The translations under genes were made by a program, and so were the position numbers. Shown piece by piece: positions 1-64,000 of a stretch of DNA of 64,000 bases (its first letter is position 1; each line of letters begins with the position of its first letter). Below the pieces are notes generated by a model that was not told the DNA's origin, did no database searches, and saw only the letters and a program-made list of their open reading frames with translations. The stretch spans positions 93,925 to 157,924 of the forward strand of contig JBBSUV010000001.1 in NCBI GenBank assembly GCA_038234075.1, given 5' to 3'. The stretch is from Flavobacteriales bacterium (GTDB lineage Bacteria; Bacteroidota; Bacteroidia; Flavobacteriales_F; PHOS-HE28).

Positions 1-491
1 ACAACGTTCACCGGATCGCATTTGGAGAACGGTTCGGTCAGCTGGCCGGTGACCACGAGCACACGTGCCGTGTAGTTCGCGTTCAAGGGCATCGTCCAAC
101 CTTCCTTATCGATGTAGAAGCCGGTGCCGTCCGCGTTCACCACCCGTACGATCGGCTCCCGCTGGCGGGCTTTCACATGCAGCACACCGTCCATGGTGTG
201 GTAGACGTCCGCCTCGGCGACGCAGGGAATGGCCCGTAGGCGTTGTTCGATACCGGTCTCATCCACCTTGTCGATGGGCGTTCCGATGACGGGGCCGGCA
301 CCCTTGATCACTTCCAGCCGCAAGGCCTCGGTATCAATGAAATGCATGCCACTTCCCATGTCGATCTCCACAGCAATATCCCGCACAGGCGTGCTGCCGC
401 TGTTCTTCTCCACGAAGCCCAGCGCAGCGACCACAGCACAGCCAGCGAGGACTTTCGCCGCTATCCGCAGGATATGCTTCGTCTTGCTCAT
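1..491 (-). CDS. ftsQ: Cell division protein FtsQ (N-terminal part, runs off the window edge)
   Basis: Minus-strand ATG at 491..489 overlaps the murC stop (ATGA). The translation MSKTKHILRIAAKVLAGCAVVAALGF... has an N-terminal TM segment followed by a POTRA-like region. Its position after murC matches the dcw cluster order. The ORF track omits it because it is incomplete. Confidence 0.6.
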   Translation of the reverse strand, partial: MSKTKHILRIAAKVLAGCAVVAALGFVEKNSGSTPVRDIAVEIDMGSGMHFIDTEALRLEVIKGAGPVIGTPIDKVDETGIEQRLRAIPCVAEADVYHTMDGVLHVKARQREPIVRVVNADGTGFYIDKEGWTMPLNANYTARVLVVTGQLTEPFSKCDPVNV

Positions 492-1867
492 TCGTGACTG
501 TTGACCATTGCCGCAACTCCCGGTACCAGCCTATCGATATCACCGGCGCCAAGGGTGAGCAAGATGTCCACATTCCGGGCATCCAAAAGCGGCATCAGTT
601 GCTCCTTTGTGCACACCATCTTGTTAGTCAGCTTCACCTGATCGAGCAGCCACTGGGAGGTGATCCCGGGGATGGGCTCCTCCCGAGCAGGGTAGATCTC
701 CAGCAGAATAAGCTCGTCCAGCTGGGCCAGGCTGCGGGCGAAATCAGCAGCTAGATCACGTGTACGGCTGAAAAGATGTGGTTGAAAAATACCGGTGACC
801 TTACGCCCGGGAAAGAGCTCTTTCACGCTCCGGATGCAAGCGTCCAGCTCGGTGGGATGGTGGGCATAATCATCGATGTAGACGCTCTTTCCGGTCCGTG
901 CCCGCACCTCGAAACGGCGCCTTACGCCCTTGAAACCGGCCAGCCCCTTCCGCAATGCCTCGGGGTTTACACCCGCATGAAGGGCCATGGTCGCAGCGGC
1001 CACGGCATTCTCCACATTGTGCCTGCCCGGCATGCCCAGTGTGAGGTCGCGCAGCACATGGCCGGCCGCTACCAGATCGAAGTGGTAGGCCCCGTCGCGC
1101 ACCTCGACGTTCTCGGCATGCGGCCCTTCGGTCGCATCGATGGCGTACGGCCACACATCGCGAAGTACCGCGCCACTTTGCTGGAGCCGTGGCAATACGC
1201 TCCGGTGTACCAGCATGCGCCCGGTGACCAAGGCCGCGAAATCGGCATAGGCCGCATACATCGCCTCGGGTGTGCCATAGATATCCAAATGGTCCGGATC
1301 CATCGCTGTGATGATGGCCTCGTTCGGGTGCAGTGCCAAGAAGCTGCGATCGTACTCATCGGCCTCCACCACGTTCAGTTCTGCCTTGGAATTCAGCAGC
1401 ACGTTGGTGTCATAGTTCACGCTGATGCCGCCCAAGAAAGCATTGCACGGCACGCCGCCAGCGGTAAGCAGGTGTGCGAGCATGGTGCTGACGGTGGTCT
1501 TTCCATGCGTTCCAGCCACGGCCATGGTGCGGCGGTCCTTGGTCACCAAGCCCAACACCTCGCTCCGTTTCTTCACGGCCGCGCCACGCCCCAACCAGTA
1601 TGCGATCAACGGATTGCCCATCGGCACGGCGGGCGTGCGTACGACGAGGACCTTCGCCGGGTCGGCGTCGAGGAAATCCTCCGGAATGTGGCGGGGATCG
1701 GGATCATAGCTCACGTCGATCCCTTCCAGGGAAAGTTGTCCCGCGAGTTCGCTCGGGGTCTTGTCATAGCCGGCCACACGGGCACCTTGCCTGCTGAAAT
1801 AGCGCGCCAGGCCACTCATACCGATGCCACCGACACCTATGAAATAGAGGAATTCCGGACGTTCCAT
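488..1867 (-). CDS. murC: UDP-N-acetylmuramate--L-alanine ligase
   Basis: FIGVGGIGMSGLA N-terminal motif, GTHGKTT P-loop, Mur ligase architecture, dcw context. Confidence 0.92.
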   Translation of the reverse strand: MERPEFLYFIGVGGIGMSGLARYFSRQGARVAGYDKTPSELAGQLSLEGIDVSYDPDPRHIPEDFLDADPAKVLVVRTPAVPMGNPLIAYWLGRGAAVKKRSEVLGLVTKDRRTMAVAGTHGKTTVSTMLAHLLTAGGVPCNAFLGGISVNYDTNVLLNSKAELNVVEADEYDRSFLALHPNEAIITAMDPDHLDIYGTPEAMYAAYADFAALVTGRMLVHRSVLPRLQQSGAVLRDVWPYAIDATEGPHAENVEVRDGAYHFDLVAAGHVLRDLTLGMPGRHNVENAVAAATMALHAGVNPEALRKGLAGFKGVRRRFEVRARTGKSVYIDDYAHHPTELDACIRSVKELFPGRKVTGIFQPHLFSRTRDLAADFARSLAQLDELILLEIYPAREEPIPGITSQWLLDQVKLTNKMVCTKEQLMPLLDARNVDILLTLGAGDIDRLVPGVAAMVNSHE

Positions 1868-1868
1868 G

Positions 1869-3011
1869 TCAAGCGATGGCTTTGTTATCTAACGTTCCCG
1901 ACCGGCCAAGGCGTATCACTTCCGCAGCAATGGCCTCCGCCGCATTCTCCATACCCATGCTCTCCATGGCTGCGCGAAGGCGTTCGCGCTCCTTGGCATC
2001 CCCCACCAGACGGAGGATCTCCGAGCCCAGCTTGTCAACGGCCTCCGCATCCTTCACCAGTACAGCAGCGCCGCGGTCGGATAGCGAGCGTGCATTGCTC
2101 GTCTGATGATCTTCCGCAGCGGTGGGCAGCGGTATGAGTATGGAGGGCAGTCGCGTAAGGCAGAGCTCGCTCACGCTGATGGCGCCGGCCCGTGCCACGG
2201 CCACATCGGTCACCGCATAGGCAAGGTCCATCCGCGAGATGAACTCATGCACATGCGCATCGGCATAGCCGGCGTCCTTCACAGCCTGAAGGGCCTGCGC
2301 ATGGAACGGGGTACCGGTCTGCCAGATCAGTTGCACGCCTTTATCGCGCAGTTGTACCAAAGCCGCGGCTATGCCGAGGTTGATACCACGCGCTCCCAAA
2401 CTGCCGCCGGTGACGAGCACTACCGGAGCGTCCTCACGCAGGCTGAAATGTTCCATTCCTCTCGGACGTTTGCCGGTGAGGCGCACCATGTCCTGCCGTA
2501 CCGGATTGCCGGTGAGCCTGATCTTCTCCTTCGGGAAATAGCGTTCCATGGCGGGATACGCCACACAGATGATGTTGGCCCCTTTGGCCAGCATGCGGTT
2601 GGTGGCGCCGGCATGGCTGTTCTGCTCCTGCACGAGCGTGGGAACCTTCGCGCGTTGAGCGGCAGCAAGCAAGGGGCCACTTGCATAGCCTCCAACACCG
2701 ACAGCCACGTCCGGCTTGAACGTGCGCACGATGTCCCGTGCCATCCACATGCTCTTGATCACGCGCCATGGCAACCCCACATTCTTCCAGAGGGCGCTCC
2801 GTTGGAAACCGCGGATAGGCAGGCCGGTGATCTCGTATCCCGCGGCGGGCACCTTCTCCATCTCCATTTTCCCGATGGCGCCCACGAAGAGGAAACGGGT
2901 GCCCGGCTCCCTTTCCTTCACAGCATTCGCGATGGCGATGGCCGGGAAGATGTGCCCGCCCGTGCCGCCTCCGCTGATCAATATGTTAAGCGGCCGCTGC
3001 GACATGATCAC
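1869..3011 (-). CDS. murG: UDP-N-acetylglucosamine--N-acetylmuramyl-(pentapeptide) pyrophosphoryl-undecaprenol N-acetylglucosamine transferase
   Basis: ISGGGTGGHIFPA motif, glycosyltransferase family 28, dcw context. Confidence 0.92.
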   Translation of the reverse strand: MIMSQRPLNILISGGGTGGHIFPAIAIANAVKEREPGTRFLFVGAIGKMEMEKVPAAGYEITGLPIRGFQRSALWKNVGLPWRVIKSMWMARDIVRTFKPDVAVGVGGYASGPLLAAAQRAKVPTLVQEQNSHAGATNRMLAKGANIICVAYPAMERYFPKEKIRLTGNPVRQDMVRLTGKRPRGMEHFSLREDAPVVLVTGGSLGARGINLGIAAALVQLRDKGVQLIWQTGTPFHAQALQAVKDAGYADAHVHEFISRMDLAYAVTDVAVARAGAISVSELCLTRLPSILIPLPTAAEDHQTSNARSLSDRGAAVLVKDAEAVDKLGSEILRLVGDAKERERLRAAMESMGMENAAEAIAAEVIRLGRSGTLDNKAIA

Positions 3012-4182
3012 TGGAACGGGTGGTACTTGGCTTGCCGTCCTCCGGCTGGTCGTAAACGCTGCGGCTCACGCTGAGCATGATGCCAAGGGATAGGCAGGTG
3101 AACCACATGCTGGTGCCGCCCATGCTCACGAGCGGCAGGGGCTGGCCGGTCACTGGAACAAGGTTCACGGCAACGGCCATGTTCACCAACGCCTGTAGGA
3201 CCAAGCTGAGAGCCAGACCTACTGCGACCAGTGCCCCGAATCGTTTTTCACAGCGGTTGGCGATGCGCATGGCACGCGACAGCAGGATGAGGTAGAGCAA
3301 CAGCAATCCCAAGCCACCGATCACCGAGCCGTACTCCTCGATGATGAAAGCGTAGATCATGTCGCTTTCCGGGTGCGGCATGAAGTTGCGGGACGTGCCG
3401 GTGCCCGGTCCGTTGGGAAGGAAGCCGCCATGGACGATGGCGATCTTGGCGTTGTTCACTTGATAGTTCGCATCGCGGTCGTCCCCGCCGTGGGTCGTAA
3501 GGCGTGATTGCCACGTCTGCAAGCGCGGCAACAGTTCCGGATTGGCCTTGGAAAGCAGCAACAGGATACCGAACGCACCGACAGCGATACCCGCGACGGA
3601 GAGCATGTGCCGGATGGGCACCTGACCGATGAACATCACGATCATGCAGGTACCGAAGAGCAATGCGGCGGTGGAGAAGTTGGCGGGCAGGATGAAGCCG
3701 CACACCGCTCCCACCGGAAGGATCAATTTCAGGATCACCTCGCGGAAGCTCCACGGCTCCTCCCTTTGGCGGCCCAACACCCGGGCGAGGTAAACGATGA
3801 TGACCACGCGTGCGAGGTCACTGGTCTGGAAGGTGATGCCCACGCCGGGGATCGCCAACCAGCGTGATGCTCCGTTGACGTTGGAGCCGATCAACAAGGT
3901 GAGCAAAAGCAAGGCGATGGTGGCGCCGAGGAGCACTTGGGAGAGTTTGGAATAGACCGTGTACTTCAGCTTGCTGGCGCCATACATGATGCCGCCGCCC
4001 GCGGCCAGCATCAGGCCATGCTTCACCAGGATCCGGAAGGTCCCTCCATCATGGCGCCACCCCATCCACGAGGAGGCGCTGTACACCGCGAGCAGGCTGG
4101 TCACGCCCAGGAGCAACGCCACCATCCAGATGGTGCGATCGCCCTTGAGGTGATCATTGAAGAGGTGATTTATCCGGTCCAT
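2986..4182 (-). CDS. ftsW: SEDS family cell division protein FtsW (peptidoglycan polymerase/lipid II flippase)
   Basis: Multi-TM SEDS/FtsW-RodA family sequence. Located between murD and murG. Confidence 0.88.
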   Translation of the reverse strand: MDRINHLFNDHLKGDRTIWMVALLLGVTSLLAVYSASSWMGWRHDGGTFRILVKHGLMLAAGGGIMYGASKLKYTVYSKLSQVLLGATIALLLLTLLIGSNVNGASRWLAIPGVGITFQTSDLARVVIIVYLARVLGRQREEPWSFREVILKLILPVGAVCGFILPANFSTAALLFGTCMIVMFIGQVPIRHMLSVAGIAVGAFGILLLLSKANPELLPRLQTWQSRLTTHGGDDRDANYQVNNAKIAIVHGGFLPNGPGTGTSRNFMPHPESDMIYAFIIEEYGSVIGGLGLLLLYLILLSRAMRIANRCEKRFGALVAVGLALSLVLQALVNMAVAVNLVPVTGQPLPLVSMGGTSMWFTCLSLGIMLSVSRSVYDQPEDGKPSTTRSSDHVAAAA

Positions 4183-4196
4183 CGTCCTTTTTCCGA

Positions 4197-4694
4197 TCAG
4201 AGGTCCATCACGGCCCGTTTGAATTCCGCGCCGCGTTCGGCGTGGTTCGCGGTGCCATTCCCGCTGGAGCAGGCCGGGCTGAATAGCACCTTCCCGCCAT
4301 CCGTCGCCAGTTCCCGCGCGGCAAAGACGGCCGTGCGGAGATCATCCGCATTGTACACGCATCCCATTTCCGCATCCATGGCGTCCACGCGGTCCTGTTC
4401 CACTTTTCCGAAGAACACAGTGCCGTCCACATGTTCCATCATGAACTCCTTCATCCGTTCATCGATGGCCGTGATCATCGAGGCGTCCACCACCCACACC
4501 AACGGGCGCCCGAGATCCATGATGGAGAGCAGGGAGGCATCAAGGAAAGTGCTCCTGCTGTCATCCACGTACTCCACTCCCGCCACGGTGGCAATGGTGC
4601 GAAGGCTGTGCGGTCCTTGGCGCACTTCGCTCAGGCCGTTGTCGCGCATAGCGAGCAGCAGCCGTGCCAATTCCGATGTTCTCGTGCCTTCCAT
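4197..4694 (-). CDS. MurD C-terminal domain-like ORF, a diverged duplicate of the murD 3' end (possibly a pseudogene remnant)
   Basis: The translation GVEYVDDSRSTFLD...GKVLFSPACSSGNGTANHAERGAEFKRAVMDL aligns colinearly with the last ~150 aa of the adjacent MurD ([14 protein letters not shown]...[31 protein letters not shown]). The first internal Met (MEGTRTS) was chosen as start so the ORF does not overlap murD. Confidence 0.4.
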   Translation of the reverse strand: MEGTRTSELARLLLAMRDNGLSEVRQGPHSLRTIATVAGVEYVDDSRSTFLDASLLSIMDLGRPLVWVVDASMITAIDERMKEFMMEHVDGTVFFGKVEQDRVDAMDAEMGCVYNADDLRTAVFAARELATDGGKVLFSPACSSGNGTANHAERGAEFKRAVMDL

Positions 4695-4722
4695 TCCTTG
4701 GTCCTTTCCGGATCGATCCGGC

Positions 4723-6057
4723 TTAAAGTCCGCGCACGGCGGTCTTGAAGCGGCGGCCGCGGTCCTCGTAGTTCTCGAACAGGTCGAAGCTGGCGCAAGC
4801 GGGGCTGAGCAGCACCACATCACCGGGCTCGCTGAGTTCGTAGCTCGTGTTCACGGCTTGATCGGCGGACAGGACATCCACCATGTTCGTCACGATGTCG
4901 CCGAAGGCCTTGTGGATCTTCTCATTGTCCACGCCGAGGCAAACGATGGCCTTCACCTTCTGGCGCACGAGGTCACGCAGCTCGTTATAGTCGTTCCCCT
5001 TGTCCTGGCCTCCCATCACCCAGATCACCGGCTTCTCCATGCTCTCGAGCGCATACCATGTGCTGTTCACGTTGGTGGCCTTGGAATCATTGATGAACTC
5101 CACGCCGTTCACCATGCCCACGCGCTCCAAGCGGTGCTCCACGTTCTGGAAATCGCCCAGCGCCTCGCGGACCACGTCCTTTCGCACTTCCAGTACGCGC
5201 GCTGCGATGCCCGCCGCCAGGGAGTTGTAGACATTGTGCTTGCCTTGCAGGGCCAGTTCCAAGATGCTCATGTTGAAGGTTGTTTGGTTCGTGGTGATGT
5301 GGATGTTGTCGTTCTGGAGATACCCGCCTTGCTCGACCGGCACACGGATGGAAAAGGGCCATTGACAGGCCTTCACGCTGTGGCGCCGCATTCCCTCGCG
5401 GGTCTGCGGGTCATCGGCGCAGTAGATGAAATGGTCGCCCGCATCCTGGTTCATGGTGATGCGGAACTTGCTGTCCACGTAGTTCTCCATCCGGTTGCCG
5501 TAGCGGTCCAGATGGTCCGGCGTGATGTTGGTGAGCACGGCGATATGCGGCTTGAGGGTGCGCGTGCCGTCGAGTTGGAAACTGCTCAGCTCCAATACAT
5601 ACATAGGATGGCTTTCCTTCGCTACCAGTCCGGCGAAGGAGGTGCCGACGTTCCCTGCCAATCCGACGTCCATGCCGGCTTTCGAAAGGATGTGGTGCAC
5701 GAGCAGCGTGGTGGTGGTCTTTCCATTGCTGCCCGTGATGCCGATGATGGGCGCATTCACGTAGCGCACCGCGAATTCGATCTCTCCGATCACCGGTACA
5801 CCTTTATCGCGGAGTGCGCGAATGATGGAGGCCGTTTCCGGGATGCCCGGGCTCTTCACCACCTCATCCGCTTCAAGCACCGTTTTCACGGTGTGGCCGC
5901 CTTGCTCGTAGGGAATGCCCGCCTGGTCCAAACGCTTGCTGAAATCCTCCGGGATCAGGCCCGCATCGCTCACGAACACGGGGATACCCTGCTTCTTCGC
6001 GAGGAGCGCCGCCCCCACTCCGCTTTCCTGTGCACCGAGCACCACCAGCTTCTTCAT
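4723..6057 (-). CDS. murD: UDP-N-acetylmuramoylalanine--D-glutamate ligase
   Basis: [13 protein letters not shown]-loop, Mur ligase family, dcw position between mraY and ftsW. Confidence 0.92.
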
Positions 6058-7301
6058 CGCAGCTTGAGGGTTACAAGGGTGAGAACCGCGAGCATCACGC
6101 CCACGATCAGGAAACGGGTGACGATCTTGCTCTCGTGGTAGCCGAGCTTCTGGAAATGGTGGTGCAGGGGCGCCATCTTGAAGATGCGTCGACCTTCACC
6201 GTAGCGTTTGCGCGTGTATTTGAACCAAGAGACCTGCATCACCACGCTGAGGTTCTCCACGAGGAAAACACCGCAGAGCACGGGTATCAAGAGCTCCTTC
6301 CGGACCAGGATGGCGAGCACGGCGATGACACCGCCCAAGGCCAGGCTCCCGGTATCGCCCATGAAGACCTGAGCCGGGTAGGCGTTGTACCAGAGGAAGC
6401 CGATGCATGCGCCCAGCAAGGCGCCGATGAACACCACCAGCTCGCCGATGCCGGGGATGTACATCACATCCAAGTACTGCGCGAAGACGATGTTGCCACC
6501 GATGTAAGTGAGCACGCCCAGTGTTAGTACGATGATCGCGCTGGTGCCCGCCGCAAGCCCATCGATGCCGTCGGTGATGTTCGCCCCATTGCTCACCGCC
6601 GTGATGATGAAGACCACCACCAGCACATAGAGGATCCACGTGTATTTGCGCGCCTCGCGGCCGAAGAGGCCCATCACTGATGAATAGTTCAGCTCGTTGC
6701 CTTTCACGAAGGGAATGGTCGTGTTCGGCTGGCGGCGGTCCAGCAGGTAATGGACGTTGCCGTTCTCCTCGGTGAAGGAGGTGACCTCGTTCGCCTCGAA
6801 CTGCTCCGCGATCACCTGCGGTACTTCCACCTTGGTGCGAACGGCGGGATGGAAATAGACGGTGAGTCCGATCACCAATCCGATACCGATCTGTCCGATG
6901 ACCTTCGAGGTACCGGCGAGCCCGCGCTTGTCCTTCTTGAAGACCTTGATGTAATCGTCGATGAAACCGATGGTACCGAGCCACACGGTGGTCAGCAACA
7001 TCAGCAGGATGTAGATGTTATCCAGACGTGCGAAGAGCAGCGCCGGTATGATCGTTGCGGCGATGATGATGAGACCGCCCATCGTCGGCGTGCCCTGCTT
7101 TTCCACTTGCCCTTCCAGTCCGAGGTCGCGCACGGTCTCGCCAACCTGCATGCGCTGAAGGAGACGCAGGATGCCCTTGCCGAACCACAGCGTGATCACC
7201 AAGGAGAGGATGAGCGCCATGCCCGCCCGGAAGCTGATGTACTCGAAAACGCCGCTGCCGGGGATCGCGGGACCGAGCCAATGGAACAGGTGGTACAGCA
7301 T
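6054..7301 (-). CDS. mraY: Phospho-N-acetylmuramoyl-pentapeptide-transferase
   Basis: Polytopic membrane protein with MraY family motifs (DDxxD, NxxNxxDGIDGL). Follows murE. Confidence 0.92.
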
Positions 7302-8764
7302 TATTTCCGAAGCATTTCGAGGGTTTCCTTCAGCACCTCCACATCATCGAAATGATGGCGTTCGCCGCGCACTTCCTGGTAGTTCTCGTGACCCTTGCCG
7401 GCCACCAGCACCACGTCGCCGGGCGCGGCCATGGCCACTGCCTGTCGGATCGCCTCGCGCCGGTCCGTGTTCACGAAGGCTCTTGCCAGATCGGTGGACA
7501 GCAGTCCTTTGCGCATCTCCTCGATGATCGCCATCGGCTCCTCGTTCCGCGGGTTGTCGCTAGTGAGGATGATGTTGCGGCTGTTGTTCACCGCGATGGC
7601 TGCCATCAACGGGCGCTTGGTCCGGTCACGGTCGCCGCCGCAGCCCACCACGGTGATCACGTGCTCCCTATCGCCGCAGACCGCGCCGATGGTGGAGAGG
7701 ACATTCTTCAGTGCGTCCGGCGTGTGCGCATAATCCACGATGCCGATCACGCCGGTGGAACCGCGCACCACTTGGAAGCGGCCCGGCGGCGGCTCCAGGT
7801 CGCTCAATGCCGTAAGCACGTCCACCGGATCAAGACCGAGAAGGATAGCGGAGGAATAGACCGCCAAGAGGTTGCTGGCATTGAACTCGCCGACAAGCCG
7901 CGAGAACATCTCATGCCCGTCGATGTTGAGCTGCAGGCCAGTGAGCTGGTTCTCGATGATCCGCGCCTTGTGGTCGGCCATGTTGCGCACGGCGAAGGAG
8001 CGTTTAATGGCTTTGCTGTTCTGCACCATCACCGCACTGTGGGAATCGTCAGCGTTCACCAAGGCGTAGGCGTCCGCAGGAAGCCCGTCGAAGAAGGCCT
8101 TCTTCGCATGGATGTAAGCATCGAAGGTGCCGTGGTAGTCGAGGTGGTCGTGGGTGATGTTGGTGAACACGCCGAGCACGAAGCGAAGGCCGGCGATGCG
8201 CTCCTGGACGATGGCATGGCTACTCACCTCCATGAAGCAATGCGTGATGCCCGCCTCCACCATCTGCGCCAGCAGCTCATTCAGCCGTAGCGGATCCGGT
8301 GTGGTGTGCGTGGCGGGAACAACGGTGGCTCCGATACGGATCTCCACGGTGGAGAGCAGCCCGCTCTTATGGCCGAGCTTCCGGAAGAGCTTATACAGCA
8401 GCGTGGCCACACTGGTCTTTCCATTGGTGCCGGTGACGCCGATCAACTTCAGCTTCTGGTCCGGATGCTCATAGTAGTTGCCCGCCATGATGGCCAGCGC
8501 ATGCCGCGAATCCGCGACGCGCACATAGGTCACCCCTTCCTTCAGGTGCTTAGGAAGGTCCTCGCAGATGATGGCCGCGGCACCCTTTTCAATGACCGTC
8601 CCGATGAATTGGTGGCCATCACTCGCGGTACCGCGGATGGCGACAAAGGCGGTGAACGGAACCACCTCGCGGCTGTCGAATGCGACATGTTCGATGGCGG
8701 TGTTGGTGTCACCCACCACCTGCTCCAGCTGCGTTCTATAGAGTATGTCCTTGAGCAGTTTCAT
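7301..8764 (-). CDS. murE: UDP-N-acetylmuramoyl-L-alanyl-D-glutamate--2,6-diaminopimelate ligase
   Basis: [11 protein letters not shown]-loop and Mur ligase domains. Located between ftsI and mraY. Confidence 0.9.
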
Positions 8765-10875
8765 GTTACGAGCTCTAGGGTCACGGTGCTTCCTTTCACG
8801 GACCGGGTGCCAGGGGCGGGCGATTGGCGCTTCACCATCCCGCTGCCGGTCAGCCGCACGCGCAGACCATGGTTCTCCAGGATGTACATGGCGTCGCGAA
8901 GGCCCATCCCGATCACATTCGGCATCATGCCCGTCTCGTCCGAAGGCACTCCGCGGGTCCCGATCACCACGGTGCTATCGGTGGCTTGGGTGCTGGCCCA
9001 TTCACCTTCGCCCTGCACCTCGACGGGGATCTTCAGCGCATCCATCACCAGCAACAGATCGGCGCGATCCCCACCGAAGGTCACGGGTGCTTTGTACACC
9101 GTGTCCACCTGTGCGGTGAGCGTCTGCATTTCCAGGCGGTTGCTGTAGATCTTGTCCGCGATCTCGGTGAACACCGGCCCGGCCACCACGTTGCCATAGA
9201 CGCCGCGCATGCTGGGCGAGCTCACCACCACGATGCAGGTGTACTTGGGCGCCTGTGCCGGGAAGTAGCCGACGAAGGAGGCCTGGTAGCTCACGCCGTT
9301 CACCTTGTAGCCCGCTTTCTCCGAGGCGATCTGCGCCGTACCGGTCTTGCCGGCGATCTTGAAATGCGCACTGCGCAGGTTGGTGGCGGTACCGGAGTCC
9401 ACCACGGCTTCCAGCAACTTGCGGAGCTTCTGCAAAGTGGCATCGGTGCAGATACGCTCGTTCAGCGTTACCGGCGGGAAACGTTCCAACACCTTGCCAT
9501 CGCGGGAGACGGCACGCACGAACTGCGGTTGCACCATCCGCCCGTCATTGGCGATGGCATTGTAGAAGGTGAGCATCCGCAGGGGCGTCTCGCTCACTTC
9601 ATAGCCGATGCTCATCCACGGCAGGCTGATGCCGCTCCATAGTTTTTTGTCCTCCGGTCCGCGAAGCACAGGCAGTCCTTCACCGGGGATGTGAAGGCCC
9701 AACGTCGATCCGAAGCCCAAGCGGCGCAGGCCCTCCACGAAGCGCGCCGGGTCCTTCTTGTATGCCGAATCAATGGCCTGCGAAATGCCGGTGTTGCTGC
9801 TCACCTCCAAGGCGCGCCCCAGCGTGATGAAGCCCCATCCTCCCTCGTGGGAGTCCTTCATGATGCGGTCGTAGAACCTGCGCTTGCCGCCCCGGGTATC
9901 CACGATCTGGTCCGGGGATGCCCGTCCGTCGTCCATGGCCACCATCAATGCCGCCGTCTTGAACGTGCTGCCCGGCTCGGTGCTGGCACCCACGGCGTAG
10001 TTGTAATCCTCGGCGTAGGTGCTGTCGCTCTGCAGCGTGAGGTTGCTGATGGCCTTGATGTAGCCGGTCGCCGTCTCCATCACCACCACACAACCGTGGT
10101 GTGCGCCGTTCTTCTTCAACTGCGCGGCGAGCGCGGCATCGGCCACGTCCTGCAGGTTCATGTCGATGGTGGTGTGGATGTCACTTCCCGGCACCGGGTC
10201 CTGCCCTTCACCGCCGTCCACAGGCATCCATACGCCACCGGTGAGGCGCCTTTCCAAGCGCTTGCCGGTAATACCCTGGAGCCATTTGGCATAACCAGCT
10301 TCCAGCCCGATCGCCGTGCTGTCCTTCAACAAATAACCCACTGTCCGCGAGGCCAAGCGGCCGAACGGACGGATCCGCACCATGTGCTTATCGGCGATGA
10401 AGCCGCTCTTATGGCGACCCAAACGGAGCAGCGGCAAACGACGGAGTTCCTGCAATTGCTCATGATCGCAGCGTCGCTTCAGCAGGAAATAACGTTCTCC
10501 ACGGGCGTGCGCATCGATCAGGTCCCTGCGGTACTCCTGCATGGTGCGGTCGCCGAGGAGGTTGGCGAGGCCCCAGCTGAGCGAGTCGATGTTGGCGGCG
10601 AAAAGCGCATTGGTAAGCCCGTCGGCTTGCATGTCCATGCGGAGCTCATATTCGGGAACGCTGGTGGCCAGCAGGCGATCATCATCACTGAAGATGTGCC
10701 CGCGCTCGCTTTGGACGCTGCGCATGGCGGTGGCCACATTCACGGCTTTGGCGCGCCACTTGTCGCCCTCGGCGATCTGGATGGTGAAAAGCTTCACCGC
10801 GATGGCGGCGCCGAACAACATCAGCACGGCATACACCAAGGTGATGCGCAGGCGAAGGACTTTATCCTCGTTCAT
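8761..10875 (-). CDS. ftsI: Penicillin-binding protein (FtsI/PBP3-like transpeptidase)
   Basis: N-terminal TM, PBP dimerisation domain, transpeptidase motifs (STFK, SSN, KTGT). Follows ftsL. Confidence 0.9.
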   Translation of the reverse strand: MNEDKVLRLRITLVYAVLMLFGAAIAVKLFTIQIAEGDKWRAKAVNVATAMRSVQSERGHIFSDDDRLLATSVPEYELRMDMQADGLTNALFAANIDSLSWGLANLLGDRTMQEYRRDLIDAHARGERYFLLKRRCDHEQLQELRRLPLLRLGRHKSGFIADKHMVRIRPFGRLASRTVGYLLKDSTAIGLEAGYAKWLQGITGKRLERRLTGGVWMPVDGGEGQDPVPGSDIHTTIDMNLQDVADAALAAQLKKNGAHHGCVVVMETATGYIKAISNLTLQSDSTYAEDYNYAVGASTEPGSTFKTAALMVAMDDGRASPDQIVDTRGGKRRFYDRIMKDSHEGGWGFITLGRALEVSSNTGISQAIDSAYKKDPARFVEGLRRLGFGSTLGLHIPGEGLPVLRGPEDKKLWSGISLPWMSIGYEVSETPLRMLTFYNAIANDGRMVQPQFVRAVSRDGKVLERFPPVTLNERICTDATLQKLRKLLEAVVDSGTATNLRSAHFKIAGKTGTAQIASEKAGYKVNGVSYQASFVGYFPAQAPKYTCIVVVSSPSMRGVYGNVVAGPVFTEIADKIYSNRLEMQTLTAQVDTVYKAPVTFGGDRADLLLVMDALKIPVEVQGEGEWASTQATDSTVVIGTRGVPSDETGMMPNVIGMGLRDAMYILENHGLRVRLTGSGMVKRQSPAPGTRSVKGSTVTLELVT

Positions 10876-11288
10876 GGCCGCGTGCGTTGTGCCTCCATTT
10901 CCTTCTTGTCCACCGTCAGGCGCAGTGGCGGTTCCCTGCTTTCGCGCAGTCCCATGCCTCCTATATCATCGGCCACTTGGCTTTGGCGTTCGGCTTTTTC
11001 CAAATGGCTGCGGATGGTGATGTACTCGGAGCGCATCTCCTTCAGCTCGCCGCTGGTGCGATCCAGGTCGCGCACGGTGCGCTCGGTCCAATAGCCGTAG
11101 CCGATGTAGAAGAGCATGAGCCCGGCGATGAACAGCAGGAAAGGCATGTTGGCGAGCACTTTCTCACGCGTGAGGAAACTGCCGTTCAGCACGTTCACCA
11201 GACCACGCGAGAAGGTGCGCCTGCCCTTGGCCTGCGGAGCCTTGGCCTTGGCCTTCTTCTCCGGTGCTATTTCCTTGACCTTATTCAC
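10872..11288 (-). CDS. ftsL: Cell division protein FtsL (Bacteroidota type)
   Basis: Small bitopic protein with one TM plus a coiled-coil region, located between rsmH and ftsI. Confidence 0.75.
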   Translation of the reverse strand: MNKVKEIAPEKKAKAKAPQAKGRRTFSRGLVNVLNGSFLTREKVLANMPFLLFIAGLMLFYIGYGYWTERTVRDLDRTSGELKEMRSEYITIRSHLEKAERQSQVADDIGGMGLRESREPPLRLTVDKKEMEAQRTRP

Positions 11289-12199
11289 TGCCGTACCGCT
11301 GTTCTGAGCCTCGCACTACGTGCACGCGGGTTGCTCATTTGTTCCTTTTCCGATGGCTGCACCGCCTTGCTCTGCGTGGGCTTGAAAGGCCGCTTGCTGT
11401 TGCCGAACACATCCTTGTCCTCCTTGCCGTCCAGGCTTCCGGTCTTCATCCAGTTCTTCACCAAGCGGTCCTCCAAGCTGTGATAGCTCATCACCACCAA
11501 GCGCCCTCCCGGCTTGATCACTTCAGCGGTCTCCTTCAGCAGGCGCTCGAGCGAGCCGAGCTCATCGTTCACCGCGATGCGCAGCGCTTGGAAGACCTGC
11601 GCGAGAAAGCCATGCTCTTCACCACGGCGCGCCATCGGCTTCAGCACCTCCACCAATTGGCCGGTGGTCTCGATGCGTTCGCTGCCGCGTGCATACACGA
11701 TCTGGCGTGCCACTTTATGCGCTTGCTCCACTTCGCCGTATGTGCGGAGAAGCTCTTCAAGCGCGCGCTCATCGAGGCTGTTCAGCAGGTCCGCGGCAGT
11801 GCGCTTGTCCTGCTGGTTCATGCGCATATCCAATGGCGCGTTGAAGCGGAAGCTGAAACCGCGTTCAGCGGTATCGAACTGGTGGCTGCTCACCCCGAGG
11901 TCAGCCAACAGGCCATCCACCGGCAGTTTCTCGAGATAGCGCAGGTGGTTCCAGATCCAGCGATAGTCCGAAGGGACCAGGGTGAAGCGCGGATCCTTGG
12001 GGGCGTTCGTGCGCGCATCGGCATCGCGGTCGAAGGCGACCAAGGAGCCTTTCGGCCCGAGCTGTTCCAATATGGCGCGGCTATGGCCACCACCACCGAA
12101 GGTCACATCCACATAGATGCCGTCCGGGCGGATGGCCAGTGCTTCGATGCACTCGTGAAGAAGTACCGGCTCATGATATGTGTCCTGGGGCCTCGTCAT
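11285..12199 (-). CDS. rsmH: 16S rRNA (cytosine1402-N4)-methyltransferase
   Basis: HEPVLL motif, SAM-dependent MTase fold, second gene of the dcw cluster. Confidence 0.92.
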   Translation of the reverse strand: MTRPQDTYHEPVLLHECIEALAIRPDGIYVDVTFGGGGHSRAILEQLGPKGSLVAFDRDADARTNAPKDPRFTLVPSDYRWIWNHLRYLEKLPVDGLLADLGVSSHQFDTAERGFSFRFNAPLDMRMNQQDKRTAADLLNSLDERALEELLRTYGEVEQAHKVARQIVYARGSERIETTGQLVEVLKPMARRGEEHGFLAQVFQALRIAVNDELGSLERLLKETAEVIKPGGRLVVMSYHSLEDRLVKNWMKTGSLDGKEDKDVFGNSKRPFKPTQSKAVQPSEKEQMSNPRARSARLRTAVRQ

Positions 12200-12647
12200 T
12201 GCCCAGGCTGCCCATTACGTCCTCCGCCAACTTGGACAGATCCACTTTCTCTCCACGCATCTGCGCGTAGCCGGCCTTGCTCCACACTTCCACCCGATCG
12301 CCCAGCCCCACAAGCTTCAGCTCCTTGCCCAGCTTCGGGTCGTCCATCAAAGCCTTTGGCAAAAGCAAACGCCCACTGCTGTCCAATTCCATGTGAGTGG
12401 CACCGGCCGTGAAGCGCCGTATGAAATCCATGTTCTTCTCCACGAAGCGGTTCAACCGGCCCAGCATACGATTGGTGCTGTCCCACACCTGCTGCGGATA
12501 GAGCACCAAACAAGGGCGGAACACGTCGCGATTGACCACGAAGCCCTGCGAGAGCGAATCCGCCAGCTGCTTCTTCAGCCCGCTGGGCAGTACCAGACGC
12601 CCCTTGGCGTCCAGCCGCACATCGTATTCCCCGAGCAGGTTTAGCAT
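12171..12647 (-). CDS. mraZ: Transcriptional regulator MraZ
   Basis: Tandem MraZ domains (DxxGRL motifs). First gene of the dcw cluster. Confidence 0.9.
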   Translation of the reverse strand: MLNLLGEYDVRLDAKGRLVLPSGLKKQLADSLSQGFVVNRDVFRPCLVLYPQQVWDSTNRMLGRLNRFVEKNMDFIRRFTAGATHMELDSSGRLLLPKALMDDPKLGKELKLVGLGDRVEVWSKAGYAQMRGEKVDLSKLAEDVMGSLGNDEAPGHIS

Positions 12648-12689
12648 TCGTGTTCATCGTGGGTGTGCTGGCCGCGAAAATAGGGTCAC

Positions 12690-12816
12690 TGCCCCACTTT
12701 GCTCCCTATAACCCCACTTTGTTCAAAACTATTGTCCGGCAAAGCTATGTGATTTCATCCAACGGCCACACAATAGCCCAATTATAGGCGAATATAGACG
12801 GGTGGAGCAAAGTGGA
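12690..12816. promoter_or_regulatory. Divergent promoter region with three copies of GA(G/A)CAAAGTGG(G/A)G, candidate MraZ operator repeats
   Basis: CAAAGTGGGG occurs twice as direct repeats 20 bp apart (12694-12703 and 12714-12723 on the + strand as ccccactttg). An inverted third copy gagcaaagtggagca lies at ~12801-12815. They flank an AT-richer ~75-bp core immediately upstream of mraZ. MraZ operators in other bacteria are GTGG-type direct repeats. Confidence 0.35.
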
Positions 12817-13071
12817 GCATTCTCCCAACAACCCACGCAAAAGCAGCAATTGTGGAAAACCGTCAGGCACCACCTCAAGGCACTCCTTTACTTGCTTGTG
12901 CGCCGAAGAAGTCTTCCCTTGGAAGGCGTTCCTCTATGGCCACGGACCGGTCCCTGCCTCCTGGATCATGCCCTCTGCCCACGGTCTTGGCGTGCTTCTT
13001 TCAGCATGGTTTCAGCATGTCCGTTTACCCACTATCCCCTGTGCCCTACATTTGGGCATCCACGAGCAAGC

Positions 13072-13836
13072 ATGGCGCAAGAGCTGAAGGAGGCGGGGGA
13101 ATTCCGATACATCGACGCGGGCGAAGGCCCTCCATTGCTGTTCCTGCACGGCCTTTTTGGGGCACTCAGCAACTTCGAGGAGACCATCGCGCATTTCTCC
13201 GGCCGCTACCGGGTGGTGATGCCGATGCTGCCGCTCTACTCCCTACCGATGCTGAACACGAACGTGAAGGCCTTGGCGGAATTCCTGCGGCGTTTCATCC
13301 AGCAGCTCGGCCTTTCGGACATCAACCTGCTGGGCAATTCCTTGGGTGGCCACGTGGCTTTGGTGTATGCCAGCAAGCACCCGGAAACCGTGCGCTCACT
13401 GATCCTCACGGGCAGCAGTGGCCTGTATGAGAACGCTTTCGGCGGCAGCTTCCCGCGCCGCGAGGACAAGGAGTTCATCCGCAAGAAGGTCGCTGTGACC
13501 TTCTATGATCCGGCGTTCGCGACGGACGCATTGGTGGACGAATGCTTCGTAACGGTGAACGACCGCGCGAAGCTGATCCGCATCCTATCGCTTGCCAAGA
13601 GCGCGATCCGCCACAACATGGCAGCGGAACTTCCGAAGCTGAAAATGCCTGTCTGCCTCATCTGGGGCAAACAGGATCAAATAACCCCACCGCACGTAGC
13701 GGAGGAGTTCCATGAAATGATCCCGAAGAGCGATCTGTTCTGGATCGAACACTGCGGCCATGCCGCCATGATGGAACAACCGGCGGAATTCAATTCCATC
13801 CTGGACGGATGGCTCGCGAAGACGTTGAACGCGTAA
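13072..13836 (+). CDS. Alpha/beta-fold hydrolase
   Basis: GNSLGGHVAL nucleophile elbow and LHGLFG oxyanion region. The start was moved to the internal MAQELKEAG because the upstream ORF extension is compositionally non-coding. Confidence 0.75.
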   Translation: MAQELKEAGEFRYIDAGEGPPLLFLHGLFGALSNFEETIAHFSGRYRVVMPMLPLYSLPMLNTNVKALAEFLRRFIQQLGLSDINLLGNSLGGHVALVYASKHPETVRSLILTGSSGLYENAFGGSFPRREDKEFIRKKVAVTFYDPAFATDALVDECFVTVNDRAKLIRILSLAKSAIRHNMAAELPKLKMPVCLIWGKQDQITPPHVAEEFHEMIPKSDLFWIEHCGHAAMMEQPAEFNSILDGWLAKTLNA

Positions 13837-14456
13837 TGGAGAACCTCAAAGCCGAGCATCTCGGCAGCGGTCGCGAGGCAGCGCACTGGCCCAAGCCGAA
13901 CCTGCCTGAGTACGCTTTCATCGGACGAAGCAATGTGGGCAAGAGCTCATTGATCAACATGCTCGTCGGCATCCATCGCCTTGCTCGGGTGAGCACCACA
14001 CCGGGCCGCACGCGCAACGTGGAGCATTTCCGCGTGGAGCCTGTGAAGGGTAAAGGCCAAGCTTGGATGCTGGCTGACCTGCCCGGGTACGGCTTCGCAA
14101 AAACGAGCAAAGCGGAGCGCGCTCTTTGGTTGGAAATGATCCGCACCTACTTGCGTGAGCGCGAGAACCTACAATGTGTCTTCCTGCTCGTCGACGTCCG
14201 TCACGACCCCCAGCAGAACGACCTGGACATGATCCAGTGGCTCGGCGACGAACAGATCTCCTTCGTCATCCTTTTCACCAAAAGCGACAAGCTGAAACAG
14301 CCGTCCATCGTCAGCAATATCGCGCTGTTCAAGAGGACCTTGAAGAAAACCTGGGACACATTGCCGCACCTGATCATCACCTCTTCAGAGGATGGGAAAG
14401 GGCGGGATGAGGTGCTCTCCTTCATCCTGGACGTGAATTCGCGCTGGGGCGCTTAG
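13836..14456 (+). CDS. engB: Ribosome biogenesis GTP-binding protein YihA/EngB
   Basis: GRSNVGKSSLIN G1 motif, EngB family. The start overlaps the hydrolase stop (TAATG). Confidence 0.85.
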   Translation: MENLKAEHLGSGREAAHWPKPNLPEYAFIGRSNVGKSSLINMLVGIHRLARVSTTPGRTRNVEHFRVEPVKGKGQAWMLADLPGYGFAKTSKAERALWLEMIRTYLRERENLQCVFLLVDVRHDPQQNDLDMIQWLGDEQISFVILFTKSDKLKQPSIVSNIALFKRTLKKTWDTLPHLIITSSEDGKGRDEVLSFILDVNSRWGA

Positions 14457-14468
14457 TTGTCAATTTTC

Positions 14469-14623
14469 AGTTGTCCGTTCTTAGTTGTCCGTTGTCATGC
14501 GGGCGCAGAGTCCTTTATTCTTGGCTCGTGCATTTGGCCCCATGGGCCACGGAGCTGCGAAGCCGAAACCTGCGACGGATCGGCCAAGGGCCCTGACAAC
14601 GGACAACTAAGAACGGACAACTA
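14469..14623. repeat. 155-bp element bounded by 29-bp perfect inverted repeats (MITE-like or large hairpin)
   Basis: agttgtccgttcttagttgtccgttgtca at 14469-14497 is the exact reverse complement of 14595-14623. Each arm is two tandem AGTTGTCCGTT units. The 97-bp GC-rich core contains the cccatggg palindrome. The element lies between convergent engB and gldC. Confidence 0.7.
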
Positions 14624-14953
14624 CTTATTCTTCAACTCCGGCAACATGTGCTCGGCGAAGTAGGCCGCGAAATCACGCATCTGCGCCGCCATCTTGTCCT
14701 CGTTGGTGGCCCGCTCGAAGGTGTCGGCCAGTGTCAGGATGTTCTGGTGGAAGAAGGCCTTCATTTCGTCGGTGGTCATATCCTTCGTCCACAGGTCGAT
14801 GCGCATGGTGTTGAGCTCCTCGGCATCCCAAAAGCTGAGCAGCATGGCCTTGCTCACGCCTTGGTTATCCCCGTCCTCGGCCTTCCATTCGATATTCTCG
14901 GGAACGTGGTTCTCATCCATGTGGAGCCGGATGGTGATGTCGGTTTCTTTCAT
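14621..14953 (-). CDS. gldC: Gliding motility protein GldC
   Basis: About 110 aa with LWTKDMTTDEM and ADTFERAT motifs recalled from Flavobacterium GldC. Sits immediately downstream of gldB as in the known gldBC operon. The start was taken at MKETDITIRL. Confidence 0.65.
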   Translation of the reverse strand: MKETDITIRLHMDENHVPENIEWKAEDGDNQGVSKAMLLSFWDAEELNTMRIDLWTKDMTTDEMKAFFHQNILTLADTFERATNEDKMAAQMRDFAAYFAEHMLPELKNK

Positions 14954-15065
14954 GTTCAATGCAGTGAATGGTGGCTGGTGACCGGTGATTGGTGGCGGCT
15001 GGTAATAGGTGGTAAGTGAGAGTGCCGTGCATATCCGATCACCTATCACTAGTCGCCTATCACCA
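14954..15065. repeat. Imperfect inverted repeat of GGTGAT(A/T)GG units in the gldB-gldC spacer
   Basis: ggtgattggtggcggctggtaataggtgg ... cacctatcactagtcgcctatcaccactacc. The motif is related to repeats at 34790-34835. Confidence 0.4.
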
Positions 15066-16073
15066 CTACCTGGGTTTATAGGTTTTCAAGATCGCTTGCG
15101 GGTCGTGCATCGCGAATATCTCTGCAAAGGTGGCCTTCGGGTTGGCATTCATATAGCTCGTCACCATCCGGTAGCCGATCCATTCGCCGATGTGGCCGGG
15201 GCTTTCGCGCGGGAAGCCCGGCGTGAACGGGCCGTCGTTCATGAAGCGGTCGATCTCCTTGGGATCCTTGCTGTACAGCAGTTCCTTGCTCACGATCTCC
15301 CGCCACACATTGAATTCGTTGTCCTCGCACCACTTCAACTGCTTGGGCGTGAACGCGAACTTCAATGTCGCATCGGTCCCCGGTAACAAGGCATCCAACA
15401 GGGCCATCACTTTTCCGATGACCACAAAATTCGTCAGCAGGTTCTCATCGCGGACATCCCGTGTGTAGTGGACCTGCAGCCATCCCTTCACTACGCTGGG
15501 GACCAGCATTTCCGGACGCATGCGCTCCTTGCGGTACTGCGGGAACACATCCGGCGACAGGTACTTCACCACGGGACTGTCCTTGCCGACGAACCATTCC
15601 ACACCAAAGCCCAGTACGCTGTCCGTAGGCAGTACGCCGTAATTGAAGCCGGAGTTGAACGCAATGATGCGCGGCGTGAGACTATCCGGGAAATACTCCT
15701 TCAGGTGCCCGAACGCCTCATTGAACTCGGCCTCCTGCTTGTTCATATCTCCCAGTATGCTATCCGCCGAACGCTGGACTTTGCTCCAGTCGGGATCATG
15801 CACAAAGCGGGAAAGGGCCATCGGCAAACGCGGATCATTGTACGGCGCCGCTTGAAGGACACGTTCCACGTACAGCTTGTAGAACTCACCGTATTCAGCG
15901 TACAGTCGCAGGTTAAAGTTCCCTGCCGTGTCATCGACCGTTCGGAACAGGTCCTGGTCCAACCGCTCGATCTTGAGGTGCACCTGAGCCGACCGGGGAA
16001 TGTCCTCATGGCTCTGGCCTCCTCCACAAGAGAGAAGGGACAGGAGAACAAAACACCCCATGGTGCTGTTCAT
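15066..16073 (-). CDS. gldB: Gliding motility lipoprotein GldB
   Basis: Lipoprotein signal (LLSLLSCGGG). C-terminal GWIGYRMVTSYMNAN...KTYKPR matches the remembered F. johnsoniae GldB C-terminus. Adjacent to gldC. Confidence 0.75.
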   Translation of the reverse strand: MNSTMGCFVLLSLLSCGGGQSHEDIPRSAQVHLKIERLDQDLFRTVDDTAGNFNLRLYAEYGEFYKLYVERVLQAAPYNDPRLPMALSRFVHDPDWSKVQRSADSILGDMNKQEAEFNEAFGHLKEYFPDSLTPRIIAFNSGFNYGVLPTDSVLGFGVEWFVGKDSPVVKYLSPDVFPQYRKERMRPEMLVPSVVKGWLQVHYTRDVRDENLLTNFVVIGKVMALLDALLPGTDATLKFAFTPKQLKWCEDNEFNVWREIVSKELLYSKDPKEIDRFMNDGPFTPGFPRESPGHIGEWIGYRMVTSYMNANPKATFAEIFAMHDPQAILKTYKPR

Positions 16074-16090
16074 GTAACTCACCTCGATCT

Positions 16091-16098
16091 TACCTTTG
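16091..16098 (+). promoter_or_regulatory. Candidate Bacteroidota sigmaA -7 element (TAccTTTG)
   Basis: TACCTTTG matches the TAnnTTTG consensus, 27 bp upstream of the ATG of the beta-barrel OMP gene. Confidence 0.3.
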
Positions 16099-16125
16099 TC
16101 CATCATTCAACCAGCCCGCAAACCT

Positions 16126-16845
16126 ATGAAGAAGGTCTACGTGACGTTACTCGCCCTATTGCTCGGGGCTCCCAGCATTTTTGCACAGAGCGAGAACTCG
16201 AACGCGGTGCGCTTGGGCATCAAGTTCGCACCGAACCTGGCTTGGATCCGATCGGACACCAAAGGTCTGGAAAGCGATGGGACCTTGATCGGATACAGCT
16301 TTGGCCTCATGACGGAATTCCCGTTCGGGTCCAACGGCAACTACCGCTTTGCAACAGGGCTTTTCCTGAACAACGTCGGTGGCAAGATCAAGCAGACGTA
16401 TTCCTCCGCTCCGGATACGACAGGCCTCACGACCGATATTTTGAGGACATCGACAGTTAAGCTGCGATACATCGAATTACCGGTCACCATGAAGTTGATG
16501 ACCAATGAGATCGGATACATGCGTTACTACGGCCAACTTGGTGTTGACCTCGGCGCGAACATCCGTGCAAAGTCCAATGCCGAAACGATCATGACCTCGG
16601 GTGGGGCCTCTCGCCCTACAACGGAATCTGATATCGACGTGAAAGAGTCGGTGAATGTCTTCAAGGCCGGATTGGTGGTCGGTGCAGGCTTGGAATACAA
16701 CTTCAGCGGTAGAACATCCGCAGTGGTCGGAGTCACTTATCACAGCGGCTTCACCAAACTCTACAAGAAGTCCACATTCACAGGTCTGGACAATGCGAAG
16801 TCTTACGCGGACTACATCGAATTGACGGTGGGAGTCTACTTTTGA
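16126..16845 (+). CDS. Outer-membrane beta-barrel (porin/OmpA-like beta-barrel domain) protein
   Basis: Signal peptide MKKVYVTLLALLLGAPSIFAQ, alternating amphipathic beta-strands, C-terminal aromatic residue (…VGVYF). Confidence 0.6.
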   Translation: MKKVYVTLLALLLGAPSIFAQSENSNAVRLGIKFAPNLAWIRSDTKGLESDGTLIGYSFGLMTEFPFGSNGNYRFATGLFLNNVGGKIKQTYSSAPDTTGLTTDILRTSTVKLRYIELPVTMKLMTNEIGYMRYYGQLGVDLGANIRAKSNAETIMTSGGASRPTTESDIDVKESVNVFKAGLVVGAGLEYNFSGRTSAVVGVTYHSGFTKLYKKSTFTGLDNAKSYADYIELTVGVYF

Positions 16846-16864
16846 TCAAGGTTGACCGGCTAAA

Positions 16865-16908
16865 AGCCCCGTGCCTCTCCACAAGCTGAGGTACGGGGCT
16901 TTTCTTTG
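16865..16908 (+). terminator. Rho-independent terminator
   Basis: GC-rich stem agccccgtgcctc / gaggtacggggct with one G-U pair, followed by tttctttg. Confidence 0.6.
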
Positions 16909-16946
16909 CACATCGCCTTCGCCCCATGCGCTTCGGCGGACCAAGT

Positions 16947-17747
16947 ATGCTGAACGCGGAACGCACGATCGACCACATCACGGACTGGCTTCGTGAATAC
17001 TGCTCGGCCAACAAGCAGCGCGGCTTCGTCATCGGCATCAGCGGCGGCATCGATAGTGCCGTTACCAGTGCACTTTGTGCGCGCACGGGTTTCCCATTGC
17101 TCTGCGTGGAAATGCCGATCCATCAGGCGGAGGGCCAGGTCCAGCAGGCGCTAGACCACATCGCATGGCTGCGCGAACGGTATCCGACGGTCTCCCTGGA
17201 ACACGTGCAGCTCACACCTGTGTTCGATGCCTTGGTGAAGGAACTACGCTCGCATGAGGATACGGCAGCGCTCAACCTCGCGCTCGCTAACACCCGCGCC
17301 CGTTTACGCATGACAACGCTCTACTACTTCGCCGGCGTTGAGCGCTTCCTGGTCGCAGGAACGGGCAACAAGGTGGAGGACTTCGGCGTGGGCTTTTACA
17401 CCAAGTATGGTGATGGTGGCGTGGACCTCTCGCCCATCGCCGACCTCAACAAAACAGAAGTTTTCGCTTTAGCGAAGGAGCTCGGCATCATCGAAAGCAT
17501 CCAGCAGGCCAAGCCCACCGACGGCCTCTTCGGCGACGACCGCAGCGACGAGGACCAACTGGGCGCCAGTTATCCGGAGCTGGAATGGGCCATGGGCTTG
17601 CGCGATGCGGGCACTGCGGTGAATGCGGATGAACTCACCGAAAGGCAGCGTGACGTGCTCAAGATCTACGACCGGTTGCACGCCGCAAATGCGCACAAAT
17701 GGCGGCCGATACCGGTTTGTGTGATACCGCAGGAGTTGCGGAAGTAG
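16947..17747 (+). CDS. nadE: NH3-dependent NAD+ synthetase
   Basis: GISGGIDSAV PP-loop motif, NadE family. The alternative start at 16926 cannot be excluded. Confidence 0.85.
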   Translation: MLNAERTIDHITDWLREYCSANKQRGFVIGISGGIDSAVTSALCARTGFPLLCVEMPIHQAEGQVQQALDHIAWLRERYPTVSLEHVQLTPVFDALVKELRSHEDTAALNLALANTRARLRMTTLYYFAGVERFLVAGTGNKVEDFGVGFYTKYGDGGVDLSPIADLNKTEVFALAKELGIIESIQQAKPTDGLFGDDRSDEDQLGASYPELEWAMGLRDAGTAVNADELTERQRDVLKIYDRLHAANAHKWRPIPVCVIPQELRK

Positions 17748-17750
17748 CGC

Positions 17751-18785
17751 TTACTTGATCGTCCAAACATTCTCCCCGCGCAGCAGCGCATCGAGATCCC
17801 CGGGGCCTTTCTTCTGCTTGGCCAAGGCCATTTGGGCATTCATCTTCGTCTCGTGCGTGTGACGGTCGCTGACGAAGAGCACGCCGAATGGCCGCGGTAG
17901 GGCGCCTACCTCACGCGGGTCATCGAAGAGGCGTACGAGAATGCTGCCTTTGAAGGTGTCACGCTCGTCATGTATCCAGAGGTCATCCACGGAAGCTTCG
18001 CCTAATGAAAGGTCCACCACGACGGGTGTCATCCCGTCGAGCTTGATGCCCTTGGTACCATTGCTGAAGAGCAGGGGCTTGTCGTGTTCCACAAAAACGG
18101 TGTGCTCTGCTTTGCTTGCTTTCTCCGTGAAGATCTCGAAGGCGCCGTCGTTGAAGACGTTGCAGTTCTGGTAGATCTCCAGCAGGCTGGTGCCGCGATG
18201 GGCATCGGCACGCAGTAGCATCTCACGCAGGTGCTTCGGGTCGCGGTCCATGCCCCGTGCGATGAAGGTGGCATCGGCGCCCTTGCACAAAGCGAGCGGA
18301 TTGAACGGATGGTCGGTGCTGCCCATCGGCGAACTCTTCGAGATCAGACCCTCCGGTGAGGTAGGCGAATATTGCCCTTTGGTGAGGCCGTAGATCTCGT
18401 TGTTGAAGAGCAGCACGTTGAGGTCCACGTTGCGGCGCAGCAGGTGGATGAGGTGGTTGCCACCGATGCTGAGCGAATCGCCGTCGCCGGTGATCACCCA
18501 CACGCTGAGGTCGGGCTGCACGCTGCGCATGCCGCTGGCGATCGCTGGGGCGCGCCCGTGGATGCTGTGCATACCGAACGTGTCGAGGTAGTAAGGGAAA
18601 CGGGAAGAGCAGCCGATGCCGCTGATGAAGACGATCTCCTCCTTCGGGCGGCCGTGCTGCGAAAGCACGCTCTCCACCTGTTTCAATATGGAATAATCGC
18701 CGCAGCCGGGGCACCAGCGCACTTGCTGGTCACTGCTGTAATCGATCTTCTTCGGCGCCGGGGCAGCAGGTTGGATCGTGCTCAT
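17751..18785 (-). CDS. korB: 2-oxoacid(2-oxoglutarate):ferredoxin oxidoreductase beta subunit (TPP-binding)
   Basis: WCPGCGD Fe-S/TPP region and GDG TPP motif. The start overlaps the korA stop (ATGA). The long N-terminal extension in the ORF track was rejected. Confidence 0.8.
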   Translation of the reverse strand: MSTIQPAAPAPKKIDYSSDQQVRWCPGCGDYSILKQVESVLSQHGRPKEEIVFISGIGCSSRFPYYLDTFGMHSIHGRAPAIASGMRSVQPDLSVWVITGDGDSLSIGGNHLIHLLRRNVDLNVLLFNNEIYGLTKGQYSPTSPEGLISKSSPMGSTDHPFNPLALCKGADATFIARGMDRDPKHLREMLLRADAHRGTSLLEIYQNCNVFNDGAFEIFTEKASKAEHTVFVEHDKPLLFSNGTKGIKLDGMTPVVVDLSLGEASVDDLWIHDERDTFKGSILVRLFDDPREVGALPRPFGVLFVSDRHTHETKMNAQMALAKQKKGPGDLDALLRGENVWTIK

Positions 18786-20668
18786 GAGTTCAACATTTTG
18801 AGAATGCCCACACGGATCTCCGCGGAGGTGAACGGCATGCCTTGCACCTTGTTGAGACCTTGTGCGTCCACTAAGTATTCCGCGCGCAACAGTTGAAGCA
18901 ACTGGCCGCTGTTCATCTCCGGCACCAGCACTTTGTCGTAGTGCTTCAACAGGCCGCGAAGGCCCTTGTTGAAGGGGAACATGTGCCGCAGGTGCACGTG
19001 CGCCACGCTGAGTCCTTCCTTCTGCAGCTCCAGCACCGCCGTGCGGATGGCGCCGTAGGTGGAGCCCCACCCGACGACCAACAATTCGCCGCTCTCGGGG
19101 CCGCTGTCCAAACGGATGGGACGGTAGGTGTCGGCGATACGCTGCACCTTCTCGGCGCGCAGTTTCACCATCAGCTCATGGTTCTGCGGGTCGTAGCTGA
19201 TGTTGCCGGTCTTGTCCTCCTTCTCAATGCCACCGATGCGGTGCTGCAGCCCTTTCATCCCAGGGATAGCCCATGGGCGCACGCCGCGTTCGTCGCGGGC
19301 ATAGGGCAGGAAAGCTTCGGCATCCTCGGTTTCACGCGGTTTCGCATAGGGCGGCGTGATCGGCCGAAGGTCCTTTGCCTCAGGGAAGCGCCAGGGCTCA
19401 GCGCCGTTCGCGATGTAGCCATCGCTGAGCAGGATCACGGGCGTCATGTGTTCCACCGCCAGCTTCACCGCTTCGAACGCCATCTCGAAGCAATCCGTAG
19501 GGCTGCTCGCTGCAAGGACCGGGATCGGCGCTTCGCCGTTGCGGCCGAAGATGGCTTGCCAGAGATCAGCTTGTTCCGTCTTCGTAGGCAGCCCGGTGCT
19601 GGGGCCGCCGCGCTGTACGTTCACCACCACCAAAGGCAGTTCCAGCATAAATGCCAACCCGAGTGCTTCGCCTTTCAGCGCGATGCCGGGACCGCTGCTC
19701 GCTGTGGCACCGAGGGCACCGCCATAGCTGGCCCCGATCGCGGAGCAGATAGCGGCGATCTCGTCCTCCGCTTGGAAGGTCTTCACGCCGAAATGCTTGT
19801 TGCGTGACAACTCGTGCAGGATGTCGCTGGCCGGAGTGATGGGATAGCTGCCGTAGAAGAGCCCCAGACCGGCCTTCTCTGCGGCTGCGATCAGGCCGAT
19901 GGCGATGCCCTGGTTGCCGGTGATGTTGCGGTAGTTGCCACTGGGCATCGGCGCGGGCTTCACCTCATAACGCGTGGTGAAGGTCTCGCTCGTGTCACCG
20001 TAGTTATAACCGGCTTGCAGCACCTTCAGGTTCGCTTCCAGCAGGTCCGGCTTGCTCTTGAACTTAGCCTCGAGGAACTTCTTGTTGCGATCCAGCGAGC
20101 GGCTGTACATCCAGCTGATGAAACCGAGCACGAACATGTTCTTGCTGCGGTCCTTCTCCTTCATGCCGAGGGTGGTTCCCTCAAGCGCATTGCGTGTAAG
20201 CTTGGTGACGTCCACGGTGTGCAGCACATAGTTGTCCAGCGAGTGGTCGTTCAACGGGTTCTCCTCGTCTGGATAGCCGGAAAGCCGCAAGTTCTTCGCA
20301 TCGAAGCCGTCGCTGTTGGCGATGATGGTGCCGCCGTGCTTCAGCTTGCCGAGGTTGGCTTTCAGTGCCGCCGCATTCATCACCACCAGCACATCGCAGA
20401 CATCGCCGGGCGTGAAGACGTCCACGCTGCCGAAGTGCAACTGGTAGCCGCTGACGCCGGCCAGCGTGCCCTGCGGCGCGCGGATCTCCGCCGGATAGTT
20501 CGGGAAAGTGCTCACGTCGTTGCCGAAGAGCGCGTTGGTGTCGGTGAACTGGGCTCCAGTAAGCTGAATGCCGTCGCCGCTGTCCCCTGCAAAGAGTATC
20601 ACGACCTTCTCGCGGGCCTCGACGATCTTCGGACGGGTTGTGGGTATCGTGTCCATATTGGGGCGCAA
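18782..20668 (-). CDS. korA: 2-oxoacid(2-oxoglutarate):ferredoxin oxidoreductase alpha subunit
   Basis: About 620 aa KorA-type alpha subunit (pyruvate-flavodoxin oxidoreductase domains I/II), immediately upstream of korB. Confidence 0.8.
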   Translation of the reverse strand: MRPNMDTIPTTRPKIVEAREKVVILFAGDSGDGIQLTGAQFTDTNALFGNDVSTFPNYPAEIRAPQGTLAGVSGYQLHFGSVDVFTPGDVCDVLVVMNAAALKANLGKLKHGGTIIANSDGFDAKNLRLSGYPDEENPLNDHSLDNYVLHTVDVTKLTRNALEGTTLGMKEKDRSKNMFVLGFISWMYSRSLDRNKKFLEAKFKSKPDLLEANLKVLQAGYNYGDTSETFTTRYEVKPAPMPSGNYRNITGNQGIAIGLIAAAEKAGLGLFYGSYPITPASDILHELSRNKHFGVKTFQAEDEIAAICSAIGASYGGALGATASSGPGIALKGEALGLAFMLELPLVVVNVQRGGPSTGLPTKTEQADLWQAIFGRNGEAPIPVLAASSPTDCFEMAFEAVKLAVEHMTPVILLSDGYIANGAEPWRFPEAKDLRPITPPYAKPRETEDAEAFLPYARDERGVRPWAIPGMKGLQHRIGGIEKEDKTGNISYDPQNHELMVKLRAEKVQRIADTYRPIRLDSGPESGELLVVGWGSTYGAIRTAVLELQKEGLSVAHVHLRHMFPFNKGLRGLLKHYDKVLVPEMNSGQLLQLLRAEYLVDAQGLNKVQGMPFTSAEIRVGILKMLNS

Positions 20669-20774
20669 AGGTACGGGGGGGCGAAATGGTACATAGTTGA
20701 GCTTTGTCAGGGCTGGATCCTCACCACCTCAACCTTCAGTCTTTATCTTTGGGAAACGAACCTATCAGGTTGAA

Positions 20775-21005
20775 ATGGATTGGCACGACCATATAAGCTC
20801 CGACCCGAAGATCATGTTGGGTAAGCCCTGTTTTCGAGGCACACGTATCCCTGTATACCTGATCTTGCAGAAGATCGCGTTCGGAGAGCACTTGGAAGAT
20901 CTCTTAGCCGGCTATCCCGGCCTTACGAAGGAGAGCATCAAAGCCGCTCAGCTTTTCGCCGTTGACGCGGTCAACAACGACATTGTCTACCCGGCGTTGC
21001 CTTGA
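20775..21005 (+). CDS. DUF433 domain protein (putative antitoxin-like)
   Basis: MDWHDHISSDPKIMLGKPCFRGTRIPVY is typical of DUF433. Followed by a DUF5615 gene with overlapping stop/start. Confidence 0.65.
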   Translation: MDWHDHISSDPKIMLGKPCFRGTRIPVYLILQKIAFGEHLEDLLAGYPGLTKESIKAAQLFAVDAVNNDIVYPALP

Positions 21006-21370
21006 AGCAAGTTGCCATGGAGTTCGTTGCGGATGAATGTGTGGACGGCCATATCTTAAGGGCATTGCGTTCCGCAGGTCATATCGTGCGTGACATCCAT
21101 GAGACAGATCCCGGGGCATCCGATGAGCAGGTGCTTAGGATCGCTCATTCAGGGGCTACGATCTTGATCACGGAGGATAAGGACTTCGGGGATCTAGTGT
21201 TCGCTAGCAAATCTCAACATTCCGGCATCTTATTGATCCGATTGGACGGGTTCTCGCCGCCTGACAAAGTTGCACGCGTGATGATGGCACTTGGCCACCA
21301 CATCAATGAATTACAAGGCGCCTTCACCGTGATAGACAAGAACAAAGTGCGGATAAGGAAACATTCATGA
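21002..21370 (+). CDS. DUF5615 (PIN-like) domain protein, putative toxin partner of DUF433
   Basis: Conserved DUF433-DUF5615 gene pair with overlapping reading frames. Confidence 0.55.
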   Translation: MKQVAMEFVADECVDGHILRALRSAGHIVRDIHETDPGASDEQVLRIAHSGATILITEDKDFGDLVFASKSQHSGILLIRLDGFSPPDKVARVMMALGHHINELQGAFTVIDKNKVRIRKHS

Positions 21371-21487
21371 TCGCGATATGACTCCCGCATCGTGGTCACA
21401 TTTTTTTGTGATCGACCTCTTGAATTGATCATCACAAGCTCATTCCCGTCCTTGCCACTTACTTTGTTCGCGCACTGAGCCCCGATC

Positions 21488-22324
21488 ATGATCCTGAAGA
21501 ATCCCCTCTCCCGCCCGCTCTTCGGACTTGGTCTGCTGCTGTTGGCCAGTTGCCATCCGGTATCCCAAACCACCAGTACCTCGCTGCCACCTGCGCCCAC
21601 GGTGGTGAATGTATCCGCGCAACTGGCGCAGCAAGGCGTGGATGGCACGGTGTATCAGAATGCTTCCGCGGAGGTGCATCGGCTCTACCAGCAGGGCTAT
21701 GAACTGGCACGGATCCGGTTGGACGCCAACCTGGCCCGGCCTTACGCTCTTCCCCCGGCGGTGATCGTGGACATCGATGAGACGGTGCTCGACAACAGCC
21801 CCTACCAAGCAGCCAACAGCGCCAAAGGCCTCACCTACAGCCCGAAGACCTGGAAAGAATGGACCGCTTTGGCCAAGGCGAAGGCGTTCCCCGGCGCGGT
21901 GGAGTTCCTCAACTACGCGGTGAGCAAGGGTTGCACGGTGTTCTACATCTCCAACAGGGAGGAGGACGAAGAGGATGCCACGGTGCGGAACCTCATCAGT
22001 GAAGGCTTCCCCATGGCGGATGCGGCGCACGTGGTCCCCATGATCGGCACCAGCGATAAGACAGCGCGTCGCGCGGAAGTGGCAAAGACACACAGCATCC
22101 TATTGCTGGTGGGCGACCAGCTCACCGATCTCGATGAGAGCTTCAAGGACCGTAGCGTTGGCGAGGGCAAGCCGCACGTTGACGCGATGCGCGACTCGCT
22201 GGAACGCTACTTCATCATGCTGCCCAACAGCATGTACGGCGTGTGGTTGAACGCAGTGAGCGGCAAACCCGACAGCGCAAAAGCCGGGAACAAGGAGCGC
22301 TACCTGAAAGCGAAGGGATACTGA
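21488..22324 (+). CDS. 5'-nucleotidase, lipoprotein e(P4)/class B acid phosphatase family (HAD superfamily)
   Basis: Lipoprotein signal (LLLASC), DIDETVLDN HAD motif I, e(P4)-family conservation. Confidence 0.75.
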   Translation: MILKNPLSRPLFGLGLLLLASCHPVSQTTSTSLPPAPTVVNVSAQLAQQGVDGTVYQNASAEVHRLYQQGYELARIRLDANLARPYALPPAVIVDIDETVLDNSPYQAANSAKGLTYSPKTWKEWTALAKAKAFPGAVEFLNYAVSKGCTVFYISNREEDEEDATVRNLISEGFPMADAAHVVPMIGTSDKTARRAEVAKTHSILLLVGDQLTDLDESFKDRSVGEGKPHVDAMRDSLERYFIMLPNSMYGVWLNAVSGKPDSAKAGNKERYLKAKGY

Positions 22325-22776
22325 TGCGTGCGGTGGTACAGCGGGTGTCCGAGGCAGCTGTGCGTATCGCGGGGAACGAGACCGCGAGGATCGGCAAAGG
22401 CTACTTGGTGTTGCTCGGCATCGAGGTGGACGACACGGCCGAGGAACTCGAATGGACCTGTGGAAAGGTGGCACGCATGCGGCTCTTCCCGGACCTCGAC
22501 GGGGTGATGAATCTTGACCTGAACGAGGCTCAAGGCGAATTGCTCTTGGTGAGCCAATTCACGCTTCAGGCCAGCACGCGAAAGGGCAACCGGCCCAGCT
22601 ACATCCGTGCAGCTCGTCCTGAAGAAGCCATCCCGCTCTACCTGCGCGCGAAGCAATTGTTCAGTGTAATGGTGCAAGGGCGTGTGAAGACCGGCGAGTT
22701 CGGCGCGGACATGCAGATCTCCTTGGTGAACGATGGCCCGGTGACCATTGTGATCGACAGTCGCCTGAAGGAATAA
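22324..22776 (+). CDS. dtd: D-aminoacyl-tRNA deacylase
   Basis: MRAVVQRV N-terminus and SQFTL/NDGPVT motifs. The start overlaps the preceding stop (TGATG). Confidence 0.85.
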   Translation: MRAVVQRVSEAAVRIAGNETARIGKGYLVLLGIEVDDTAEELEWTCGKVARMRLFPDLDGVMNLDLNEAQGELLLVSQFTLQASTRKGNRPSYIRAARPEEAIPLYLRAKQLFSVMVQGRVKTGEFGADMQISLVNDGPVTIVIDSRLKE

Positions 22777-22781
22777 GGACC

Positions 22782-23129
22782 ATGGAGAACAACAGCAGCC
22801 AAGGAGAAGTCACCGTACTGCAACGCGAGGTGGACGAATGGATCTCGCGCGTGGGCGTGCGCTACTTCAACGAGTTGACGAACATGACCATCCTCAGCGA
22901 GGAAGTGGGCGAAGTGGCACGCATCATCGCACGCCGCTATGGCGAACAGAGCGAGAAGGAGAGCGACAAGGGGAAGGACCTCGGCGAGGAACTGGCTGAT
23001 GTTCTTTTTGTGGTGCTATGCTTGGCGAACCAAACGGGGACTGACCTGCAGGCTGCTTGGAAAAAGAAAATGTCCGTCCGCACAGAGCGGGATGCGGAAC
23101 GCCACAAGGCGAACCCAAAATTGGGGTAG
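22782..23129 (+). CDS. MazG-like nucleotide pyrophosphohydrolase
   Basis: EExGE motif context (EEVGEVARII...EELADVLF), small MazG family. Confidence 0.7.
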   Translation: MENNSSQGEVTVLQREVDEWISRVGVRYFNELTNMTILSEEVGEVARIIARRYGEQSEKESDKGKDLGEELADVLFVVLCLANQTGTDLQAAWKKKMSVRTERDAERHKANPKLG

Positions 23130-23134
23130 CTCCT

Positions 23135-24400
23135 TCAGAGCACCTCCAGCACCCGTCCGAGAACTTTACTGGAGGCGCCGGTGCGATCCTGGACATACCG
23201 CGATGCCGCTTCTGAGGCGGTCTTCAAAGCACTCGGATCCTTGAACCAAAGATCCAGCGCCGCGTTCAGGTCCTTTTCCGAACTCACCTCTATTCCCGCG
23301 CCCGCATTGATCAGGCCGCGCGCCTCCGGGAATTTCTCATGGTCCGGCCCGAAGATCACCGGCACGCCCCAAGCAGCGGCTTCCAACAGGCTGTGAATTC
23401 CATCGGTGAAGCCGCCGCCCACGTAGGCAACACTGCCATAGCGATAGAGCCGTGCGAGCAGACCCATCCGGTCCACCAGCAGCGTACCGTGTTCCTCCTT
23501 CCCCAACGTGGCGGCCACGTTGCCTGCCGGCGCCTGCTCCAGTTCGGACCATCGCGCCAATGGCTTGGGAAAAAACTGTTCTGAATCCGCCAGTTGCTGC
23601 TCGTGCAGTTCATGCGGCACAACGATGCATTTCGGAGCCCCGGCCTTCATGGCATCCAGTGCAGAGGAGAGCAGTTTTTCATCGGCGGGCCAGGTACTTC
23701 CGCAGATAAGCACAGGGCCTTTACCCGCGAAGGCTTTCGCCAGCGGCAGCTCTTCTTGCTGGGCGACGATCTCAGAGACGCGGTCAAAGCGGGTATCACC
23801 TCCGATGGACACCTGGTTCAGGCCGAGGCCTGCCAATAGCTCCTGCGAAGCTTCATCCTGCGTGAAGATCCGGGTGAAGAAGGAGAGCATCTTCCGCCAT
23901 GCGCTCCCGTACCAATGAAAAAAGGGCTGCTCCTTGCGGAAGAGGGCCGATACGAGGAACGTGGGGACATTCTTCTGCTGAAGCGCTTTGAGGTGGTAGA
24001 ACCAGAACTCGTACTTCACGAAGATCGCAGCCTTGGGGGCGATCAAATTTTGCAAACGTTCCGCATTGCCCGCATTGTCCGGCGGCAGGTATTCCACCAC
24101 GGTGGCCAGTGGATAGTCCTTCCGGGCCTCATAGCCGCTGGGGCTGAAAAAGGTGAGCAGCACAGGAAGATCCGGGCGTTCTTTTTTGATCGCTTCCAGC
24201 AGCGGCCTGCCCTGTTCGAACTCGCCCACACTGGCGCAGTGCATCCATAAACAGCCTTTCAATGCCGGCGCTGCTTTCTCCAATCGGTCCCAAAGTTTTT
24301 CACGCCCTTTGACCCAAGCTGCGGCTTTTGGGTTCCAAGGGGCCATGCACCGGACCCCGACGTGGTACGCCCCGACGCCCAGGTCATACAGCAACGGCAT
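23135..24400 (-). CDS. waaA: 3-deoxy-D-manno-octulosonic acid (Kdo) transferase
   Basis: CASVGEFEQGRPL motif of the KdtA/WaaA N-terminal domain plus a GT-B C-terminal domain. Confidence 0.8.
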   Translation of the reverse strand: MPLLYDLGVGAYHVGVRCMAPWNPKAAAWVKGREKLWDRLEKAAPALKGCLWMHCASVGEFEQGRPLLEAIKKERPDLPVLLTFFSPSGYEARKDYPLATVVEYLPPDNAGNAERLQNLIAPKAAIFVKYEFWFYHLKALQQKNVPTFLVSALFRKEQPFFHWYGSAWRKMLSFFTRIFTQDEASQELLAGLGLNQVSIGGDTRFDRVSEIVAQQEELPLAKAFAGKGPVLICGSTWPADEKLLSSALDAMKAGAPKCIVVPHELHEQQLADSEQFFPKPLARWSELEQAPAGNVAATLGKEEHGTLLVDRMGLLARLYRYGSVAYVGGGFTDGIHSLLEAAAWGVPVIFGPDHEKFPEARGLINAGAGIEVSSEKDLNAALDLWFKDPSALKTASEAASRYVQDRTGASSKVLGRVLEVL

Positions 24401-25158
24401 CAGCGATAGTACTGGCGGTCGTCGCGGGCCTTGTAGATGGGCAGCGTCCAACCGAATCGCAACCCGTTCAAGCCATCGTAATGCGTGCCTTCATCGGCCC
24501 GTCCCGTATCGAAATTGAATGGTCGCAGAGATCGTGTGAAGCCGATGTTCATCTCGAAACCGATCATGAAATTGATGAAGCGGTTATTGCTTAAGTGCTG
24601 ATATCCCGCGAAGAACATCGCCATCGGCCCCGAGGTCAGGCGGTCGTAGCCTTTTACATACTCCCCTTCCAATGCGGGCACCACGTCATTCTGGCTCTGG
24701 ATGAGCAGCTTGTGCCGCATGTAGCCCCCACCCAGTTTCAGCAGCATGCCACTGTTAGGGTTCGGACCTACGATAGGGATCACTTTACCCGCAAAGGCGA
24801 TCACCGTATAGCCTCTTTCAAAGAGCAGGATGTTGGCCGGGTCACCGTCCTGGTTCACGATCACCCCATTGGAGGTGGTCATGCCGCGCAGAATGGTCCG
24901 ATCGACCACCTTGTTGCCGAAAATGAACGAGCCTTCCAGACCGATGGAATAGTTGCTCTTGAACTTCCGCGAGACACTGAACCCGAGGTTGTTGTTGGCC
25001 CCGAATTGCTGCGCGAGATCGCCACCCGGAAGCTGGTAGGCATAGCTCAAGGTGATCGGCACCATGGTGATGGATGTATCCCGGAGGCCGCTCTGCGCGT
25101 AGGAGTGCGCTTGGAAAAGCAGGACCACCGCCAAAATGAAAAAAGGATGTCTGCACAT
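24400..25158 (-). CDS. Hypothetical secreted/outer-membrane protein
   Basis: Signal peptide MCRHPFFILAVVLLFQAHSYAQ. No recognisable catalytic motif. Its stop overlaps the waaA start. Confidence 0.45.
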   Translation of the reverse strand: MCRHPFFILAVVLLFQAHSYAQSGLRDTSITMVPITLSYAYQLPGGDLAQQFGANNNLGFSVSRKFKSNYSIGLEGSFIFGNKVVDRTILRGMTTSNGVIVNQDGDPANILLFERGYTVIAFAGKVIPIVGPNPNSGMLLKLGGGYMRHKLLIQSQNDVVPALEGEYVKGYDRLTSGPMAMFFAGYQHLSNNRFINFMIGFEMNIGFTRSLRPFNFDTGRADEGTHYDGLNGLRFGWTLPIYKARDDRQYYR

Positions 25159-25306
25159 GGGGTGGCGAAGGTAGAAGGATGGAGTTGATGTCATATATCC
25201 TTGAACCCTACCCGGTCACCGTTGTCGCAGCATCGGTGCCGAGCGGACATTACCTTCGCCTCCTTGTTTCCACCCGTTCCAGCGGAGCCAACCCCTTTCT
25301 TCTTGC

Positions 25307-26434
25307 ATGAAGCCCATCCAGATGGTCGATCTTGTCGGCCAATACGAAAAGATCAAACCCGAAGTGGATGCCGCTTTGTTGGATGTGATCGCGGGTGCGG
25401 CATTCATCAATGGCCCGGAAGTGAAGGCCTTCGAAAAGGAACTGGCAGCCTACCTTGGAGTGAAGCATGTGATCCCTTGCGGCAATGGTACAGACGCCCT
25501 ACAAGTGGCCATGATGGCCTTGGGGCTGAAGCCGGGCGATGAGGTGATCACCGCCTCGTTCACCTTCGTGGCCACGGTGGAAGTGCTGGCGCTGCTCGGC
25601 CTCGTGCCCGTCTTTGCCGATGTGTTCCCCGGAACCTTCAACATGGACCCCGCCGATGTGGCGCGCAAAGTGACCCCGAAGACCAAGGCCATCGTGCCCG
25701 TGCATCTCTTCGGTCAATCCGCTGACATGGACGCGATGATGGCGATCGCCAGGGAATACAAGTTGCACGTGGTGGAGGACGCCTGCCAGTCCATCGGCTC
25801 GGACCACAGCGGTGCGAACGGCAAACGCAAGTCCGGCGCCATCGGCGACATCGGCGTCACCAGCTTCTTCCCCAGCAAGAACCTCGGCTGCTACGGGGAC
25901 GGTGGCGCACTCTTCACGAACGATGATGAACTGGCGCACAAGATCCGCCGCGTATGCAACCACGGCAGCGATGAACGCTACTACCATGAAGTGGTGGGCG
26001 TGAATAGCCGATTGGATTCATTGCAAGCGGCCGTGTTGCGGATCAAACTGCGGCACCTCAACGAATACGCCAAGGCGCGCAGTGTTGCCGCTGCAGCCTA
26101 TGACAATGCATTCTCCGGGATCGAAGGCGTCAGCGTTCCTGAACGCAGTTCCTTCAGTACCCACGTCTTTCACCAATACACCCTTCGGATCGCCAAGGGT
26201 CGGCGGGATGAGCTGAAAAAGCACCTGGAAGCGGCTGGCGTGCCGGCGATGGTCTACTATCCCGTGCCGTGCCATCTACAGAACGCGTACAAGAGCGAGC
26301 GCTTCCCTGCCGGATCACTGCCGGTGACGGAATCACTGATCACGGAAGTGATCTCACTCCCCATGAGCACCGAACTGGACAACGATCAACTCACCCACAT
26401 CACCACAGCGGTGAAGAGCTTCTTCAACGCATAA
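25307..26434 (+). CDS. DegT/DnrJ/EryC1/StrS family PLP-dependent sugar aminotransferase
   Basis: Fold-type I aminotransferase of the WecE/ArnB class (GNGTDAL motif, SFF.SKNL lysine region). Confidence 0.85.
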   Translation: MKPIQMVDLVGQYEKIKPEVDAALLDVIAGAAFINGPEVKAFEKELAAYLGVKHVIPCGNGTDALQVAMMALGLKPGDEVITASFTFVATVEVLALLGLVPVFADVFPGTFNMDPADVARKVTPKTKAIVPVHLFGQSADMDAMMAIAREYKLHVVEDACQSIGSDHSGANGKRKSGAIGDIGVTSFFPSKNLGCYGDGGALFTNDDELAHKIRRVCNHGSDERYYHEVVGVNSRLDSLQAAVLRIKLRHLNEYAKARSVAAAAYDNAFSGIEGVSVPERSSFSTHVFHQYTLRIAKGRRDELKKHLEAAGVPAMVYYPVPCHLQNAYKSERFPAGSLPVTESLITEVISLPMSTELDNDQLTHITTAVKSFFNA

Positions 26435-26495
26435 CAAGATCCCCAGCGAGAGGATGAGCGCGCCGATGTAAGGGCGCGAGATCTCGCGCCCCAAC

Positions 26496-27827
26496 ATGAA
26501 CATAGCAGTAGTAGGAACTGGATACGTAGGCCTGGTAACGGGCACTTGCTTCGCCGAGACCGGCAACAACGTGATATGCGTCGACATCGACAAGGAGAAG
26601 GTGCAGAAGCTGAAGGACGGGAAGGTCCCGATCTATGAGCCCCATCTGGACGTGCTGTTCGAGCGCAACATCCGCCAAGGCCGCTTGGTCTTCACCACGG
26701 ATCTGAAGGAGGCTGTCGACAAAGCGCAGATCATCTTCTTGGCCCTTCCCACGCCTCCCGGCGAGGACGGCAGCGCCGACCTGAAGTATGTGCTGGGCGT
26801 GGCAGATGACCTGGGCAAGATCATCACCGACTACAAGGTGATCGTGGACAAGAGCACGGTTCCCGTAGGCACTGCCGAAAAGGTGCGTGCAGCCGTGGCC
26901 AAGCATGCCAAGGTCCCCTTCGATGTGGTGAGCAACCCGGAATTCCTGCGGGAAGGTTTCGCAGTGGACGACTTCCTGAAACCGGACCGGGTGGTGGTGG
27001 GCACCAGCAGCGCGCGTGCACAGAAGGTGATGGAGGACCTCTACAAGCCTTTCGTGCGGCAGGGCAACCCCATCATCTTCATGGATGAGCGCAGCGCCGA
27101 ACTCACGAAGTACGCGGCCAACGCCTTCCTCGCGGCCAAGATCACCTTCATGAACGAGATCGCGAACTTCTGCGAGGCTGTGGGCGCGGACGTGGACAAG
27201 GTGCGCATCGGCATCGGAAGCGACAGCCGGATCGGCAAGCGCTTCCTCTTCCCCGGGATCGGCTACGGCGGCTCTTGCTTCCCCAAGGACGTACAGGCTT
27301 TGGCCAAGAGCGGGAAGGACGCCGGCTATCAGTTCCAGATCATCGATAGCGTGATGAAGGTGAACGAGCGCCAGAAGACCACGCTCACGGACAAGGTGAA
27401 GGCGCACTACGGTGAGGACCTGCGCGGAAAGCATTTCGCGCTTTGGGGCCTGGCTTTCAAGCCGGACACGGACGATATCCGCGAAGCTCCGGCGCTTTAC
27501 ATGATCGATGCGCTCCTGGAGGCAGGCGCCACGGTCACCACCTTCGACCCCGAGGCCATGGACAACGTCCGGAAGCTGATCGGTGACAAGGTGACTTATG
27601 CCAATGACGAATACGCGGCGCTTGAGGGTGCCGATGCGCTGATCATCGCTACGGAATGGGCGCTGTTCCGCACGCCCGACATGGCCCGCGTGGAAAAAGC
27701 CCTGAAGGAAAAGATCATCTTCGATGGCCGCAATCTCTACGACCTCGACGAGATGAAGGATCTCGGCTACCACTACGTGAGCGTAGGGCGGCAGCCGGTG
27801 AACGCACCCATCAAAATGAAAGCCTGA
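26496..27827 (+). CDS. ugd: UDP-glucose 6-dehydrogenase
   Basis: [12 protein letters not shown] Rossmann N-terminus, catalytic GGSCFPKD motif. Confidence 0.9.
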
Positions 27828-27828
27828 A

Positions 27829-28920
27829 ATGGTGAAGAAGAGCACCGCAAAACCTGCAAAGGTCAAAGCATCGCCACAGAGTACTAAGCCTGCGGCAAAG
27901 CGGGGACGGATGAGCGTGGTGAAGCCTGCCGAGAAAGAGCGCGTGCTGATCACCGGGGCTGCGGGTTTTCTGGGCTCCCATCTGTGCGACCGGTTCTTGA
28001 AGGAGGGGTATCACGTGATCGCGATGGACAACCTGATCACCGGCCGCCTGAAGAACATCGAGCACCTGTTCAAGCGGAGCGATTTCGAATTCTACCATCA
28101 CGACGTTTCCAAGTTCGTGCATGTGCCCGGCAAGCTCAAGTACATCATGCACTTCGCCTCGCCCGCAAGCCCGATCGACTACCTGAAGATCCCCATCCAG
28201 ACGCTGAAAGTGAGTTCCTTGGGCACACACAATCTGCTCGGACTTGCCCTGCAGAAAAAGGCGCGCATCCTGGTGGCCAGCACCAGCGAGGTATACGGAG
28301 ACCCACAGGTGCATCCACAGACAGAGAGCTATTGGGGCCACGTGAACACCGTGGGTCCACGCGGCGTGTACGACGAGGCCAAGCGTTTCCAGGAGGCCAT
28401 CACCATGGCCTATCACACCTATCATGGATTGGAGACGCGCATCGTGCGGATCTTCAACACCTACGGCCCACGCATGCGCCTCAACGACGGCCGGGTGCTA
28501 CCGGCATTCATCGGTCAAGCGCTTCGCGGTGAAGACCTCACCATCTTCGGCAAGGGCAACCAAACGCGCAGCTTCTGCTATGTGAGCGACCTGATCGAAG
28601 GCATCTACCGTCTGCTGAAGAGCGATTGCTCAGACCCCGTGAACATCGGCAACCCGGCGGAGATCACCATCAAGCAGTTCGCCCAGGAGATCGTGAAGCT
28701 GACCGGAACCAAGCAGAAGCTGGTCTACAAGCCGCTTCCACAGGACGATCCCATGCAGCGCCAGCCGGACATCACCTTGGCCAAGAAGCTGCTGAAGTGG
28801 CAACCGAAGATCTCCCGCGCCGAAGGCTTGAAGATCACCTACGCTTATTTCAAGGGCCTTTCAGCTGCGGAACTCCACGAGAAGGACCACAATTCCTTCG
28901 AGGGATACGTGCGAAAGTGA
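27829..28920 (+). CDS. UDP-glucuronate decarboxylase (UDP-xylose synthase, SDR family) with Lys/Ala/Pro-rich N-terminal extension
   Basis: [12 protein letters not shown] Rossmann motif, YxxxK motif, UXS-like conservation. Translationally coupled to ugd (2-bp gap). Confidence 0.8.
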
Positions 28921-29040
28921 GGGTTTAGTTGATAGGTGTTGCAGCGTTGTCTTCGCTCGTGACTGATCTGGCGAGTGTGGACCATTCCTCACGGGTGAAA
29001 GGCATCCGCGCCGAATTTGAGGATTGCTTAACTTTACCTG

Positions 29041-29496
29041 ATGCAGACGTTCGATATACGGTTCGACCCGGCATTGGCCACTTCCGCGTTAATGCGCTCG
29101 CTCGAAGGTGTCCATCTGCAACGTGGTGACCATGTATGCGTATCGACTTTGTACAAACCTTCCCAAGCGGAACTTTACACATTACTCCTTGTCATTGCCA
29201 ACTCGATCGCCAAGGGCATGGATGCGCGGAAGGAAAGAGACGGCGCCCGGGCAAAAGGCGAGTATTTGCTGAAGGACTTACTCTCCCAATATGGCAACGC
29301 CGAAGATCTCGAACGCGGCCTTGAACGCGAATATGGCGTGGAGATCACCGTTGTGACAAGGGATACGGAAGATTCGGATTGGCTGGCCCTGTCGTCAAAA
29401 GGGGCAGAAGCGGCCTATGGCGAGAACGAACCGGACTATTCCAATACTGAAGTCCGTGAACCCAACCCGTACTACCGCAAGCACGCCAGCGAATGA
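29041..29496 (+). CDS. Hypothetical protein, putative non-canonical antitoxin partner of the downstream PemK/MazF toxin
   Basis: ORF overlaps the toxin start (ATGA) in a local GC dip (about 52%, visual estimate). No recognisable antitoxin fold. The true start is uncertain (internal Mets at aa 18 and 60). Confidence 0.35.
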   Translation: MQTFDIRFDPALATSALMRSLEGVHLQRGDHVCVSTLYKPSQAELYTLLLVIANSIAKGMDARKERDGARAKGEYLLKDLLSQYGNAEDLERGLEREYGVEITVVTRDTEDSDWLALSSKGAEAAYGENEPDYSNTEVREPNPYYRKHASE

Positions 29497-29837
29497 TCGC
29501 AGGGAGCATCATTCTGCTGGACTTCGTTCAATCGAACGGGGTCGTGAAGAAGCGGCCAGCACTTGTGGTTGCCATATTACCGCGTTTCAGCGACCTCCTG
29601 CTAGCCGGTATCAGCACACAACTGCATCAAGCGATCCCACAGGTGGATATCGAGCTTCTCGACGGGCAACCTGGATTCAGGGACTCAGGCTTGAAACGAT
29701 CCAGCATTGTGAGATTGACACTATTGAGCCGGATCGAGCGCAAGGACCCAAGCATCTTTGGAACCATTGGCACCCTTGACCCTGCGCTACTGATCCGGGC
29801 GAAACGCAATTTAGCCGACCTGATCCTTCGAGCGTAG
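29493..29837 (+). CDS. PemK/MazF family toxin (type II TA endoribonuclease)
   Basis: KKRPALVVA ... GISTQL ... SIVRLT ... IGTLDPALL pattern matches PemK_toxin family members. Confidence 0.65.
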   Translation: MIAGSIILLDFVQSNGVVKKRPALVVAILPRFSDLLLAGISTQLHQAIPQVDIELLDGQPGFRDSGLKRSSIVRLTLLSRIERKDPSIFGTIGTLDPALLIRAKRNLADLILRA

Positions 29838-29851
29838 GGTACGGATCCGAA

Positions 29852-30790
29852 GTGACCGCTACGACCAATTTAAGCCCTGAACAAATCCTTATCAAAGTGA
29901 AGATGGACCACCCATCTCCGGCAGTGATCCGCGTTTGTGGCGTGCCCGAACCGTTCAATCTGCCGTGGCGGCTAGGCGTTGAGAGTGGCGCATTCCTTCT
30001 TGAAGGCATCGACCTGCAATGGCGGGATGTGCCCGAAGGCACGGGAGCCATGTGCCAGTTGTTGCAGAACGGAGCCACGGACCTGGCCGTGCTGGTGACC
30101 GAAGGTGCGGTGCGCGATGTGCTGGTCAGCAGCGGAAATTCCGTCGTGGCCACCTTGGTGGATTCACCGCTCCGATGGGGAGTACATGTGGGTTCAGGCA
30201 CCGATCTACAAACCCCGGCCGATCTGGTGGGCGTGCCTTTCGCTATCAGCCGCTTCAACAGTGGAAGCCACCTGATGGCCATGGTCTATGCAAAGCGCTT
30301 AGGCTGGACACCGAAGGAAAAGGACTTCATCGTGGTACACGACCTGGACGGCGCAGTGGCTCTGCTGAAAAGCCCGAGACCGGCAGTGTTCCTGTGGGAG
30401 CAGGCCATGACCGCCGCATTCGTGGAAGCTGGCGCACTGCGCATGGTGGACGTTATGGAAGCGTCATGGCCCGCCTTCACGGTGGTGGCCCGGAAGGAAT
30501 TCCATCACCGCCATCCGCAGGAAGTGGAGCGGGTGTTACGCATCGTCCGCGAACAGGCCAAGGCATTCACGGCCGGTCAGGGAGCTGCCGAGCAGGTGAC
30601 CACGCGTTATGGCCTGCCAGCAACCGAGGCCAGGCGTTGGTTTGCGGCCGTTCGCTGGAACACGGATGGCCGGATCGACCTTCCGTCCTTATCCCTTGCC
30701 GCACGGACGTTGGCCGAAGCGGGAATGCTGACGGGGGCACCACCGGAGGATCTCTGGGGGGATCGGCTCAAGGGAAGCGCCAATTCTTAA
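29852..30790 (+). CDS. NMT1/THI5-like (periplasmic-binding-protein fold) substrate-binding protein, cytoplasmic
   Basis: SsuA/NMT1-like layout with no signal peptide. Weak recollection-based assignment. Confidence 0.35.
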   Translation: MTATTNLSPEQILIKVKMDHPSPAVIRVCGVPEPFNLPWRLGVESGAFLLEGIDLQWRDVPEGTGAMCQLLQNGATDLAVLVTEGAVRDVLVSSGNSVVATLVDSPLRWGVHVGSGTDLQTPADLVGVPFAISRFNSGSHLMAMVYAKRLGWTPKEKDFIVVHDLDGAVALLKSPRPAVFLWEQAMTAAFVEAGALRMVDVMEASWPAFTVVARKEFHHRHPQEVERVLRIVREQAKAFTAGQGAAEQVTTRYGLPATEARRWFAAVRWNTDGRIDLPSLSLAARTLAEAGMLTGAPPEDLWGDRLKGSANS

Positions 30791-30812
30791 AGCCCATACC
30801 GGCACGGGACGA

Positions 30813-31652
30813 TCACAATTGTTTGACCAATCGGCCGCTCACTAGGAACCTGCCATTCACCGACAGGTTCAGGATGTAGGCCCCCGCAGGCAGTTCATGA
30901 ACATCCAGTTGCATCCCGTTTAACTCGTTCGCATTCACGACCATGCGCTTCAAGGTCCGACCCTGCAGATCGGTGATCGATATCTCAATCACCCCGGAGA
31001 GCCAACCTTCCACACCTGTCATTTGCACCGTGACCTGATCGGACGAGGGAACAGGCCGGACCAACAAGTTGATCTGTTGTTCCAAGTTCTCCGATATGCC
31101 AACAGGGATCGAATGAAAAGTGCCGCATTCGACCGCACCCTTATTGAAATAAGTCAGATCAACACTCTGCCATTGATTGGTCTGGTCGCTGTATGTGTGT
31201 GAATAGGGACCTCCGCAACCTTGAACAAACCGACTATATCCATAGTTAGGTCCCAAGTCGTCACCTGTTCCAATTTCCCAAACGGCCATACCACACATTC
31301 CGGGGTTGACGTAGAGTGTGTCGTACTGCATCTCCCACTGCCAGGCAGGCTCGTCAAGTGAGAAGTAGGTCGTCGAGATGACCTGATCTGAAAAGCCGGG
31401 GGGGAGTCCGGGGCCGCTGGGAGGGGTGTAGGTTAAGCGATGTATTCCATAATTCACCGTATCACCAGCGGGAGAATCGGTCCTTTCCAAGATGGTCGCC
31501 GTTATCGTGGTAGGAGGACCATTACTATAAGTGGTCGTAGATTGAAATACATCCCCCACCTCGAAGTCATATACCTCGCCCGTGGTAAGCCCTTGGCCCA
31601 GCGCAAACTGGGCGAAAAACAGGAACAGGATAAGGATCCAATACCGGTTCAT
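30813..31652 (-). CDS. T9SS C-terminal-sorting-domain secreted protein
   Basis: Signal peptide MNRYWILILFLFFAQFALGQG. C-terminal about 80 aa matches the Por/T9SS CTD (…AGAYILNLSVNGRFLVSGRLVKQ). Confidence 0.65.
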   Translation of the reverse strand: MNRYWILILFLFFAQFALGQGLTTGEVYDFEVGDVFQSTTTYSNGPPTTITATILERTDSPAGDTVNYGIHRLTYTPPSGPGLPPGFSDQVISTTYFSLDEPAWQWEMQYDTLYVNPGMCGMAVWEIGTGDDLGPNYGYSRFVQGCGGPYSHTYSDQTNQWQSVDLTYFNKGAVECGTFHSIPVGISENLEQQINLLVRPVPSSDQVTVQMTGVEGWLSGVIEISITDLQGRTLKRMVVNANELNGMQLDVHELPAGAYILNLSVNGRFLVSGRLVKQL

Positions 31653-31812
31653 GATGTGTAATGTACGGAATACTTCACCCACTCCATCGGGGCCCGTTCT
31701 TGCACGCTCCCCCCTTGATCCCGGCAACTGCCCAAAAACGCCGTGCCATCGGTACATTCGCAGCCCCTAAAGCAGCTTGTCCGACCTTCCGGCCCTGCCC
31801 CTCTTTGCCCCC

Positions 31813-32385
31813 ATGGAATACACCGCCCACCCCACCGCCGTTATCGACGAGGGTTGCACCATCGGTGAGGGCACCCGCATCTGGCACTTCAGCCACATCA
31901 TGCCGGGCTGCGTGATCGGCAAGGGATGCAACATCGGCCAGAATGTGGTGGTGAGCCCGGATGTGAAACTGGGCGACAACGTGAAGGTGCAGAACAACGT
32001 GAGCATTTACACCGGGGTGGAATGCGAGGACGACGTCTTCCTTGGCCCTTCCTGCGTATTCACCAACGTGATCAATCCGCGCAGTGCGGTGAACCGGCGC
32101 GGGGAATACCTGCGGACGCTGGTAAAGAAAGGCGCTACGATCGGAGCCAATGCCACCATCGTCTGCGGACATGACATCGGCCGCTTCGCCTTTATCGCGG
32201 CAGGTGCTGTGGTGACCAAGGAAGTGCCCGACCATGCTTTGGTGATGGGAAACCCGGCGCGCAGAACAGGTTGGATGAGCGAGCATGGTCACAAGTTGGC
32301 ATTTGACGCCAGTGGATCTGCCACCTGCCCCGAAAGCGGCCAGCACTACGAATTGAAGAACGATAAAGTCACCCGCACCGCATGA
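31813..32385 (+). CDS. Hexapeptide-repeat sugar N-acetyltransferase (WbpD-like)
   Basis: Left-handed beta-helix hexapeptide repeats ([18 protein letters not shown], …). Located next to WbpB/WbpA-like genes. Confidence 0.7.
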
Positions 32386-33416
32386 GATCCCCCGAAGACA
32401 AGGTGAAGTTCGCCGTGATCGGATGTGGCCACATCGGCAAGCGCCATGCGGAAATGATCTCGCGCAACCCGGAGAGCGAACTGGTGGCCCTGTGTGATGT
32501 GAAGCCCAAGGAAGCCCTGGGCATTGACATCTATGACGTGCCATTCTTCACCGACGCTGAGACGATGCTTGCTGCGGTCCCTGATGTGGACGTGGTGAGC
32601 GTCTGCACGCCGAACGGACTGCATACCCGGTTCAGCCTGATCGCTTTGGAAAATGGCAAGCACGTGGTGTGCGAGAAGCCCATGGGTCTCACCAAGGCCA
32701 GTTGCGAGGCCGTGCTCTACAAGGCCCTTCAAAAGCACCGTCATGTGTTCGGCGTGATGCAGAACCGCTACAGCCCGCCGAGCGAGTGGATCAAGGAAAT
32801 GGTGGAGCAAAAACGTCTAGGCGATATTTTCCTGGTACAGGTGAACTGCTACTGGAACCGCGACGAACGCTACTATAAGAAGGATGGCTGGAAAGGCACG
32901 GCCGACCTCGACGGAGGCACCCTGTTCACCCAGTTCAGCCACTTTATCGACATCATGTACTGGCTCTTCGGCGACATCACCGACATCCAGGGCCGCTTCG
33001 CCGACTTCAACCACAAGGACCTGACCGCCTTCGAGGACAGCGGCTTGGTGAACTTCCGCTTCTTGGATGGTGGGATCGGCTGCATCAACTATTCCACCAG
33101 CGTTTGGGACAAGAATCTGGAAAGCAGCATCACGGTGATCGGCAGCAAAGGCAGCATCAAGATCGGCGGACAGTACATGGACCAAGTGGAAGTGTGCCAT
33201 GTGCAGGACTACACCATGCCCGTGCTGGCACCGACCAATCCAGCGAACGACTACGGCGCGTACAAGGGCAGCGCCAGCAACCACCACTACATCATCGAGA
33301 ACGTGGTGGATACCTTGAAACAGAGAAAAAGCATGACCACCAATGCCTTGGAAGGCATGAAGGTGATCGACATCATTGAACGCATTTACCAGAAGAGGGA
33401 TGAGCGACCTGTATGA
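32382..33416 (+). CDS. Gfo/Idh/MocA family oxidoreductase (WbpB-like UDP-sugar 3-dehydrogenase)
   Basis: [13 protein letters not shown] Rossmann N-terminus, EKP motif. Confidence 0.75.
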
Positions 33417-34698
33417 GCGATTGAAGCGGAAGGAGGCCAAGATGGCCGTGATCGGATTGGGCTATGTGGGCCTTCCCATCGCCTTGGCCTTCGCACGGAA
33501 GATCAAAGTGGTGGGCTTCGACATCAATGAGAAGCGCGTGGACATGATGCGCCGCGGCGAGGACCCCAGCGATGAGCTGTTGCCAGAGGATTTCAAGGGC
33601 GCGGATATCCTCTTCACCGCCGACATTGAGGACCTGAAGGACGTGGAGTTCTTCATCGTGGCTGTGCCCACGCCGATCGACCAGCAGAACATCCCCGATC
33701 TCACTCCGCTTTTGGGCGCCACGCGCACCGTGGGCCAAGTGCTGAAGAAGGGCGACCATGTGGTGTATGAGAGCACCGTTTATCCCGGCTGCACCGAGGA
33801 GGATTGCGTGCCGCTGCTGGAGCAGCTGAGTGGATTGAAATTCGTCACCGACTTCAAGGTGGGCTATTCGCCGGAGCGGATCAATCCGGGCGACAAAGTG
33901 CATACGCTGGAGAGCATCGTGAAAGTGACAAGCGGCTGCGACGCGGAAAGCGCCGAGACCGTGGCCAAGATGTACGAGCTGGTGGTGAAGGCTGGCGTGC
34001 ATCGCGCGCCCAGCATCAAGGTGGCGGAAGCCTCCAAGATCATCGAGAACACCCAGCGCGACGTCAACATCGCGCTGACGAACGAGCTTTCCATCATTTT
34101 CAACCGCATCGGCATCAACACGTTCGACGTGCTGGAGGCCGCTGGCACCAAGTGGAATTTCCTCAAGTTCCAGCCCGGTCTGGTGGGAGGCCACTGCATC
34201 GGCGTGGACCCTTACTACCTCGTTTTCAAAGCCAAGGAACTAGGCTACCACGCGCAGATCATCGACAGTGGCCGCTTCGTGAACGACAGCATGGGCGGCT
34301 ACGTGGCCAAGCAGACGGTGAAAAAGGTGATCGCCTCCGGAACCAACCCCGCCGATGCGCGCGTGCTGGTGATGGGCGCCACCTTCAAGGAGAACGTCAC
34401 CGACATCCGCAACAGCAAGGTGGCCGACGTGGTGAAGGAGCTCAAGAGCTTCAGCTGCCAAGTGGACGTTGCTGATCCGCATGCCGACTCCGATCATGTA
34501 AAACACGAGTACGGCTATGCACTGACGGCGGAGATGAAAGGCCCGTACGACGCGATCATTGTTGCCGTGAACCATGCGGAATATGCCGACAAGGACGAAG
34601 CCTGGTTCAAGAGCATGTTAAAACCGAAAGGCGTGCTGGTGGATCTGAAGGGAACCTATCGCAAAAAGGTGAAGGACCTGAATTACTGGAGCTTGTGA
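33400..34698 (+). CDS. Nucleotide-sugar dehydrogenase (UDP-N-acetyl-D-glucosamine/mannosamine 6-dehydrogenase, WbpA/WecC-like)
   Basis: MAVIGLGYVGLP motif, UDPG/MGDP dehydrogenase family. The start was chosen at MSDLYE… and M23 (33442) is also possible. Confidence 0.8.
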   Translation: MSDLYERLKRKEAKMAVIGLGYVGLPIALAFARKIKVVGFDINEKRVDMMRRGEDPSDELLPEDFKGADILFTADIEDLKDVEFFIVAVPTPIDQQNIPDLTPLLGATRTVGQVLKKGDHVVYESTVYPGCTEEDCVPLLEQLSGLKFVTDFKVGYSPERINPGDKVHTLESIVKVTSGCDAESAETVAKMYELVVKAGVHRAPSIKVAEASKIIENTQRDVNIALTNELSIIFNRIGINTFDVLEAAGTKWNFLKFQPGLVGGHCIGVDPYYLVFKAKELGYHAQIIDSGRFVNDSMGGYVAKQTVKKVIASGTNPADARVLVMGATFKENVTDIRNSKVADVVKELKSFSCQVDVADPHADSDHVKHEYGYALTAEMKGPYDAIIVAVNHAEYADKDEAWFKSMLKPKGVLVDLKGTYRKKVKDLNYWSL

Positions 34699-34737
34699 GT
34701 AGTTTCACAACAGAGGCAGAGGGAGCACAGAGGCGGA

Positions 34738-34835
34738 GTTGTCAGTTGTTCGTTGTCGGTTGTCAGGCTGCCGATGGCCGCAGTGGCAGTGCGTAGTCGC
34801 CTAATCACTAATCACCAACTACCTATCACCAAGAA
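34738..34835. repeat. Intergenic GTTGTC-triplet and ATCAC/CTATCACC repeat block
   Basis: gttgtcagttgttcgttgtcggttgtcagg followed by tagtcgcctaatcactaatcaccaactacctatcacc. Shares 11-mer agtcgcctat/a with 15042-15055 and the GTTGTC motif with 14455-14497. Confidence 0.45.
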
Positions 34836-34878
34836 AGCCTTCGTACCCTTCGTGCCTCTGTGGTGAACCAACGATAAC

Positions 34879-35934
34879 ATGAAACGCAACCTTCTCATCA
34901 CCGGCGGCGCCGGCTTCATCGGCAGCCATGTTGTGCGGCTCTTCGTGAATAAGTACCCGCAATACCGCATCGTGAACCTCGACGCGCTCACCTACGCGGG
35001 GAACATGGAGAACCTGAAGGACGTGGATGGTGCGGCGAACTACGTCTTCGTGAAGGCGGACATCCGCGACGCCGACGCCATGGACAAGGTCTTCGCGGAG
35101 CATGCCATCGATAGCGTGATCCATCTCGCTGCGGAAAGCCACGTGGACCGCAGCATCAGCGATCCCATGGCCTTCGTCAACACGAACGTCATCGGCACGG
35201 CCAACCTGCTGAACGCGGCCAAGGCCTATTGGAAAGCGGACTTCGCAGGAAAGCGCTTCTACCATGTGAGCACCGATGAGGTCTACGGCTCGCTGCATGA
35301 TGGTGGCTTCTTCACGGAGGAAACACATTACGATCCGCAAAGCCCATACAGCGCCAGCAAGGCGGCGAGCGACCACTTCGTCCGCGCGTACGACAATACC
35401 TACAAACTGCCCTTCGTGATCAGCAACTGCAGCAACAACTACGGCAGCCACCAGTTCCCCGAGAAGTTGATCCCCTTGATGATCCATAACCTCCGCGAAG
35501 GCAAGCCGCTGCCCGTGTACGGCAAGGGCGAAAATGTGCGGGACTGGCTTTGGGTGGAGGACCATGCTCATGCGATCGATGAGGTGTTCCACAAAGGCAA
35601 GGATGGCGAGACCTATAACATCGGCGGGCACAACGAGTGGAAGAACATTGACCTCGTGAAAGTGTTGTGCTCCATAATGGACAAGAAGCTGGGCCGCAAC
35701 GCGGGCGATAGCGCGAAGCAGATCACCTACGTCACCGACCGCGCGGGGCACGACCTGCGCTACGCCATCGATGCCGGCAAGATCGAGCGGGAGTTGGGCT
35801 GGAGGCCGAGCATCACTTTCGAGCAGGGCTTGGAGCAGACCGTGGATTGGTATCTTGCCAATGACCAGTGGCTCCAGGATGTGACTTCCGGAGCTTACCG
35901 GGATTATTACGACGAACAGTACGCCAAGCGTTGA
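34879..35934 (+). CDS. rfbB: dTDP-glucose 4,6-dehydratase
   Basis: ITGGAGFIGS motif, YSASK catalytic motif, RmlB family. Confidence 0.9.
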   Translation: MKRNLLITGGAGFIGSHVVRLFVNKYPQYRIVNLDALTYAGNMENLKDVDGAANYVFVKADIRDADAMDKVFAEHAIDSVIHLAAESHVDRSISDPMAFVNTNVIGTANLLNAAKAYWKADFAGKRFYHVSTDEVYGSLHDGGFFTEETHYDPQSPYSASKAASDHFVRAYDNTYKLPFVISNCSNNYGSHQFPEKLIPLMIHNLREGKPLPVYGKGENVRDWLWVEDHAHAIDEVFHKGKDGETYNIGGHNEWKNIDLVKVLCSIMDKKLGRNAGDSAKQITYVTDRAGHDLRYAIDAGKIERELGWRPSITFEQGLEQTVDWYLANDQWLQDVTSGAYRDYYDEQYAKR

Positions 35935-36683
35935 TGAGCATCTTGGGAAACCTCTTCGGAAAAGGGCGGCAGGCCATGCCTCCCGTTGACCTTGGGGTGC
36001 TCAAGTGCGATGTGCATTCGCACTTCATCCCGGGTATCGACGATGGCGCACCTACCGTCGAGGCCAGCTTGGAACTGCTCCGGGCCATGCACGACCTCGG
36101 CTACCAGAAGGTGGTCACTACGCCACACAGCATGGCCGACGGTTATAAGAACCCGCCGGAGGTGATCCTGGGAGGCTTGGAGAAAGTGCGGCGTGCGATC
36201 AAGGAGGAAGGTCTGGCGATCGAGATCGACGCAGCTGCGGAATACTACCTGGACCACGACTTCTTGGAAAAGACCAAGACGCAGAAGCTGCTCACCTTCG
36301 GTATCGACATGGTGCTCTTCGAACTGCCTTTCATCAGTGAGCCTTCCATGCTATTAAGCGCCGTGTTCGAGCTGCAGACGCAAGGCTACCGCGCGGTGTT
36401 GGCCCATCCGGAGCGCTACCAGTACTGGTACACCGACATGAGCATGATGGAAAAGCTGAAGGACCGCGGCGTGCTCTTCCAGCTGAACATGATCGCACTC
36501 GCCGGTGCTTACGGGCCCGCCACGAAGAAGGCGGCGGAGAAGATCGTCGACCTGGGCTGGTACGACCTCGTGGGAAGCGATTGCCACAGCATGAAGCACA
36601 TCGAGGCGATCCACGCGGCTCGTACCGAACCCTATCTGCACAAGCTCATCGACAGCGGGAAGCTGCTGAACGCGACGTTGTAG
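35934..36683 (+). CDS. Capsular polysaccharide biosynthesis protein-tyrosine phosphatase, PHP family (CpsB/YwqE-like)
   Basis: CDVHSHFIPGIDDGA PHP-domain metal-binding motif. Confidence 0.75.
   Translation: MSILGNLFGKGRQAMPPVDLGVLKCDVHSHFIPGIDDGAPTVEASLELLRAMHDLGYQKVVTTPHSMADGYKNPPEVILGGLEKVRRAIKEEGLAIEIDAAAEYYLDHDFLEKTKTQKLLTFGIDMVLFELPFISEPSMLLSAVFELQTQGYRAVLAHPERYQYWYTDMSMMEKLKDRGVLFQLNMIALAGAYGPATKKAAEKIVDLGWYDLVGSDCHSMKHIEAIHAARTEPYLHKLIDSGKLLNATL
36597..36683. repeat. 87-bp direct repeat, copy A (3' end of cpsB)
   Basis: About 90% identical to 38017-38103. Confidence 0.8.
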
Positions 36684-36689
36684 GCGGGT

Positions 36690-37853
36690 CTAATCCAGTG
36701 CATTTTCCAAGAGTTTCCAGACCGAAGCCAACGAACACACTTGAATGCCGTGCCCGAATGAGTGGTCGCGTGCATTTGGTGTGATCACCAATCGCACTGG
36801 TGCATTAACCGCTTCAAAGGCCAAGCGGTTTCCGGTGGTCAGTTCCGGCGCATTGCTCGTCTTGATCTCGATGGCCACCTTGGCCTTGGTACCTTGAGTG
36901 ATCACCAGATCCAGTTCAGAGCCGTCCTGTGTACGGAAGAATGAAAGTTCCGCGCGGCGGTCCAGCCAGGCCCGTACCTGTTGCACCACGAAGCCTTCCC
37001 ACGAATGGCCGCGGATGGGAACCGCAAAGAGCGCATCGTGAGAACGGACCGATGCCAGTGCATGCAATACGCCGCTGTCCGTGATGTAGATCTTCGGGGC
37101 CCGTGTCAGCCGCTTGCGCACATGCACGTGGTGACTGGGCAAGGTGAATGTCATGTAGGCCTGCTCGAAAAACCGCAGATAGGTCTTGATGGTAGGCCCG
37201 CTAAGACCCATCGATTTACCCAGCATGGCCATATTCAGCACATTTCCGTGTACAGCGCTGAGCATCCGGAGCAACTGGGTGGTGCTTGCCGGGTCTGCGC
37301 CAAGTCCCAACGCGGGCAGGTCCCGTTCCGTGAAGGAGCGCAGGATGTCCCCGACCACTTGGAACGCATCCGCATCTGTTCCCGCAAGGAACGCGTCCGG
37401 ATAACCTCCCCGGAGCCATAGCTTATCCACTTGCTTGGCCCCGACTTCTTGCAGCGAGAATGGGAACAGGTCCAAGTAAGTGATCCTTCCAGCCAAGGAT
37501 TCCGAGGCTGCTTGCACAATGGCCGGCGAACTCGATCCCAGCAGAAGGAAGCGACCCGGCCTGCGGTCCCGGTCGATCAAGGTGCGTAGCAAGGGGAAGA
37601 GTTCCGGCATGCGCTGCACCTCATCGATCACTACCAGTTCATGTGCATGGGCCAAGAGGAACGGCTTGGGGTCAGCAAGAACAGCGACGTCATCGGGGTC
37701 CTGAAGGTCCAAGCGCACGTATGGAAGTCCAAGCTCCTTGACCAACTGTACGGACAAGGTGGTCTTGCCCACCTGCCGGGCACCGAGTATGGCCACAGCG
37801 GGGCGTTTCCGCAAGCGGTCCAAGGCAAAAGAGGCCAAACTGCGTTTGATCAT
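36690..37853 (-). CDS. AAA+ ATPase with C-terminal DUF4143 domain
   Basis: Walker A GARQVGKTT and Walker B VVIDEVQ, typical ATP-binding protein/DUF4143 architecture. Confidence 0.8.
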   Translation of the reverse strand: MIKRSLASFALDRLRKRPAVAILGARQVGKTTLSVQLVKELGLPYVRLDLQDPDDVAVLADPKPFLLAHAHELVVIDEVQRMPELFPLLRTLIDRDRRPGRFLLLGSSSPAIVQAASESLAGRITYLDLFPFSLQEVGAKQVDKLWLRGGYPDAFLAGTDADAFQVVGDILRSFTERDLPALGLGADPASTTQLLRMLSAVHGNVLNMAMLGKSMGLSGPTIKTYLRFFEQAYMTFTLPSHHVHVRKRLTRAPKIYITDSGVLHALASVRSHDALFAVPIRGHSWEGFVVQQVRAWLDRRAELSFFRTQDGSELDLVITQGTKAKVAIEIKTSNAPELTTGNRLAFEAVNAPVRLVITPNARDHSFGHGIQVCSLASVWKLLENALD

Positions 37854-37865
37854 GCGTGCCGAATA

Positions 37866-37902
37866 CCCTGCAAATGTAAAATTTCATTTTAGAATTGCAG
37901 GG
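37866..37902. repeat. Palindromic hairpin ccctgcaa-N21-ttgcaggg upstream of the ATPase start
   Basis: 8-bp perfect outer stem plus an inner taaaat/atttta stem. Followed on the + strand by tacggcttttgtg. Confidence 0.4.
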
Positions 37903-38016
37903 TACGGCTTTTGTGCGCCTTGGGTTTTGCGGGGCCAAAGACGATGTCCACTGTTAGAAAGCCACAACAGATCGAAACGCAGGGTCCCGAGACGGAGACC
38001 CGGCGCGAGGGAATAG

Positions 38017-38103
38017 CACATCGAGGCGATCCACGCCGCAAGTACCGAACCCTACCTGCACAAGCTGATCGAAAGCGGGAAGTTGCTGAACGCAACGTTG
38101 TAG
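38017..38103. repeat. 87-bp direct repeat, copy B (in-frame remnant of a cpsB-like 3' end)
   Basis: Translates to HIEAIHAASTEPYLHKLIESGKLLNATL*. Differences from copy A are mostly synonymous. A TAG immediately precedes it. Confidence 0.8.
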
Positions 38104-38142
38104 ACATCACGTAAGGCCCGAGAGCCTGATAATGCAGCTGGA

Positions 38143-38176
38143 ATAAAGAAGGGCCGCCCGAAGGCAGTCCCCCGCT
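38143..38176 (-). terminator. Rho-independent terminator downstream of lipoprotein gene
   Basis: Minus-strand hairpin gggactgcc-ttcg-ggcggccc followed by ttctttatt. Confidence 0.45.
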
Positions 38177-38194
38177 CATTCGCATTTACAGGAG

Positions 38195-38650
38195 CTACTT
38201 ATCATCCAACTTGAAGTAGGCCTTCACCTTATCATAATTGGTGACGTCGAGATCGGTCGGGATCATTCCTGAACTCGAAATGGCAACCACCTCGAATGTC
38301 GTCGATGGGGTGCTTGTGCCCGTATGAAGAATTGAAACTGTACCTGAATAATATATATATCGATGATCAACTCCATTAGCGGTGTAGGGCATGGCGAAAG
38401 TCAGTGAACCTGACTTTTCATAGACCAATACGGCACCTGTAGCGATAATGTCATCCGTAATGAAAGGGACCTGGATATCGACATTAGACCAACCCAGAAA
38501 ATAATACCAATCGCTGGCGTTCACAGTGAAGGTCTGGGAATGGACATTCGCGTTCCCTTGGGGTCCACGGGGTCCTTCAACAGCATCTTTTTTGCATCCG
38601 ATCAAGAAAGATACAATGATGGCAACTGCGAGGAGTGTGTTCGTCTTCAT
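38195..38650 (-). CDS. Hypothetical lipoprotein (low-GC islet)
   Basis: Signal peptide plus lipobox (FLIGC). GC clearly lower than the surrounding DNA by inspection. Confidence 0.55.
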   Translation of the reverse strand: MKTNTLLAVAIIVSFLIGCKKDAVEGPRGPQGNANVHSQTFTVNASDWYYFLGWSNVDIQVPFITDDIIATGAVLVYEKSGSLTFAMPYTANGVDHRYIYYSGTVSILHTGTSTPSTTFEVVAISSSGMIPTDLDVTNYDKVKAYFKLDDK

Positions 38651-38930
38651 TCTTGTTCAGGTTCTGGAACCAAATCTAGGATACATCGCCCCAACGCGAG
38701 CGGTCCACATCACAGGTGGCGAAATGCGCATCACCATGCACGTGAACAGCACTCCGATCCAGAGACCGATGGGCAAAAAATGGATCCGCATGTTCCGTGA
38801 TGGTTCCATTGCAAACAGGAACACGGCGATGATCGGCGCCCGGATCGCAAAGGGAAAATGCCCTCGCCGATCAGATCAAGCTTTTTCCTCCATCCATTAG
38901 GCACCTACCGTGGATGGAAAAAAGGAGCTT

Positions 38931-39806
38931 TCACGCCGCGCTCGTTGCCACTTCCTTGTCCACCTTCTTGAACAAGCCTTGGAGCACATTGCCGGGGCCG
39001 CATTCCACGATGTTGTCGGCACCATCGGCAAGCATGTTGCGCATGATCTGTGTCCAACGCACCGGGGCGGTGAGTTGAGCGATGAGGTTGGCTTTGATGC
39101 GGGCGGGATCCTTACGGCCCGTGGCATCCACGTTCTGGTAGATGGGGCAGCGCGGGTCCACGATGGGCGTAAAGGCAATGGCCGTGGCCAATTCGGCGCG
39201 GGCGGGCTCCATCAGTGGGCTATGGAAAGCACCACCCACAGGCAGCAATAAGGCGCGTTTCGCACCGGCGGCCTTCAGCGCTTCACAAGCGGCATTCACC
39301 GCTTCCAGCGTACCACTGATCACCAACTGGCCGGGGCAGTTGTAGTTGGCAGGCACCACGATACCGGGAATGGACCTGCAGATCTCCTCCACCTTTTCAT
39401 CCTCCATGCCGAGGATGGCAGCCATGGTGCCGGGCTGTGCCTCACACGCTTTCTGCATGGCATTGGCACGTGCGGCCACCAGCTTCAGTCCATCGCTGAA
39501 CTCCATCGCTCCGGCGGCCACCAAGGCGCTGAACTCACCAAGAGAGTGCCCCGCGACCATGTCCGGCTTGAAGGCATCGCCCATGGTCTTCGCCTTGATC
39601 ACACTATGGATGAAGATCGCCGGCTGTGTAACGTTGGTCCGCTTCAGGTCCTCATCGCTGCCGGAGAACATCACATCGGTGATGTTGAAACCGAGGATGT
39701 TGTTGGCATGCTCGAAAAACACACGGGCGTTGGCATCGGACTCATAGAGTTCCTTGCCCATACCGGGAAACTGGCTGCCTTGGCCGGGGAAGACGTATGC
39801 TTTCAT
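38931..39806 (-). CDS. fabD: Malonyl CoA-acyl carrier protein transacylase
   Basis: GHSLGEFSAL active-site motif, FPGQGSQ N-terminus. Start at MKAYVFPGQGSQ. Confidence 0.9.
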   Translation of the reverse strand: MKAYVFPGQGSQFPGMGKELYESDANARVFFEHANNILGFNITDVMFSGSDEDLKRTNVTQPAIFIHSVIKAKTMGDAFKPDMVAGHSLGEFSALVAAGAMEFSDGLKLVAARANAMQKACEAQPGTMAAILGMEDEKVEEICRSIPGIVVPANYNCPGQLVISGTLEAVNAACEALKAAGAKRALLLPVGGAFHSPLMEPARAELATAIAFTPIVDPRCPIYQNVDATGRKDPARIKANLIAQLTAPVRWTQIMRNMLADGADNIVECGPGNVLQGLFKKVDKEVATSAA

Positions 39807-39823
39807 TCCGCAGAATATGGTTT

Positions 39824-39831
39824 CAAAGATA
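39824..39831 (-). promoter_or_regulatory. Candidate Bacteroidota -7 promoter element TAtcTTTG upstream of fabD
   Basis: Minus-strand tatctttg lies about 20 nt upstream of the fabD ATG and is preceded by a 9-bp-stem hairpin (gggtccgcc/ggcggaccc at 39832-39852). Confidence 0.35.
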
Positions 39832-40008
39832 GGGTCCGCCTGTGGCGGACCCATCATGACGTTTTAACCACAGACCGTGCTTCGCCGAAGCGGCTTCGCC
39901 TAGGCGCAGTGATGCAGATGGCGCAGATAAATTCAAAGACGGTGACCCTTCACTTATGCACGCTTCAGATCTGCCTTGTCCAGTCCTTTCCGCGTCATCT
40001 GCGTTCCG

Positions 40009-40752
40009 TTACTTACGGTTCCCGAAGAGGCGCAGCAACGAGAGGAAGAGGTTGAGGAAATCCAAGTACAGGCTCAGCGCGCCCATCAGGGCCATTTTCT
40101 GGGCGATCTCCGTACCGCTGATCATGGTCCCACCCAAGTTCTTGAGGCGCTGCATGTCATAGGCGGTGAGGCCGGTGAAGATGATGACACTGATCACACT
40201 GATCACATAACCCATGGTATCGCTCTTCATGAACATGTTCACCACCATCGCGATGACGATGCCGATGAGGCCAATGAAGAGGATGCTGCCCAACTTGGTA
40301 AGATCCGTCTTCGTTGTGTAACCGGCGATCGCCATCAGGCCGAATACCGCAGAGGTGACGAAGAACACCGTGGCGATGGAAGTGGCCGTGTACGCCAGGA
40401 AAATGAATGACAGACTGGCACCGGTGAGTGCCGAATAGGCAATGAAGACCGTCAGTAACATACTTCCGCTCAATCGGTTCATCATGCCGCTCATGACGAA
40501 CACCAAGGCCAAAGGTGCCAGCATCACCACCCAGCCAAGGATGGTCATGCCTCCGGTCTCGACGTTGATCAAGCGGGAGATCAGGCTCATGTCGTGCCCG
40601 AACCAGTAGGCCACGCCGCCGCTAATGACCAGAGCTAAGGTCATGTAAGTGAAGACCTTGGCTAGGAAGGCGCGCACTTCATCGGGATTGGCGACGAAGC
40701 CCGGGTGCATCTGCTGATCGGGTGCGAGGGAGGAAAGGGAGCTACGGAACAT
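40009..40752 (-). CDS. Bax inhibitor-1/YccA family membrane protein
   Basis: Seven predicted TM segments, BI-1 family conservation (…TAYDMQRLKN…). Confidence 0.8.
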   Translation of the reverse strand: MFRSSLSSLAPDQQMHPGFVANPDEVRAFLAKVFTYMTLALVISGGVAYWFGHDMSLISRLINVETGGMTILGWVVMLAPLALVFVMSGMMNRLSGSMLLTVFIAYSALTGASLSFIFLAYTATSIATVFFVTSAVFGLMAIAGYTTKTDLTKLGSILFIGLIGIVIAMVVNMFMKSDTMGYVISVISVIIFTGLTAYDMQRLKNLGGTMISGTEIAQKMALMGALSLYLDFLNLFLSLLRLFGNRK

Positions 40753-40773
40753 GGTTCTTGAGGTGGGTTGTGA

Positions 40774-41457
40774 TCAGTGGAGCTTGGAAGAGATGAGCTT
40801 AATGAACTCATCCCTGGTGCGATGGTCATCAAGAAAGATGCCGGTAAAGGCCGAAGTGGTGGTGACGCTGTTCTGTTTCTGGATCCCGCGCATCTGCATG
40901 CACAGGTGTGAGGCCTCGATCACCACGGCCACTCCGTAGGGTTTCAGGGTGTCCTGGATGCAGTCCCGGATCTCGTTGGTAAGGCGCTCCTGTACCTGCA
41001 GTCGGCGGGCGAAAGCATCCACCACACGGGGGATCTTGCTCAGCCCGGTGATCTGGCCCTTGGGAATGTAGGCCACGTGGGCCTTTCCGAAGAAGGGCAG
41101 CATGTGGTGCTCGCAGAGGCTATAAACCTCGATATCCTTCACGACCACCATTTGGCTGTAGTCTTCCTTGAAAAGAGCCTTGCGCAGGATGGCCGCAGGG
41201 TCCAGGTCGTAGCCATGGGTGAGGTATTGCAGGCTTTTGGCCACGCGCTCAGGGGTAAGTCGCAGGCCTTCGCGCTTAGGGTTCTCGCCGATGGCTTTCA
41301 GGATGTCCGTGTAGTGGGCACTGATGCGCTCCACGCTTTCCGCATCATACTTGTCTATTCGCTCGTAGCCGTCGAACAACTCCTCCGGGCCTGTGCCCTT
41401 GGAGGTAGGACCGGCCTTCACGGCCACGGTCGGCTTCTTTCCTGTGGTTTTCGCCAT
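40774..41457 (-). CDS. folE: GTP cyclohydrolase I
   Basis: [20 protein letters not shown] active-site region. Confidence 0.9.
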
Positions 41458-41459
41458 GG

Positions 41460-41879
41460 CTATTCACCGAAATATTCAACGCTGTTGTTCTCGGTTTCCT
41501 GGACCTTCACGCAGTGCAACGTGCCGCCGATCTTGCTGATGGCGGCCTCCAACTGCTTCCAGATACCTACGGCCAGATTTTCCGTGGTGCTGCCCACGCC
41601 CTTCATGAAGGGAACGTCCATATCCAGGTTCTTATGGTCGATCAGGTCGATCACATGCTCGTGCATGATGCGGCTCAAGGCGGAGAGATCCACTACAAAG
41701 CCGGTCTCGGCGCTGGTCTCCCCCTTCACGGTGACCCACAGCTCATAGTTGTGCCCGTGCCAATTGGGGTTGGAGCATTTGCCGAAGGTGGCGAGGTTCT
41801 TCTCGGCGCTCCATTCGGGGCGGCCGAGCCTGTGCGCGGCGCTGAAGCGTTCGCGGCGAGTGATGTGTACTACGGGCAT
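41460..41879 (-). CDS. queD: 6-carboxy-5,6,7,8-tetrahydropterin synthase / 6-pyruvoyl-tetrahydropterin synthase
   Basis: FSAAHRL and CxxxHGH zinc-binding motifs. Start at [10 protein letters not shown]. Confidence 0.85.
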
Positions 41880-42026
41880 GGTGTGCAAAAGGGCGTGCAA
41901 AGCTAAGGACTGGCCTCAGGGCTTCCCATCCCGGCAGGATCAGACTTCCGCAGAGGTATGCCGGAGCATAAAAGCGCCCAGCACCACCCATCCTTACCTT
42001 CGCGCGTTCCTACCGAAACCATTCCT

Positions 42027-43304
42027 ATGCTCGAAACCGCCTACCTGCGCAGCAAGCCCGACGAGGCCCGCGCCCGCTTGGCCAAACGCAACCTCGATGC
42101 CAACACGCTGCTTTCCAAGGCCGCTGAGCTGGACGAGCACCGCCGTACCACCCAGAACGTGCTGGATGCGAAGCTGGCCGAGATGAACGACCAGAGCCGC
42201 ACCATCGGGGAACTAATGAAGGCCGGCAAGAAGGACGAAGCGGAAGCGGCCAAGCAAAAGACCGCCGAGCTGAAGAACCGCATCGGAGAATTGAAAGAGG
42301 AACTGACCGAAGCGGAAAGCGCCTTGCACGAACACCTCTGCACCATACCGAACGTGCCTCAGGACCGGGTGCCACCGGGAAAAACGCCGGAGGACAACCT
42401 GACCGTCGCGCAGAACGGCGACCTGCCGCAGCTTCCCGACAGCGCCAAGCCGCACTGGGACCTCGGTGAGGAATACAAACTGTTCAGCTTGGAGCAGGGC
42501 GTGAAACTTACCGGCGCGGGCTTCCCTGTGTATACCGGCCAAGGGGCGAAACTCCAACGGGCACTGATCGCCTTCTTCTTGGACCGCGCCATTGAAGCAG
42601 GTTATGTGGAAGTGATGCCACCGCTGATGGTGAATGCCGAATCAGCATACGCCACGGGTCAACTGCCCGACAAGGAGGGCCAGATGTACCACGCCACGGC
42701 CGATGAGCTGTACCTGATCCCTACGGCCGAAGTGCCCATCACCAACCTGTTCCGCAACGAGATCCTGGACCAGGCCGAGCTGCCGATCAAGCGCGTGGGC
42801 CACACACCCTGCTTCCGCCGCGAGGCGGGTAGCTACGGCAAGGACGTACGCGGGCTGAACCGCGTCCACCAGTTCGACAAGGTGGAGATCGTGCGGGTGG
42901 AAGCCCCGGAGAACAGCGATGCCGCCCTGGAGGAGATGACGGAGCACGTGAAAGGCCTGCTGAATGCCTTGGAACTGCCTTGGCGGCAACTGCTGCTCTG
43001 CGGCGGCGACATGGGCTTCACCAGCGCTATCACTTACGACATGGAAGTGTATGCCGGTGCTCAGAAACGCTGGCTGGAAGTGAGCTCGATCAGCAATTTC
43101 GAGACCTACCAGAGCAACCGCTTGAAACTGCGTTACCGCGGCGATGACAAGAAGGCACGGCTGGCACATACGCTGAACGGCAGCGCGCTGGCTTTGGCAC
43201 GGATCGTGGCGGCCTTGCTTGAAAACAACCAAACGCCGGAAGGCATCCGCATCCCCACAGCGCTGAGGCCTTATACCGGTTTCGACCTGATCGTGAAAAA
43301 ATGA
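42027..43304 (+). CDS. serS: Serine--tRNA ligase
   Basis: N-terminal coiled-coil arm plus class II aaRS motifs (FRRE, GGDMGF). Start at MLETAYLR. Confidence 0.9.
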   Translation: MLETAYLRSKPDEARARLAKRNLDANTLLSKAAELDEHRRTTQNVLDAKLAEMNDQSRTIGELMKAGKKDEAEAAKQKTAELKNRIGELKEELTEAESALHEHLCTIPNVPQDRVPPGKTPEDNLTVAQNGDLPQLPDSAKPHWDLGEEYKLFSLEQGVKLTGAGFPVYTGQGAKLQRALIAFFLDRAIEAGYVEVMPPLMVNAESAYATGQLPDKEGQMYHATADELYLIPTAEVPITNLFRNEILDQAELPIKRVGHTPCFRREAGSYGKDVRGLNRVHQFDKVEIVRVEAPENSDAALEEMTEHVKGLLNALELPWRQLLLCGGDMGFTSAITYDMEVYAGAQKRWLEVSSISNFETYQSNRLKLRYRGDDKKARLAHTLNGSALALARIVAALLENNQTPEGIRIPTALRPYTGFDLIVKK

Positions 43305-43843
43305 TACGGACCATACCGGCGGTGGTCCTGCTTGCGTTGGGTTCGGGCGGCCTGCTGACGGCCTGCACCAACCACGCTGACCCCTCGGAAATGGCGACCG
43401 TGGAACGGATGATCGAAGAGACGGATAGCATGCGAATGGAACTGATCGGCATGGACACCACGGCCTTGCACCACATGCATGCGCTGTTCGAGGCGGAGCG
43501 GCCCGGCATTGACCAGCGCTTCCGGGACACCCTTCTCCCGCATGAGGCACAAGTGCTCGGCAACTATCACCAGGCCATGGCGGAGCGTTTGCCGCGACTG
43601 CTCTCGGACCGCAACGTGGAGGAGGCCCGGATCGACAGCACCCTGATGCGGCTCCGCAACTTGCGCCACGATATGGACCAAGGGCTGATGAACAAGAAGG
43701 CCCGTGAAAAAGCCCTTGCTTTGGAAAACGAGTGGAACACTTCCCTGCGGAACGATCTGGACCGGGTGGAAGTGGCCACCAAGCAGCTCATCCGCGACCG
43801 CACCATCTACCGGGCCACCATCGATTCCCTGCTTCGCCAATGA
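43301..43843 (+). CDS. Hypothetical lipoprotein
   Basis: Signal peptide plus lipobox (LLTAC). Overlaps serS stop and TPR-protein start. Confidence 0.5.
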   Translation: MIRTIPAVVLLALGSGGLLTACTNHADPSEMATVERMIEETDSMRMELIGMDTTALHHMHALFEAERPGIDQRFRDTLLPHEAQVLGNYHQAMAERLPRLLSDRNVEEARIDSTLMRLRNLRHDMDQGLMNKKAREKALALENEWNTSLRNDLDRVEVATKQLIRDRTIYRATIDSLLRQ

Positions 43844-45726
43844 CCTCCTCCCCTCTCCTACACAGCCTACGCGGCCTCCTGTTCGGCCTGACATGCATTC
43901 TGTCCATGGGCGCCTGGGCACAAGGAGGCACGGACGAGCAGCTTCCCGCCGAATACATGCGGCAGGGTGAATATGCCAAGGCCATCCTCTACTACGAGAA
44001 ACTCTATGGCCAGCAACCCACTGCGCTCTACTATGAGCAGTTGCTCAAGGCCTATGTGGGGGTGAAGCAGTTCGATCAAGCGGAGAAGTTGGCGAAGGAC
44101 CAGATGCGGAAGCAAGGCGGTGATCCGCGCTATTTGGTGGACCTGGGCATGGTAAAGAAGTTGGAGGGCGACACCAGCAAGGCTGACCAGGAGTTCACCA
44201 AAGCGCTGAAGGCATTGAAGCCGGACCAAGGCTCCATCCGCAACCTCGCCAATGCCTTCACCCGGAACAATGAGCTGAACTATGCGCTCCAGACCTACGA
44301 ACGCGGGCGGAAATTGCTGAAGGCCAGCTCCACGGATTTCTTCTATGAAACGGCCAACCTCCGAGCCTCCATGGGGGATGTGGCCGGCATGATCAGCGAC
44401 TACATGGACCTGCTGCAGACCAACCCCAGCTATCAGCAGGCGGTGCAGAACGGGCTGGCGCGCTTCATCGACTTCACCAGCACGGACGAGCGTTCGGACC
44501 TCCTGCGGACCGAACTGTTGCGGCGTGTACAGAAGAACCCGGACAACACACTCTTCCAAGAGATGCTCATCTGGATGTACATCCAGCGGAAGGACCTCAA
44601 CAGCGCCTTCGTGCAGAGCAAGGCCATGGACAAGCGCTTCAATGAAGGCGGCCAGCGGCTGATGGCCTTAGGCGATATCGCGGTGACCAACAAGGAATGG
44701 GTGGCGGCCACGAAATGCTATGAGTACGTGGTGGCCAACGGTGCGGACTCCCCTTGGTACGGCGCCGCACGTATCGGATTGGTGAATGCACTGGACGCGC
44801 AGGTACACGACCAAACAAACCCGCCGCAAGAGCAATTGGACCGGCTGCGCCAGCTCTATGAAAGCACCTTGAGCGAACTGGGGCGGATCCCCGCGAACAT
44901 CAAGCTGGTCAGCGGGCTCGCGAACCTTAAAGCGTACTATCTCAACGATAGTCCGGGTGCGGTGGTGCTCCTGCAGGAAGCCATCAACATGCCCGGGCTC
45001 GGGCGTAAGGAGCAGGCCCAGTTGAAACTGGAGCTTGGCGACATCCAAGTGCTGGAGGGCGACATCTGGGACGCCTCCCTGCTCTACTCCCAGGTCGATC
45101 TCGATTTCAAGCAGGACGTACTTGGCCATGAAGCACGGTTGCGCAACGCCAAGGTGAGCTTCTACTCCGGCGATTTCCTCTGGGCGAAAGCACAGCTTGA
45201 CGTCCTGAAAGCCAGTACCAGCAAGCTCATCGCCAACGATGCCATGGAGCTTTCCCTACTGATCACCGACAACCTTGGCACCGACACGCTCAGCCCGTCG
45301 CTCAGCCTTTTCGCCAAGGCCCAGCTGCTCACCTTCCAGCACCAGTATGACAGTGCGCTGGTGGTCCTGGACACGCTCACCGCGCGCTTCCCCATGGGCA
45401 GCCTCGGCGACGATGTGCTCTACGCCCGCTACAACATCGCACATGCCCGCCACCAGTATACCGAGGCTGCCGGTTATCTGCAGAAGGTGGTGGAGCTCTA
45501 CCCGAACGACATCCTTGTGGACAATGCCATGTACGACCTCGGCAAACTCTACGAGTACGACCTCAACGACAAGGAGCAGGCGAAGAAGTGGTATGAAAAG
45601 CTGCTGTTCGAGCAGAGCGGGAGCATCTTCGTGGCCGATGCCCGCGAGCACTACCGGCGCTTGCGCGGCGACCACGACAACCTGACAACACCCGAACAAC
45701 AATTCCTCAACGGCCCCGCCCAATGA
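43840..45726 (+). CDS. Tetratricopeptide repeat (TPR) protein, secreted
   Basis: Signal peptide MTSSPLLHSLRGLLFGLTCILSMGAWAQ followed by multiple TPR-like helical repeats. Confidence 0.65.
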   Translation: MTSSPLLHSLRGLLFGLTCILSMGAWAQGGTDEQLPAEYMRQGEYAKAILYYEKLYGQQPTALYYEQLLKAYVGVKQFDQAEKLAKDQMRKQGGDPRYLVDLGMVKKLEGDTSKADQEFTKALKALKPDQGSIRNLANAFTRNNELNYALQTYERGRKLLKASSTDFFYETANLRASMGDVAGMISDYMDLLQTNPSYQQAVQNGLARFIDFTSTDERSDLLRTELLRRVQKNPDNTLFQEMLIWMYIQRKDLNSAFVQSKAMDKRFNEGGQRLMALGDIAVTNKEWVAATKCYEYVVANGADSPWYGAARIGLVNALDAQVHDQTNPPQEQLDRLRQLYESTLSELGRIPANIKLVSGLANLKAYYLNDSPGAVVLLQEAINMPGLGRKEQAQLKLELGDIQVLEGDIWDASLLYSQVDLDFKQDVLGHEARLRNAKVSFYSGDFLWAKAQLDVLKASTSKLIANDAMELSLLITDNLGTDTLSPSLSLFAKAQLLTFQHQYDSALVVLDTLTARFPMGSLGDDVLYARYNIAHARHQYTEAAGYLQKVVELYPNDILVDNAMYDLGKLYEYDLNDKEQAKKWYEKLLFEQSGSIFVADAREHYRRLRGDHDNLTTPEQQFLNGPAQ

Positions 45727-46031
45727 TCATCTACAACGTCACGGTAAGCGTGGACAACGAAGTACACGAGATGTGGCTGGCCTGGATGCGGCATACACAC
45801 CTCCCGGAGGTGATGGCGACCGGCCACTTTCTGGATGCGCGCATTTGCCGTGTGCTGAGCGATGGTGATTCCGGCGCGACCTACGCCGTTCAGTACACCT
45901 GCGCGGACATGGCGACCTACGAGCGCTACCGCGATGAGCATTCGGAACGGCTGAAGGCGGAGTCGGAGAAATACTACGGGGGCAAGGCGATCGCATTCCG
46001 CACCCTCTTGGAAGTGCTCCACACCGTCTGA
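45723..46031 (+). CDS. DUF4286 family protein
   Basis: About 100 aa with MIIYNVTVSVDNEVHEMWLAWMR… characteristic of DUF4286. Confidence 0.6.
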   Translation: MIIYNVTVSVDNEVHEMWLAWMRHTHLPEVMATGHFLDARICRVLSDGDSGATYAVQYTCADMATYERYRDEHSERLKAESEKYYGGKAIAFRTLLEVLHTV

Positions 46032-46801
46032 TGCAGGTCCGGGCGAAGAAGCACCTCGGGCAGCATTTCCTGAAGGACGAGGACATCGCGCTGCGTATCA
46101 CACAGGCGCTCACCCATCATGGCGGCTACCGCGATGTGATCGAAGTGGGCCCCGGCACCGGCGCGCTCACCAAGTACCTCCTCGGCCGCACCGACATCGA
46201 TCTTACCTGCATCGAACTCGACCGTGAATCCGTGGCGCATCTCAACGTCACTTGGCCGGAACTGCGCGTGATACAGGGCGACCTGTTGGGGATGGACCTT
46301 TCCCGGGTCGGCGAGGGCCCCATGGCTGTGATCGGCAACTTCCCTTACAACATCAGTACGCAGATCGTCTTCAAGGTGCTGGAGAACCGCGAGCGTGTAA
46401 CGGAGCTGGTAGGCATGTTCCAGAAGGAGGTGGCGGACCGGCTTTGCGCAGGTCCCGGCAGCCGGACCTACGGCATCACCAGCGTTCTATCCCAGGTTTG
46501 GTATCACATGGAAGTGCTCTTTCTTGTGGAGCCTGATTCCTTCATCCCTCCGCCCAAGGTGCGCAGCGCGGTGATCCGGATGCAGCGCAACGAACGGTTG
46601 CATCCGCCATGCGATGAGAAGATGCTCTTCCGCGTGGTGAAGACGGCTTTCGGCCAGCGCCGGAAGACACTTCACAATGCCTTGAAGGGCTTTGCCCCAT
46701 TGACCGGCGGCGTTCCCGCGGAATTTGCCCGAAAGCGTGCCGAGGAGTTGTCCGTGGACGATTTCATCACGCTTACCAATGCGTGTGAAGTCGCGCCGTA
46801 A
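46031..46801 (+). CDS. rsmA: 16S rRNA (adenine1518-N6/adenine1519-N6)-dimethyltransferase
   Basis: LGQHFL and VIEVGPGTGALT SAM-binding motifs, KsgA family. Confidence 0.9.
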   Translation: MQVRAKKHLGQHFLKDEDIALRITQALTHHGGYRDVIEVGPGTGALTKYLLGRTDIDLTCIELDRESVAHLNVTWPELRVIQGDLLGMDLSRVGEGPMAVIGNFPYNISTQIVFKVLENRERVTELVGMFQKEVADRLCAGPGSRTYGITSVLSQVWYHMEVLFLVEPDSFIPPPKVRSAVIRMQRNERLHPPCDEKMLFRVVKTAFGQRRKTLHNALKGFAPLTGGVPAEFARKRAEELSVDDFITLTNACEVAP

Positions 46802-46930
46802 AGCCGTCGGGGTGGTCTCCTTGTGCCGGGTGTAGGAGCGGATCCACCTTCGGAATACCTTTCCCGCAGATCGGACGCTGTGCTATGCCCAGGGATAGGT
46901 GCCGGTCGGGCTCAAACACTTTCCTTCCCC

Positions 46931-49270
46931 ATGCATCATAACCTCTCCAAGGTCGCACGCATCCATTGCGTGGCGCTCACTGTTCTTCTAGGCTCCGGCC
47001 ATGCATGGGCGCAATGTTGCGATTACACGGTGGCTATGCAGGACAGCTACGGTGATGGCTGGAACGGTGGTGCGCTGGAGGTGCGCGTGAACGCTTCGAT
47101 CATTGGCACCTATTCCGCGCAAGGCCACGGCAGCACCGCCACATTCACCATTTGCGATGGTGATGCCCTTCAGCTCGTGTACAATGCGGGTAGCTATGAG
47201 AATGAGAATACCTACCAGGTCTTTGGGCCGGCGGGCAACGTGGTGTTCGTTGCCGGTCCCTCGCCTTCAGCGGGAGTGGCTTACAACGGGACCGGTGATT
47301 GTGAAGCAGTGGCCGACCCCGGTACCGTACCGTGCACGGCATTGCCGATCGACACCTTGGATTGCGTCACTGTGGACAACACGGGCATCGCAGGGTCGGG
47401 CATTGCTCCCGGCTGCGCAAACTATCAGGGAGGCGATCTCTGGTACCGGATGCCCGTTCCTTTCTCCGGGAATGTTTCCATATCCACCTCCGATGCGGGC
47501 GGGCTCACGGACACCGGCCTGTCGATCTGGACGGGGAATTCCTGCTTCGGCCTACAGCACTGGACCTGTGACGATGATGCCGGGGCCGGCTACTTCTCGC
47601 GAGCTGCGCTCTATGATCTTCCTCCGGGGGATACGCTCTACATCCAGGTCTTCGGATATGGCGGCGGCCAAGGTGCATTCCAGCTCTGCGTGCAGGACCT
47701 CGGCTCGGTTTCACTGGATAGCACGGAACTGCCTTTGGTGGAGATCAACACCCTTGGGCAGACCATTCCGGACGAACCCAAGATCGATGCCTTGATGCAG
47801 ATCACCTACAACGGCCCGAGCCTTGCCACGCACGTGGACGACCCGCCGAACGTATACAACGGCCATGTGGGGATCGAGGTGCGCGGGTCCTCATCAGCAG
47901 GCTATCCGCAACAACCTTATGGTTTTGAGACACGCACGGATCTCGGGGATGCGAACGATGTTCCCTTGCTGGACATGCCGGTTGAAAGCGATTGGGTGCT
48001 GCTGTCCAACTACAACGACCGCTCCTTGATGCGCAATCAATTGGCCTTCCATATCGCCCAGCAAATGGGGGACTATGCACCCAGGAGCTACCTGTGCGAA
48101 GTCCTGTTGGATAGCGCCTACCGCGGCATCTACCTGCTCGGCGAAAAGATCAAGCGCGACCATGGCCGGGTGGACATCGCCAAGCTGGACACCAACGAGA
48201 ACAGCGGCGATGACCTCACCGGCGGCTACATCCTATCGCAGAACCTGTGGGACGGGACCGACGGATTCATGTCCAACTATTCGCCCATCGACCAACCGGG
48301 ATCCGAAGTCCACTTTGTGTACGAATACCCCAAGCCGGACGTGATCACCCCGCAGCAGAAAGCCTACATCGCAGCATTCATGGACAGTTTGGAGACCGCA
48401 CTCTACAGCCCGCAGTTCGCCGACCCCGTGATCGGCTACCGGAAGTTCCTGGATCTCCCTTCCTTCATCAACTATTTCCTGGTGAACGAAGTTTCGCGCA
48501 ATGCGGACGGCTTCAAGAAGAGCCGCTACTTCCACAAGGACAAGTACTCGAACGGAGGCAAACTGAAGGCCGGACCCGTTTGGGATTTCGACTGGGCGTG
48601 GAAGAACATCTACGGTTGCTCCAACTCGGATGCCACCGATGGTTCCGGCTGGGCGCATGAGGTGAACGTTTGCAACCCGGACAATGTATCCTGCGGTTGG
48701 TACATCCGCATGCTCCAGGACACGGCCTTCGCGAATGAGCTGCGCTGCACCTATGAAACCTATCGTACCACCATGCTGGACACCGCACAGATCTTCGCCT
48801 ATATCGACAGCGTGGCTTCCCGGGTGGACCTGGCACAGGCCCGGCATTTCCAGAAATGGCCCATCCTTGGCATCAGCGGGCCCGCACCTGAAATGAATGC
48901 CGTAGCGACGACCTATGCTGGGGAGATCGATACGCTGAAGGCTTGGATCAACACGCGTTTGACCTGGTTGGATGCACACCTGACGGGGAACTGCTCCATA
49001 CCGACCGCGGTGCATGAAGCAGCTACGATCGCCGGGCTGCGCTGCTATCCGAACCCCAGTTCCGGCCGGTTCCATATCGAGGGATTGAATACCACCGAGG
49101 GTCCGCTCACCTTAGTGGTCCACGATGTGGCTTGGCGGGTGGTGCAGACCCAGCAGGTACCGAATGGCTCAGCATCGTTGGATATAGAACTGCGGAACAG
49201 TGGCACTTACTTCTTTACGGTGAGATCCAAAGGGGGCGCCCTGCAACAGGGGAAACTGATCGTCTATTGA
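46931..49270 (+). CDS. T9SS C-terminal-sorting-domain secreted protein with CotH-like central region
   Basis: Signal peptide. The central region resembles CotH family proteins (my recollection). C-terminal T9SS CTD (…GTYFFTVRSKGGALQQGKLIVY). Confidence 0.5.
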   Translation: MHHNLSKVARIHCVALTVLLGSGHAWAQCCDYTVAMQDSYGDGWNGGALEVRVNASIIGTYSAQGHGSTATFTICDGDALQLVYNAGSYENENTYQVFGPAGNVVFVAGPSPSAGVAYNGTGDCEAVADPGTVPCTALPIDTLDCVTVDNTGIAGSGIAPGCANYQGGDLWYRMPVPFSGNVSISTSDAGGLTDTGLSIWTGNSCFGLQHWTCDDDAGAGYFSRAALYDLPPGDTLYIQVFGYGGGQGAFQLCVQDLGSVSLDSTELPLVEINTLGQTIPDEPKIDALMQITYNGPSLATHVDDPPNVYNGHVGIEVRGSSSAGYPQQPYGFETRTDLGDANDVPLLDMPVESDWVLLSNYNDRSLMRNQLAFHIAQQMGDYAPRSYLCEVLLDSAYRGIYLLGEKIKRDHGRVDIAKLDTNENSGDDLTGGYILSQNLWDGTDGFMSNYSPIDQPGSEVHFVYEYPKPDVITPQQKAYIAAFMDSLETALYSPQFADPVIGYRKFLDLPSFINYFLVNEVSRNADGFKKSRYFHKDKYSNGGKLKAGPVWDFDWAWKNIYGCSNSDATDGSGWAHEVNVCNPDNVSCGWYIRMLQDTAFANELRCTYETYRTTMLDTAQIFAYIDSVASRVDLAQARHFQKWPILGISGPAPEMNAVATTYAGEIDTLKAWINTRLTWLDAHLTGNCSIPTAVHEAATIAGLRCYPNPSSGRFHIEGLNTTEGPLTLVVHDVAWRVVQTQQVPNGSASLDIELRNSGTYFFTVRSKGGALQQGKLIVY

Positions 49271-49399
49271 TCCGGCGGGACTAAAGATCCATCGATCCGC
49301 CACTGTGCTTGCTCTCGTTCCTTCCCACGGAATGTCCGGGAGTTTTGTACATGCTTAGTTTCGCGGGCCGATCGGCCGAAACGCTCATTTTATCGCGCC

Positions 49400-50794
49400 A
49401 TGACCTTCACCCTCAGTAAAGCGAACCTGGAAAGGATCCAGGAACACATTGCGCAACAGCGCAACGAGGAGCTCTTGGAGTCGGTAAGGGACATCCACCC
49501 GGCCGACATCGCGGAGATCCTCGACCAGTTAGACCTGAAAGAGGCGCAATACCTCTTTGAGCGGCTGGAGCCACAACTCGCCGCGGAAGTGGTGCTGGAA
49601 GTGCCGGAGGACCGGCGCGACGACCTGCTCGGCAATTACACGGGCAAGGAGATCGCCGAAGAGCTTATCGAGCACTTCGATTCCGATGACGCGGCCGACA
49701 TGATCGCGGAACTCCCTGAGGGAGTCCGCGAAGAACTGCTGGCGAATATCGAGGACAGCGAGCAGCGCAAGGAGATCAACGAACTGCTCACCTACGATGA
49801 GAACACCGCCGGTGGCCTCATGGGCAAAGAGCTGGTGAAGGTGCATGCGGACAGCAGCATGTTGGATTGCGTCCGTGAGCTGCGGGGACACGCTGACCTG
49901 ATCGATGACATTTATGTGATCCTCGTAGTGGACGACCACGAGCGCTTGGTGGGCACGATCGCGCTGAAGGCGTTGCTGACCACTTCGTTGCGCACCCCGG
50001 TGAAGGACGTCTACGACCCCGACGTCATCAGCGTGAAGGCCCATGAGGATGTGGAGGAGGTGAGCCGCATCATGGAGAAATACGACTTGGTGATGCTACC
50101 GGTGACGGACGACCGGGGGAGGCTGCTGGGGCGCATCACCATCGACGACGTGGTGGACAGCATCCGCGATGAGGAGACTGAGGATGCACAGCGCATGGCC
50201 GGTATGGAAGCGCTGGAATACTCCTACAGCCATAGCAGCCTGTGGGACATGGTGAAGAAGCGTTCAGGCTGGTTGATCGTGCTGTTCATCGGTGAGAGCT
50301 TCACGGCCACGGCCATGGGATTCTTCATGGATGAGATCCAGCAGGCGGTGGTACTGGCCCTGTTCGTCCCGTTGATCATTTCCAGTGGCGGCAACACCGG
50401 CTCGCAGGCCAGCACCCTTATCATCAGGGCGTTGGCACTTGGAGATATCACAGTGAAGGAGTGGTGGCGCATATTCCGACGCGAGGCCAGCGTGGGCCTC
50501 ATTCTCGGGGTGACCTTGGCCATCATCGGCTTCGCGCGTGTGGCCGTCTGGAGCCAATTCACGAACCTCTATGGACCGCACTGGCTCTTGGTCGGCTTCA
50601 TTGTTGCCGCGTCCTTGGTCGGCGTAGTGCTATGGGGCAATCTGGTCGGTTCGCTCTTTCCTTTGTTGCTGAAGCGCGTCGGCTTCGACCCCGCCACCTC
50701 ATCGGCACCGTTCGTGGCGACCATGGTGGACGTTACCGGTCTGGTGATCTACTTCAGCATCGCCTCGATGTTCCTAAGACAGATCCTGGCATGA
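49400..50794 (+). CDS. mgtE: Magnesium transporter MgtE
   Basis: N-terminal domain, tandem CBS domains, C-terminal 5-TM MgtE domain. Confidence 0.9.
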   Translation: MTFTLSKANLERIQEHIAQQRNEELLESVRDIHPADIAEILDQLDLKEAQYLFERLEPQLAAEVVLEVPEDRRDDLLGNYTGKEIAEELIEHFDSDDAADMIAELPEGVREELLANIEDSEQRKEINELLTYDENTAGGLMGKELVKVHADSSMLDCVRELRGHADLIDDIYVILVVDDHERLVGTIALKALLTTSLRTPVKDVYDPDVISVKAHEDVEEVSRIMEKYDLVMLPVTDDRGRLLGRITIDDVVDSIRDEETEDAQRMAGMEALEYSYSHSSLWDMVKKRSGWLIVLFIGESFTATAMGFFMDEIQQAVVLALFVPLIISSGGNTGSQASTLIIRALALGDITVKEWWRIFRREASVGLILGVTLAIIGFARVAVWSQFTNLYGPHWLLVGFIVAASLVGVVLWGNLVGSLFPLLLKRVGFDPATSSAPFVATMVDVTGLVIYFSIASMFLRQILA

Positions 50795-51741
50795 AGATCA
50801 ATTTCATCGACACCGTACATCCGGTGCTCAGCACGCGCCTCACCGTGGCGGGCCATACCTGTGAGGACCTGAGCGAACGCACCGGCGATGATTTCTTCGC
50901 GCAACTGCACGACTCGCAAGGGCTGGTGGTACGCAGCAGGGTGCTGGACGCGGCCACCTTGGACCATGCTCCGAAACTGAAGTTCATCGCCCGCTGTGGA
51001 GCGGGCATGGAGAACATCGACCAAGCGTACTGCGCCGAGCGCGGCATCAGCCTCTACAGCTCTCCGGAAGGCAACCGCGGTGCTGTGGCCGAACACGCCG
51101 TGGGCATGCTGCTCGCCTTGATGAACAAGCTGACCAAAGCGGACCGCGAAGTGCGCCAAGGCATCTGGGACCGGAAGACCAATTCCGGCAGTGAACTGGG
51201 CGGCAGCACGGTGGGCATCATCGGCTTCGGTCAGATGGGCACGGCATTCGCACAGCGCCTCCAAGGTTTTGACGTGAAAGTATTGGCGCACGATAAATAC
51301 CGCCATGGCTTTGCCAATGAGCAGGTGGAAGAGGTCGCCTTGGATGAATTGCTGGAGCGCAGTGATGTGATCAGCCTGCACCTACCGCTCACTGCGGAGA
51401 CGGATCACTATGCCAATGCGGGCTTTTTTGAACGCTGTGAAAAGCCGGTCTGGTTCATCAACACCGCCCGTGGCCCGTTGACGGACACCGCCGCCTTGTT
51501 GGACGCCATCGATGCCGGGAAGGTGCACGGCGCCTGCTTGGACGTGCTTGAATACGAGGAGCGCACCTTGCTTGGTCTGAACGCAGAACAACAGAACCCG
51601 GTGCTCAAGCGGCTTGACGCGAATGACAAGGTGCTGCTTTCACCGCACGTGGCGGGCCTTACTGCGGAGAGCTACTTCAAGCTGGCGAACGTGCTGGCGG
51701 ACAAGATCCTGAACGACTTCGCGAACGGGAAGCTCTCGTAG
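50791..51741 (+). CDS. D-isomer-specific 2-hydroxyacid dehydrogenase (phosphoglycerate dehydrogenase-like)
   Basis: NAD-binding GxGxxG (GIIGFGQMG) and catalytic-domain conservation. Start overlaps the mgtE stop (ATGA). Confidence 0.75.
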   Translation: MKINFIDTVHPVLSTRLTVAGHTCEDLSERTGDDFFAQLHDSQGLVVRSRVLDAATLDHAPKLKFIARCGAGMENIDQAYCAERGISLYSSPEGNRGAVAEHAVGMLLALMNKLTKADREVRQGIWDRKTNSGSELGGSTVGIIGFGQMGTAFAQRLQGFDVKVLAHDKYRHGFANEQVEEVALDELLERSDVISLHLPLTAETDHYANAGFFERCEKPVWFINTARGPLTDTAALLDAIDAGKVHGACLDVLEYEERTLLGLNAEQQNPVLKRLDANDKVLLSPHVAGLTAESYFKLANVLADKILNDFANGKLS

Positions 51742-51765
51742 TCCCTTCCGCGGTCCCGGAAAAAC

Positions 51766-51920
51766 AGCTCCCTCAGCGGTCTGCCGAAAGGGACCCTGAG
51801 GCAAACCGGCATCAACGTCCACTGCGTGAAACGTTGATGGAACTAGCTCCCTCAGTGATCTCCCGAAGGGGATCCTGAGGACACGCAAGCATCAACGTCC
51901 ACTGCGTGAGACGTTGATGG
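51766..51920. repeat. Tandem (x2, about 79-bp period) dual-hairpin repeat element
   Basis: Unit 1 is 51766-51840 and unit 2 is 51845-51920. Each unit has hairpin A (ccctcag…ctgagg) and hairpin B (catcaacgt-N12-acgttgatg). Confidence 0.75.
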
Positions 51921-51946
51921 GACACTCTACCTTGGCAGCCACAACG

Positions 51947-52780
51947 ATGCTCAACACCACCCAGGTCCACGGCCACCGCGGTTGCGATGATGCCGTGCCC
52001 GCTAACACCATTCCCGCCTTTCTGCTGGCTGCATCCACCGGATGCCAATGGCTGGAGATGGACGTGGTGATCACCGGCGACGGACAGGTGCTCGTAAGCC
52101 ACGAACCGTGGATGGACCATCACATCTGCCGCGATCCGGAAGGGCGTGTGATGAGCGAGGAAGCAGGTCGTGCGATCAACATCTTCGAGCTTCAACTCAG
52201 CGAGGTGCAGCGCTTTGGATGTGTTCCGGCGAACAGCACGAAAGGTCTTGCAACACAAGCCAGCTGGTATAAGCCCACGCTCTCTGAATTGGTCCGCGCG
52301 GTTGACGCTCATGCGGCTGAACGGAATGCGACTCCTCCTTCTTTCAACATCGAAGTGAAGAGCGAGCCGCAGTTGTACGGCACCTATCAGCCTCCTCCGG
52401 ATCGTTTCGCGGAGCTGGTCCTTCGCGAAGTGATGGCCTTGGATATCGAGCACCGCTGCATCATGCAAAGCTTCGACCCTGCGGTGCTGGAAGCCATGCA
52501 CGCCTTGGCGCCCCATCTGCAACTGGCGCTATTGGTGGACAATGCGGATGGCATCCAAGCGAACCTCGCTCGGTTAAGCTTCACCCCATACTATTACAGT
52601 CCTGCATTTTCCATCGCCGATACGCGCTTGGTCGAGGCACTTCGCGAAAAAGGCATCGGGCTGCTGGTCTGGACGGTGAATGATGAAGCCGATATGCTCC
52701 GGATGCTGGACCTCTGCGTGGACGGCCTCATCACGGACAAGCCGAAGCAAGCGATGGCGTTGATCGCCGAACGTCAGTGA
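51947..52780 (+). CDS. Glycerophosphodiester phosphodiesterase family protein
   Basis: HRG motif near the N-terminus and GDPD family conservation (E…D…H). Upstream alternative starts at 51914/51917 are possible. Confidence 0.75.
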   Translation: MLNTTQVHGHRGCDDAVPANTIPAFLLAASTGCQWLEMDVVITGDGQVLVSHEPWMDHHICRDPEGRVMSEEAGRAINIFELQLSEVQRFGCVPANSTKGLATQASWYKPTLSELVRAVDAHAAERNATPPSFNIEVKSEPQLYGTYQPPPDRFAELVLREVMALDIEHRCIMQSFDPAVLEAMHALAPHLQLALLVDNADGIQANLARLSFTPYYYSPAFSIADTRLVEALREKGIGLLVWTVNDEADMLRMLDLCVDGLITDKPKQAMALIAERQ

Positions 52781-53826
52781 CGCGTTTCCTGCAAGAGCGC
52801 CGCTACATCCTTCTCCAGCACATCCAGGTCCGCCGACCATTGCTGCTGGTCCTGTTCCGCGCCGGGTGCCATGAGCCTCGCGCATAAGGGTGCAAAACGC
52901 TCCTCATCGAAGCTGATGAGTTGCGGCTTTAGTGAATGCACCACGCGGGCCACTTTGGCGTGATCACCTTGTTCCCTTGCCTGACGCAGGGTTATCAATC
53001 GCTCCGGCGCTGACTTCCGGAACATCGCCACCACCACCGGGTCCATGGCTTCATCCAAGGCGAATGCCGGATCCTTATACAGGCCACTCTTCGGAATGGA
53101 ACAGGCCACATCTTCCTGAACAGGAGGTTCCTTCAGCCGGTTGACCGGCTTCTTCAAGGTGTCGACCTCGCTGCGCAAGGCTTCGATGGAAGCGTGCAAC
53201 CTGCGGCTCGTGCTACCCATGCGATAGAGCAGGCCGATCACCAGCAATACGCACACGCCGGCCGCAGCCAGCGCGATCCACATCCAGCGGTCCGCATTGT
53301 GCTGCACATCCACGAGCGCCACTGCAATGCGCCGTTCACGCTCCGTTCCCGCCTGCACGGAGCTGTCCCTGTCCGCCATCAAGCGGGCCATTGTCATGGC
53401 ATGTTGGTCGTTCAGGCTGTCCCGTTGACGCGATGCACTTAGGCGTTCCAACGAATCACTCAGCAACAATTCGGCATAAGCCGAAGCCTTATCCCCGGCG
53501 CTGGCATAGCGGCTGGCGAGGTCCCGTCGGACGATGGCCTCCAGGTCGGGGCGGCCCATGTCGTTGGCGATCGCGGTTGCTTGCTTCAGCAGAAGCACGA
53601 CCTCATTTTTCCGGACCAAGTTCACCAAGCGCATTCTTCCGGCGAAGGCGGTAGGTAGGTCACCCGTGCTATCCGCCAAGGCCAATGCAGCGCGCTGCTC
53701 GGCAACCTCAGCCTTCAAACTGTCCGCTGCGATCGTGGCCGGCTGTGCGAAAAGCTGCATGGACCAGCCAAGGCAGAACACCAATGCCAAGCAGGTGAAG
53801 GCATAGCGGGGGATCGATCGGGCCAT
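52774..53826 (-). CDS. Membrane-anchored protein with C-terminal HPt (histidine phosphotransfer)-like domain
   Basis: Signal/TM segments and coiled-coil regions. The C-terminal VARVVHSLKPQLISFDEERFAPLCARL resembles an HPt motif. Confidence 0.4.
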   Translation of the reverse strand: MARSIPRYAFTCLALVFCLGWSMQLFAQPATIAADSLKAEVAEQRAALALADSTGDLPTAFAGRMRLVNLVRKNEVVLLLKQATAIANDMGRPDLEAIVRRDLASRYASAGDKASAYAELLLSDSLERLSASRQRDSLNDQHAMTMARLMADRDSSVQAGTERERRIAVALVDVQHNADRWMWIALAAAGVCVLLVIGLLYRMGSTSRRLHASIEALRSEVDTLKKPVNRLKEPPVQEDVACSIPKSGLYKDPAFALDEAMDPVVVAMFRKSAPERLITLRQAREQGDHAKVARVVHSLKPQLISFDEERFAPLCARLMAPGAEQDQQQWSADLDVLEKDVAALLQETRH

Positions 53827-53915
53827 GGCGCGAATCTATTGACCGACCGCCTATTTTTCGTAGGTCCGGTGCATGTAGCGGCACCGTAGCTTTCCGCCCG
53901 GCCGTCCGCACACCG

Positions 53916-55190
53916 ATGGGAACCTTCGCCACCTTTTCCTTGTTGATCGTTATCGCGGCGCTTTTCGCCTACGTGAATTTCCGGGTGTTGAAGCTGCCTT
54001 CTTCCATCGGCCTCATGTTCTTGGCGCTGCTGTTCTCGGTGCTGCTGGTGGCGGTGGGCAAAGCCATGCCGCACCTGCTGGGCGATATGCGCGGCCTGGT
54101 GGAGCACCTGGATCTTTCGCGGTTGCTGATGAACAACATGCTCGGCTTCCTGCTTTTCGCCGGAGCGATCCATATCAAGATCGACGTGTTGCGGCAGGAG
54201 AAATGGGCCGTGATGGCGCTTTCCACCGTGGGTGTGATCACGAGCACGATGTTGGTGGGCACCGTCATGTTCTACCTGTTGGCAGCCTTCGGTATCCAGA
54301 TGGAATACCTGCACTGCCTCTTGTTCGGTGCGCTCATCTCCCCTACCGATCCCATTGCGGTGCTCGGCATTTTGAAAGAGGCGAAAGTGCCGCCGTCGTT
54401 GGAGATGAAGATCGCCGGGGAATCGCTCTTTAACGATGGCGTGGCGGTGGTGGTATTCCTCACCATCCTGGAGATCTCGGAAAGTCCCAGCTCCTTCGGC
54501 GGGACGGATGTCGCCGTGCTTTTCGTGCAGGAGGCCGTAGGCGGCATCGCGTTCGGGCTCGCCATCGGTTACATCGCGTTCCTGATGATGCGCAGTATCG
54601 ACAACTACAAGGTGGAGGTATTGATCTCGCTCGCGGTGGTGATGGGTGGATACTCACTGGCGCAGGCGCTGCATATCTCCGGGCCCTTGGCCATGGTGGC
54701 GGCGGGGATCTTGATCGGCAACCACGGCAAGAAGCACGCGATGAGCAAGACCACGGAGGAATACGTGGACAAATTCTGGGAGCTGATCGACGAGATCCTC
54801 AACGCCGTACTCTTCGTGCTGATCGGGCTGGAACTGCTGGTGGTGAAACTTGACCCGATCCACTTCGTTGTAGGTGGGATCGCGATAGTGCTGATCCTGT
54901 TAGTGCGCTATGTCTCCGTCTGGGTGCCGGCTCAGCTGATCCGTTTCCAAGAACGGATGCGACATCCGACCCTTTTGATGCTCACGTGGGGCGGACTTCG
55001 CGGTGGCATCTCCATTGCAATGGCCATTTCCTTGGGCGATTCGTTCGATCGCGGGCTGTGGATCACATTGACCTACATCGTGGTCACCTTCTCCATTCTC
55101 GTGCAGGGCACCACCATCGGCAAGCTTGCCCGGCGTTTAAAAAAGCAGAAAAAAGAGCGGGAGGCTACTTCACCACAAAGCGCGCGGTAG
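53916..55190 (+). CDS. Na+/H+ antiporter (CPA1/NhaP type)
   Basis: 10-12 TM segments and cation/H+ exchanger family motifs. Confidence 0.8.
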   Translation: MGTFATFSLLIVIAALFAYVNFRVLKLPSSIGLMFLALLFSVLLVAVGKAMPHLLGDMRGLVEHLDLSRLLMNNMLGFLLFAGAIHIKIDVLRQEKWAVMALSTVGVITSTMLVGTVMFYLLAAFGIQMEYLHCLLFGALISPTDPIAVLGILKEAKVPPSLEMKIAGESLFNDGVAVVVFLTILEISESPSSFGGTDVAVLFVQEAVGGIAFGLAIGYIAFLMMRSIDNYKVEVLISLAVVMGGYSLAQALHISGPLAMVAAGILIGNHGKKHAMSKTTEEYVDKFWELIDEILNAVLFVLIGLELLVVKLDPIHFVVGGIAIVLILLVRYVSVWVPAQLIRFQERMRHPTLLMLTWGGLRGGISIAMAISLGDSFDRGLWITLTYIVVTFSILVQGTTIGKLARRLKKQKKEREATSPQSAR

Positions 55191-56418
55191 TGCGTGAGCG
55201 CTGCTCGATCAACGGCTCCTTGCCGTTCAGCAGGCGCTTCAGTGTAGCCTCATCAAAGTGCCGGACGGTGATCAGTTCGCAGCCTTCATTGTAACGGACC
55301 TCGTATTCACTCTGCAGTTCCTCGATCAGTTGCCGGGCGCGGGGTGAATCATCCACGGCCACGGTGAAAGCCAACGCGCTGTTCTGCATCAGCTCGATGC
55401 GCACCTGTCGGTCAGCGAAGCACTTGAAGATGCCGCTGAGGTTCTCCTCCACGATGAAGCTGAGATCGCGAGGAGTGATGCTGATGAGCAACTGCATCGG
55501 CTTCACGATGAAGGAAGGAACGAGCGTATCGCGATCGGTAGCATCGCTGATGGTGGTTCCTGCTGCATCCGCATCCTGGAAGGAGCGCACGTAAAGCGGG
55601 ATGTTCTTGCGTTGCAAGGGTTGCAGCGTTCGCGGGTGGATCACACTCGCACCGAAATAGCTGAGTTCGATCGCTTCGCGGTAACTGATCCGTTCCAACA
55701 AGGTGGTATCCGGAAAGCGATTGGGGTCCGCGTTGAACATCCCGGCCACATCTTTCCAGATGGTCACGCTTTCAGCATCGAGCAGGTAAGCGAAGATGGC
55801 TGCGGAGAAATCGGATCCTTCACGGCCGAGCGTGGTGGTGGTGCCGTTCTTCGCTCCACCGATAAAACCCTGTGTGACCATACGGAACGGCGTATCCGGC
55901 ACAACAGCCCGCATAAGAGCGGCCCCTTCGGCACTGGCGTCCCAATCCACTCCGGCGCCGCGGTGCTTATTCTCCGTCCGGACCACGGTGCGGGCATCCC
56001 ACCACGTATTTGCAATGCCGCCCGCGTTCAAGTGGGCATTCACGATCACGCTGCTCCAGAGTTCACCAAAGGAGACCACCTGGTCATAATGAAGCTCGAT
56101 GTTCTGTGTCGCCGGATGTCCCAAAATGCTCCGCAAGGCATGGAAGTGGTCGGCTAATAGGTTGCCGGCTTCCTCATCATTCGGGGCCACCTCGCCGAGC
56201 ACTTCGGAATGGACCTGTTCCAATGCATCCACTTTATCAACGGTCGGCCGACTGTCGATCCACGCCCACACCACTTCTTCCAACGCATTGGTGGTCTTGC
56301 CCATCGCGCTTACCACGATCACGAGGTCGTCAAGGCCATAACGCTTCACTACCTCCGCCACGTTGCGCACGCCCGCCGCGTCCTTCACACTGGCACCACC
56401 GAATTTGAAGACTTTCAT
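55165..56418 (-). CDS. lysC: Aspartate kinase
   Basis: [12 protein letters not shown]-terminus, amino-acid kinase domain, C-terminal ACT domains. Confidence 0.88.
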   Translation of the reverse strand: MKVFKFGGASVKDAAGVRNVAEVVKRYGLDDLVIVVSAMGKTTNALEEVVWAWIDSRPTVDKVDALEQVHSEVLGEVAPNDEEAGNLLADHFHALRSILGHPATQNIELHYDQVVSFGELWSSVIVNAHLNAGGIANTWWDARTVVRTENKHRGAGVDWDASAEGAALMRAVVPDTPFRMVTQGFIGGAKNGTTTTLGREGSDFSAAIFAYLLDAESVTIWKDVAGMFNADPNRFPDTTLLERISYREAIELSYFGASVIHPRTLQPLQRKNIPLYVRSFQDADAAGTTISDATDRDTLVPSFIVKPMQLLISITPRDLSFIVEENLSGIFKCFADRQVRIELMQNSALAFTVAVDDSPRARQLIEELQSEYEVRYNEGCELITVRHFDEATLKRLLNGKEPLIEQRSRTTARFVVK

Positions 56419-56894
56419 CGCGCTGCCAAGGTGTGCATTTGTTGTTCTGTCAACTCCCCGTTCAGCCATCCGGTGGAGATGTCTGCCCCGAAACGTTCAT
56501 AGAACCGGATCGCATCCGTATTCCAATCCAGCACCTGCCAACGCATCCAGTGGTACCCGTTCGTTGCACCGTGTTCAACGCATTGGCGGAACAAGCGCTC
56601 TCCGATCCCTTGGCCCCGGGTAGCGGCTGTCACAACAATATCCTCCAAGTAAAGGCAACGGCCCTTCCACGTGGAATAGCGATCATAGCACAAGGCAATC
56701 CCTAGGATCCGGCTATCCGCTTCCGCCGCGACCCATCCGAACCAGATCGGCTTGTCCCCGAAACCAGCATCCAGCATCTCCGCTTCGGTCACGGTCACCG
56801 CTTCCGGCTCCTTCTCGAATAATGCGAGCTCCTTCACCAAAGCCAGCATTTGCGGCACATCGCGGGCTTCCGCCTTGCGGATCGTGATCTCCAT
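56415..56894 (-). CDS. GNAT family N-acetyltransferase
   Basis: RGQGIGERL acetyl-CoA binding motif. Stop overlaps the lysC start (ATGA). Confidence 0.75.
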
Positions 56895-56987
56895 GGTGCC
56901 CAAAGATCGCGCACAGCCGATATTTGCAGCGGATCATTCATCGGCGGTCATTTTCTGATCGTCCGATCTTCTGATCTTCTGATCAAC

Positions 56988-57959
56988 ATGGCGAACATCA
57001 CCACCCTCTCGGAATTCATCATTGAGCGCGAAAAGGATTTCCCTTTCGCCACCGGCGACCTCTCGCAATTGCTCACCTCCATCCGCTTGGCCGCTAAGCT
57101 GGTGAACCGGGAAGTGAACAAGGCCGGCTTGGTGACCGAGATCCTCGGAGAAGCCAACGCGCACAACATCCAAGGCGAGCAACAGCAGAAGCTGGACGTC
57201 TACGCCAACAATCACTTCATCAACGCGATGCGCAACCAGGGTGCTGTATGCGCCGTGGCAAGCGAAGAGGAGGACGAGCACATCGTCTTCGATAACCCTG
57301 CCTCACTGAACGGCAAATACGTGGTGGCCATGGATCCTCTGGATGGCTCCAGCAACATCGACGTGAACGTTTCCATCGGCACCATCTTCTCCATCTACCG
57401 CCGGCTGGATCCGGAAAAAGTGACCTTGGAAGATTTCCTCCAACCCGGTAACCAGCAAGTGGCTGCGGGCTATGTCGTCTATGGCAGCAGCACCATGCTC
57501 GTGTACTCCACCGGCAACGGCGTCAACGGCTTTACGTTGGACCCCAGCATCGGCGTGTTCTGCCTCAGCCACCCGAACATGCAGGTGCCCAAGGATGGCA
57601 GCATCTATTCTGTGAACGAGGGCAACTACTTCGACTTCACCGACAATGTGCGCGGCTACATCGACCGCTGCAAAAGGAAGAAGATGAGCGCACGCTACAT
57701 CGGCAGCTTGGTGGCGGACTTCCACCGCAACTTGCTCAAGGGCGGTATCTACATGTATCCCGGCACCAAGGACAAGCCGAACGGCAAGCTGCGTCTGCTC
57801 TACGAGGCCAATCCCCTCGCCATGTTGATCGAGCAAGCTGGTGGCAGCGCTACTGACGGCACCACCCGCATACTGGACCTTCAGCCCAAGGAACTACACC
57901 AGCGTTGTCCCTTGTTCATTGGCAGCTCGGCGATGGTGGAGGACGTGATGAAGTGGTGA
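56988..57959 (+). CDS. fbp: Fructose-1,6-bisphosphatase class 1
   Basis: [10 protein letters not shown] metal-binding motif, FBPase class I. Start at MANITTL. Confidence 0.88.
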
Positions 57960-57986
57960 TGTAACTTCACGGCTGGATCAACTATC

Positions 57987-58154
57987 ATGGACAAACTGGC
58001 CAATAAGAAATCGCGCCGAAAGGCCGTCATTAAAAAAAGTGTACCCAAAACGCCCAAACGGAAACTTCCGGACGTGCGCAAATTCGCTGGTACCGTACCA
58101 GGCATGGACAAGTGGGCATTGGAGGAAGTAAGGCGCATGCGCGATGAGTGGTGA
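57987..58154 (+). CDS. Small putative antitoxin (55 aa) upstream of VapC
   Basis: ORF MDKLANKKSRRKAVIKKSVPKTPKRKLPDVRKFAGTVPGMDKWALEEVRRMRDEW. Its stop overlaps the vapC start. Absent from the ORF track (under 60 aa). Confidence 0.45.
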   Translation: MDKLANKKSRRKAVIKKSVPKTPKRKLPDVRKFAGTVPGMDKWALEEVRRMRDEW

Positions 58155-58512
58155 GCGCATTCTCGCCGACACGAATGTCCTTATTCGCATGTTTGCTGGA
58201 GATGAGGCGATCGTTGATCTGCTCGATGGGGCTGATATCCATGTTTCTTTCATCACCGAGATCGAACTGCTAGCCACTTCCCGGATCACCGTTGCCCAAA
58301 CAAAGAACATCCGGGCCTTTCTTGATCAGTGCCGCATCATTGGAGCGGAACTGGATGTACGTAAATATGCGATCGAATTTCGCAAGGCGTCCGGACTTAA
58401 ACTACCAGATTGCATTATTGCTGCAACGGCTGCCTATCTGAACATGCCCTTGGTTACCGGCGACAAGCAATTCTCTCAATTGGAAAAGGAAATCGCTCTT
58501 TTCCGCGTGTGA
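58144..58512 (+). CDS. vapC: PIN-domain ribonuclease toxin VapC
   Basis: ILADTNVLI (Asp1), …EIEL…, DCIIAATA and PLVTGDKQF are characteristic PIN/VapC acidic residues. Confidence 0.75.
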   Translation: MSGERILADTNVLIRMFAGDEAIVDLLDGADIHVSFITEIELLATSRITVAQTKNIRAFLDQCRIIGAELDVRKYAIEFRKASGLKLPDCIIAATAAYLNMPLVTGDKQFSQLEKEIALFRV

Positions 58513-58567
58513 CGGATACCTACCTGCCAATTACACGCTTCCTGTGGACAAGCGCTGTGACTTCCAC

Positions 58568-59014
58568 CTACCTCGTCAGCTTGAATATGACCGGCACGGT
58601 AACCCGCGAGTTCACCGTGACGCCATTATTCATTGCCGGCGTCCAAAGGGGCATGGTCTTTACCACGCGGACGGCTTCACGCTCCAAGCCTATACCACCC
58701 GGAACTCCACGCAATACTTGGACATCATCCACCGAGCCATCGCGCTGCACTACGAACTGCAGGATGACCTTGCCCTCGATACGGTCCTCCTGCTCTTCTT
58801 CCGGATAGATGATGTGTCGCCCGAGATAGGCGATCATGGCGGAAAAGCCACCCGGATATTCCGCGCTTCGTTCCACTGAAGTGAAAATGCTGAGCGTATC
58901 GGGTGGGAGCGCTTCGAACGGTACTTCGGTGTCCGGCTCTACCGCGTGTGGCGCCACTTGAGCTAAGGCCGCAACGGAAAGCAGGAAGACCAAAGGAAGG
59001 ATGAGCAAGCGCAT
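58568..59014 (-). CDS. TonB C-terminal domain protein (energy transducer TonB-like)
   Basis: Signal/anchor region followed by a TonB_C-like domain (YPEEEQEDRIEGKVILQFVVQRDGSV…). Confidence 0.65.
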   Translation of the reverse strand: MRLLILPLVFLLSVAALAQVAPHAVEPDTEVPFEALPPDTLSIFTSVERSAEYPGGFSAMIAYLGRHIIYPEEEQEDRIEGKVILQFVVQRDGSVDDVQVLRGVPGGIGLEREAVRVVKTMPLWTPAMNNGVTVNSRVTVPVIFKLTR

Positions 59015-59110
59015 GGCCGAAAGTTAGGTGTGGCCCACCGGCGCTTGCAGCGCGAGCCTGCATGCCGGAGGTATGGCGTGCGAGGTAGGCGCTTGTAGCG
59101 CCAAACATCC

Positions 59111-59545
59111 TTACTCCACCATCATCCGCGCGATCAACGCCCGCACCCGTATTCGGTCCGTCATCCCCGAAATGCGGTACTCGGTCCCTGCCGTGAAGTT
59201 GATCACCAGATCCATGTCGTCCGCCACGCCAAGCGTGAACGGCCTTCCACCGGACCAGCCCATGGCCAGATGCTGCAAACCCGGTAGCTCACGGAAGGTG
59301 TGCCGATCAGGCGCATAGCTCTTCATGGCTTCACCGGCGGTGCTCATCTGTTGCCCTTTCACCACGGTGAACGGGGCATGGTTCCGATACAGCTTCCAAG
59401 CCGTTGCATTCGCCGAGGCGGAGGTGTACTTCCCCGGCGGAAGTTGCTTGAAGACATGGATGCTGTCGATGCGTTGGGCTTGCACAGCACCAACAGCCAT
59501 AAAGAGGCAAAGGCCGAGCAACTGCGGAGCGAGCGTACGTATCAT
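59111..59545 (-). CDS. Hypothetical secreted protein
   Basis: Signal peptide MIRTLAPQLLGLCLFMAVGAVQAQ. No recognisable domain. Confidence 0.4.
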   Translation of the reverse strand: MIRTLAPQLLGLCLFMAVGAVQAQRIDSIHVFKQLPPGKYTSASANATAWKLYRNHAPFTVVKGQQMSTAGEAMKSYAPDRHTFRELPGLQHLAMGWSGGRPFTLGVADDMDLVINFTAGTEYRISGMTDRIRVRALIARMMVE

Positions 59546-59634
59546 GTGGTGCGAATCTACCAGTGCTTCGTCCTGCTCCGAAGCTTGGAATGAACCATTT
59601 TCACCCACACCTGTACTGGGCATAGTGGCCATCT

Positions 59635-61893
59635 TTGCCTACTGCTATGAGAAAAGCCCTTGCCGCTGCCCTATTCCTGGTCTTCGCTACCGCCAACGCC
59701 CAGCAATGGGAGCTCACCACGGCCATCAAGTCGCGCAGCAAATTCCCCGCAGTGCAGATGATGAACGCCACCCTCGGCTACGCACTGGACAACAATGCCG
59801 TACCCGCGATCCTGCGCACACGCGATGGCGGGACCACGTGGGAGCGGATGGTCCACCTCTCGTTCAACTCGCCACAGGACATGTACATGTGGGATGATCA
59901 ACGCGGCATCGTGGTAGGCGGCAGTGGAGGCATCTTCCGCACCACGGATGGCTTCGAGAACACGACCAGCAGCAGTGGCACAAGCACCTACGGCACGCTC
60001 CGCTCCGTCACGTTCGCCAACGATACCTTGGGGCTCATCGGCACCGATGCCGGCCGCATCTATCGCAGCACGAATGGCGGCGTTAGCTGGACACTCATCA
60101 CCAGCGGCGTAGGCAGTAGCTACTCCATCGTTGGGCTCTCCATGCCTTCCGTGGACACGGCCTATGCCAGCGTGTATGGCGTGGGCGTGATCCGCAGCAC
60201 CGATGGCGGCCTCACGTGGCAGCCCACCGCAGCGGCCGCGCCAACCGGCTTACGCGCCCTCCACTTCAGCGATGCGCTCACCGGCGTGGTGGTGGGCAAC
60301 AGCGGCAACATCCATCGCACCAATGATGGCGGTGTCACGTGGGTACAGGCCAGCTCCGGGATCACGCAGAATATTCTTGCGCTCACCGTGCAAGGGAACG
60401 TGATGCTCGCCTCCGGAACCAGCGGGAACATCCTGCGCAGCACCAATGCCGGAGCAACTTGGACAGTGATCACGGTAGGCACCGGCACCACCACCCACCA
60501 GAGCATCTCACTGAGTCCTGAAGGCGTGGGCATCATCGGCACCGATGGTCGCATAAATGGCACGGTGGACTTTGGTGCTACATGGCAACTACTGCGCTTG
60601 GGCACCTACCACACCGTGCTCAACAAAGTGTCCTTCCAGATTGACCTGGTCGGCGTGGCCGTGGGCTCCCTGACCGCCGGCGGCGCGGAAAGTGGCCTGT
60701 TGCGCACCACCGATGGAGGCCACAATTGGAGCAATGCTGGATCAGGCGGTTTGGGCGTTCACCTCCTCCCCAGCGGTGTTGGTTGCTTGGGCGGCGGCAG
60801 TGGCAGTTTCGCCCGCACTACTGACGCCTTCGCAACGCGCATTGCGGCCAACGGTCCCAATGTGGCGATCCGCTGCACATGGAGCTTCAATGCCAACACG
60901 CACATCGTAGCCGGCGGAGCGGTTTATGGAGGCATCTACCGCACCACCAACTCCGGATCCACGTGGACGCATGTCCTTGACGTGGGCAACATCACCATCA
61001 GCGATCTCTGGTTCGTCAACAGCCAACAAGGTTATGCCGTGGGCGAATACGGCGACGACTATCGGACCATGGATGGCGGGCTCACGTGGCAGCCAATGAC
61101 CGCCACCAACGGCGGACATACCATCTTCTTCCTCAACGACACCCTCGGTTGGACCAAGGCCTTCCGCACTATCGACGGTGGCGATACGTGGACCTTCATG
61201 GGCGGCACGCCGCAGGGCACCATGAGCGTTTTCTTCACCGATCCCGACACGGGATACGCCGTAAGCAGTTCTGCGCAAACGGTACGTAGCACCGACGGCG
61301 GCATCACTTGGAACTACTTCTTGCCGGACATCCTTAATGCCCAGATCGGTGATGCCACCTACGTGGACGGCGAGATCGTGGCCGTTGGACGCTGGGGCGA
61401 CATCTACCGTGCGCGCGTGGCGTGCCCGAGCATCGCAGCCATTCCTGTCATTACATCAAGTGGAGAAACCCTCTGCACCAGCACCACCGGAACCGCGCAA
61501 TGGTACCTCAACGGCGATGCGCTTGCTGATGGAGATACGCCCTGCATCGACGCCACAGAGGAAGGTTCTTACACCGTGGTCGTCACCGATGCGCTGAGTT
61601 GTGTTTCGGCAACCTCCGCACCCTTCCAAGTGATCCACACCGTTGTGGCTTCCATGGCTATCGGAACCACGTGCTTGGTGCCCAACCCGGCGAGTGAAAG
61701 GGTCCGGATCGAACGCCTTGGCGACGCCCCAGCCAAGCTCACACTTCGTGATGTCCAAGGGCGCATCGTGCGACACCAAGCCATCACCGGAACGAATGTG
61801 AACCTTGACCTCTCTGGCCTGAAACCCGGAGTGTACTTGGTGCGCATCGCCACCGCAGGCCAAGTGGAAACGTTGCGTTTGGTGAAGGAGTAA
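59635..61893 (+). CDS. T9SS C-terminal-sorting-domain protein with BNR/Ycf48-like beta-propeller repeats
   Basis: Signal peptide, more than 10 repeats of S/TxDGGxTW (BNR-like), C-terminal Por/T9SS CTD (…GVYLVRIATAGQVETLRLVKE). Confidence 0.7.
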   Translation: MPTAMRKALAAALFLVFATANAQQWELTTAIKSRSKFPAVQMMNATLGYALDNNAVPAILRTRDGGTTWERMVHLSFNSPQDMYMWDDQRGIVVGGSGGIFRTTDGFENTTSSSGTSTYGTLRSVTFANDTLGLIGTDAGRIYRSTNGGVSWTLITSGVGSSYSIVGLSMPSVDTAYASVYGVGVIRSTDGGLTWQPTAAAAPTGLRALHFSDALTGVVVGNSGNIHRTNDGGVTWVQASSGITQNILALTVQGNVMLASGTSGNILRSTNAGATWTVITVGTGTTTHQSISLSPEGVGIIGTDGRINGTVDFGATWQLLRLGTYHTVLNKVSFQIDLVGVAVGSLTAGGAESGLLRTTDGGHNWSNAGSGGLGVHLLPSGVGCLGGGSGSFARTTDAFATRIAANGPNVAIRCTWSFNANTHIVAGGAVYGGIYRTTNSGSTWTHVLDVGNITISDLWFVNSQQGYAVGEYGDDYRTMDGGLTWQPMTATNGGHTIFFLNDTLGWTKAFRTIDGGDTWTFMGGTPQGTMSVFFTDPDTGYAVSSSAQTVRSTDGGITWNYFLPDILNAQIGDATYVDGEIVAVGRWGDIYRARVACPSIAAIPVITSSGETLCTSTTGTAQWYLNGDALADGDTPCIDATEEGSYTVVVTDALSCVSATSAPFQVIHTVVASMAIGTTCLVPNPASERVRIERLGDAPAKLTLRDVQGRIVRHQAITGTNVNLDLSGLKPGVYLVRIATAGQVETLRLVKE

Positions 61894-61899
61894 AGCAAC

Positions 61900-62445
61900 A
61901 TGGCGAAACCCGTTACCTACCTCCTCCTTTTCCGCGGTGTTGGCGGAGCCACGCAGTTACCCGTTGCTCAGCTCCGCGAAGCGCTGTCCAAGGCTGGCTT
62001 CACCGGGGCCACCACCTACATCAATAGTGGCAACGCTTTGGTGCGCAGCACGCTCTCGCGCGAAAAGACAATTGCCCAAGTGGCCAAGCTGTGCAAGGAG
62101 CACTTCGGTTTCGACAAGGCCATCTTCGCTCCTACCGCAGCGGAGTGGCAAGCAGTGATCGACAAGAATCCATTCCCAGAGATAACCGAAGGAAAGCATC
62201 TGCATACTGCGCTCCTGGCTGCCACCCCGAAGCCTGAAGCCGTGGAAGCGATACGCGCAGTAGCCGTGGATGGCGAGCACTTGACCATCGTGAACGACGT
62301 GGCCTATATCCACACGCCGCATGGTTTCGGCACCTCCAAGTTGGCAGCCAAATTCGACAAGGGCATCGGCGTGGTGAACACCGCGCGGAATTGGAATACA
62401 GTGCTGAAGATGATGGAGCTGGCCCGGGGGTTGGGGGAGAAGTAG
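61900..62445 (+). CDS. DUF1697 domain protein
   Basis: N-terminal LLFRGVGGATQLPVAQLREAL… and overall length typical of DUF1697. Confidence 0.6.
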   Translation: MAKPVTYLLLFRGVGGATQLPVAQLREALSKAGFTGATTYINSGNALVRSTLSREKTIAQVAKLCKEHFGFDKAIFAPTAAEWQAVIDKNPFPEITEGKHLHTALLAATPKPEAVEAIRAVAVDGEHLTIVNDVAYIHTPHGFGTSKLAAKFDKGIGVVNTARNWNTVLKMMELARGLGEK

Positions 62446-62512
62446 GCTGTCTCATCAGTTCAAACACGAGGAGACGTGATGTGGACCTTGGGAAAGGGTG
62501 GGTACAACTCGT

Positions 62513-62551
62513 ACACCCCTTCAAAGGGAGGGGGAGAATTGCCCCCTCCCT
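62513..62551. repeat. 13-bp perfect-stem hairpin (caaagggaggggg-N7-ccccctccctttg)
   Basis: Perfect inverted repeat downstream of the DUF1697 gene. No U-tract follows it. Confidence 0.45.
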
Positions 62552-62637
62552 TTGGCTTCAGACCAGCGGTGGCAAGCAAAAATTGAATTGCTCGTACACC
62601 GAGAGCCTGTTCCGGATCATGCGAGGACTGACCTTGC

Positions 62638-62645
62638 TACCTTTG
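62638..62645 (+). promoter_or_regulatory. Candidate -7 promoter element TAccTTTG upstream of the DUF4160 gene
   Basis: Matches TAnnTTTG and ends 7 nt before the ATG, implying a very short leader. Confidence 0.3.
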
Positions 62646-62651
62646 TAGGAC

Positions 62652-62957
62652 ATGCCCAAGTTGTATGAATACTTCGGTCTCGTCTTCCTGTTCTACAGCG
62701 ACGACCATGACCCCATGCACCTGCATGTCCAGCATGGTGATCGTGAAGGCATCCTCATGTTGATCATCGTGGAAGGAGAGCTCACGGAGCTTCGTTGGAG
62801 AGCGAAACGCGGTTCGGAAATGCTGCGCGAGAAGGAGCAACGCGAAGCTGAGACTTTTGCCCGAGCCATGAAGGATGATATCGTGGCCAAGTGGACCGCT
62901 TTCTATGTTGAACACAAACGCATCGCGCCCGTGCGCATTACCCGCCGCATCAAATGA
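62652..62957 (+). CDS. DUF4160 domain protein
   Basis: YEYFGLVFLFYSDDHDPMHLHV signature of DUF4160. Confidence 0.65.
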   Translation: MPKLYEYFGLVFLFYSDDHDPMHLHVQHGDREGILMLIIVEGELTELRWRAKRGSEMLREKEQREAETFARAMKDDIVAKWTAFYVEHKRIAPVRITRRIK

Positions 62958-63292
62958 ACATCCCCGAAGACGTACGCATCAAAAAGGCAGAGTACCTCGG
63001 TGACTATGCCATCCGCTTCAATTTCACTGACGGGCACGTTTCCGAGATCGACTTCTATCCGTTCCTAAGCGCAGCTGGTCAGAATCCGATGAACAGCCAG
63101 TACTTGGACGTGCTGCGGTTCCGTCAATTCAAGCTGCACAAGAAGGTGGACGTTTATTGGGACGATTGGGAAATGTGCTTCCGATTCGAAACATTGTACG
63201 GCGGCAAACTTCCGAAAATGCCAAAGCCGGCCGCGGGGCGAAAGACACCCAGCTCTTACGTAGCATCGAAACCGATCGCAAGAAAGAAGTGA
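62954..63292 (+). CDS. DUF2442 domain protein
   Basis: Small protein overlapping the DUF4160 stop. Sequence (…AIRFNFTDG…YWDDWEM…) fits DUF2442, the common partner of DUF4160. Confidence 0.55.
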   Translation: MNIPEDVRIKKAEYLGDYAIRFNFTDGHVSEIDFYPFLSAAGQNPMNSQYLDVLRFRQFKLHKKVDVYWDDWEMCFRFETLYGGKLPKMPKPAAGRKTPSSYVASKPIARKK

Positions 63293-63332
63293 GCACGAAC
63301 AGCCCACCGTAACTTTGCACCCTCCCGAACCC

Positions 63333-63372
63333 GATGCCCGGAATTGCCGGTATCGGGCTTTTGGGGTTTCCT
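63333..63372 (+). terminator. Candidate rho-independent terminator
   Basis: cccgat-gcccggaattgccggt-atcggg followed by cttttggggttt. Confidence 0.4.
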
Positions 63373-63378
63373 GTTTCC

Positions 63379-64000
63379 ATGAAAACAAGCTATCTGCGTC
63401 AAGGGCTGCGTTATGGCATCATGCTCCATGCAGTCATATACCTGTCCTTCATATTTCTTGTTGGATGCGGAATTTCAAAGCGCGGCATGAAAGGCTTTGG
63501 TTCGAGTATTGCCGAGACTGCAACTGGAAGTTCGCTCTATCCATTTTCCGATTCACTCGGATTCACAGGGAGAGACACACTTTGGACAGAGTTCGCATAT
63601 AACAACCAAATAACAAGGATTCATGGCAAGGTCGCGATTGATGTGGCGGGGAAGGCTCGCTTGCTTCGAATAGGTCCTTGGCAAGAGTATTACGCCAATG
63701 GCCAAGTCGGCATTGATGGTGAGTATGGAATAGGTCGTTACATAGAATGTTGCGCTCACGGACATTGCGCCAAGTTCTACAATTTCAAAAAAGGTCGATG
63801 GTGCTTCTGGTATCCCAATGGTCAACTCAGGGCACAAGGGACATTTGAAACTCAAAGAAGACATATGAAGAACAATTGCAAAGGGGATGACCAGCTATTG
63901 TTTGGTGCGGTGCAGGTCAAGCAATGGAAATTCTGGGATGAATCGGGCAACCTGATCAACCCAACGACGGAAATGATCCAGGGCATTGAAGGAGTCTACT
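63379..64000 (+). CDS. MORN-repeat-variant / YwqK-like repeat protein (5' part, continues beyond window)
   Basis: Repeating QEYYANGQ…GEYG / WCFWYPNGQLRAQGTF units. Lipoprotein-like N-terminus (FLVGC). Lower GC than the flanking DNA by inspection. Confidence 0.5.
   Translation, partial: MKTSYLRQGLRYGIMLHAVIYLSFIFLVGCGISKRGMKGFGSSIAETATGSSLYPFSDSLGFTGRDTLWTEFAYNNQITRIHGKVAIDVAGKARLLRIGPWQEYYANGQVGIDGEYGIGRYIECCAHGHCAKFYNFKKGRWCFWYPNGQLRAQGTFETQRRHMKNNCKGDDQLLFGAVQVKQWKFWDESGNLINPTTEMIQGIEGVY

Follow-up and report, generated by a model that had tools for sequence, protein, structure and literature searches.

The 3′ end of cpsB occurs twice in the window (the whole 64,000-nt stretch of Flavobacteriales DNA analysed here, with positions counted from its first letter), and the second copy is probably a functionless recombination scar derived from the cpsB gene of a related strain. 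The comparisons below point to one-sided, homology-facilitated illegitimate recombination, in which the orphan copy most likely arrived together with the neighbouring lipoprotein gene.

The duplicated cpsB tail and its genomic setting

The intact cpsB gene (35934-36683, plus strand; Pfam PF19567, E = 1.7e-41) encodes a CpsB/CapC PHP-type tyrosine phosphatase and is the final gene of a conserved ugd-rmlB-cpsB block, with orthologues of 63-97% identity in loci L002-L026, L139 and L140. Its last 89 nt, including the TAG stop (copy A, 36595-36683, plus strand), recur at 38015-38103 on the same strand (copy B) with 81/89 identities and a start-to-start spacing of 1420 nt; blastn gave an E value of 2e-30 in the 64-kb window, where it found no third copy. 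The repeat of the cpsB end in the original prediction is thus real, although two nucleotides longer than the 87 reported. Both edges of the repeat are sharp, flanking identity being no better than random, and in each copy the TAG stop forms the right edge.

Copy B translates in frame to HIEAIHAASTEPYLHKLIESGKLLNATL followed by the stop, and an in-frame TAG (38014-38016) directly precedes it. The two copies differ at 8 positions, comprising six synonymous changes, one R-to-S and one D-to-E replacement; from these 8 substitutions only, we obtained pS = 0.30, pN = 0.031 and pN/pS = 0.10, the same ratio as among cpsB orthologues. The copies differ in an allelic fashion, and the proposal that copy B is the tail of a second, allelic cpsB agrees with this ratio. 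Copy A is the functional cpsB end, and those differences that could be polarised onto it with outgroups are all synonymous. Copy B is about equally distant from copy A and from the cpsB tails of L002 and L139 (81/89 in each case). The tail motif RTEPYLHKL is kept in most of the 120 cpsB homologues among the matches listed; the E variant is common there, the R-to-S replacement is present in 0 of the 120, and a B-type tail is absent from all of them. The same arrangement with both repeats was looked for in relatives, and copy B was found in no other lineage compared. The 38 nt that follow the orphan stop (38104-38141, plus strand) contain AGGCCCGAG, located 10 nt past the stop; this sequence lies likewise downstream of cpsB in L002 and L139, which have no ATPase gene, and is missing from the flank of copy A.

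On the other side of the interval stands fabD, encoding malonyl-CoA-ACP transacylase (38931-39857, minus strand; Pfam PF00698), the first gene of a conserved fabD-Bax1-folE block. In ten other loci (L002, L003, L006-L008, L012, L013, L025, L139 and L140) the site is empty, cpsB facing fabD across 12-305 nt, and L002, L003 and L139, among others, carry a single cpsB tail. The empty sites of the closest relatives without the ATPase gene bear out the original suggestion of a variable or acquired interval; L139 and L140, the closest cpsB relatives, lack both the ATPase gene and the lipoprotein gene of the window. Tail fragments of the anchoring genes recur at this site: a cpsB tail follows a ParE-like gene pair in L016 and a GT61 gene in L019, and L023 carries 201 nt of a fabD tail at 85% identity with pN/pS of 0.06. 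The cpsB tail copies reach back from the stop to different inner ends, over 89 nt in the window, ~44 nt in L016 and ~63 nt in L019. The interval between ugd-rmlB-cpsB and fabD-Bax1-folE is a hot spot for the gain, loss and exchange of small accessory genes. NCBIfam searches returned no match for the ATPase, the lipoprotein or the L016 and L019 cargo, and Rfam returned none in 36400-39100; no integrase, transposase or tRNA gene was found within about 5-9 kb.

The ATPase gene between the copies

The gene enclosed by the two copies (36690-37853, minus strand) encodes a DUF4143 AAA+ ATPase with a C-terminal PD-(D/E)xK-type motif. Its product scored above the gathering threshold for both AAA_14 (E = 1.9e-26) and DUF4143 (E = 1.1e-37) in Pfam, aligned over its full length with the family profiles and matched the PADLOC model PDLC04790 (PDC-S01) with an E value of 4e-85, as well as six more PDC-S01 models. 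PDC-S01, in which an ATPase is fused to a PD-(D/E)xK domain, is reported to be a candidate defence system awaiting validation and to rank fourth in frequency among prokaryotic defence candidates (PMC12988326). The Walker A and B motifs and the nuclease motif (D315...E329-x-K331) are intact; across 32 homologues G29, K30, T32, D77, E78, D315 and E329 are invariant and K331 nearly so. The structure model (pLDDT 91) has the archaeal AAA+ ATPases 2fna and 2qen, and then RuvB, as its nearest solved folds, and a sequence search of the PDB gave a single weak match, to 2fna.

The original prediction suggested that the event which created the repeat had brought in this gene, and here the comparison points the other way. 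The ATPase gene lies 3-7 nt past the cpsB stop not only in the window but also in L015, L123-128, L129/130 and L131-133. No tail copy is present at those ATPase loci with sufficient upstream flank (L015, L123-128 and L129/130), the upstream sequence of L131-133 being too short to show one, and L134, which is ~96% identical to the window, also has the gene without the orphan tail. Synonymous divergence of the ATPase gene is 1.2-2.3 relative to L015, L123 and L129, where flanking genes have values of 0.6-1.5; relative to L131 it is 0.68, alongside 0.56 for rmlB and 0.91 for cpsB. Recent horizontal transfer of the gene into the same site is ruled out by these dS values. Because the gene occupies the same site elsewhere without a tail copy, its dS mostly equals or exceeds that of its flanks and its GC content (0.58, with 0.586 for the window) is that of the host, sequence comparison identifies it as an old resident of the site in at least five lineages, and not as a newcomer. 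Its dN/dS is 0.05-0.11, and it is under purifying selection. The copy matches the PDC-S01 models and keeps the ATPase and nuclease motifs; its behaviour is that of a gene passed on vertically and lost several times over, and not of one that was mobile recently.

A 41-nt palindrome (37864-37904; DNA hairpin energy -17.4 kcal/mol, z = -7.2) lies 10 nt upstream of the ATPase ATG. It is identical at 41/41 positions in L015, despite only ~80% identity between the ATPase genes at the DNA level, and is also found in L123, L129, L131 and L134. Across the family it occurs at 32 of 80 ATPase homologue loci, compared with 2 of 183 control ORF starts, and it persists alone, in the same place, in L006, L009, L012 and L140, all of which lack the ATPase gene. 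The hairpin had been taken to mark the recombination junction; it lies 110 nt from copy B, away from that junction, and is a conserved feature of the ATPase family that belongs to the gene unit as a probable operator or promoter.

The divergent tract and the origin of copy B

The closest comparison is with L134, a 2.7-kb MAG contig that contains homopolymer indels and stops short of cpsB. Identity between it and the window is ~96% across fabD (99% at the amino acid level), the spacer, the palindrome and the ATPase gene. The 110-nt spacer (37905-38014), which contains a terminator-like hairpin (37972-37990, minus strand), is ~97-99% identical in L134 and has no homology in the other ATPase-bearing lineages. 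L134 lacks exactly 128 nt of the window (38014-38141), namely copy B and the following 38 nt, and is only 50-85% identical over 38142-~38760. Sliding identity against L134, at ~96% on either side, thus delimits a divergent, recombinant tract of ~750 bp (38014-38760), and it is from this comparison that copy B emerges as the outer end of the tract. The left edge is abrupt, identity at 38014/38015 changing from 57/60 to 0 across the 128-nt gap, whereas the right edge is gradual, identity rising from 46-53/60 to 57-60/60 between ~38730 and ~38850. Copies of the hexanucleotide GGAATA (38008-38013 and 38139-38144, plus strand) bracket the 128-nt indel in the L134 alignment. This 6-nt microhomology is only suggestive, because the junction could not be cleanly rebuilt from the L134 sequence and a cpsB allele.

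The tract carries a lipoprotein-like gene of 151 aa (38195-38650, minus strand; an ORF call with no Pfam match), with a terminator-like hairpin downstream of it (38154-38167, minus strand; terminator-like site search). The gene is a highly divergent allele, with 57% aa identity to the L134 copy, and homologues other than that of L134 lie in unrelated genomic contexts. The segment had been described as acquired, and its divergence from L134 bears this out; its low GC (0.46) is no evidence of recent arrival, a reading ruled out by the L134 allele, which is low in GC too (0.49). Next to it lies a frameshifted ORF for a small membrane protein (38657-38904, minus strand; frameshift read by eye). 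Its homologue in L002 and L139 occupies the spacer between cpsB and fabD (blastn matches at 38814-38893 and 38813-38996, respectively).

These observations would be explained if the ancestor of the window had been L134-like, with cpsB, the ATPase gene, the palindrome, the 110-nt spacer, a lipoprotein allele, the small ORF and fabD in that order. A fragment from a related strain in which cpsB adjoined the lipoprotein gene, with no ATPase gene between them, would then have replaced the resident lipoprotein tract. Its right end would have been resolved by a homologous crossover near 38760, and its left end, 89 nt inside the donor cpsB, would have been joined illegitimately to the end of the spacer at 38014/38015, beside GGAATA. 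In this way the tail of the donor cpsB would have ended up downstream of the ATPase gene, together with its stop and the next 38 nt. We infer from the alignments the direction of the exchange, with the window as recipient of the lipoprotein tract, as well as the joining mechanism and the route of DNA entry; against this direction, L134 could itself be the recombinant. Searches with cpsB and lipoprotein homologues found no donor carrying copy B on a full-length cpsB beside the lipoprotein allele of the window.

The direction may have been the opposite, and this is essentially what the original prediction had in mind. An ATPase-less recipient with a tail-B cpsB, the lipoprotein gene and fabD would have received the 3′ part of cpsB together with the ATPase gene, palindrome and spacer, through a homologous crossover in or upstream of cpsB and an illegitimate join 89 nt before the stop of the recipient cpsB. 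Geometry and allelic signature would be the same after such an exchange; moreover, the closest cpsB relatives, L139 and L002, lack the ATPase gene, and the sequence that continues from copy B is of the kind usual at loci without that gene. We nevertheless consider it unlikely, since L134 has the ATPase gene, palindrome and spacer joined to a different lipoprotein allele and no copy B, so that at least two extra events would be needed, one to replace the lipoprotein tract and one to remove the tail exactly, and since cpsB aligns with L002 along its length with no break in identity or mosaic boundary.

A second possibility is that an ATPase cassette inserted after cpsB and duplicated 89 bp of its target, copy B drifting thereafter. 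Insertion of restriction-modification genes with long target duplications has been described (Nobusato 2000, as cited in Furuta et al. 2010, PMC2853133), and the window shares with those cases a repeat of more than 30 bp that is single-copy where the insert is absent, a single gene of nuclease type with no mobility gene, and overlap with the 3′ end of a neighbouring gene. Within the ATPase family, flanking direct repeats are found at ~18 of 80 metagenomic homologue loci, compared with 6 of 310 control ORFs. However, at about one-third of these ~18 loci, and at about half of those with repeats tight to the ORF, the repeat is the family palindrome itself on both sides, and true copies of neighbouring sequence are confined to L098/99 (metH), L107, L071 and perhaps L082; the enrichment over control ORFs is weak because these are so few. 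In the window, the flanked ATPase gene is no newcomer and the closest relative keeps it while lacking one of the repeats; it stands unduplicated at the same site in four other lineages and in L134, and its divergence equals or exceeds that of the flanking genes. The 38 nt past the stop of copy B, which lie outside the repeat, are also missing from L134. Finally, the window repeats are 9% diverged in an allelic pattern, unlike the tabulated cases, with about 93 to 100% identity (PMC2853133), and by our own calculation two or fewer replacements among 8 differences would have p of about 0.03-0.04 if copy B had decayed neutrally following an in-place duplication. In view of the pN/pS of 0.10 and of L134, we reject in-place duplication followed by drift and regard target duplication in general as improbable here.

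Duplication of a gene 3′ end with restoration of an intact gene is the classic signature of an integrative element. Copies A and B could on that pattern be the attL and attR sites of an element that targets the cpsB 3′ end and supplies a replacement tail (compare the discussion in PMC2853133), the duplicated end and intact target being as expected, but this is very improbable: the only genes between or beside the copies are the ATPase gene, the lipoprotein gene, cpsB and fabD, and integrase or recombinase genes are absent for about 5 kb around, as are tRNA genes; the differing inner boundaries of the tail copies in the window, L016 and L019 leave no constant crossover point; and the interval contains only the long-resident ATPase gene. 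Chance similarity or an assembly artefact has nothing in its favour except that the window comes from an assembly, and can be practically dismissed in view of the blastn significance, the identical arrangement in the independently assembled Logan contig L001 and the 8 differences, which exclude a collapsed or duplicated read.

Known systems and significance

One-sided transfer from a related strain, the reading we prefer, has known counterparts. In homology-facilitated illegitimate recombination (de Vries & Wackernagel 2002; Prudhomme et al. 2002; Meier & Wackernagel 2003, all as cited in PMC5361080; see also PMC3240628), a linear fragment is anchored by homology at one end and joined through microhomology at the other, so that non-homologous DNA is trapped; the window likewise has a sharp left edge, a gradual right edge and a tract between them. 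The differences are that the event in the window is reconstructed by comparing natural genomes and that the trapped piece is the tail of an allelic gene of housekeeping type, giving the appearance of a direct repeat. A further parallel is offered by the orphan 3′ ends of T6SS effector-immunity, Rhs and CDI loci (PMC5361080), where a conserved 5′ anchor is followed by variable downstream sequence, older modules are displaced in sequence by incoming ones with 3′ ends and downstream genes left stranded, and the same mechanism has been proposed; unlike those loci, the window has no toxin-immunity logic, what is stranded amounts to only 89 nt from a gene for a phosphatase, and an ATPase-nuclease gene is retained in between.

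It is conceivable, if rather doubtful, that the DUF4143/PDC-S01 ATPase-nuclease and its palindrome form a discrete cassette, the palindrome doubling as operator and recombination site, and that the nuclease provokes local breaks that give rise to the hot spot and its tail scars. This reading is allowed by several observations: in each of the six lineages with the ATPase gene, homology extends precisely as far as the outer edge of the palindrome; six distant homologue loci have a palindrome on either side of the ORF; solo copies remain in place in four relatives without the ATPase gene; a clean indel of 1172 nt, which takes out the ORF and nothing else, separates L009 from L015; and three other homologues lie between diverged neighbour-tail copies. 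Those at L098/99, L107 and L071 leave room for a role of the ATPase in scar making.

A direct repeat bracketing a gene is not proof that the gene is an insert: here the ATPase gene is the oldest element, and the repeat would stem from an exchange of neighbouring sequence. With tails of 91% identity now on both sides of the ATPase gene, recombination between the two could loop it out cleanly. Such scars are useful for annotating gene remnants and for dating gene flow; they reveal no new mechanism and represent a known kind of event. Lying between a block for polysaccharide synthesis and a fatty-acid/folate block, the locus is a small hot spot of recombination in uncultured Flavobacteriales, where gene tails have been left as scars four times independently and a widespread candidate defence gene has been lost repeatedly. 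Perhaps more important for the understanding of PDC-S01 is the start-codon palindrome, which can persist on its own after the gene has been lost.

The repeated cpsB 3' end and its variable surroundings

The last 89 nt of cpsB, including its TAG stop (36595-36683, copy A), recur at 38015-38103 (copy B), with 81 of 89 positions identical and a start-to-start distance of 1420 nt. Within the 64-kb window the copies match with an E-value of 2e-30, and a search of the same window yielded no third copy of the cpsB tail. The diverged repeat described in the original prediction was thus confirmed, together with the surrounding gene calls: cpsB (35934-36683, PF19567), the AAA_14 and DUF4143 ATPase (36690-37853, minus strand), a lipoprotein-like ORF of 151 aa without a family match (38195-38650, minus) and fabD (38931-39857, minus). 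Similarity ends sharply at either edge of the repeat, the right edge being the stop codon in both copies; copy B keeps the reading frame, with an in-frame TAG just ahead of it (38014-38016), and of its eight differences from copy A six are synonymous and two replace a residue (R to S and D to E). GC content is 0.46 in the lipoprotein gene versus 0.586 in the window, and 0.58, no deviation, in the ATPase gene. An independently assembled contig, L001, has an arrangement identical to that of the window. Genes for an integrase or transposase are absent to a distance of ~5 kb from the repeat, and tRNA genes to ~8 kb.

Scanning species-representative genomes for cpsB recovered 41 loci, which belong to uncultured Flavobacteriales and Cryomorphaceae. 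The closest relatives (L002, L003, L006, L007, L008, L012, L013 and L025, and also L139 and L140) have cpsB and fabD side by side and convergent, only 12-305 nt apart, so that the DNA from the cpsB stop (36683) to ~38650 is extra in the window relative to that layout. In many other lineages the interval is filled by 0.8-3 kb of small, unrelated genes, and this varied content marks it as a hot spot between the conserved blocks ugd-rmlB-cpsB and fabD-Bax1-folE; its variability is as the original prediction suspected. In one relative, L131 (1318-2579), protein identity to the window is 97% for rmlB but falls to 80% for the cpsB beside it, with a cpsB dN of 0.123 versus 0.045 for L002, a contrast suggesting that, in one of the lineages, cpsB is a mosaic or underwent allelic replacement. 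In the ATPase-bearing locus L129 (1-4000 and 8059-8687), Fic/DUF4172, DUF4007 and a >1000-aa ORF lie beyond the palindrome that precedes the ATPase gene, in place of fabD, and rmlB is separated from ugd by an inserted DUF433/DUF5615 pair; this content looks like a defence island.

Copy B at the edge of a divergent tract

The closest match to the lipoprotein is P0122 (57% identity), encoded on the 2.7-kb MAG contig L134, which runs collinear with the window and reaches ~96% identity in fabD (99% at the amino acid level) and in the 110-nt spacer, palindrome and ATPase gene. Window positions 38014-38141, comprising copy B and 38 nt past its stop, are exactly missing from L134, and alignment with sliding identity gave only 50-85% over 38142 to ~38760. 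On the left, this divergent tract has a sharp edge, bracketed by GGAATA at 38008-38013 and 38139-38144; the right edge is gradual. The gap in L134 and the adjoining low identity place copy B at the outer end of a ~750-bp tract, unlinked to the ATPase side. The lipoprotein gene, with a terminator-like hairpin of its own, is part of the tract, whose drop in identity agrees with the proposal that the lipoprotein segment was imported next to the cpsB tail. A lipoprotein homologue of 45% identity is found on L135 (1143-5471) in an island with a DDE transposase, a DUF433/DUF5615 pair, an Mrr_cat fragment and HTH regulators, a setting which indicates that the lipoprotein family travels in accessory regions. 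Beside fabD, a small membrane-protein ORF (38657-38904, minus) is apparently frameshifted into two overlapping ORFs, and its intact counterpart occupies the cpsB-fabD spacer in L002 and L139; the frameshift may reflect genuine pseudogenization or an error in the sequence, L134 differing there by homopolymer lengths.

Copy B had been read as the tail of an allelic cpsB, and the substitutions agree: the copies differ at pS 0.30 and pN 0.031, and the resulting ratio of 0.10 equals the one between cpsB orthologues. Under neutral drift after duplication in place, site counts predict ~60% replacements, and two or fewer among eight changes would have a probability of ~0.03-0.04. The A-specific changes that could be polarised with outgroups are all synonymous, and both replacements fall on copy B, whose E variant is common among cpsB alleles and whose R to S change occurs in none of the 120 cpsB homologues listed. 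With this allelic pattern and the lone R to S change, copy B looks like a genuine allele with about one decay mutation. Copy B is about equidistant from copy A and from the cpsB tails of L002 and L139 (81/89 each), and AGGCCCGAG is located 10 nt past its stop and likewise after the cpsB stops of L002 and L139, both of which lack the ATPase gene. The sequence points to a source locus where cpsB probably had no ATPase gene behind it; a search for cpsB homologues and their loci did not find the donor genome.

In the simplest, single-event history, whose direction and joining mechanism we infer, an L134-like ancestor probably acquired DNA from a related strain without the ATPase gene, in a fragment that started 89 nt inside the donor cpsB, crossed the lipoprotein gene and reached into the small-ORF region. 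Its right end would have been set by homologous recombination near 38760 and its left end by an illegitimate join to the resident spacer. The outcome matches homology-facilitated illegitimate recombination as described, a process also proposed for the 3' gene ends left orphaned in T6SS and Rhs arrays (PMC5361080; PMC3240628). The mirror image, import of an ATPase tract into an ATPase-less recipient, would yield the same geometry but requires extra events to account for L134, and we consider it unlikely.

Gene-tail remnants at other loci

Comparable tail copies were found in three further cpsB-fabD intervals: ~44 nt of cpsB after a ParE-like toxin pair in L016 (6708-6751 and 7373-7416), ~63 nt of cpsB after a GT61 glycosyltransferase gene in L019 (6687-6750 and 7965-8028), and 201 nt of fabD after a 120-aa ORF in L023 (8448-8648 and 7881-8081; 85% identity, pN/pS 0.06). 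These remnants are independent and share the same hot spot. Their inner ends vary from case to case, which argues against a fixed att site, and their outer end is the stop codon in every case, as expected if each remnant stays joined to its original downstream flank. Beyond this interval, other DUF4143 homologues lie between the intact 3' part of a neighbouring gene and its diverged remnant: in L099 (3364-3950 and 5251-5833; also in L098) the repeated piece is ~585 nt of a metH-like gene at 82% identity, the remnant carrying a stop and indels, and further cases are L107 (15-169 and 1525-1724) and L071 (3651-3871 and 5521-5802). With pN/pS of 0.19-0.34 (0.19 for the metH tail of L098/99), the copies at these loci appear allelic rather than neutral in pattern.

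The ATPase gene and its palindrome

The original prediction also placed the ATPase gene in an acquired segment and the hairpin at the recombination junction, and neither proposal held. In four further lineages the ATPase gene occupies the same site, 3-7 nt past the cpsB stop and in the same orientation, with a palindrome 10-13 nt ahead of its ATG (amino acid identity to the window 86% in L015, 84% in the L123-128 group, 83% in L129/130 and 91% in L131-133), and no cpsB tail copy was found in those ATPase-bearing lineages having enough upstream sequence. Synonymous divergence of the ATPase gene (1.2-2.3, window versus L015, L123 and L129) is at least as high as that of the flanking ugd, rmlB, cpsB, fabD, Bax1 and folE (0.6-1.5), and its dN/dS is 0.05-0.11. 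Such values are those of a vertically inherited gene under purifying selection that has been lost repeatedly, not of a recent arrival.

The window palindrome (37864-37904; DNA hairpin energy -17.4 kcal/mol, z -7.2) lies 110 nt from copy B and belongs to the ATPase gene. The window and L015 share it at 41/41 positions, against only ~80% identity in the coding DNA, and homology among all ATPase-bearing lineages ends exactly at its outer edge. A strong palindrome occurs in the 70 nt ahead of the ATG in 32 of the 80 metagenomic homologues surveyed (L043-L122, 37-64% identity), versus 2 of 183 control ORF starts. The family palindromes are 35-50 nt long and 0-16 nt ahead of the ATG, and a half-site, CCYTGCAA, recurs with a constant span of 35 nt. 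The inner half of the window palindrome holds TACATTTG, which fits the Bacteroidetes -7 promoter motif TAnnTTTG, and on this basis the palindrome is read as a putative operator overlapping the promoter. Palindrome sequence changes along with the ATPase protein; the comparison suggests that the palindrome may be bound by the ATPase's own winged-helix domain.

Solo palindromes stand between cpsB and fabD in the ATPase-less relatives L006 (6783-6824), L009 (4279-4318), L012 (6776-6817) and L140 (~4989-5025), and are up to 95% identical to that of the window (81-95% in the three scored). Between the collinear L009 and L015, mostly 82-89% identical in DNA, a clean 1172-nt indel takes out the ATPase ORF only and leaves the palindrome; after loss of the gene, the palindrome persists alone. 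At six distant homologue loci, one copy of the palindrome just precedes the start and another just follows the stop, bracketing the ORF (L056, 392-435/1636-1679; L065, 2136-2187/3375-3426; L073, 315-365/1564-1614; L094, 3896-3938/5146-5188; L102, 3960-3998/5152-5190; L104, 3961-4001/5152-5192). It is unlikely that the palindrome also serves as a recombination site. Restriction-modification genes have been reported to insert with long target duplication (PMC2853133); for the ATPase this idea was dropped, since the flanking direct repeats that seemed enriched in the family are in many cases the palindrome itself (~1/3 are the palindrome on both ORF sides, and about half among those tight against the ORF).

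The ATPase protein matches the PADLOC candidate defence family PDC-S01 (E 4e-85), a very common ATPase fused to a PD-(D/E)xK domain whose defence role awaits validation (PMC12988326); DUF4143 has been placed in the PD-(D/E)xK superfamily (PMC3424549). Among 32 homologues, D315...E329-x-K331 and the Walker A and B residues show no or almost no variation, and the structure model, a confident one (pLDDT 91), has as its nearest solved folds the archaeal AAA+ ATPases 2fna and 2qen, then RuvB; NCBIfam, Rfam and PDB sequence searches added nothing. Copy B is a recombination scar of an already known kind, and the more unusual material, peripheral to this result, is the conserved start-codon palindrome of PDC-S01-type ATPases.

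Follow-up and report, generated by a model that had tools for sequence, protein, structure and literature searches.

The closest described counterparts of the element analysed here, an array of hairpins in the DNA of a Flavobacteriales bacterium, are the REP, BIME and RAYT 'REPtron' systems of enterobacteria and Pseudomonas (PMC2817692, PMC3116915, PMC3479197). The likeness extends to extragenic, dispersed, multi-copy imperfect palindromes of ~30 nt, to BIME-2 arrays in which two REP types alternate in orientation and are joined by short conserved linkers, to REPs flanking a single Y1/HUH transposase gene, to bulged hairpins whose stems co-vary with the lineage of the enzyme, and to long vertical persistence at orthologous sites. 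In contrast to classical REPs, which are defined by a conserved GT[AG]G tetranucleotide at the 5' foot, the present element has none, and neither GTAG nor GTGG was found at either hairpin foot of the sequence in the window (the whole 64-kb stretch of DNA that was analysed); the conserved core lies inside the stem, as GTC(C/T)... (A)GAC.

Quentin et al. (2018, PMC6006769) report a Bacteroidetes-specific subclass of TnpA-REP, 2.6 (Bertels group 5), in which GTAG is missing and the flanking DNA forms 'atypical secondary structures'. The present system resembles it in its Bacteroidetes host, in the NH[LIV]H and YIHxNP motifs and length (~180-200 aa) of the enzyme, and in GTAG-less flanking hairpins with copies elsewhere in the genome. 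In a comparison of motifs, as distinct from a phylogeny, the W motif is WQ in subclass 2.6, whereas it is W(R/E) or F(E/Q) in the present clade. The portion of the supplementary REP table of PMC6006769 available to us contains no hairpin matching CATCAACG, CGTTGATG, CCTCAG or the GTC..GAC core.

A superfamily of CGTC-tagged REPs has also been reported from some Bacteroidetes, in many species without a dedicated flanking transposase (Di Nocera et al. 2013, PMC3733652). These are likewise short palindromes with 8-9-bp stems, and the string CGTC is present in one of the two hairpins described below (hairpin B, AACGTCC). The element is not a CGTC-tagged REP, however: here CGTC is base-paired in the stem and variable (GGTC, AGTC), the loop and the apical part are longer, the CCA tail is missing, and relatives possess a dedicated RAYT. 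A literature search with the literal sequence returned primers only, and nothing specific was found on RAYTs or REPINs in Flavobacteria or Cytophagales.

From the comparisons that follow, we consider it very likely that the array in the window is a BIME-like cluster of four REP-type palindromes, belonging to a family of high-GC Flavobacteriales and other Bacteroidota that is accompanied by a RAYT-like Y1/HUH enzyme.

Architecture of the array between the dehydrogenase and GDPD genes

The element occupies a 205-nt spacer between two genes of the + strand. The upstream neighbour encodes a D-isomer-specific 2-hydroxyacid dehydrogenase (50791-51741; Pfam 2-Hacid_dh_C, E = 5e-51), the ATG of which overlaps the stop codon of mgtE. 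The downstream neighbour encodes a glycerophosphodiester phosphodiesterase, GDPD (51947-52780; Pfam GDPD, E = 1.4e-30); homologs of this protein were found, and an exact look-up of the window protein gave no record. A T9SS sorting domain encoded by a neighbouring gene in the window indicates a Bacteroidota host, and the GDPD homologs, which carry names of Flavobacteriales MAG proteins, indicate an uncultured Flavobacteriales-like bacterium of roughly 60% GC. The original prediction had named the two flanking genes correctly and had placed two tandem double-hairpin units between them, which is what we find. TRF detected a tandem repeat at 51766-51920 (period 80, 1.9 copies, 85% matches, score 231), and each unit of this 155-bp array contains two 32-nt hairpins (A, then B). 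All four hairpins fall within the size range of the short (20-40 nt) imperfect palindromes that characterize REP and BIME sequences.

Hairpin A of unit 1 (51770-51801, +), identified by sequence, covariance model and fold as an A-type REP in inverted orientation, has a CCTCAG/CTGAGG outer stem and a GGTC/GACC inner stem. It is followed by hairpin B (51809-51840, +; GCATCAACGTCCACTGCGTGAAACGTTGATGG), a B-type REP with a predicted DNA folding energy of -9.9 kcal/mol (z = -4.5), and by the 8-nt linker aactagct (51841-51848, +), which was delimited by comparison with the arrays at three other loci (L040, L129 and L125), where the linker pattern RRCTWGYW is seen again. In unit 2, hairpin A (51849-51880, +; sequence, covariance model and fold) has the inner stem GATC/GATC, and hairpin B (51889-51920, +; GCATCAACGTCCACTGCGTGAGACGTTGATGG; -11.9 kcal/mol, z = -5.1) is identical to copies in L022 and L044. 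Ahead of the first unit, starting right after the dehydrogenase stop codon, lies the decayed 5' half of a further A-type hairpin (51743-51760, +; tcccttccgcggtcccgg); at this position the orthologous locus L002 has tCCCCTCAGCGGTCccgg, in agreement with the A consensus CCCTCAGCGGTC.

The layout of hairpin A is CCTCAG, a bulge, 4 bp, a bulged T, CCC-loop-GGG, 4 bp and CTGAGG. Its inner stems in the two units, GGTC/GACC and GATC/GATC, differ by a true G-C to A-T replacement on both sides, as originally proposed. In hairpin B, a 10-bp stem (CATCAACGTC/GACGTTGATG) is topped by an apical stem of 3 bp (CAC/GTG) with the loop TGC, and an A bulges out on the 3' side; in the two window copies of its stem (CATCAACGT/ACGTTGATG) the sole difference is gaa versus gag. 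The prediction that hairpin B is conserved with this one change was correct, but the stem has 10 bp rather than 9, and the change affects the C-G stem pair adjoining the bulge, not the loop. Relative to dinucleotide shuffles, the four 32-nt hairpins folded as single-stranded DNA are unusually stable (-8.2 to -11.9 kcal/mol, z = -2.8 to -5.1). The same holds for the complete spacer when it is folded as RNA (z = -4.3 for the + strand, -4.0 for the - strand); none of 200 shuffles equalled its stability.

Comparison of the two hairpins indicates how they are related. The reverse complement of A aligned to B with a score of 7, and A in forward orientation with scores of 3 and -1, against a null of -5.5 +/- 3.2 in which one of 2000 shuffles reached 7. 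Moreover, the fold of reverse-complemented A has the shape of B: the apical stem has 3 bp, the loop is a triloop, and the bulged A is again on the 3' side. In most of the distant REPtrons described below, the upstream REP is similar to hairpin A and the downstream one to hairpin B, and the unit found in Roseivirgaceae is also an inverted pair, with the same CATCAACGT stem and the hairpins 58 nt apart. Judged by alignment and predicted fold, A and B are one REP type in two orientations, A being the inverted one, and the window thus contains four REPs alternating in orientation (A-B-A-B) and joined by short linkers. Two REP types in alternation, with conserved linkers, make up the layout of a BIME; E. 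coli BIME arrays are built from alternately oriented REPs with short linkers (PMC2817692).

REPINs, too, have a repeating unit of two inverted REPs, separated by a few to tens of nucleotides (Bertels and Rainey 2011, PMC3116915). In the present element, by contrast, the reverse complement of A is only about 60% identical to B, A and B are predicted to fold into a hairpin each instead of one long joint hairpin, and the units are arranged head to tail. Since A and B are not mutually complementary, the unit is not a REPIN in the strict sense.

The 23 nt preceding the GDPD start codon (51924-51946, +; ctctaccttggcagccacaacg) lie outside the repeat, as determined from an alignment of orthologous spacers, and are almost invariant among orthologs with 75-91% protein identity; they are probably the GDPD promoter or 5' UTR. 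The Bacteroidota -7 box is TAnnTTTG, and TAccTTGG within this segment resembles it. In the ortholog L001, a TTG is placed 18 nt ahead of this TA by the relic of hairpin B, and in the window the intact hairpin B places it just 11 nt ahead, so that the repeat may alter the GDPD promoter.

Scanning of the element region in the window revealed no sigma-70-type promoter and, on the + strand, no intrinsic terminator (GC-rich hairpin plus U-tract), consistent with the downstream U-tract having been reported absent; one terminator-like site was found on the - strand, where 0.8 per shuffle is expected by chance. These scans bear on one option of the original prediction, namely that the element is a tandemly duplicated, independently transcribed small RNA gene. 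Stable hairpins and a conserved structure agree with such a gene, as does TAaaTTTG, similar to the -7 box, just upstream of hairpin B in Cytophagales copies. However, the latter motif sits inside the repeated unit, the window locus shows neither promoter-like site nor + strand terminator, and the element is multi-copy, forms arrays of up to 4 or more units and overlaps the 3' end of a transposase coding sequence in relatives. A small RNA gene is unsupported by these results and extremely improbable.

Distribution, covariation and persistence of the repeat

Copies in other genomes were collected by a pattern scan (GCATCAACGT-N8-20-ACGTTGATGG) of one genome per species, which returned 40 loci. 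About 24 of these are isolated palindromes in unrelated phyla, without shared inner sequence, their number being of the order expected by chance (~14 by a rough estimate), and ~16 are in Bacteroidota, namely in several Flavobacteriales MAGs, Cryomorpha, an unclassified Bacteroidota MAG, Roseivirgaceae and Cyclobacteriaceae. The Bacteroidota loci contain the full motif with the inner frame CC...(A/T)G, usually have hairpin A just upstream, and frequently carry several copies per locus or per genome, forming a family of paired-hairpin repeats. The MAG MFD09964.bin.1.3 has at least nine units at three loci (L021, L040 and L044), one of which, L040, has at least four A+B units strung head to tail with a period of 79; MAG_25 has three loci, the pattern scan giving L022 and L042. 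All copies are intergenic, and their neighbours are unrelated genes in tandem, convergent or divergent arrangement, some copies being antisense to both. In the Roseivirgaceae MAG (L007: 870-1005, 1620-1655 and 2197-2330) the unit is ~135 nt long with two same-stem hairpins, the spacer between which contains TAaaTTTG, a sequence similar to the Bacteroidota -7 box; small AT-rich ORFs lie between the units, giving the locus the look of a cassette array.

A covariance model of the unit (R1) gave 132 matches in 29 loci, both strands counted. Applied to the 64-kb window with filters off, it recovered the two units only (51849-51920, 98.3 bits; 51770-51840, 81.4 bits), and the next-best match had E = 0.48. 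The repeat is thus dispersed and multi-copy in relatives, with many copies in other Bacteroidota, and is confined to one locus within the 64 kb of the window. BLASTN of the array against plasmid and phage collections yielded no match, and no Rfam family was matched at the E-value and gathering thresholds.

The window contains other repeats as well. Arrays of a GTTGTC(C) heptamer or 11-mer, a second small repeat type, are located at 14456-14496 (+) and 14595-14621 (-), directly after the stops of the convergent ORFs 13809-14456 (+) and 14621-15049 (-), and make up a perfect 29-nt inverted repeat with its arms 96 nt apart. A similar array is present at 34738-34764 (+), preceded by cacagaggcagagggagcacagagg, and another at L027:4471-4490; a related pair, CACAGAGG...CACAGAGG, is found at L022:3869. 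Two 89-nt direct repeats (36595-36683 and 38015-38103), 91% identical and both ending in TAG, seem to be the 3' ends of a pair of paralogous genes separated by 1.4 kb. At 59815-61316 there are periodic repeats of ~32-45 nt, their core being GATGGCGG..CACGTGG, that resemble BNR/Asp-box repeats within a coding region.

The claim that structure is kept across sequence change holds for the family as a whole. Among 21 distinct hairpin B sequences, 98.5% of cells are paired (22-52% in slid controls) and four pairs are changed on both sides, one of them occurring as AU, GC and UA; the covariation score is 0.207, compared with 0.065 in shuffles, none of 500 of which reached it. Among 14 hairpin A sequences, 93.4% of cells are paired and three pairs are changed on both sides, the pair originally singled out being A-U in nine sequences and G-C in three. 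The shuffle counts overstate the significance, because the aligned sequences are related to one another, and the lineage-specific stem swaps around independent RAYT genes (see below) are a stronger argument. The mismatches in hairpin B, about three G-T and two A-C, are uninformative as to RNA or DNA. Both inner-stem variants of hairpin A exist in other genomes (one in L022 and L027, the other in L019 and L040); the difference between units 1 and 2 is therefore a polymorphism of the family and, as far as these sequences indicate, need not be a compensatory event that took place within the window.

Three other interpretations were rejected: a CRISPR-like array, since there are no unique spacers; an integron attC site, since the R''/R' consensus is unmatched; and a palindromic operator for a dimeric regulator, since the hairpins are dispersed and their pairs change identity yet stay complementary.

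The age of the window copy can be judged from five related loci, four with GDPD proteins 91, 83, 75 and 76% identical to that of the window (L001-L004, respectively) and one with the same gene order, obtained from the genome scan (L021). All five carry the element at the orthologous site. In L004 and L021, a single A+B unit precedes a relic of another B hairpin, from its 3' half; the same relic is found in L001 and L003, the contigs of which both break within the element; and L002 has a single unit with a decayed hairpin B. A complete second unit is found in the window alone among the loci compared. The window copy has thus persisted vertically: the insertion is old and its state, in copy number and decay, depends on the lineage. 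The two broken contigs, which are independent short-read (Logan) assemblies, end inside the element at L001:1-40 and L003:1-30, as is usual for a repeat in a short-read assembly graph.

Persistence over such distances could also reflect a function for the host. A cis-regulatory RNA kept by selection, whether a 5' leader, riboswitch or attenuator of GDPD or an intercistronic processing or stabilizing element, would be consistent with the location of the array on the coding strand between two co-oriented genes, with its presence at all five orthologous sites, with its retention in lineages whose GDPDs are 75-91% identical, and with the stability of the spacer as RNA. However, the same hairpins lie beside unrelated genes, both sense and antisense; copies are found downstream, convergent and antisense, and no consistent sense-upstream association with one gene family was seen. 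The number of units varies among orthologs (one, two or relics) and hairpin B is degraded in L002; a tuned gene-specific regulator is not expected when the state of the element varies in this way between orthologous lineages. Nor did Rfam provide a match, and the conserved positions, mostly in stems, form no unpaired core resembling a ligand pocket. The GDPD leader suggested in the original prediction is unsupported on these grounds, and a cis-regulatory RNA of any of these kinds is, in our estimation, quite improbable.

The associated RAYT-like transposase

A search for the HuH...Y motif over the DNA of all collected loci detected a single ORF, at L044:1498-2082. It encodes a protein of 194 aa with NHLH and YIHGNP motifs, whose best NCBIfam match is REP_Tyr_transpos ("REP-associated tyrosine transposase"; E = 7e-15, with 55 bits against a curated cut-off of 80) and which also matches Pfam Y1_Tnp (E = 7e-4, with 20 bits against a cut-off of 23). 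When a profile of this protein and its homologs (27) was compared with the sequences of solved structures, the best match was 4er8, the E. coli TnpA-REP. MPNHxH and QK..Y..NP are invariant across the 27 homologs, and JGI labels several homologs 'REP element-mobilizing transposase RayT'. An HuH motif, a single Tyr in a YxxxNP-type motif and a length of ~150-200 aa, the features of RAYT class 2, are all found in the protein.

In L044, an A+B unit lies upstream of the gene, and hairpin B gives its last codons and stop. Flanking hairpins or repeats were found in all four further homolog contexts examined: A+B arrays to either side of the gene in L125 (66% identity) and L129-131 (71%), a B-type hairpin upstream of the gene and an A-like one at its 3' end in L126-128 (55%), and a different, diverged tandem repeat upstream in L132 (49%). 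In L044, L125, L129-131 and L126-128 the RAYT gene is thus flanked by cognate palindromes, as in a REPtron. The stems differ by lineage and remain paired (CAACGT/ACGTTG, CAAGGT/ACCTTG and CAGGGT/ACCCTG), that is, they co-vary with the lineage of the enzyme. Unlike in the classical REPtron, the RAYT gene of close relatives lies between whole A+B arrays that are in direct orientation and not simply inverted, hairpin B supplies the last codons and stop of the RAYT, and the host phylum is Bacteroidota. The C-terminus and stop are encoded by hairpin B at L044:2063-2092 (...GASTSTV) and at L129:3560-3590 (...GASRSTA), and the C-termini of other homologs, GTSTSTS and GASTSTA, imply the same overlap.

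More distant homologs have weaker counterparts of these hairpins. A regular-expression search for A or B around 80 RAYT homologs from metagenomes (25-47% identity) found none; the covariance model detected weak, structurally similar hairpins at the gene boundaries of several of these homologs. At five of the distant loci inspected (homologs of 31-47% identity), an upstream GTC-T-CCC...GGG-GAC is approximately the reverse complement of a downstream GTC-CCC...GGG-A-GAC. As read from these sequences, inverted hairpins flanking the distant homologs are the classical REPtron layout.

The enzyme also bears on another origin of the array, as a non-autonomous MITE of the IS200/IS605 type in which A and B are left-end and right-end structures mobilized by a genuine IS200 transposase, as opposed to a domesticated RAYT. 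Two unlike, subterminal-like hairpins on one strand, arrays that share the orientation of the gene they flank in close relatives, and the weak match of the enzyme to Pfam Y1_Tnp are features that such a MITE would have. However, the motif around the tyrosine is YIHxNP, which is that of class 2 (RAYT), and not the Y-x3-Q of IS200 (PMC6006769), so that the array is not expected to be an IS200-type MITE. The best NCBIfam model and the best sequence match of the family profile among solved structures are both those of REP-associated enzymes, the reverse complement of A resembles B, as fits an inverted REP pair, and several distant homologs have the inverted REPtron layout. We therefore regard an IS200-type MITE as highly improbable.

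The REP/BIME option of the original prediction, in contrast, is supported by dispersed multi-copy hairpins, head-to-tail arrays and the RAYT-like genes that they flank. The element is repeat DNA, selfish or semi-domesticated, rather than a regulatory RNA specific to one gene.

Proposed mechanism and significance

A BIME-like cluster of this kind would behave as follows. By analogy with E. coli TnpA-REP and with the TnpA of IS200/IS605 (PMC3479197, PMC6006769), the hairpins would form in single-stranded DNA, where the enzyme would recognize their shape (the stem, the 3-bp apical stem and the bulged A) and would cut and rejoin them, leading to spread and homogenization of the repeats; we infer the recognition and cleavage step from the biochemistry of those enzymes. 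If the enzyme requires a shape, pairing would be preserved while the sequence drifts. The copy between the dehydrogenase and GDPD genes is an old, vertically inherited insertion, and the lineage of the window has a complete second unit where its relatives keep a relic.

E. coli REPs stabilize upstream mRNA, and a secondary effect at the RNA level is plausible here too. A putative influence on the mgtE-dehydrogenase-GDPD transcript, by stabilizing it, attenuating it or acting as a barrier to 3' exonuclease, would be secondary to the nature of the element as repeat DNA. It is also conceivable, although we consider it unlikely, that the repeats constitute an undescribed and still active Bacteroidota REP system with a fixed pair of unlike hairpins, no GTAG guide and a stem core (CATCA..GTC / GAC..TGATG) common to Flavobacteriales and Cytophagales, in which the dehydrogenase/GDPD copy, with its full second unit regained, may have been co-opted for operon expression.

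These results remove a false lead: the apparent structured, covarying regulatory RNA is repeat DNA, and recognition of hairpins in single-stranded DNA by a transposase-like enzyme best accounts for the covariation. This is a warning for the discovery of RNA motifs and, because contigs break at these repeats, for metagenome assembly also, such breaks being a practical cause of fragmented MAGs in this lineage. Until now, 'atypical secondary structures' was the only description given of REPs in the Bacteroidota. The REP/RAYT family of uncultured high-GC Flavobacteriales is now documented with coordinates and a covariance model, and may serve as a test case for hairpin recognition by a RAYT without a GTAG foot.
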